Positions 1-38,750 of a stretch of 38,750 nucleotides of DNA are shown one piece after another (the first letter of the stretch is position 1; each line of letters starts with the position of its first letter). Origin of the DNA: Cystobasidiomycetes sp. EMM_F5 (lineage: Eukaryota); NCBI GenBank assembly GCA_051047955.1, contig JBPGPT010000004.1, positions 744,001-782,750 on the forward strand, written 5' to 3'. Both the position numbers and the translations under genes were made by a program. The notes beneath the pieces are model-generated. The model was not told where the DNA came from. It made no database searches and was given only the letters and a program-made list of their open reading frames with translations.

Positions 1-50
1 AGTCGAGTATAGATCGACTAGCTGATCGCTACAGTCTTTCTCAGGCCTAC

Positions 51-505
51 CTTGTTCCGGTAGAAGAACATGACAGTCACGGCATCGTACAGTTCGTACA
101 TCTGCAAGGGGACACACCTTCAGATTCTCCAGACCTCGGCTGTATGTTTCCCTCAATTCACCTTTGTAAAGTCTGGAACTTCGGTAATATCCACCTTCCA
201 GATGATTGCAAAATTCTTAACCTTTTCAGTGACCTTGCGCAGAGTCTCGTCCATGACCATACATTGAGGGTCCTGGGTACGACGGCGAGTCAGCGATTCA
301 AGTATACGTCCGTCTGGCCCGTCCAAATCGCAAATTACTCACGTAATCATGCCCAAACCGAATCACAACCACTCTGTCCTCCTCTGCGAGAATGGCTTCT
401 GCAATTGCGTGTAACGTCAGTTTTCCAGTTTGGATGCGTAGTGGCGCTTGGATGCTCACGGTCGACGTGCCATCCGGACTTGAGACTTGGGAGAAAGTAC
501 GACAT
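51..505 (-). CDS. DIB1: U5 snRNP thioredoxin-like protein Dib1/Dim1 (TXNL4A); 3' end runs off the window
   Basis: Four spliced exons give MSYFLPSLKSGWHVDQ-AILAEEDRVVVIRFGHDY-DPQCMVMDETLRKVTEKVKNFAIIWKVDITEVPDFTK-MYELYDAVTVMFFYRNK, closely matching the Dim1 consensus. Introns are GT-AG. Confidence 0.96.
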
Positions 506-924
506 AATGGACCAGACAGAATCTCAGGATTGAGTGAGTGTCGGTGTAAAGTCAAGCTGCATTGCCAGACTTGTGGAAATGTAAAGTCCAGACTCGATCA
601 TTATCAATGGATATTCGAAAGCTTGTTCATTTAACGTAGGTTTACTTCACTCCTTCTGCACTTCCCAGCATGTCAGAAGCAGCCAAGCTCAATGCAGTCG
701 GAATGGCTGTACAGACTGACCGGCTAGTCAGGCCACAGCAAGCATGGAACAGTTCCGTCGGACTGGACCACAACCGCTAATAGCGATAATTGAATGAAAT
801 GCACAGCCATCTACTGACAGACCGCATCCGCGACAACTCTATTGCGTGTCTAATTGACACCGTGCATACCGTTTACGAGCTAAATCACTGACCAAGTCTC
901 GGCATCGCGACGGCCTCCTGAGAG

Positions 925-1821
925 ATGGATACGCAAATGAGCGAATCGCCTCACATCGCTCCAGCGGTCACAGCTGCGTTAGGCTCGCCAGCTGGTGGCT
1001 CATTACTCTCAAAAGCTGTATGCTCTATTGTGAACCGCGAGGACGCTGCTGCTTCCCCGGCAGAAGCAAAGCCATCTCTGCATACGTGTACCGCATCGGC
1101 TTGTGTCAAAGATGCAGATTGTGCCATCATTGACAGCCGAAAGCATTGGAGGTATGGGCCTCTGTCGCTTCAACGAGGACATGCTGCTCCGCGGCTTGGT
1201 CGAATCCTCAAGTCGCAGACAAGCACACACAGTCGGCAATCAGCATCATCCGCACCGCTACATTTTGTGCGATTGACGAATGCCGCTTCGAACACTCTTT
1301 CATACGCTTCTCTGAAGCCTGTGTTACCCGAGCCAAAGGCCGTCAAGGTCCCGATGCGACTTGAAAAGATTCCCATAAAGACTCGTTCACCTCAACTGAC
1401 GGCTACTGCCGGTAAGCCTCGATGTCCTTTCCGTCGTCTATCAGACAGACGCTGAAGATGCTAGTGCAACTCAGTATCGAGTCTACACAAGCGTATACCG
1501 GGGTGTGCAGGCGCGATCACAGACCCTCACGGACTGGACTTTAGTGTGCTTAATAAAACACTAGCTTGGCTGGACGTACTTGAAGAACAATTAGCCTATT
1601 ACAGGAAATCTCACGCAGCAAGTAGAGAAATTGCAAACGAGCGTCGAAAGATGTTGCAAGGACTGTTGAGACTAAGTGAGCTTCCTAATCACTGCGCGTC
1701 TAAATGTCATGTCGCTGATGCCGTGATAGGTCAGAAGAAGGGTCTGCTAAGCGCTCGGCAGGAAGCATCCGCAGTGGCCCTACTCGAAGAGCAGGAGATG
1801 GCGATGGCCTATGACGCGTGA
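925..1821 (+). CDS. Hypothetical protein with Ser/Ala/Pro-rich N-terminus and predicted helical C-terminus
   Basis: Phase-consistent model: exons 925-1411, 1465-1492 and 1545-1821, with a possible in-frame intron at 1676-1729. Donors GTAAGC and GTATAC, TAG acceptors. No recognisable family. Confidence 0.5.
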
Positions 1822-2075
1822 AAATTGCAGAGATCCAGCAGCATTGTTCGGATGTATGCAGCAGCGAACTCAGAATGGACCCTGCCTGGCTGTCAGGTCG
1901 GTATCAATAGATCGATACAAACCTTTTGCCCTGTCGTGACAACGCGTTACCGCAGCATTGACTTTCGTGTACACAGCTCAGAGACGTCAAGCAGTACGAT
2001 GCGGGGCAGACTGTCTATAAATGTTTCGATTTCGTTCGCTCCATTTGCCGATTGCACCGTCAACACGAGTGAAAT

Positions 2076-2876
2076 TTACTTGCCACGGGACACCTTCTCC
2101 AAGACTGTTGAGTAATCGTCAGACGGACCTTTAGCCATTCTACATTATCATGAACGCACCAGTCTCGTGAGCAACCTCGGAGAGATCGGTACCTTGAATG
2201 TCTGTGCTGACACCGACAAGCATACGTCTCAGTGCGTCTTTGGATGAGGCGTACACCATTCTGGCCTTGGTTGGCGCATTCTCGGGAGCCCTGTGCACGG
2301 AGGGAAAAAGGAACGATGGCGAGCAGGGTAACGGGGAATGGTACGTCACGAATGCACAGATGCGTCAGAAACGGACATCAAGCCATACGAAGTGTATTCG
2401 ACTCACCAGAAGTAGAAGCAGACCTTGTTTCGGTCACCTTCACCCTTGTTGTACTGGAAATCGTATACTGCGAATCTGCAATCGTTTTCGGGGAGGTCTT
2501 CAATGAACTCGTCGTATTCCTTTGCCTCGGAGGTCTTGAGCACCACAATCTCCTTTGGCTTTGCAATATTATCGATCGAGTAGACGATGTACTTGATCTC
2601 TGCCGGCTCTCGCATCAGCATTGCTCCATCGCCCAGGCATGACGCTCGACCCAGCCAGCCCGCCTCGTTTCAAGAAGACGAGCCCAGGCGGTGAGCCCTT
2701 CGAGCGAGCTATATCCCCACTCACTCTTGCCCAGCTTGAGCTCCTGGAACTTGTCTATGCACTCCGAGTTTACTCCAATGCCCGATGACTGCGTTTAATA
2801 TCAGGATCCCGAGTGAGCATTATTGGATCCAAAATGGACGGTGAGACCAGGCCAAGCGGGCTGCAGCACCCACCAT
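2076..2876 (-). CDS. COF1: Cofilin / actin-depolymerizing factor
   Basis: ATG-only first exon (2874-2876), then [29 protein letters not shown]...[73 protein letters not shown] and VLEKVSRGK*. Confidence 0.96.
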
Positions 2877-3087
2877 GTTGATTGAGCTGCTTGTAGTGAC
2901 GGAGGAGTCGGGTAATGTGTCTTGTTGCTGTCGGATGCGAGTTGTGCTTGTCGTTTGCAGCGCCCACGGGAAGTAGGCTGCCTGGTTTCCCCCGGGTGGG
3001 CTTCGAAGACTTGAACGAAATATCACCTCAAATAAGGACATCGGATTCCGTCCTTTTCGACCTTACGACGCTGCACTCACTCCCAAC

Positions 3088-4111
3088 ATGCCCTTCCAGA
3101 AGACACTGACCCTCGCACGCAGAAGCAAAGGGTGTGCTACTTGCTCACCGATGACGCAGAGTCATTCAGTATCGTGGATTATATGCTGATGCAAACTGAC
3201 CGGACAGCGTGCATCTCGTCACTAATGAAATTGTAGACTCCATCAAAGAGGGTCTGCAAGGTGTTGATGTCGGTGGGTATCGGCGACGCTTTATTCCTAC
3301 TCACATAATTCTGATATTACAACCTACAGGCATCGCCCATTTCTTCATTCAGCATACATCAGCAGCTCTTTCCATCAACGAGAATGTACGGTCATAAATA
3401 GTCATATTGCTTCATCGTGCTAAGTTCCGTTTCTCCATGGCAGTACGACCCAGAGTGAGTATTAACGGAGCATACAGTACAAGAGTTGGCTGGGACTACG
3501 ACTGACTCGCTATCCAGCGTGAGGAAAGACATGGACATGGTACCTGCAGATATATCTTGCGACAGGTGCCATCTACTGACCTTTGCCGCGACAGGCGCTG
3601 GACCACATTGTTCCTGAAACGCTAAAATGGTAACCACAGCATTAGACATCGACACTCTGATCGTACTGATATTAAATTTGCCTACAGGAAGCACACCGAC
3701 GAAGGTGGGTTACACCGGCGGCTTATCTCGCCTTTGCAAGGAAGGCTAAAATCCGTTATTAAACAGGACCAGACGATTCAGCATCGCATACAAAATCTTC
3801 CTTAATTGGCGCCTCTGTCTGTATGTCGTATTGTTTGATGTGAGACCGTGACGGTCTGACTTGTGCATGCGATGACTCTTCAGCTGTGCCGATAAGTACG
3901 CAGGGCAGGGGAACAAGAAATGTACTGAACACTGATGCGCTCCTTCCCCTCAGCCAAAGGGAAACTCAATCTCGGTACCTGGCAAGGTGAGTATTCCTGC
4001 CAATCTGCTTTGAACTGTGTTGAAGACTGTCGTCGCATGCTAGGCATCTATCTCACCGAATTTCGCTACCAACCGCATTCGCGGAGAGTCGTCTGTACCA
4101 TTCTGCCGTAG
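3088..4111 (+). CDS. YjbQ/UPF0047 family protein (11 exons)
   Basis: Spliced product MPFQKTLTLARRSKGVHLVTNEIV...[102 protein letters not shown]. It carries the family motifs HTS-x4-NEN-x-DPDV, H-x2-EGPDD-x3-H-x-K and LGTWQGI. All 10 introns are GT-AG and phase-consistent. Confidence 0.93.
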
Positions 4112-4260
4112 ATTGTTGTCAGGCATATCCTGCCGTTCTTTGCAACACTTCAGTTAAAACTAGAAAGTCTTGTCATGCCTTGCTAGCTTTACCGGTAACT
4201 TCGTTGCACTCTCTCTTTCAACCATCTTGACCGGTCTTGTTCGCCCGCTGTGCGATTTTC

Positions 4261-5330
4261 ATGGGATCCACTTTCGGCCATGACGATGCTCTGGCCGTCC
4301 AAAAGCTAGCGCACAGCGATACTCCGCTCGGCCGTCGAGTGCTGAGCGCACTACAGATTATCGACCAGGCCATATTGCGGTATGGCGACGCGCTGGCCAT
4401 CAGCTTCAAGTGAGACAAGATCAAAGCAATGATGCCGCACGAAGAGCTTCGTACTGACGGTTTGGCTTCATTTGCATTGTCTTCGCTGCAGCGGCGGTAA
4501 AGATGGTGCGGAAATCGGGATATGATTGATATCTGCAGGCTGACACGCTACTTCTTTGTTGAAGCTACCGTACTGTTACATCTCTACTTAGCTGGCTTGC
4601 ACCTGTCGTCATCCAGAGACCGAGCGTTCGCCAGTGGATCCGTTGATGCTGCAGCATCCTCGTCATCGCCTCAAGCCGGCAAGAACAGCATTTCGAACGG
4701 TGCCTCAACAGACTCTACTGCAGTCACGCAAGCCACTGGAGTGTATGTTCAATGTCAGTCCCCATTTCCGCAAGTCGAAGACTTTGTCGAAGAAGCTACG
4801 AAGAAATACCAGGTTGAGCTAGAGGTGGTCAACGCGCCGATGAAGGAGGCGCTCAAGATATACAAAGCGAGACGGGAGAGCTCTGCCAGGCCCGTGGAAG
4901 CGGTCTTGGTAGGGACGAGGGTTGGAGACCCCTTTGCAGGTACGCCGACAGTGGCCTGGGCAACGTACGACGGCTCTCATAAGTCTTTGCTGCAGAGATG
5001 TTACAGACATTCACAATGACGGACGGAGGCTGGCCTCAACTTATGCGTGTGCACCCGATACTGGACTGGACGTACGATGATATTTGGCTATTCTTGCGAA
5101 GCAGCGGACTGGATATTTCTTGGTGCAAGCTGTACGATTACGGGTATACCTCCTTAGGATCGACATTCAACACTATACCGAATCCACGGCTACGAGATGC
5201 AAGCCGGTCGACAGGCTGGAAACCTGCTTGGGAGCTGGATGATCCGAGTACCGAAAGGGCAGGCCGGCCAGCCGGTCCAATCCCAAAAGAGGTAGCCCAG
5301 CCCCTCACAAAGCCGCATAGTAGGACGTGA
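4261..5330 (+). CDS. FAD1: FAD synthase (FMN adenylyltransferase, PAPS-reductase fold)
   Basis: Spliced SFNGGKD motif (micro-exon 4492-4505), VLVGTRVGDP, TDGGWPQLMRVHPILDWTYDDIW, LYDYGYTSLG and terminal ERAGR, all hallmarks of the Fad1 family. Confidence 0.93.
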
Positions 5331-5566
5331 TCCACCCTCATCTCTTTGTTGCTGGTCACAAGGCGGTCGTTAAAAGTGTAGTCTCGCAATATGCAATATC
5401 GAACGGAAGAAACGACGATACGTATTGCCGGTCGGTATGCGAAAGAACAGCTTGCTTCACTACACAACAGAATGTCACAGGTTGACTAGCTGCAGAACGC
5501 AGCACGCTAGCTGCGAATTATATGATACTTCTACTTGATGTCTAGGTCAAACTGCAGTGCATGTGT

Positions 5567-7990
5567 TCACTCCCGTGAAACATCCCTGGCGAAACGAAGC
5601 CAAGTCAGCTCGGTGAAGCCACCCGGCGAAGCAAATCAGCCCACCGTCCAAAGACTTTGACTTTGATCCAGTCGAGGATGACCAAGCTCCGGTTACGCAG
5701 TGAAAATAAGTTTGATATGTAAGCGGACCGCCAGAAGAGGAAAGTCGCAGCGCCGCCTGAAGCGACGTTGCCGTTGAAGAAGGGAATATCGGCGATGGCT
5801 GAGGTGTCGAAACACACGTCAGAATGGATTGTATTTAGGTATCATAGGAAATACTAATCACCTCGGTCGGATCCGATATAAGCCAGACTGCCTTGGTGTG
5901 AGTAGTTGAATGGGCGCAGCGTTGCAACGCGGTTGTATTGCTTGACGAGGTGCTCGACGTCTACGTAAAGCTCGGAAGAGCTGCCCACGGTCCGTGTTTG
6001 CCTAGCTGCAGTAATAGCCTCTTCCAATTCCTCCTTCTTTGCCAATTGATTGAAGATTCGAGCCAAGTATTTACCTTGCTGCGATGCTACTTGTGCAGTG
6101 GGAGAATAGCTTGTGGCAGTCGCATCTCCGCAAGCAAAGACATCATCCGTGCCAGCTACCTTGAGGCGCTCATCGACGACCAAGCCACGTCGCTGATTCT
6201 GCACTTGGCTACCAATCTGTTCCATCACTTTGCGCGTAATCGGTCGGGAGGTGTTGCCCGTCACCCAAACCAACAAGCCGTAAGGAATACTGCATGTAAT
6301 GCTCAGCCCATTATATCCGCAAGTCCATCCGAGTCTGACCTACTCAATCAAGTTCTTCTTGTCGTCCTGTGCAATAATTGTCTTTTCGGTGACTTCCTTG
6401 ACCATCGTACGAGTCAAAACATCAATTTTATTCTCCTTGAAAGTGGCAGAAGTATAGTCACTGTACAAGCAGATTATCAGTTTGGGATATCGATGTAAGG
6501 GGTCGATGGACATACATGAGCTGTTTGGAAAACATGGGAAGCACATTTGGGAGAGCTTCAACCAAGGTAATCCTGATCTTGTCGGAAATGTCCGGGTACC
6601 ATGTCGCGAGGTCGTCCTTGAGGAAATCGTGGAGTTCCGCCGCAAACTCCACTCCACTTGGTCCACCGCCGACAACGACCATGTGCAATAAGCGAGCCTG
6701 CTCTTCAGGAGTTTGACCACGGAACGAAGCCGTCTCTACGCAGTCCATCAATCTTGTTCTGATCTTCTCAGCATCCCAGGCTTCCTTCAAGAAGCAAGCG
6801 TGCTCTTGTACCCCCTTGATACCAAAAGTCTGGTTTGCCGCTCCGACATTCATGACGAGGTAATCGTACGGAATGACTTGGGTCGCTACTTCTCCCTTGA
6901 TGTCCGAGTTGTCCGTCACAGTCACTGTTCGATTCTTGAGGTCAACATCGGTCGCTTCGCCTTCGCAAAAGTGTACTTCGCGGGTCTTGTGACGGGTTAT
7001 GAAGCGAGTTGGCTCGATGATGGACCGTGATTCGAGAGTTCCGACAGTAACGGATGGCAGAAGAGGCGTAAACAGGAAATAGTTGCGGGGCGAGATGACA
7101 GTCTGGTAGATGTAGGCTAGTCAGTACGCATGGCGCGACTCGTATGCACAGGATATCGACGTACGACATTGTAATTCTCGGTATCAATGCCTTTGAGCAG
7201 ACTTGTCGACGCCCAACCGTTGCCGAGGACGATAAGGTTCTTCTTGGCTGGGTCGTGTGGCAGTTGCACTCGAGGGTGCCTATCAATGTAGCCGCCTAGT
7301 AGACGATGAATTTAGCATATTTGGGAGATGGGAGCTGTCGAGATGTGACTTACGGTACAAGATGTAGGAACCCGTTCCGAGAACGATGGCAAGAATAGTT
7401 CTCGCGAATCTGACTACCCACTTTCTCGTGCGACTCCTTTTTGGTCTCTCGATAATGATACCCTGATCGTTTGCAAAGTTTCCTCCCCCGCTCGGTGTGC
7501 TCTGTCCCGCATTCACGGGCTGCACGATACCTACGCTTGGATGCGAAGAAACTCCTGCGGACGTGATGTGGGAGGCATGGGGCAGGCCTGGGTGTGACGG
7601 CGGGATTGTCGCTGCAGATGGGCCAGCTGCGATACTGCTATCAGATGACGGCACGACGCCAGCAGGTCGGGCATCGATGGGTTCCGCTGGCCCAGAAGTG
7701 GCTCCGACGTCGCGGGAAGTAGCGTAGTTTCTCTTCTGAGTGCGGGCGTGCTCTGCCTTGAATGGTCCAGAGAGATATGCGATATTTCTCAACGATGACG
7801 GAGATTGAGGGGTCGCTCTGGAAGACTTGAACAAGACGAGGCCAGACTGCGAGGGCAGCGAGCAGCTAGTCCGCGAGGCTGAGCATATATAAAAGTCAGC
7901 GTCATGGCTGGCTGTGGACTGTCTTTTGAACTCCAGCTCACCGCGTAGCCCGACCATGGCAGCCCTGGAAGCCAGCATGGTGTAGGCCAT
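5567..7990 (-). CDS. NDE1: Mitochondrial alternative (type II) NADH:ubiquinone oxidoreductase, Nde1/Ndi1 family
   Basis: Arg/Ser-rich presequence-like N-terminus and one TM segment, then VLGNGWAS, SPRNYFLFTPLLPS, YDYLV-x2-VGA, TFGIKGV, VVVGGGPSGVEFAAEL, TAQVASQQGKYLAR, PFNYSHQGSLAYIG, WRSAY and FGRDVSRE*. The Glu in ITLVEALP suggests NADH preference. Start may be 7990 or 7978. Confidence 0.94.
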
Positions 7991-8290
7991 TGTTAACGGC
8001 CACTCGCGCAGCTGCACTGGCGACGGTCAATATGATTTGCTGTAAAGATATCCCAATGCCCACTTGGTGTAAAAGCAAGAGCCATCAAATCTCCAATCTT
8101 TATCGACGACGTCAAACGCGTAAAATTTGAAGAAAAACATCGAGAGCTAGACTGAAGGAGCATCTAGACACTACAAAGTGTTGTTGGAATGCTATACCCA
8201 CACATCAAGCCTAATCGATGAACAATCTTGATGGGCTGAAAATAAACCGAAATCAAGCTGAAGCTGAAGCTAAAGCACGCTCCAGTAGAC

Positions 8291-9390
8291 TTAGTCCGCC
8301 TCCATGCCGTCGTCTCCATGCTGCTCGTCTCTGTCGCTGTCCTGCTGCGCACCCGCTCTCAACGCCTCCAAGCCCATCTCACGTTCCCCATTCACCCCGC
8401 TCTGCGTTCTCCAAATACTATCCGGTCTCGCATTCTTGCTCGTAAACAAGTCTGCTCCACCCGAGATGGTAGAGATGAGGACTTGCAGCCTATTCTGCGT
8501 CAGATCCTTGCCCTCCTTTTTCCGAATCTCATCGAGGGACGACCCGAATCTGCCAACCATGCGAGAAACGTAGTGCTTCCTCCAATCTGCAAATGCCGCC
8601 TCCTCCCTCGCATCAATCTCTTCCGTCGTTGTGGCTGCCGTGGCTGATCTGTCGGTCGGCAGTAAACCCCATAGGATCGGTTGGCCAGCTGCAATACGTT
8701 GCGCTTTAGCTTGTGCCTCGGCGTCAATCCCGAATGTAAGAAAGGGCGGAGACGGTTCACGGACGGGTGAAGGTCGTCGTTCTCGTTGTTGTGGTATTTG
8801 CGACTGTGTTTGCAAATGTTTGTCGGATGTGTCGAAAAAAGATGCAGAATCTGCACCGTTGGCTAGACGGGAAGAAACTTCTCCGGCATCATTTCCGTTG
8901 CGCAATGACTGCTGCTGTTGCTGTTGACCACCTTTCCTCCGTCCCTTGCGAGCGGTAGACTCGTCACTCGATGTCGACAGAAACGACGAAGACGAAGCGT
9001 CACTACTGCTCGATGCGTCTGAGTCGTCTGACGAGTCCGAGCCGTCGTCTTTTAGCGTCAGAGCAGGATTGGGTGCCGAAGTAACATTCTGTTTGCCGTT
9101 CGGTAAGGGTTTGGAAGGAATATTTGCTGTCGATGTGCTAGCTATTGGCTGTTCAGAGCATGGGTAAGCCTCGACTCAAGCCATTGTGAAGCTGTACCAT
9201 CACTCACTCCTTCTTCGTCACTATCCTCATCACTGCTATCGCTGCTCAGATCCAACTCCTGCTTTCCTTTACCACCTCGTCGTTTCCTGCTCCGAGTACG
9301 CTTTCGCTTTGCTTTTGGCTGGCCGTTTGGATTTAGCGTACCGTCAGCGCTACTCTTGGACGTGGATGCAGTAGCAGAGGCAGCGGGCAT
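8291..9390 (-). CDS. Ribosome-assembly protein 3 (Rsa3)-like nucleolar protein
   Basis: Basic NLS-like tract (KAKRKRTRSRKRR) and acidic Ser/Asp tracts, with one GT-AG intron near 9149-9207. The C-terminal WRKHYVSRMVGRFGSSLDEIRKKEGKDLTQNRLQVLISTISGGADLF resembles the Rsa3 C-terminal domain. Confidence 0.7.
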
Positions 9391-9694
9391 GTTTGAGTGA
9401 GTTGGCAAAAGAGAGACCATGACTACAGATTTCTAGACGAAACATAGTCATCACCCTGCAACAGCCCAAGCATTGTAATAGATGCGGAGAATGGTATTGC
9501 ATTTGGGTTTGAATGGCATTGCCCAAAAGAAAGTCATTACAAGCTTGCGCATATGACAACAGGCTGAAGCGTGGCTTAGCCACAACTCGAAATGATGTCA
9601 GGTGCACATGTAGAAGGCTGGAAGCGGCCTAGCCATGACCACAGATGCATACCAACATGGAAAGCTTGATTCGGGATGCTCGTCCCTTGATTCT

Positions 9695-10253
9695 TTAGGC
9701 CTTGGTCTCCTCATCGACCCGGCCGCTGCAGCACGAGTTTGGTGCCTCCTTGACCTTGTCGACCGACGCCTGACCGCAGTTGCAGCATTCACAAGAGCAC
9801 TTGTCATCACAGGTGCATACGGCAGCCTTGTCGGTGCTGTGGAACAGAATTTGAAGACAGAGCACAAATGATGTGAACAGGAATGAGATGAGCAATTGGC
9901 GATATAAGGGCATGCATCAGTCTATCGTTGGTGTAGAACAATTCCAATCCAAACCCACCTCTGCTGGCAGTTGCAGGTCGAGGAACCCTCTTTGCGACCG
10001 CCACAGCACGACTTTGGCGCATTTTCGACCTGGGAGACTGGGGCCGTCTTGCACGAGCAACCGTCGCAGGTGCACGATGCTCCACAGGTGCATGCGTTGG
10101 CCTTTCCGGAGCTGCGGTGCGAATTGTGAGATGCGGTTTACGATGACGATGAGCCCAATGCGCCCACTGATTCTGGCAGTCGCAGGTCTGGAGGTTGAGG
10201 AAGGATGTCAGCGTATGACTCTTACAAGGCTGCGATTTGCTGCTCACCGTCAT
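9695..10253 (-). CDS. Metallothionein with two tandem Cys-rich modules (106 aa, 21 Cys)
   Basis: Exons 10253-10248, 10187-10168, 10111-9959 and 9836-9695 (all GT-AG) give MTTCDCQNHSGKANACTCGASCTCDGCSCKTAPVSQVENAPKSCCGGRKEGSSTCNCQQSTDKAAVCTCDDKCSCECCNCGQASVDKVKEAPNSCCSGRVDEETKA*. About 20% Cys in CxC/CC motifs, no Phe/Trp/Tyr, no signal peptide. Confidence 0.9.
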
Positions 10254-10457
10254 GTTGATGTGTTTGTTGGTTGGTTGTCAGGAGAACAAGATTCAAATTG
10301 ATATCAATGTCGAGATGACAGTCAACAAACTGGGAAGTAGTAATTAGCAAGTCTCAAAAGGTTACTGAATGAATACATACATGCCAGGACTCGTCGAGAA
10401 GGAGCAATCACTGCAAGGCTATCTTCAAGAAGCCGTCGTGGACTTTACAATATAATC

Positions 10458-11315
10458 ATGACGGACAACAGCCAGCCAGACGATGACCACGACGATGGCT
10501 ACTATGCAGATGAACGCAGTGCAATGCTCGCTATCCTGGAACGCACAGTCTCAGCCCAGCTCGTTTACGAAAAGCCAGCAGTAGTCCAGCCAACGAGTGA
10601 GCTGCATCCGACAAAGAAGCAGAGAAGAGCAATGCGGAAACGAGAGGAGGGCAAGGTGGAGAATGAGCATGAAGACCAAGTCACGCACACTGCTTTTCGG
10701 CTATTTACGACTGAAGAGGGGAAAGTGCCGCTCGTAAGGCTCACGAGTCCGGAAGCAGTATACAACGGTCCAGGGAAGGGCAGAGTGCTGTAAGTGTGTC
10801 GCGGGAGTGTGATTCTGCACAAATGTTTGACATTGTCTGGTTCAGTGACGTCGCGAATGAAGATCCAGAAGTCGTCCAAGAGCGGCAGAGACGGATACAA
10901 GAGACGGCAGTCGATGCAGAGTGGATACATCTCACATCGTCGCCAGATCATTGGGCAAGTCTGCCTTTGCATTCATCAAGTAACTGACACTCATCTTTCC
11001 AGCCCAATTTTGCAGAATACTACGCACTGCGCCAATAAAGTCATTCACAAGACCCTATGCGCAGCCCACTCTACGTCCAATCGTACTTCATACTCTACTC
11101 TGCCTATCCTCGGTTTCGTAGACTGCGCAAGGATGAAGAACCGTCCTCTTGCCAGAGTGTCTGTACGAGCATACCCCAAACCCGGATGTAAACGCCTCGA
11201 TGACCGTGTTTATAAACGACGATTCGTCATGAAGCGCAATGCCAATAAACGCAATAGTAAGCGGAGGAGGGAGCACGAGAGGAAGGGGACTGCAAAGGAA
11301 CTCCCAGCGGGATGA
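10458..11315 (+). CDS. Conserved fungal hypothetical protein, DUF2011-like
   Basis: Three-exon model with an acidic segment before FRLF, a second exon RRIQETAVDAEWI...HW and a Lys/Arg-rich C-terminus, resembling the fungal DUF2011 pattern. The second intron appears to be GC-AG. Confidence 0.55.
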
Positions 11316-11533
11316 CAGCGGGCCTGGAGTCTGATGCAAAGCCATCATGCAATGGCATTCGCGGCAATTTCGCAAGGCAATCTGTATCGATGATCTTGCG
11401 CACGAATGACGAGAAGGAAGCGTGAGCACACTCGCGGCCCGCAATACGCCAGCGAAATCCCACTCGATTCGTCGGCGATGCGCTCCATTCGGAGGATGGC
11501 GCAGACTCGACAGTCATGCTCATGCATACCTTA

Positions 11534-11586
11534 TGTGCACGTAGGTATGCGCCGTCGTGTGCACGTAGGTATGCGCCGTCGTGTGC
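11534..11586. repeat. Perfect 24-bp tandem duplication (about 2.2 copies)
   Basis: TGTGCACGTAGGTATGCGCCGTCG at 11534-11557 and 11558-11581, followed by TGTGC. Intergenic, upstream of the MCT transporter. Confidence 0.95.
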
Positions 11587-11912
11587 TACCGGTCCGACAG
11601 CACCATCACGAAATTTCGCTCGCGCAACCATGAAAAGCGCCAAGGATGGACCCGATGATTGGGTAGCAGCGCGGCGGGGATTGACTGCATCAGGGTATGC
11701 ATCTACACTAAGCTAGGCCTTCTCCGGCCTGCGACGGGCAGTGCCAGCCAAAAACCTGTATAGCTTATCGATTCTTGTTTCGGCTTTGCGTGCCCGAACA
11801 TTTCGGATATCTAATTGATCCGAGAATTCGAAATATCGTAGATCTAGTCATTCTGCGTCTGTTTGCTTTCGAGCACCAACCTGCGTGCAAGATTGTTTTG
11901 GTTGTGCACGGA

Positions 11913-13704
11913 ATGGCCGACAGCACCACTTCAACACTGCGAGCTGAGCCGGGCACGACCAGAAAGTCTCGAGATCTAGATGTGCAGTCGGGCACTAGCA
12001 AGGGAAAGACTGGTGACGATGAAGCTGCGCTCGTTGGAGACGAGGTAGCGGATACGTCGCTGGGTATCAGCCCAGACTCGGATGACAAGGAAGCCAGCCT
12101 CGAGAAAGGGATTCCTCTGTCGCCCGTAAAGGAAGAAGCGCCGTCATTTCCTGTAGGCACATGTAATTGCGTTTGGTCGCAACGAGGTATCCTGATTGTT
12201 AATTGTTACTGCAGGACGGAGGATATGGATGGTACGTGTGCCGCACGTCAATGCTCATCCTCCGAAACCTGCTAAAGATACTGCCACTCTACGCGCACAG
12301 GGTCATTGTCGCCTGCGGAGTCGCACTATCAGCCGTGACATGGGGTATCAACAGCTCTTTCGGCGTCTTTCTCAGCTTCTACATCCAAAATGACTACTTT
12401 CCCGGCGCGACAAACCTTCAATTTGCTTTCGTCGGAGGACTCTCCCTATCTTGCGCAATGCTGGTTGGGCCAGTATCTAATTATCTGAGGTCGGCATGCC
12501 TGTGCTTGCTCTCCGCTGGCTAGGGAAAAAGGCTGACTGATGATTCGTAGTAAACGATGGGGCGTTCAAGCTACGATGGCTATCGGAAGTTGCTTTTTAG
12601 CAGGTGGACAGATAGCAGCAGCATTCGCTACGCAGATGTGGCATCTCTTCCTCACGCAAGGAGTCTGCTTTGCATTAGGTCTCGGGTTCATCATGGTTTC
12701 TAACCAGCCCATTGTCGCGCAATGGTTTGGAAAGAAACGAGCACTGGCGAGCGGGATAGTCGGCGGTGGATCAGGCGTCGGCGGTCTTATTTTTTCGAAT
12801 CTGTCTCGCTACCTTATCGAACATAAAGGTCTAAAATGGGCATTCCTCGTAAATGGTATAGCATCAGCAGCAGTCATGTTACCGGTGACAATCTTGATGA
12901 AGCGTGAGTTGCAGTACCAGAGTACGAGCTATGCGGGAATTGGAAAAACTGACAATGTCACGACTATCCGCACTTCAGCCCGGTCAAAACCACTCAAAGC
13001 TCGGTTCGAGCCGTTCAAAGTTGGACTCTTTCGAAATCCTGGTTTCTTGTCAATAGTAGCCTGGGGATGCCTTCTCCAATTCTCATATCTTGTCGGCCTC
13101 TACGTGAGTTGGCTTGACGGTCGCAAAGCACACTTTCACGCTTACCTTACTTTGATCTATTTTGCAGACGATACCCCCATATGCCACCGACGGCTTAGGT
13201 TTCACGCAAACACAAGGTTCTACTCTACAATCGCTTCTATCTGCCGGACAGATCATCGGTCGACCGCTGTGCGGTCTTTTACTCGACCGTATTGGTCGAT
13301 TCAATGGTGCCTCGGTCGTCTCAATCGCAGCGGGCTTTACATGCCTATTCATCTGGATGTTTGCTCGTAGCATGGCCGTCCTTGGACTCTTCGCCGTACT
13401 TCAAGGAGGGCTCGGCGGCATATTCTGGATAAGCAATGCCGTCCTCCTCACCGAGATGGTCGGTATCAGAGATTTATCTTCCGCAGTGTCCATGCTCTGG
13501 TTGGCCATTGTTATTCCAGCAACAGTATGCGAACCAATCGCGATTCTTTTACGCGAACAGAGCATCAGCCAAGGGAAGACTGGAGCAGCTACATATCAAG
13601 GAGCCATCGGCTTTGCGGGCGCATTCTTTGTTGCTGCTGGATTGGCGCTACTGGGGGCCAAGTTCTATAAGCAGAAAAGTTTGAAGTGGGTGCAAAAGAC
13701 GTAG
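11913..13704 (+). CDS. MFS transporter, monocarboxylate porter (Mch-like) family
   Basis: Spliced FP-DGGYGW-VIV motif (17-nt micro-exon), WGINSSFGVF, LFLTQGVCFALGLG, AQWFGKKRALASGIVGGGSGVGG and GRPLCGLLLDRIGRFN, with about 12 hydrophobic segments. Confidence 0.92.
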
Positions 13705-14185
13705 TAGTGCATTTGGGAGTCTCAGCATAATCACAGTATTGCAATCTGTGGCCTAGCATTACATCAACAGTAGTATCTGTACTCATATTTGTACAAAGCC
13801 ATCTGATTGACAGCAGTCAGATCGACGAAGCGAACAAGAGGCGTGGATGGTGCAATGCAAAGCTACACGAAAGATGGAATAATTGTGAGAGATGATACAT
13901 ATGGAGAGCGTCGCAAAAGCTAAGGAAGACGCTGTCAGCCAAATTTACTGAGTCCGGTTAATGGCGGTCGAATAGCTCACCGTTGGAAAGACAGAAAGCT
14001 ACACTGAGAATACGGTTTGTTTCCTAGCCTTGTAGATACCAGATCATTTCAAATGCAGATCATTAAGTGCAGAAGCCCTTTGCATTCCCTATTAAGCTTT
14101 TTGACATGAAAGACAGAGAAAAGTGGCGTACCGTACTGATTTCCGAAAGAATGCCGGGATTTATGGTGCCTGATGACGAGCGGTG

Positions 14186-14496
14186 TCAACAGCAAACAGA
14201 AGCGCCTGACAGCGATTTTGTTGAGATGTAGCACGATGCCGTCTTTGGCATCTCTTTTGAGGGCACAGCTAAAGGGACTGTGTGTTGCTGTAATTGGGCT
14301 TTACGCGCAAACTCGACAGCCCTGAAGCATCTCATTGTCCATGCGGATATCCGAGCTGGTTAACGGAGGTTGGCAGGTCAGCACATTGCTACAAGATCTT
14401 TGACAAGGCTGCTTGATGGACGCGACACGTACCATGGTAGAGCTGCTCGTCGTTTGAAAGTCGACGCGTCTGATATGTTTGCGAGAGGTGTGACAT
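14186..14496 (-). CDS. Candidate spliced small ORF (77 aa), unknown function
   Basis: A strong-consensus 77-nt intron (14432-14356: GTACGT...GCTGAC...CCAG) joins MSHLSQTYQTRRLSNDEQLYH to ARISAWTMRCFRAVEFARKAQ...GASVCC*. No homology recognised. Confidence 0.3.
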
Positions 14497-15858
14497 ATCG
14501 CTATAAATGTAAAGCAGAGGTCAAAGCGCAAGGTGCGCAACGGTGCTTTTTGACAGATAATGTCAAGAAATGCTGCAGGATATCCCAGTTCCCCGGAGAG
14601 GCCGGTGTCTTGTCGAAGATCCGGATACTGTAGATGCCCCTGGAAAATGGGACGCTATGAAGATCCGCTTTTTCTCGGCCGTTCTTTTTCAACGAAGTCG
14701 CGTCTTTGGAACAGCTTGGATTGAAGTCAGCCTTTGGGTCAGCTCGTCGTTGTTCCCATCTCGACTTGGCGGAAAGCAGTTCCGGTAGCCCTTTAGCGTC
14801 CTTTTAGCGCGACCTGAAATACTTTGACGACGCTCGCCCCGGGTCGTCTTCCGCGATAAACAGCAAGCGCACCTGGATACTAACCATGATGATGCTGTGG
14901 AGTGCAATGACGAGGTTATGGAAGTTTGCTGGCCGTGGAGATGAGCCCAAATGAGCTGAGAGCTGAGCTCGAGCTATTTCGCGGGTGGATTTGACGTGGA
15001 CGGCGAGTTTGGCAGCAGTCAACGGGTGCAGCTGTATCATCTCCTACAGTGAGAGCGGTCATCGCTTCGTTGAGTGCCGTGGACCGCAGCGGACGTGGGA
15101 CGTGCACAGTCCAGAGATTCGCCGTGTTTCGAACAAAAACTTCTCGGTCTTACACCAATTCGAAGCATGAAAGCGATAAGTTAAGCCCTGCGTCAACGTT
15201 GATCCATATGCAATACTTCATGGTCAACTACGAGTCGGTACCAGCCGTGACAGGTCGGGATTTGCCTTCGCTGGATGCCAAACGAATTCTCGCAAACTCA
15301 GCCCATACCGTTCGAAATTCTCTTTTTACATACACAACTGGCATCGTAGGGACGGCCCAGACGGTACGTCAGTAAACACTCGCAGGATATTCTTTGCTCA
15401 GGGCGTTTCGCTGCAGGTCCGGAGGCGGAGGCAATTCTGACTGGATGATCTCGGAGCTTTGCTCAGTTTAATGTCCAAACCACTGACTACGGCTACATAT
15501 GACCATCTCCCCCACCTTACCATCCCCTCGCCCTCCCACACGCTTTTGCCTAGAATGCTTCTCGCAGTCCGAGAGCGCATGCGCTCGAGACTGGTTCCAC
15601 AGGAGTGCAAAATTCTAACAAGCGAAGGTCTAAGTGGAAGATAAAATCTCGTCACAGGTCGACGCACGCGCATCGCACCCGTACGAGCGGAAGTCAGACG
15701 CCGGACGATGCGATTTATACTCCACGCTCTCATTCATGCGCCGCCAGCAATGGCTACTTTTTACGCGAATCGCACGAGCACTAATTGTATCTCATATCAT
15801 ACGTTGTCCTATATGCAATGCATGATACTGCCATCTATACGTTCATGAGGAGATTGCG

Positions 15859-17284
15859 CTAATCCCAGTCTGGAAAACCCATCTTGATTTTGCCCCAGGC
15901 TGGAGTAAGGAGACGCTGAGAATGCCTCTGCTGAATAGCGTTCAAGGTCTTCATGTCCTCTTCGCCGAGCTTGATGACCTTCAGATTGCTCTTTACGCGT
16001 GAAGGAGTCACGCTCTTAGGCAGAACGACAACGCCCCGCTCGACTAAACAAGAAAGATTCGTAAGTCTGGTCGACTTCTATTTGATGGACACGCACCTTG
16101 GTATGAAAGTAATATAGTAGCGGGCTCTACGTTATGCTTCTCGGCGAGCTTGACTACGTCCTCGTCCTTCATTCTGTTGTTCGCAAGACGTCAGCATCGT
16201 GAAAAGCTCTTTTGCACGCCAAGCTCACAAGGGAGAATCCTGACTACCCAACGGACTGTATGCTTCAACGATGATGTTTTTCGATTGGCAGTATTTGACG
16301 AGATCGTCTTGCGGCAGGTATGGATGCAGCTCTACTTGATTGGCATGCGGAACAACCTCGGCTGTCTTGAGCAGTTGCTCTAGCTTTGGTATCGACCAGT
16401 TGCTGACCCCGATTGCGCGCGCTTTGCCAGTTTTCAGGACCGCCTCCATCTGCTGCCATGTGTCTTTGCAGACATCATGGTCGTAGTCAATATCGCGTTC
16501 GCCATTTTCTAACCTGAAAATTACGTGCATCAGACTACACCCACTCGTCTAGCGGCTCATGACTCACGTCGGTGTCTTTGGGTGGTTGCCCTTCTCGTTC
16601 AGCGCAATCGGCCAGTGAATCAAGTATAAATCGACATAGTCGGTTCCGAGGGACTTCAAGGTTTCGTCCAGGCATTCCTCAGCACGCTTGTGATATGTGC
16701 ACCATAGTTTGCTCTGCAAAGCCGTCGCCTTTTTTAGCTGCTTTCATTACCTCGCTGCCTGTCTGGCCATTACATACGGTGATGAAAATATCTTTGCGAC
16801 TGCACATAAAATGCTGTCAGCACAATAAGTGAGGACGATAGATATTCAAGACTAACTTGACGCCGGATTCTTTGATTCCCTGTCCTACTTCGTTCTCGTT
16901 GCCTACGCTCGGTGGGTAATTAGCAGATATCACACAGAAAAAAGCGAAAGCCCAAAGTACCGTAAATGAAGGCGCAATCCTACGTAGACACGGACTCATA
17001 ATCAGTGTAAGAACATCGCTTGTTGGTTCGTCTTGCACTTACCAGGTGAGTATAGCCATTTTGCAACGCGACTTTGACGGCCTAAAACGCCTTTTAACGG
17101 CCTGAAAACGCTCCGAATCGTCTCTGCTTACTTCTGCAACCTTTCCGCTGTCGCTCCTCCAGGTACCTAAGCCTTTTTACAACCTTTAGCTATTTCTTTT
17201 GCTCCCACACACAAATTCAATCCTGGTCTCACCGACAGCCGGGATTTCCGCGCCAGTTGCCAGCTTAAATGATGGAATAGACAT
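15859..17284 (-). CDS. Aldo-keto reductase (Gcy1/Ypr1-like, NADPH-dependent)
   Basis: Spliced [22 protein letters not shown]...GYTHLDCAFIYGNENEVG...IFITSKLW...[43 protein letters not shown] and [10 protein letters not shown]. The Asp/Tyr/Lys/His catalytic tetrad is intact. Confidence 0.95.
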
Positions 17285-17516
17285 CTTATTCAGTGGAACA
17301 AGGTTAGTAAAGCAAGTTTGAATAGAAAAGCAGCGAAAAGAATTGTTTCTTCGTCAGATCTGGTCGCCTCCGGTTAGCGAAGAAATGACGATGCTCGCTT
17401 GCCGGTCGGCAGAAACAGTGGCAACGGAACAAGCAAGAATACTGTATTTTCATTCTTATCTGTGCTTCTAGCCATCGAAACTGTCTACATCTCAGACCAT
17501 ACGCTCGAACAGTCCA

Positions 17517-19867
17517 TTATCGATTCATGGGATCGCCTATCGATGGATCCTTGTCATTGAAAGTCTCGCTACGCGAATGTAATAACAAAGCTTCACTATC
17601 TTCTGGAAGCTCCTCCACAACGTCGCTTGAGGTTCCTTTTTCCTGACCGATGCTCCCCGGTATACAGAACGTCACGACTAGGGAGATCACTAGTAGTGGT
17701 ATGCAAAACAGCCTAAACAATCAAGGTGAAAGGGTTAGCTTTGCACTGAATAGCGACATTCTCACGTACCATACGACCCTGATAGCATCAACATGAATAC
17801 CAATAACTTGGTCGCGCAACGCGAACGGTGCTATGGTTCGCAATCGGTCAACCGATTTATCTACCAGCATGTTCTTCACAGTCGCGTCTTGGTTTGGGAT
17901 GCGCAGAATCGCACGTCGAGCAGAGCCGCTATACAATGCACCTCCAATGGCGACTATCAGTATAAACATTATTTCAGCGCAAGTTTGATACGTCCGAACA
18001 ATTGTATATACCGCCTGCTGCACCCATAAGGCTCCGCAAAAGACCGAAACCAGCCGTAGCCTTCGCGTCTCAATAGTCAGCTCGAATGACCGTGTTTCAT
18101 GTAGACCATTGTGAAAATACCGTTGCAAGATCCTTTTTTGACATCGAGGTCTGTAAAATCAGCATTGGCAACGTCCAATTTGGACCTACGCTGGAATGCG
18201 ATCCCGTCAGAAATGGCGGACGCGGACGCAACGGACACCGATGCTCTTCCAACTAAATTTGTGACTCACCCCAGGGCAGGGATCAGCACTATTAGCTCTT
18301 GCAGGAATGTCGGAGTCTTGGCTCGAAGCAGGCAGAGCAGCCCAAATCCGACACACATCACCAGCATAGCACCTGCCATGACATTTCGGTAACGCGGTAA
18401 TCTTTGCAGCAGAAATCCAACAGCTGTCGAAGTGACTGCCGGAGGTTTCGACTCAGCTTGCTGACAGACTCCGAAAAATGGACATCGTGCCCTACGACTT
18501 GCTCCAAATGCGAAAGGAATCGTCCGCAGACCAGCCTGATATGGAGTATGGCCGATGATCTCGAAATACAATGGCAAATCTGGTGCAGTCACGCGTTAGA
18601 CTATTCGAAGGCGGATGGAATCTCCTTACAGTATACAGCAGCCATGAAAGCCAATGCATGAAACCCGTTTATCAGCATAGCACTTGCGCTAGTCCGCTGG
18701 CGAAATACTGCTGGCGGTATCAGGGCAGACTTGCTGGTGTGCATTTCGTTATACGCCGCCCCAACGAGCACGACAATACCCAGAATGAGCACGGCGCCCG
18801 AAGTGGCGCTTACGCCTGAAGTCGAGAGCGTGCACCCTAGCAAGACTACGCAAACGGCGCTGATCAGCTGAAGATAGAGCGATCGTTCTCCACTGGCTCA
18901 CAAATCGCGGAACCACCGACGAGCAAGATCAGTCCGTACGTATCAAATTCCTCTGCATGCGTGCGCCATGGCTTTTCGTTGTGCATCGGGATATTGAGAT
19001 GCTGTTGAATGATCCAAGCCGCGGTCAAGCAGATGGGAGCATTGATCGCGAAGATGAACCGCCACGAGACCATCTATTTGACACTTTATGAGGCGTGTGT
19101 TGCAGGCAAGTAAGCTACATCTCCTCACCGAGACGATCAGGCCGCCAAGAAGACCGCCCAAGCTGCTGCTGATTCCCCAAGTCGCCGACACGAGGCCGAT
19201 GTAGACACCGCGGTCGCGTAAGTTAGTAAGATCTGCTACGATAATCCGTACCACTAGATGGACGTCAGGCTATTTATAGGTTGGGTGCGTGGTGTTGCCA
19301 TACATTGCATGACACCTGGCCACAAAGTCAGACGGGGGATGTATGTGTGAAGCGAAATATCCATACCTCCTCCTCCGACACCCTGTACCGCTCGTGCGAT
19401 GATCAGCCAAATCATGCTTGGCGACACCGAACACGCCAGCGAACTGCAGAGTGTTCTCAATAGGCGGGATGAAGTCTATGCTACTTACGCACCCGATGCT
19501 GAATGTAAACAATGCAAACAATATTGAAGCCTTTCTCCCAAGTATGTCTGCCATTTTTCCATAAAGAGGGGCAAATGAGGCTGCACACAGCAGGTAGGCT
19601 GTCGCCGCCCATGTATACATTCTGGTCGCCGCGGCTCAGCGACGCAACGTTCGAAGTTTCTCCTCGAACTCACTCTCCATCATGTAGATCAGCTCGGATA
19701 GTGTCAAGCACAACCGCCAGTACGGTTTGATCTGCGGCTGCTGCGAAAACGGAGAGCAACAGGGCGGCGAATACTAGATTGAACGACCGCTAGAAGTCGA
19801 CAGTCAGTACAAGGGAATAAAATACGAGGTCAGCGCAGACCTTTGTCAGCGCAGTATCGTCAGACAT
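17517..19867 (-). CDS. MFS drug:H+ antiporter-2 (DHA2) family transporter, copy A
   Basis: Multi-exon, and the junctions I checked are in phase: MSDDTALTK-RSFNLVFAALLLSVFAAAADQT, YTWAATAYLL, PLYGKMADILGRK, RAVQGVGGGG, IVADLTNLRDRG, SWRFIFAINAPI and ATAGFGLLRSL. Confidence 0.9.
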
Positions 19868-20143
19868 ATTGTCTCGTTAGGTCATAGGCGTATATTGGTC
19901 TGAAGCAAAGGTATGACTCGACCGGAAGCGCGTCGGACGAGGACCAATGCTCGGTAAGAAGCAGCCTGGTGGGCTTGAAGCAACTCCGCAGCCCTGCCGG
20001 TGCAATCTTTGATAACCCGTCGTAAATCGGCCAAGTCAACTCGACTTCGGCACGCCCCTTCGGTTCGATACGCGTAGATTGAAAAGCTTTCAAGCTTGCA
20101 CGGACGCCATAGACGCTGACGCCTGACCCGCTGATATACTGAT

Positions 20144-22336
20144 ATGGCTGGCAGTGAAGCTACAGCTGTAGGAGATGGTAGCTTCGGACATGAAACCGCT
20201 GGTCTTGAAGGAGAAAAGCCAGCAATGATGCCACCATCGCCAATACACGACAAAGTCGATCCAGAAGCTGTGGATCCGAACGCAACTGGCTGGAGGGCTG
20301 AAGTCCACGAGATTCCAAAGCAAAGATCGTTCGCGCTCGTGTATACCGCTTTACTGCTCACGGTAAGCCATCTTTGCAATTCAAGCGCATGAAGCCATTT
20401 CGAGTCAATCTGAGCTAAAACCAACCTGCTATCGTAGGTCTTCCTCGGTGTAAGCCATTGTTTGATTCTTCTTAAGCCCCACTTGTTGAAGCTGACTGAC
20501 ATACATTTTTTCAACGATATCTTCTTTTATTCCAACAACTAGGCAATGGACCAGACAATTGTGTCGACTGCTCTTCCGACTGTCATCAGAGAGCTTGGAA
20601 ATGCCGGCAACCTGTACGCGTGGGTCGGCTCTGCCTATCTGCTGATGGCGGCCTGTGTCGCACCTTTAGTGAGTTCGCGTGCATCGGATGGCAACTTGCT
20701 TGCACCCGGTCAGTCTTTGTTGACTGTCACGGCCTTCATCTACAGTATGGAAAGCTTAGCGATGTGTTTGGCCGAAAGCCCATGCTCATGATCGCTCTGA
20801 GTATTTTCCTCTTTGGAAGCGCTATGTGCGGAGCCAGTCAGTCAGTCATATGGCTGGTCATCTGCAGAGGATTGCAAGGAATTGGTGGCGGAGGGTGCAT
20901 TCAACTTGTTCAGATCACCATCAGCGATATCACATCTTTGGCCGACCGCGGAAAGTATGCCGGTGGAATTGGCTCGGTTTGGGGAATTGCGAGCGTGATT
21001 GTGCGTAATAGCGGATGGGAATACTATATATGCTGATTTCTCTGCGTAGGGTCCGTTGATTGGCGGAGCCATAGTTGATAAAAGCAGCTGGCGATGGATC
21101 TTTTGGATCAATCTTCCCATTGGTGCTCTGGTTGCCGTAATCTTTCTATTCTTCATGAATGTTCCTCGTAAAACGCAAAAGACCCTACAAACGCACGTAC
21201 GGGAATTCGATATCATCGGCCTTGTTCTTTTGATGGGCGGTGTTGCAGCATTCCTCGTGGGCCTCAACAACGGCGCGGAAGGTTGGAGCACCCCGTCTAC
21301 TATTGCTCCGCTGGTCGTTGGTATCGCAGCCCTTATCGGTGGCTGCATAAACGAAGTCTTCACCAAGCAATCACCAATAGTACCACCTCGCCTGTTCCGC
21401 ACCCGTACGACGGCAGCTCTGCTAGGCATCGCTCATTTGCACGCCATTGGTTTCTTTTCTGTCGCATACTATCTAGTGTTATACTATCAAGTTCTAGGCT
21501 CTAGTGCCGTCATGGCCGGTATCAGAGCTTTAACATTCACTTTAGGCTGCAGTATCACCAGTGCTCTCGGGGGATTCATGCTCAAATTGTACGCATCACA
21601 TCGTTCACTGCTCAATATATATGCTAAACGTGTCTTGCTAGCTACCCGAATTACAAAGTCATTATGTGTGTACGTGCTTCGTATAACCTGTGTCTGACGT
21701 AATACAGACTGATGATTTGTATAGGCCTCGTTAGGCGTCCAGACCCTCGGTACAGGCCTCATGATTCTCCTTGATGCGAACTCTTCAGTAGCGGTCCAGG
21801 AGATCGTGACCCTCATCGGAGCTCTCGGATTGGGCTTCATATTCCCTCTTCCTCTCATTGCACTACAGGCGGCCATGCCTCCGTCCTCCATTGCGACTGC
21901 AACCGCCACTTTCGGTCTTCTTCGCACGCTCGGTGGCGCTGTTGGCATATCCATCGCCGGCTCCGTATATGGCTCCGATCTAACCAACCGGCTCTCGAAA
22001 GTAGCCGGCTTCAATGGTGGCTCATCGTTGGGATCTGCAAGCTCCGCCTTGACATACCCGATAAGCTCTTTGGCCAACATTACCCCCGCATCTCTGCGTA
22101 TGCAGGTCATACAAGAGTACTGTCTTGCTCTTCGTCTCATCTGGATAGTAATTACGCCAATAGTGGGCGTTGCCTTCTTACTCACTTTCTTACTCAAGGT
22201 GTATTCGCTTAATCGAGCGACAACACGACTACCTGGCAAGTCAAAGGGTGTACCAGATGCAGAGAAGGCTACGATCGACAACGCAGGCGCGAATGCCGTT
22301 GCAGGCGAGGCTTCCAAGGATGCAGCCCCGCTTTGA
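20144..22336 (+). CDS. MFS drug:H+ antiporter-2 (DHA2) family transporter, copy B
   Basis: RSFALVYTALLLT-VFLG (12-nt micro-exon 20438-20449)-AMDQTIVSTALP, WVGSAYLL, YGKLSDVFGRK, RGLQGIGGGG, SWRWIFWINLPIG and ATATATFGLLRTLGG. Confidence 0.94.
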
Positions 22337-22548
22337 ATCACAAATTCTCATAGAATCGCAGTTAACAGGTGCAAGGATTAGTATCATGGCAGTGCTTTAC
22401 AATGTGCAAATGTGTAGCCTAGGTTAGCATCAACTAGCAATCCCGCAAGCATTTCTCAGACATCTCCTTCCTTTGAATCACCGAGAGCGTCTTTGCATCT
22501 AAACGATTCAAAGCTGCGCATGTCGCTTTGCACCGGTTCAACGCAGCC

Positions 22549-24384
22549 ATGTCCGCTACAGAGACACCTATTATGGCTGCTTTAGAAGCACCCGTCGACG
22601 AGAATCACTTCGACTACATCATCGTAGGAACCGGTCTTCGAGAAAGCATACTAGCAGCGTGAGGATCGTTCCGGCCACAAAGCCAGCACGTTCGAAGCTC
22701 ATTGACCATGAAGTCAGTGCATTAGCCCGTCAAGGATCCAGCGTTCTCCAAGTCGACGAGCGCCCATACTACGGTGCCGAACAAGCATCATTGAGCCTGG
22801 TCGAATTGGACGATTGGTCAAGAAGTGTGGACCGTACCCGTTATAGCAATGTCGAGCTCAAGTATCGCGATGGCGATGCCTGGTCAACGTCCCTACCGCA
22901 ACACCTGCGGGCTTCCTCGCGCAAATACAGCCTGTCTCTCTGCCCGGTCCTAGTGCCAGCGGTATGCCCTTTCGTGAGGACTCTCATTGCGTCTGGCGTC
23001 GCCAAATACACCAACTTCAATCTGCTGGAGGGAGTTGCCATGTATTCAGACGGCACCTTCCAGCCAGCTGCGCTCAGCAAAGCGGACATTTTCAATGACA
23101 AGGAGCTGAGCTTAATAGACAAGCGAAAGTTAATGAAATTTCTCGCTTTTGCGACTGGCGATTATTCACGCAGTCCTCTGATGGAAGGTATGTAAAAGTT
23201 GGCACTTGTACGCTTTGAGCTGAGTTTAGACTGCAGCCGACGGCAGGCTACCCTTGTCCGACTTCCTCGCAAAGCATTTCGGTTTGCAGAACAAGCTAAA
23301 AGATAATATAATATATGCGGCATCGCTCGAGACTTCCCAGTCTGGTGCTTTGCTATATTTGTTGCTTGTAGTTGGAACCAATCGCTGACGGAGCCGGTGA
23401 ACCAGGCGATGCCATCCATGCTCTCGGAAGGTTGCAAAAATACATGAAGTCGACCGGACGCTTCGGGACATCTCCATTTCTGCTGCCAGAATACGGCGGA
23501 ATGGGCGAATTGACGCAAGGCTTCTGCAGGTGCGAGGTTTTCAGCGTCAGCAGACGACGTTAGCAGCTGATACGAGTAACCGTGGAAAAGAGCATGTGCA
23601 GTGCACGGCGGTGTGAACATGCTAGGACGCCGGCTTAGCGATATGCAAGACGCAAGTTGCCAAGCTTCAGCAAGCATCACCGCAGACGGCCAAGATACCT
23701 TCACCGCCAACTGTCTGGTCCGTAGTGTCCCCGCAAGAGACAGCAGCCGATGTTATAGCCGAGGTCTTGTTCTCCTGGACAAACGCTTACCACTGCCTGT
23801 ACGGTCTCTGCTAAGCGCAACACCGGACATATACGATGGGGAGAAGACGCAGGATCATGACACCGTCCGGCTGGCGGAACATGCGCTATTCATCTTGCCC
23901 CCTGGTAGCATGGACACACACCTTCCTGCGTGCCCTGTCTTCGGCTTGATGGTAGGGCCGAATACATTCGGGACACCCGAAGGGCAGTGTGAGTGCGGCC
24001 AAATAATATGGCTGCAATTAGCTCAGATCAGAATTTGCAGATGCACTTTATCTGTACAGCATTACTCCCACTACACATCAAACTGCACAGAGCGTGCTTC
24101 AGCCTTGCTTGAATGCCCTACTGGAGTACAACAATGATATTGCCGAGCCAGCGCAACCGTTGTTAACATTGTTCTACAACGAAGTGGCGCCTGGACGCCT
24201 CGTCTACACCGGATCGGGCGCTACTACGGAACAAGAGGATGCTCCATTCGAACAGGCCTCTGCTGGACTTGCTGAGATCTGTGATGACGCTGCGGAGGAA
24301 GCCTTGCGGGTGTTCTCGCAATTGACGGGCGAGCGCGAGCTGTTCGAAACCGCAGACGCATCCGTCGAGCCGGATGAAGAGTGA
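22549..24384 (+). CDS. MRS6: Rab escort protein (Rab geranylgeranyltransferase component A), GDI/REP family
   Basis: FDYIIVGTGLRESILAA-ALARQG-x-SVLQVD-x3-YYG, SRKYSLSLCP, SKADIF-x5-SLIDKRKLMKFL and [32 protein letters not shown]. The divergence and acidic C-terminus favour REP over Gdi1. Confidence 0.85.
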
Positions 24385-24470
24385 TGTAATGACAGATTAG
24401 TCATTTGAGAGTTGTAGATAGGCTGCCTTTGCTATGGATCGCTATGTTGGCAGTGCCATCCACATATCCT

Positions 24471-25340
24471 TTACGCCCTTTCAAACTTGGCTGATATTTC
24501 TGATATTGATACTGGTGCTCCCGCCTGAGACGATCACAGCTGTGTTAGTATCGAAATTGATGTCGAAGGTATGTGATCAAACCTTCTCATCGTAGTCGTC
24601 CCAGCGGCCGTCTTCGAATTCGAAATCTTCAAACACTGTGCCTGATTCCACACCTTGACATCGCCAACTTCCCTGTAATGGAAGTGATGAGCGAGGGCAG
24701 GCCCATGGACAGATGGGTCTTACCCTAGGCTCGAAGTCGACAAATTCACAACCGCGACATTCAAAAACAACCATAGGCGATGACTGGTTCACCTCGGACT
24801 TCTCCATCGTATGTTCAGCAGGCACCAATGCCTTGCCTTTGGGATCATCAAAGACGGCTGTAGACTCCCTCTGCGAGACTTTCTATCAGCGAGATGTTTC
24901 ATGGAATGCGCGATATGAGCAGGTATGAGCCTACTTTGCAGAAACTGCAGCGGAATACAAAATTGGCAGTCCCCCGACTTCCGCTGATTTCCCTTTCATC
25001 CTGGGCAGAAGCCACACTATTTCAGCCGGATAGTCTGCTGCAAACCGAATACACGTACTGTGCGGCTTATGCCGATGACATTTGGATGTATTTCGCGGCA
25101 GGACGAGCACTGCACCTTGCAGAAATACGTGTAGTCATCTGTTGTCGGGCGGAGATTATTGACGCCCTCGAGGTTAGCCTATAGCCAGAGGAGGTATGCC
25201 GTGAGCATTGTTAGTATCCAATGAGTTAGTGCCGTCAGTCGTCTGCGGGCGGACCTTGAAGGATAGCTTGAGTTTCTAGGAATCCGCTGGACATCAGTCC
25301 TGATGGCATGCCATGCGATGAGAATGACACTGACAACCAT
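24471..25340 (-). CDS. DUF866/UPF0587 (CZIB, C1orf123-like) CXXC zinc-binding protein
   Basis: Spliced MV-KLKLSFK-ANLEGVNNLRP...FCKVQCSSCREIHP...SGSRGTANFVFRCSFCK...FECRGCEFVDFEP...ESGTVF...WDDYDEK-AGAPVSISEISAKFERA*, with two CxxC motifs. Confidence 0.93.
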
Positions 25341-25594
25341 GGCTTTGCGATATCAGATGGTCAATGATTTGAAAGACATCCAAGCTGGAGTTTCAGAATT
25401 TCAGCACATCTTGCCATCATCCCAATCGACGACTCTGCTCAGTCGACACATTTCTGGAGGTTCTCAACCCGCATCTTACCCAGTCTCTAACAGGTCGGCT
25501 TCAGAATCTCCTGCCGTCCTGCTTTCCCGATATCCAGATTCTCAGAAGATTTACACCAGAAACGATAAAGTCGACACCCGCTCGGCTCCAATGA

Positions 25595-27567
25595 ATGAAC
25601 GCGCCCGCTCGCATTTGGCAGCGTAAGCTTTGGAAGTCGCTCGCATACTCTACGTCTTCCGCAGCTAGGGCGTACACACCCTCCGGTCTCAGCAATTCCG
25701 ACGAGGAGCTTGACCGAGACACAACGAAAGCAGTATTCGAAACGCGTTTAAAAGAGCCACATCGGGCATCCGAAAGCGGTTCACGACCAGCCTTCAGGCC
25801 TCGCTCTATAGACAGCAAAGTCGCAAGTGCATCTCACAAAAATGAAGCTGCAGACGGTGTACTGCAATATCGCTCAAACAACAGGCCAGCAGGTCGACGA
25901 GTACTATTCGGCGAAGAGTTCAGATACGGAACCCTCCCAAAAGGCTTCGCCAATCTCGACGCCAGCGCACCTCGGAAGCTGGCAGATATCTCCGCCAGGC
26001 CCTCGTTCCGCCGGCAGGCAGGCAGCGCCAAGACGGATGTAGAAGTGCTGGTCATTCCAAGCAAGTCGCTATCTCGTACCGATGCTAGTCCCTTACCGGT
26101 AGAGCGAGGACGTCTCGTCCCAGAAGTAGGGATCCAGACTTTCACGCAGCCGCGTGTGAAGGTGGGCCAATCGATGCCTGTCAAGTTGGACCGATTAGCC
26201 GGCGCAGCTATCCCTCGAGAGACCAAGGCTCATAGGATCGACAAATTGTTCGACCCATCCCCTGCAACGAGCGCAGAACTTGTCCGTGCTCTCAAAAATG
26301 CGACAGCGCTACAGCCCGATATTACCGATCTCGAGCATATCATAGAGATCTTCCAACGCTACGACGAGATTGCTACGACTTCGTGTTATAATGTCTTGCT
26401 AGAAGCGGCCCACAGATCCAGTCATCGAGCCTTGTTCAAGCGCATACTAGGGTCCATGAACGAGCACAACGTCACTTATGACAGTCAGACATGGAACGTA
26501 ATTGCCGTTCATCGAACTCACGTTGGTCAATGGCGCTCCCTACTGGACTCCATCGATGAGCGAAATCAGGCCGGGATCCCATTGGACATTATTGGCTGGA
26601 CCCGAATCGTCGGCGCAACAACGCAGAACGGCGCTATTCATTTGGAAGAGCAGAAACTATCCGGTCACGATTACAAGCCATCGCCATCTTTGCTCGCTCA
26701 TGTAAGGCAGAGATTGTCACGGAATGCTCGGCCACTCAGCCCTCGCGAAGTCTTCCTTCAGCCTCGAACGGACGTCGATGCATTCCTGGCAGCTCTGCTC
26801 CCTGAAGGCGTGGAAACGCTTGATTACCAATGCACGCTCGTAGTTGCGCAACGGCTCGCTAGACAATGTCGTCTGGAAGAAGCCCAGGAGCTTGTAGATA
26901 ACTATTTGGACGACATACCGAGCCCGCCTGACACACAAGAGGCCACTGCGCCCACTGATGAGAATGTCCGCATCAGCAAATTTGACATGGTGAGCGCCTA
27001 CTTCCGTGTTCCACTCTGCTCAACTGATCACACTGTGCGTAGTCGTTCAGAGCCCGCGACCGAGCTCGCAATAACGCGTTCGACACGCCCTGTATGGCAT
27101 TCCTGCATGTACTCATCGAGGGTCATGTAATCAAGAGGATACGCATGAAAGAGATCAAGGGCTTCCTTAAAAACTACCTCCGCAAGCATGAAAGACATTC
27201 GCCACAGCCTACCTATCTCACGCTGTACCAGCTACTGAATGCATACAGGAACCAACCTCCACACTTGGCGTATCCCCATGCAAGAGACTTCTTTGAGGAG
27301 TTTCAGCGAACATACAACTTGCAGGCGTCGACCACCATGGACAGATTTGCTCTGGCGAAATGCCACAAGTCGATACAACAGTACGCCAGAGTGCTGACGC
27401 GGCCGGGATCTACTTCAACTGCGTCAGTCAAAGCTGCCATTCAAGACGAGGTGCGATTGAAGTATAACCTTGACATGTCACAGGTGATTGGTCACTCGCA
27501 GCGAAGCAAACGCGGCTTCATCGGATCGACTATGGTCAAACGGTCCCGTCGATACGAGAATGGGTAA
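25595..27567 (+). CDS. Pentatricopeptide-repeat (PPR)-like protein, probably mitochondrial
   Basis: A 511-codon ORF plus a second exon, with a basic presequence-like N-terminus and roughly 35-aa degenerate repeats (TSCYNVLLEAAHRS..., DSQTWNVI..., DIIGWTRIV..., PTYLTLYQLLNAY). Confidence 0.7.
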
Positions 27568-27685
27568 ATTCAAACGCCAAAGTTTTCGTGAAACAACAAA
27601 TTTTTGGGAATACCGTGCTCCTCCCCGCCGCGCGGCTATTGGAAACTTCATTTGCGGACGGACCAACCTCTATGCAGTTGGCTGG

Positions 27686-28866
27686 TTACTTCTTGAGTCC
27701 AGCTGCATGGCTCGAACCTCCGAGACCGCTAGCATGCTGCGTTGCTGTCTGTATACATCTCGCGATGGTGCTCCGCACGCGTCCATCTTCCAGGGTCAGC
27801 AAGCCAGCGATCGTGCATCCGCCCGGAGCTGCGCCTCTGTTCAGCACATATCCGTGTGGCCTGCAGTCCTCTCCAACCTACTGGTAACGCTATCCTTGAT
27901 GGAAGCTGGGTGCAGACCCGACTGCAGTACCATTCTCGCTGCACCTTGCATTGTCTGAGCAGCTAGCTCGAGTGCTTCTGCTCTCGGCAAGCCCATCATG
28001 ACACCTCCGTCGGCCATTGCTTCAAGGACTAGGCAAGCGAAAGCTGGACCGGATCCCGAGAGAGCCGTGCAAGCATCGAAATGCTTTTCTTCCAAAAATC
28101 TACACCTCCCGATCGGACTAAACATGGACGTCAAGATCTTGCGGTCAAGATTGGCCATGTTGGATCCGGTCGCTGGCGGTGTGCACACCGTCATGCCCTC
28201 TCGGATCTGCGGGCGATACTCAGTCAACTCTTCGAGGTTCCGTGGCAAATCAGAAAGCGTCACACACCTTGCACGGCGTATTTGGCATTGCTCGGACAAC
28301 TCTGGTGCTCTCTGGTACCCAAGTCTGAAGCTGCGCTATCCGTGTTCCGGCCAGTATAGAAATCAAGAGTTTGCCTTCCAGCGCGGCCGTCATTCCCTGT
28401 TCTGTCAGGATGCTCTGAGCCATCTGAGGTTTACAACTAGGCGTACACTGTTGTTAGGTGGTTTTTGACTTAAGGCTTTCAAACCGTACCACAACAGCAC
28501 CACGTCGGCCTTTTCGGCTGCTTGCACGTTGCTCCCTGCCTGAACCTTGACCTCTGCACCACCTGGCATAGCCTTGAACGTCTTTGCCAGCTTTCGAGCG
28601 CTTTCTTCGCGGTTGACTGTCGCAATATATGCGTCTGGAAGACTTTCGATATCGGCATTGAATATCTGCGAGCTCGACGGCGAGGGGGACGCTGCGCCGT
28701 TCTCTTGGTTCAGCCTGTCCAGCGCAGACCCGGATGGGTGTCCATTCTGCAAAGAGCTGCTCGACGACGCTGCGGCTGCTCCGGTTTCGCTGACTGTGCT
28801 CAGCACGCCCGACAGCACGGCGATGCCCATAGTCCCGCACCCAATAACGCATAGCGTGTACGGCAT
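27686..28866 (-). CDS. PRO3: Delta-1-pyrroline-5-carboxylate reductase
   Basis: N-terminal VIGCGTMG, ADVVLL, FDACTALSGSGPAF, EAMADGGVMMGLPR, AAQTMQGAARM and HPASIKDSVT-TPGGCTIAGL. Stop at 27686. Confidence 0.96.
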
Positions 28867-28999
28867 GCTGTTCAGGTAATTTGGAGTGAATTGAGCAGAG
28901 TCAAGCTGAGAATTGGCAATCAGATAAGATTAAATCAAACAACGAAGAATGATCGCAAACGCAGGTTGGCCTTGCATCGACCGTCTGGACAATGTCGGA

Positions 29000-29895
29000 A
29001 TGTCGAAAGATGCGCAAAGAAATGCTGCGAGCAGCTCTGGCATCGCAGAGTACGCCCAAGATCCAGACAAGGCCGTGAGGGTAGCTGTTCAGACGGCCGG
29101 TTTCGGTGGGATATTAGACCCTGCTTTTGCGATTGACTGGCTGACACGAGGTATCGCAGCTACTCTCGGAGGCGTCTACGGCGCTGCGGCCGCATTCTTT
29201 CGCCATGCGCCCACCGTCCCAGTCGCCCTAGCCAGCGGCATAAATTTCGGAACAACGGCCTTCATATTCTTTTGTAGGAACAGCTGTTTTACGGACTCTA
29301 CAAACAACTGAAGCCTTTATTCACAGCTCTGCGAGAATATGTCTCCCTGCCGGCTTCGAATTACCTGCAGACAGCCAACGCCTTCAAGCCGATACAATCA
29401 CTTCATTTCCGTAGCGTGCCAGAGTCCGCTTCGGCGGGGATTGGAACAGGAGCTCTTCTTGCATACTATCACTGTTAGTATAGATGTTTCTCCCGATTTC
29501 GGAAAATTTCTGATCAGGCTTTCTCCGCAGTCCGGCAAGCGAGTAGGGCTGTAAGGGGAGGCATAACAGTCGGTCTAGGAGCTACACTCGGACAGATTCT
29601 GCTGAATGAAGCAAACGCTGCGCGCGTACGATACCTGGAGCGCAACTCGGACACATCGAGCATCACGTCCACGGGCGAAATCATACATCAGCTACCAGCG
29701 AGACCGCCCTTGACGGCGAGAGCGGCAGACGCGTTGCTGTCTGTTGCTCCCGTACGCAGATTGACGGACGACGAATACGTGCAAACGTTGCGAGAGCAGA
29801 CTGCACAAACCCGGCAGGAACTCCGTTTCGTAAACGACCAAATTCGCCTGGCCGAATTGGCATTGGACGCGCAACAGAGGAAAAGTCATGAATAG
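29000..29895 (+). CDS. Conserved fungal membrane protein with Gly-rich (Tim17/22/23-like) TM segments and C-terminal coiled coil
   Basis: Small-residue-rich TM segments (ATLGGVYGAAAAFF, ALASGINFGTTAFIFF, SAGIGTGALL, GGITVGLGATLGQ), then PVRRLTDDEYVQTL and a heptad-like tail. GT-AG introns. Confidence 0.6.
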
Positions 29896-30053
29896 ATCCA
29901 AGCGTTTTGCGCATACGTGTCATCATGCACGTCGCGTACAATACTTCCATCACCCAAAGCTTAATGTGCTAGTGAACAACGAAGAAATAGCTATGCTCCA
30001 AAATACTAATACTGCTTGACTGACCTACATACTGGCTGGTCGATGCCATGACA

Positions 30054-32808
30054 TCACTGCAATCCCTTAGCTAAACTTGCAGCTACAGTCTGCAAGGCCT
30101 TTTCGTGCTGTGTCTCGGCTCTGCGAGCCGCAATACCTTGGAGCACGTGTCGTATAGTCGAAATCGGGAGCCTGTCTTTTGCGCCGTTAGCACGAGATAA
30201 CAGACCGTCTATCAAACTAAGTGCATTTGCCGCCATCTCTGGCGGCATCTTGGCAGATTCTATAGCGTAATCGTTAAGCCACTTTATAGCTATGTCGATG
30301 GCGCGAGAGGGTGCGTTTCGTATGCTAGACGTGATACTACGTCCATAAGGCAATGTAGTGTTTGTCGCAGGGGCAGAACCGTTCAATCGGCGATCTACTG
30401 AAGACTGCGCAGATTGGTCGTCATTCTCCTCCAAAGCGGCATACGAGGCTTCTGTGCCGTTGACGTTAGGCGCATCGCCATCCACGATTTGCGTATTGGT
30501 ATGGGCTTCGATAATAGCGGTGAGAGCACTTTCTGCACCGGCGCTCGTTGTTGTGAGGAGAGTGAGGGCAATGATGGCTTCGTTGACCAGTATGGGATAC
30601 TTCTCCGCCGTTCGCATCATCTCTGCTAATGCGCCAGTCACCCCTGCGTTTCCTTCGAGAGCCTGCCTTGCTTTGCCTTTCAACATAGCTGTGTCGAACC
30701 CGCCTAGAGCGGCTGGCGTTATAGGCGAAGTGACGCTTCTCGCAGAGTAGAGGGATCGGATAATATTGACTAGAACGCGCGCGGCTTCGAAGCGAAGTCG
30801 TGCTTCGGAGGTCCGCTGATTGAGCGCCAGAAGAGTCTCTAATGGAGCGGGCGGATGTAATGTCGAGCCCGCAAGCGGTGTAATCGTGACGACACGACTC
30901 GCTCCAGGACTTTGCTCAGGGACGGATACCTTAAGGGCGCTTGAGACGTTCCCGGCACAGAGATGCTTGACCGCGCCGACTGCAGCCGTCTGTAATGGTG
31001 GAACTACATCGAATTGTGTGGCCATCATCGCCGCGAGCGGAGGTATGAGCCCAGCATCGCACAGGACCTGCTTGTTCTCGCCTGCTATTGACAGATTCTT
31101 TACGAGACCCGTAATGGCGTACAGGACTTGTGTGGCCTCGCCAGGCCGTGACACCCCGGTATGTTTGGGATTCGCATACGCAACCAGCAATGCTGCAAGC
31201 GTATGCGCCAAGTCGTATTTGTGGACCAGAGATGCGCAATATTCATCTGCCGTGCCTGTCAGCCCCTGCGGCTGAGTCATACACATACAAGCCGACCTAC
31301 CTTTTCGTGCTACATTTGCAAGAATGGTGGCGCCACTGATTACGAGATCCGCTCTGGAAGACTTTAGCCACTTCACAGCCGTGTCTACCAGCCATTGACA
31401 GGAGACGCCGGCCTTGACAAAGGCAGCTTCCATGACGCGATCACTTCCGGACACACCAACAACTATGCGGGCGACAGATGCTTTGATATGAGAGAAGGTT
31501 TGTGTAGCTTCCAGACTGTCGCTATTCGCATCGAGGTCGCGTTTTGCAATTGCCGTTTGTGCCGGACTAAGCTGAGCGTTTTCGATAAAATCGACCAACT
31601 CTTGCAGTATTGTTCCTTTTCCTGCAGTAGAAGATGATGAAGACGCGACGAGTTGTGCAGACACTCGTTGGGGGCATGCCGAAAATGCCAAAACATTTTG
31701 CAGAGTCTCAGAATCGTAAACTTGGTTTTCGAGCAGCTCACTTGCTTCGCTTAGCAAGACAAGATCGCTTTCCAAAAAATCATGAGCGGTCTCAAACGGT
31801 AGGTTGAGTGAAGAAGCCGGACTCGCAGAGCTAGACGTAGAAGAATATTGCAGGGAGGAGATAAGGGATGTTAAGTTAATGGCAAGCGAGTCCGGTATTG
31901 GCGCTGTGTTTGCAATTCAGTCATCATGAATCTGCAGTCGGCTTTGCGCGGGCCGCCTACCCTTAGTCTTGAAGAGCTCCACGAGCAGCTTCATTGACCA
32001 TTCGACCGTGACACACCGCGTCTTGGCGTCTTGTGTGCTATATGTTTGTGTTGTCCATACCCCTATAGGATATAGTTGAAGGTTTCTGCCGATTAGGGCA
32101 CTGCTATCATGCTTGACAAGCGTTTCGCGGATGTCGGCTGAAACGCTCATTTTCAGTTTATTGCGGAATATTGTGCGTACGGCGTAGCGTACGTGTATCA
32201 ATGACGAGATTCAGTAGAGCACCAGTACACGCTTTTATCGCTTGTATGTGCATTGTGTCGTTGTCGTTGGTCGAATTCAACATTGTGAGCGCTTGCAGCA
32301 GGAGGTACGGAATGTCGACAGCGGTGCATTGTATTCTGTTTTGCGCTGGAATCAGAGCATCAAACGTCAGCATCGTTCAATCTATGTGCATCGATGACGA
32401 CGGGCTCACGGTGATCCAACACAAGGTTGCCTACAACTCTTGCCAGCTGTATCTGGACTCGCCATATCGCATCGACGTCCGTTTGTTTAGCAACCAAGCT
32501 TTCTCGTAGCAGTCTTGCGATATGCTTCAATAGCTGCGTCTGTCCCAAACGAGTTCTTACTGTCTCTACATGGAATATCCCTAATCAGTTTCATCGTTTC
32601 TTAACGGATACGCAACGCCAGCCAGCGTACCCGACTTGAGCGAGTCTGCGCATCGTTGGGCTACGTCTGCCGTCCTGCTCCAATCCACGGCCAGTAAGTC
32701 TCGAGACCCGTCAAGGCCGTTTATCGCTGGCTGGGTCTGCTCGTCGTCAGTCTGCAGATGGTCCAGCAAGCTCGCCAGCTCGTCGGCTGCGTCGGATATC
32801 ACAGCCAT
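30054..32808 (-). CDS. Armadillo-repeat protein, SmgGDS/Rap1GDS1-like
   Basis: ARM-type helices throughout: QLARVVGNLVLDH, IKACTGALLNL, SGATILANVARK, GLVKNLSIAGENK, AVGAVKHL and EAARVLVNIIR. These match the SmgGDS-family pattern. Confidence 0.75.
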
Positions 32809-33056
32809 GGCAGGCGCAGAGCGGCAGTCTTTGCAGAGTCGCAAATTGGCAATTGGACGTCCGGAGAGCAATACGCGATAATGGCGGTACATGAATATGC
32901 GCTCGGATTCTCTGCAACGGTTTCAACGAGTCTACAAGCGAGTATAACAAGCACGGAAGCAGCATCTTATGGGATCCCAGGAACATTTAGCCGTTGACTT
33001 CTCGAATAACAATGCACTCTTAGATGAGTAAGGCACGTCTTGAATACGCTCGCCAT

Positions 33057-34305
33057 TCACGCAAGATGCTTCGTGAACCAGTCGACCGACTGTTTGAAGG
33101 CATCCTCCTTTGCTTTCTTGACTTGGGGCAGCGATAGATCACCCTGAATGGTGCACATGAAGGCATCCAAGAGGATGAGTTTAGCCATGCAACGATTCCA
33201 CTGTCTGACCGTGAGTCTGCTTACTCGCACTGCAAATCCGTGATCATTGTCCGCATAGTAAAAGCGCTTGTATTTGCTTTCACCGAGAGGTCCCAGTATC
33301 TCATCCGCTTGTTTCTGCGATTCGGCTGGGAACGCGCCGTCTCTTTCGCAAGTGAGCCACACAATAGGTACTGATGCTTTGGACAGTGCCTCGAGATCTG
33401 CTGGGACCTTGAGTTGCGAAGGATGAGCGAGTGCGCCTGCTTTGACCGCCTGATTGCCTTCAAGGATCAGATCCACCACGTATCGGGCTGTGGAAACGAA
33501 TACCCGTTGTCAGAACGAGCGCGCTTTCATCATCTACATCGGCTTTCACCTCCAAAGCAATATCCAGCGAGCCCTAGTTTGGTGTAGCCCTTCTGCTTCA
33601 AGGCTTCCAAGGCTGCATCAAGGGCAGGCCTTGTCTGTTGCGGTCCGTGATTGGGACGCCAGCCCTCCATAGTAAAGCCGGGATACTTGTCAGGGTTGGC
33701 CTTGAAGTCGGCTGGGATTGGATCGCCATTGAAGTAGTCGGCTGCGCACATCGATACATCAGTATATCTTGGCCATGAAAAACAAACGGGGTTGAAGAAT
33801 GGCGCACGGATATAAGTCAGGAATCCATTATCAGCAAACGAATCGGCAATGAGCTGGTTATTGATGAAGCTGTAGCCAAAAATGTCTAGAACAACCGGGT
33901 CAGCTTCAAGGGACTCTCTCAGAGTATCGCAAACTCGCCTGTGCAGATGACTACTGCAGCTCCACCGACCGCCTTGTCCGGCTTGGGCGTCGCAACGTAG
34001 ACCTTGTGTCCGCCTTGGAGGTCCTCAATCTTGCCTTCGGGATTGCCGTCATGCTTGACGACCTCAAAGCACTTGTCGCAAAACGGACCAGCAGCGGAGT
34101 TGGCGGAAGTTGCTGCAGACGACGACATATTGCGGTTAAGAGTCAACCGAGCTGCGTCCGAGTTGGTTTTGAAGAGATGGAACTGGAGCCGGCGGTCAAC
34201 CCGAAGCCGACGAGAGTGCTGCGAAGCCGGAAGAACGAGCCGAGACGATGCAGACGAGACCGGCGAGATACGAGCAATGGAGTGTATCGTCTTGGTCAGG
34301 CGCAT
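33057..34305 (-). CDS. Dienelactone hydrolase family protein (Aim2-like)
   Basis: DIFG, NNQLIADSFA, PDYFNGDP, nucleophile motif GYCFGG, AHPS, CERD and HGFAVRGD give a Cys-Asp-His triad. A second in-frame ATG lies at 34128. Confidence 0.93.
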
Positions 34306-34515
34306 GGAGCTGTTCTTGCGTCAGAAAAGCACGCAAAGACGGTCCAGAAGCGTCATCTCCACAATGCCATGTGATGCTTTTCTGTACTCTCAATTCGGGG
34401 TGAACCCATACACATTCTGTTGACTATAGCTACAAGTTGAGGTTACTGAAAGACGTTGCCCGCACAGCCGAGCTGGATCCGGGTTTGTTAATACTCGCGT
34501 ATACGATGATCCAGC

Positions 34516-35140
34516 CTACTTGTCGGTAGTGTGATGCGGGACAGCAAAGCTACGCAGCCGGTCGATGTTGCCTTCAACAGGGACAGTCTCGTACGAGCTG
34601 GCTGGTTGAGCGTGCTCGATCTTGCCGTCCTTTCGGAGGTACTGCATGGTAAGAAGGGCACGTCAATGATAGATATCGCGAGCTGCCACCGTAGATCCAC
34701 GTACGCGGTACTTGTAGAGAGAGCTCTCAGACTTGGAGCCGTTGTCCCACGGATTCGAGATGGGTCTGCATGTAGGTCAAGACTCAGTCAGGCCACATCT
34801 CCGCACGATGGCGTTTCCAGTCTCAAAGTATCGAACACTCACGCGTAGGCCCTCTCTGCGCTATTCGTACTTGTCCATCGTGTGCTACGAGAATGCACGC
34901 CCCGTCAGCACACCCATGCTTGCTGAGCTCCTACCAACGGCCGTCGGACCATCGGTACCCGACCATCGAGACTCACCTCAAGAAGAAGGCAGCTACGGAT
35001 ACCGCTCCACCGATAATGAGAGCCAACGGTAGGAGTGCTGGGTCTCTCTTTGCTGCTGCCGAGAATGCCTTTGTTCCCTGCTGAGCTGCCTTGGACGGTG
35101 CGCTGGCGTGGTTCGCGGGTCCCTGGCCGTGAGAAGACAT
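34516..35140 (-). CDS. Small single-pass membrane protein (about 130 aa), NDUFA4/MLRQ-like architecture, probably mitochondrial
   Basis: Four GT-AG exons give MSSHGQG...KAFSAAAKRDPALLPLALIIGGAVSVAAFFLSTRWTSTNSAERAYAPISNPWDNGSKSESSLYKYRYLRKDGKIEHAQPASSYETVPVEGNIDRLRSFAVPHHTTDK*. The P-x-L-x-PL TM entry and downstream NPW recall NDUFA4-like proteins. Confidence 0.7.
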
Positions 35141-35375
35141 GGTTATCTGGTTGATTATTGTTAAGTATTGGACGTCGAAGGTATGCTCGTATTGGTATTC
35201 TTGTAAAGGAAAGAGCAGCTGCATTTCATTATTGGTCATGAGCCCCCGCGATCGACGCTTATTGGCCCTCCTGATCTCGCACGTCATAATTCAAGTAATT
35301 CTGCAACATGAAAGAAGACCACAACAAGCAAGACACACACGTAACCACTGCAGATACTGAATACGGTGACGGATC

Positions 35376-36738
35376 TCACACCGCCGAAGCTCGCGTCTCA
35401 TCCCGGCTCTCCTTGAGGAACGTCATGAACGGCGTACCCCCTGTCCCTTTAGCTTCCTCGGCCAGCCCGTACGACGGGTCCAGATTGGCGGTCGAGAGAG
35501 TGATGGCATCCGCACTGACCGCACTCGTTGGCCGCCGCGATTCGGTGAGGATATACCGTGCAGCTATCCGTATATGTCGATTTCGGAAATCAGATAGACA
35601 CCCTATCACCGTGTTGTATGCGTCAACCCATTGTTCTCCGTGCTTCGAGGTATACTCCTTGATGCACGCTTGCTGCTCTATATCTTGGATGAAGTCGCGA
35701 TGAGGTTTCGGAATAAGGCGTCTCATTTCCTGTGTCAGCAAGGGAGAGGCATCGAGTATCAGCCAATTCGTTTCCGCCCCATCTCTCCAAAGAGGGCGAC
35801 GCACATCTAGAGTACCCTTGGTATCCGCTTTTCCGCCAATTCGATGCTCCACGGATAGCGCGGCATCAAGGAAGTGAAAGAGCGGACTTTGAGCAGCAGA
35901 TCCCCCAGCTTCGACGTGCCATTCACCCTTGCCATCTCCAGTGTTGTAGTATATTCCCCTTGGCAGTCCAACAGAGCCCATACCCTTGGCACCCGCCCAG
36001 AAGGGTCGCATCTGGTTGTAAAATATCTCTGGACGACAATGATCGTAGACCCGGTCTAGCATCTTTGACACATCTCTCAATCTTGGTGCGAGTTCCCTGA
36101 GTAGTTGCAGGACGGTGTCTGCGTCGTCCACCTGTATTGCACCCATCGTCTGCAAAACGAGCTCAATGCACGGCGCGCCCAGCTGCTCGATGGCGACTGA
36201 TATCATGTAGAACCACTCTTCGTCCTCCAGTCCCGTGAAGCTGCTCAACGATCTGATCTTGTACGGATCTCCCCAATCTGATCCCGGGTCGGCCGTCCAA
36301 TTGTACATGGCCAATGCAGAATAGGTAACGGTAGGTGGGACACCGAAGTGTGAAGATGCAGCGAGAAAGGGGATGGAAACACACGGCGGTACAGTCTGTA
36401 GATACGAGATAATCGTTAGTGCCCCTTTGGACATGGTATGCATTTGCACTCGCCTCGTTTGGTCGGACTCCGCTACCCCATATCCAGGCATGGGCCAAGA
36501 ATGCGAGGACAGAATAGGCTCTCCTCCAATCATTCTCGTCTTGTAGTTGATCGATACCGACGATAGGAAGATTGAGAATGGCTTGCTGTACTGTCCGCGT
36601 TCGTATTAAGCGTGGCAGATCTGCTGAAACAGCTTCCCAGTGGCGATACTGAGGATGCCGTAGCGGTCGCAGCGGTTCCTCTGGGAGGAATCCATGCAAC
36701 AAGGACACTTGGTAGGCAGGAAGATCAAAGGTAGTCAT
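35376..36738 (-). CDS. BNA2: Indoleamine 2,3-dioxygenase (kynurenine pathway)
   Basis: HGFLP, WRRAYSVLAFLAHAWIWG, PPTVTYS-x4-YNW, SFTGLEDEEWFYMISVAIE, IFYNQMRPF, GGSAAQS, FRNRHIRIAARYI (heme-ligand His) and GTGGT. Two introns. Orthology to Bna2 versus other IDO paralogs is untested. Confidence 0.95.
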
Positions 36739-37039
36739 GGTGCGGAAGATGGGTCTGTAGGTCGAAAGTATCAAGGTACGATGCTTTGTAAACACGGACG
36801 CTCTCCAGCCACACCCCTTTACACGCTCAACTTGCCGATGAATGCCGAGGTTCGAGCACGTCGGAGAACAGGAGTCTTCTCGTATGCAGGCATGACAATG
36901 GGCTGAGCTCATCAGTATATTAGCGCATTGACGTCCTGAGGATCAAGTAGAGGCCAATGTATTAGATCGCATCAGCTAGCAGCCTGCATCCGTTCAATCC
37001 AGCTGGTTTCGTGCCTATGACGCATAAACAGCTGACTGA

Positions 37040-38183
37040 CTACAGGTCAAAGTCATCATCGTTGTTGCTCCCGCGTGTATTGCTCTGATGATACGCTCGC
37101 CTACGCGTGCGTCCCCCAGCCCCCACTTCCGCTTCATCATTGTCAGATTCCTCTTCTGATTCCTGCCGAACGATGGGCTGTATCTTGAGGAATGGATCTA
37201 CGGCATCCGCTATTGTGAGAAGCGCTTCAAGCTCCGTGAATGATGTCTTGATGCCCTTTAGCCCGACGTTTGGGCCCATGCCTATAATCTGCTTGATGAG
37301 TTCGCCCCTTCGGTATATTAGCAGGGTAGGTATATTGCGATCTCTAAGTGTACCGAAGCCATGGGAGCCTCAGCTATATGTGCAAGGTAGCAGATGACAG
37401 GGTTGCGCTACATACGGATAATTCGCTATGCACATGTCTCCTCTAATACTGACGAACTTTGTAGAAGGGTATGCGGCAGCCAGCTCTTTGAGATGTCTTT
37501 CCATTAGCTGAGATTCTGGTATACTGTATGGGAGGGAAAGACGGCGTCCGCAGTATAATTCCCCAATATCAGCCCATGCCAACAATTTATCAAAGTTTAC
37601 GTGACAATCTGACCTGTCTTTCCATAAGAAGCACACTACACCCGTTCCCTTGCCTTTGAGCTCTTCGAAGTCTTGGATTTCGCCATCGAGGTCCACTTGA
37701 CTGGCTTCTGTAATTTCCCTCGTATATTCATCACGACCGATAGGAATGACGGCTCCGAACCTTCTTGTTCTCGCGAGCTTCTTGACTTCCTGGATACGAT
37801 TCGCGCGGTATTGCTCCAACACAGCTTGCGGGATATCATCCTCCAGGTCGAGCAGATCATCGTCATCGTTCAAGTCGGCCGTTTCTATCCGGTCGACAGC
37901 AAGGCCATCCAAGTCTGGCGAAAGTTCGCGAGCTGGCTGTGGTTTTGGAGGAAGTATTCCTCTTGCTCGCAGTGCTTCATTGCTATCGCGTTATCGGATT
38001 TCAGTCAATATTTTTGCGATAAACAGACTGGGTCGGGTTGCCCGAGCCAACGTACAATTCCGTGTCTTCGGAATGCCGAATAGCACCCTGTGTTGGTTTG
38101 TAAGCATTGTTTGATGGTACGAAGCCTGAAGCCGTGTTGGCTTCGTTTGGAGCTTCGTAGGTCATACTGACGGCAAAGGGCAT
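37040..38183 (-). CDS. PLP2: Phosducin-like protein (Plp2/PDCL3 subgroup)
   Basis: EDTEF-NEALRARGILPPK, LEQYRANRIQE, FGAVIPIGRDEYTREITEAS, LAAAYPSTKFVSI and CIANYP-DRNIPTLLIYR-x-G, with an acidic C-terminus. The start codon is approximate. Confidence 0.92.
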
Positions 38184-38385
38184 CCTTGTCCAAACGCAAG
38201 ACATGTTCAAACCTGGGGATTTTGACGATTGTATTGTAATAACAAACACTAATCTACAACAGCAACCATCCTAATGTCCTTCCTGTTTCCCAAAATTCCG
38301 CAAACAAACATTATATCGAACTCGCGGAGGAAATTGAAGAGCGAAAGGTCCAGCGTCGAGTTCAGTTATATCGATCAGTGCGACT

Positions 38386-38750
38386 CTAATCTTCTTCCTG
38401 CTGGTAGTCAGCAAAGATGGTTCTAACATACTCGGCCTCTTTGGGCTTTGGAGTAAAGTATGCTAGCACGCTGCTGAAGAGGGAAGGAGCGGGTTGCTCC
38501 TCCCAGTGAGTAGGAATTTTAGCTGGTTTAGGCTTAGTGTCGTTAAACACGCGCTGAAGCTTTGTAAATGCAGGAGACTGTATGACGGGAAAAGAAAGTG
38601 AGTGTGAGTGGAAATGCAAGAAGGAAACGTGGATGGGGAGGAAGAGTTGACATACAGTGCGAACATCACGAGTGAGGATAGGAGAGCATACAATGGCATC
38701 AGTGGCTTGGATAGTAACTTCAGTCTTGGTTGGAACCGAAGCTGCGAGTT
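38386..38750 (-). CDS. 3' end of an unidentified protein (partial)
   Basis: A pyrimidine-rich GTATGT...CAG intron joins ...TIQATDAIVCSPILTRDVRT to SPAFTKLQRVFNDTKPKPAKIPTHWEEQPAPSLFSSVLAYF...EED*. No family recognised. Confidence 0.45.
   Translation of the reverse strand, partial: LAASVPTKTEVTIQATDAIVCSPILTRDVRTVCQLFLPIHVSFLHFHSHSLSFPVIQSPAFTKLQRVFNDTKPKPAKIPTHWEEQPAPSLFSSVLAYFTPKPKEAEYVRTIFADYQQEED

Follow-up and report, generated by a model that had tools for sequence, protein, structure and literature searches.

A probable two-module metallothionein with a distinct 10-cysteine repeat unit, encoded by a spliced gene of Cystobasidiomycetes sp. EMM_F5

The question raised by the minus-strand segment at positions 10253-9695 of the Cystobasidiomycetes sp. 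EMM_F5 window (the whole 38,750-nucleotide stretch of DNA that was analysed) is whether it holds a functional metallothionein gene and, if so, how the repeat unit of the encoded protein relates to those already described. When four exons are joined at GT-AG introns, 321 nucleotides result, that is, 106 codons and a stop codon (Table 1), and the predicted protein contains 21 cysteines (19.8%), a single histidine and no aromatic residues, with a pI of 5.3. This spliced form is a model derived from the sequence. Under a working definition, metallothioneins are proteins of up to 300 amino acids with less than 10% aromatic residues and 15-35% cysteine (PMC7216689, in excerpt); the 106-residue protein lies within all of these limits, and its cysteines are arranged in CxC and CC motifs. 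A hydropathy scan revealed no stretch resembling a signal peptide, the first 30 residues holding one aliphatic residue, the start methionine. Together, the composition, the CxC and CC motifs and the missing leader point to a putative cytosolic metallothionein, and we consider it likely (probability of about 0.8) that the fungus has here a functional gene, present in one copy, for such a protein.

The same composition could conceivably belong to another type of cysteine-rich protein, either one that is secreted or built into the wall and bonded by disulfides, or one imported into mitochondria as a Cx9C substrate. Three Cx9C spacings are indeed present, and all matches to metallothionein families are sub-significant (see below). 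However, apart from the missing leader, aromatic residues are absent, large hydrophobic ones number only 7 in the whole protein, its cysteine number is odd and its CxC motifs are dense, which makes this alternative very improbable. Cx9C import substrates, in particular, need hydrophobic helix faces, and the spacers of the predicted protein do not have them.

Table 1 Features of the predicted gene and its surroundings, in positions of the window.
Feature	Position	Strand	Description
Promoter/5' leader stretch	10254..10457	.	204 nt, common to the divergent DUF2011-like gene; must hold promoter and 5' leader
Exon 1, coding part	10248..10253	-	start codon and one codon; donor 6/6 vs GTRAGY
Intron 1	10188..10247	-	60 nt, phase 0, GT..AG; branch-like CTGAC near 10212
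Exon 2	10168..10187	-	20 nt; carries first CxC of module 1
Intron 2	10112..10167	-	56 nt, phase 2, GT..AG, donor GTGGG
Exon 3	9959..10111	-	153 nt, symmetric phase 2-2 cassette
Intron 3	9837..9958	-	122 nt, phase 2, GT..AG, donor GTGGG; same module offset as intron 2
Exon 4	9695..9836	-	module 2 core and CC, acidic tail, stop codon
Probable 3' untranslated region	9481..9694	-	inferred from position between stop and Rsa3-like gene
Module 1	9994..10187	-	residues 3-48, 10 Cys, spans intron 2
Module 2	9719..9978	-	residues 54-99, 11 Cys, spans intron 3

Exon 3 carries the 8-Cys core and the CC pair of module 1, a 5-residue linker and the first CxC of module 2. Of the 16 in-frame routes into this exon, the four-exon model shares the top donor score with one other, which uses an acceptor 15 nucleotides downstream and loses the first CxC. 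Exon 2 as modelled is favoured because 15 of its 20 nucleotides are identical to the last 20 nucleotides of exon 3. Given this tied route and the fact that intron 1 is free of stop codons in frame (its retention would yield 126 amino acids), the 5' end is the least certain part of the model. Skipping of exon 3 would leave a 55-residue, 11-Cys, one-module protein ending at the natural stop, and retention of intron 2 or intron 3 would destroy the protein. The main product might thus differ from the 106-residue form, being instead the 55-residue protein, the 126-residue protein or the form without the first CxC: each of these stays in frame to the natural stop, the GTGGG donors of introns 2 and 3 match the consensus in only 5 of 6 positions, and the read contigs bridge no junction. 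We nevertheless regard a different main product as unlikely. In the relative described below, all 10 cysteines and the splice positions of exon 3 are retained, which argues that the exon is in use; exon 2 resembles the end of exon 3, and the intron ahead of it combines a perfect donor with a branch-like site.

The read contigs come from four of seven runs and are presumed, as a guess, to derive from RNA. X1 (9507-9768) and X2 (9481-9689) each cover part of the probable 3' untranslated region, X3 covers the neighbouring gene only, and X4 contributes none. As they bridge no junction of the gene, they weigh on neither side. Past 9481, contig X2 continues for 7 letters, which might mark where a poly(A) tail begins, if the guessed RNA origin holds.

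An earlier note on this DNA had proposed that the protein consists of two aligned modules with the cysteine spacing CxC-x9-CxC-x3-CxC-x2-CxC-x14-CC, and this proposal was borne out. The spacing is the same in both modules, except for one extra cysteine in module 2 (at 9787-9785), and the modules are identical in 23 of 46 residues and, at the nucleotide level, in 90 of 138 positions; the 13 identities at positions other than cysteine were reached by none of 100,000 shuffles. Broken down by codon position, identity amounts to 29, 35 and 26 of 46 for positions 1, 2 and 3, respectively, and is thus highest at position 2. The exon-internal 8-Cys pattern has two matches in the window, a number that none of 100 shuffles produced. 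Introns 2 and 3 each fall at an equal offset after the first CxC of their own module. Their agreement in phase and offset suggests that the repeat arose by tandem duplication inside the gene, intron included; beyond the donor, the two introns show no significant likeness (214 of 2000 shuffles). Considering that the junctions lie outside all reads and that the exons are short, one might suspect that the reading is due to chance or that the gene is decayed. However, the frame remains open across three canonical introns, the internal repeat is significant, and the frame, the cysteines and the intron phase are conserved in a second organism, so that this suspicion can be given hardly any weight.

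The second organism was found with a profile built from exons 3 and 4 and run against 1,835,955,588 representatives. This search yielded one relative (P0004, E = 3.4e-14), an unnamed 141-residue open reading frame on a 1,983-nucleotide ENA contig. Its last 45 residues represent the orthologous last exon, ending after a short acidic tail, with 27 of 39 residues identical to exon 4, 24 of 39 identical to exon 3 and the same 8 cysteines. The front part of P0004 resembles P0001, an off-frame open reading frame call of the EMM_F5 locus: P0004 is itself mis-called, in that it reads exon 3 off-frame through the intron and ends in the last exon. Off-frame decoding of P0004 placed all 10 cysteines of exon 3 among the 14 cysteine-compatible of 53 positions, in one ungapped register. 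Of the first 39 residues, 31 fit exon 3, compared to at most 23 in shuffles (n = 3000), and the first eight cysteines were compatible in 8 of 8 cases, a result reached by 1 of 3000 shuffles. As a control, the same decoding of the EMM_F5 gene itself recovered 50 of 50 residues. The P0004 reading calls for phase-2 splice sites located as in introns 2 and 3, together with a last intron of 97 nucleotides. Thus, as far as can be told from the protein letters of P0004, which were compared for exons 3 and 4 only, the relative appears to have two or more modules and to share the exon 3/exon 4 build.

Alignment of the three module copies shows 19 of 39 positions to be invariant, including A, V, V, A-P and S of the linker, whose conservation had been claimed earlier and is upheld here, as well as G-R after the CC pair. 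These observations are best explained by a module duplication that predates the split between EMM_F5 and the relative. Two further claims of the earlier note survive only in part. The description of a 10/11-Cys unit fits the gene studied here, but the last exon of the relative has 8 cysteines compared to 9 in exon 4; the extra cysteine of module 2 is missing there, and the unit is therefore one of 10 cysteines. Similarly, module 2 is more acidic than module 1 (6 vs. 3 Asp + Glu), whereas the last exon of the relative has 4 such residues compared to 6 in exon 4, and the suggestion that the two modules differ in metal preference finds no support in the sequence. The expectation that open reading frame callers would miss the spliced gene proved correct, since both known calls, P0001 and P0004, run through introns in the wrong frame; for this reason, more relatives may hide among off-frame calls. 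The gene is probably unannotated.

Other searches added weak leads. With exons scanned singly, along with the relative, no curated metallothionein profile in Pfam scored above its cut-off: exon 3 matched only PF01439 (E = 8; 7.9 bits, the cut-off being 23), exon 4 had no match, and the relative gave sub-significant leads to PF02068 (E = 0.0054) and PF00131 (E = 0.071). The PDB leads were 2kak (E = 0.026), 1m0j (E = 2.7) and an unrelated Nab2 zinc finger (E = 0.21), none of them significant; the entry 1m0j, labelled 'MT_nc', we take to be a fish domain, not a Neurospora protein. Atlas scores were all 0.84 or lower, and the top two matches were unnamed each time; the named matches, at 0.76-0.83, included metallothionein clusters and DUF7871 and are leads only. 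The weak leads from the Pfam, PDB and Atlas libraries are thus mostly metallothioneins, none significant. Metallothionein families, to our knowledge, share no common descent, and a missing profile match therefore does not exclude membership in the superfamily.

Searches for further relatives and for paralogues were negative within their respective scopes. The word-indexed homologue search gave no hit at E <= 1 among 16 candidates in the range of 89-2000 amino acids and no candidate at all in the range of 24-88 amino acids; this search is insensitive here, because it also missed P0004 at 141 amino acids. A metagenome locus search produced 135 pattern matches, none of which was confirmed. Cys-only DNA pattern scans of metagenomes and prokaryotes returned at least 120 and at least 117 stretches, respectively, with no relative among those listed; of the matches listed, 916 of 922 contained no fewer than 12 Cys-type codons, a feature of triplet repeats, and the module profile, when run on the 237 loci listed, reached a best E of 0.19 and detected no relative. 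In the EMM_F5 genome (18.3 Mb in 253 contigs), a short CxC pattern had 587 matches compared to 256 for the control, and many of the 100 listed were triplet repeats. No paralogue was found in this genome with exon 3, exon 4 or DNA as the query, and the gene appears, on these searches, to be single-copy. PF25277, PF02068, PF11403, PF00131 and PF05023 had no match in the genome, and the controls were equally silent, so that absence is not implied.

The gene is wedged, within 8291-10793, between two others, namely, a ribosome-assembly gene of the Rsa3-like type (Pfam E = 1.1e-7; start near 9390) and a fungal DUF2011-like gene (start 10458; E = 5.4e-4, below the cut-off). An intron in the DUF2011-like gene is supported by contig X3, which skips a 56-nucleotide GT..AG stretch at 10790-10845. 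None of the 14 neighbouring open reading frames scanned matches a metal-handling family; of the 12 other than the two flanking ones, 6 match Pfam families (NADH dehydrogenase, two MFS pieces, IDO, Arm and aldo-keto reductase). The indoleamine 2,3-dioxygenase gene lies at 35376-36605 (PF01231, E = 1.2e-90), and a perfect tandem repeat with a period of 24 and 2.2 copies is located at 11534-11586, upstream of the MFS transporter region.

The 204-nucleotide upstream stretch contains no Ace1-type, Mac1-type or MRE consensus. One Ace1-type match was found downstream of the gene, and intron 2 holds a single MRE-type match, but in the window as a whole the Ace1-type pattern is found 53 times. A single copper-fist domain was detected in the genome (L273, G000:C188:390050-390166, minus strand, E = 2.7e-19), and the gene that carries it, on the same contig and about 364 kb from the metallothionein gene, is a candidate regulator. 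The lack of a significant library match, the upstream stretch without a metal-response consensus, the finding of no metal-handling family among the neighbours scanned and the small base of one relative, seen through a mis-called protein, all speak against the metallothionein reading, which nonetheless remains the one that we favour.

If the gene encodes a metallothionein, its history and function can be outlined as follows. The ancestral gene would have had one module, made up of a CxC exon, a phase-2 intron and a core exon; tandem duplication within the gene would then have created the two 46-residue, 10-Cys modules and turned exon 3 into a symmetric cassette. Metal-free metallothioneins are unfolded, and the metal-free form of this protein presumably is as well, with the cysteines of each module wrapping one metal-thiolate cluster when metal is bound. 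Cu(I) would be the likeliest metal, by about 60:40 over Zn/Cd, because the first seven cysteines follow the Neurospora-type copper box. The conserved A-x-V-x2-V-x2-A-P-x-S linker may bring the CC pair back to the cluster, and the eighth cysteine and the CC pair would add ligands, giving perhaps 5-8 Cu(I) per module. By comparison, the 7-Cys box forms Cu5 clusters in the modular Cryptococcus proteins (PMC4755600, in excerpt), and Cup1 binds Cu8 with 10 cysteines (PMC13107397, in excerpt). The role of the protein would be copper buffering and detoxification, perhaps extending to cadmium.

Metal preference cannot be read with confidence from the cysteine pattern alone, and a sub-case of the metallothionein explanation has to be weighed, in which the same gene and protein form a Zn/Cd-thionein, the 21 cysteines holding approximately 6-7 divalent ions in two clusters and the role being zinc buffering or cadmium detoxification. 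The best library leads, wheat Ec and the fish domain, are presumably divalent-metal binders, and phytochelatin synthase was not found in the genome, though the control was silent too. Furthermore, the 10 + 11 cysteines are close to the 9 + 11 of vertebrate two-domain metallothioneins (PMC13107397, in excerpt), and many Agaricomycete metallothioneins guard against cadmium as well as copper (PMC12508003, Table 1, in excerpt). Conversely, the first seven cysteines form the family 8 box, the modular fungal metallothioneins built from this box are Cu-thioneins (PMC4755600, in excerpt), and the inter-cysteine positions of module 1 are mostly small residues. Binding of zinc or cadmium is, on balance, a real but minority possibility, and a copper-binding metallothionein is the version that we carry forward.

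Sampling of metallothioneins in fungi is sparse and mis-annotation is frequent. A repeat unit of 10 cysteines that is conserved would add another example of modular elongation in this group; the known roles of metallothioneins would be unchanged by it. Independent elongation of the module, as the earlier note envisaged, is plausible. A bolder and rather doubtful extension is that the gene represents a lineage-specific subfamily in which a Neurospora-type copper box is joined to a Cup1-like CC tail via a conserved, structured linker and in which alternative splicing yields one- and two-module proteins. If this were true, the symmetric exon would carry one module's worth of cysteines, lineages would gain modules by exon duplication, and the CC pair would either link the two modules or cap a cluster that exceeds the Cu5 formed by the 7-Cys box. 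The gene allows a clean test of two points, namely, the effect of adding an eighth cysteine and a distal CC pair to a Cu5 box, and the setting of module number by splicing.

New cysteine spacings are common among metallothioneins, and the unit was compared with the known types. We found no description of this unit in the literature; most subscription journals, as well as alignments given in figures, lay outside the search and may hold a closer match. One related pattern is the family 8 (fungi-I) box, CxC-x5-CxC-x3-CxC-x2-C, of the Neurospora crassa and Agaricus bisporus Cu-metallothioneins (PMC4755600, in excerpt). The likeness extends to the first seven cysteines of each module (CxC, then CxC-x3-CxC-x2-C), of which the CxC-x3-CxC-x2-C part is also seen in the relative, and the CxC-x3-CxC core is likewise present in Candida glabrata MT1 and in the Neurospora metallothionein (PMC4755600, Table 1, in excerpt). 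The differences lie in the first spacer (5 residues in family 8 vs. 9 here), the size (one box of about 26 amino acids vs. two modules in 106 amino acids) and the number of cysteines (7 in family 8, with three more here, namely, xC and then CC after 14 residues). The longer first spacer and the eighth cysteine emphasized by the earlier note are thus genuine, but the first seven cysteines still make up a Neurospora box.

The modular proteins CnMT1 and CnMT2 of Cryptococcus neoformans and TmMT of Tremella mesenterica share with the EMM_F5 gene tandem internal repeats and many short exons, and CnMT1, with 122 amino acids, is in a similar range of length (PMC4755600, in excerpt). Their unit, however, has 7 (or 6) cysteines, a pair of prolines following the second CxC and a proline after the last cysteine (PMC4755600, in excerpt), whereas the unit of EMM_F5 has 10 cysteines, lacks those prolines and includes a conserved linker and a CC pair inside each repeat, the only conserved proline of the module being located in the linker. 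This comparison, which uses the published unit description rather than full CnMT sequences, agrees with the earlier view that the unit differs from the 7-Cys boxes of these fungi. Mis-annotation of long modular fungal metallothionein genes has also been published before (PMC4755600, in excerpt).

The distal CC doublet is present in both modules but is less of a novelty than previously suggested, having a precedent in the tail of Saccharomyces cerevisiae Cup1 (family 12). The C-terminus of Cup1 reads CxC-x10-CC-S-G-K (PMC4755600, Table 1, in excerpt, counted by eye), so that a C-terminal CxC is followed by a Cys-free linker and S-C-C-S-G-K; the modules described here end in S-C-C-[GS]-G-R. The linkers differ in length (10 residues in Cup1 vs. 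14 here), as do the upstream cysteine patterns, and Cup1 has no repeat; its N-terminal CxCxC cluster has no counterpart in the EMM_F5 protein, and PF11403 matches neither exon. Convergence or chance would seem a likelier source of the Cup1-like tail than descent.

In Agaricomycetes, heptaCys metallothioneins are recognized by the hallmark C-x4-CxC-x2,3-CxC-x4-CxC (PMC12508003, in excerpt), which is absent from the EMM_F5 protein. Intragenic duplication that includes an intron has been described for metallothioneins of Agaricales and Boletales and is seen in the long proteins AcMT1, HcMT, HmMT and LbMT2, with introns of about 50 nucleotides; what is duplicated there is part of a domain, and the length reached is 49-59 amino acids (PMC12508003, in excerpt), whereas a whole module appears to be doubled here. 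As the unit fails the family 8, Cryptococcus/Tremella and Agaricomycete patterns as written, we judge from the sequence that it is a distinct 10-Cys variant, set in a probable two-module metallothionein whose gene is real and conserved. Its ingredients, a Neurospora core, a Cup1-like tail and internal duplication, are each known already from other fungal metallothioneins.
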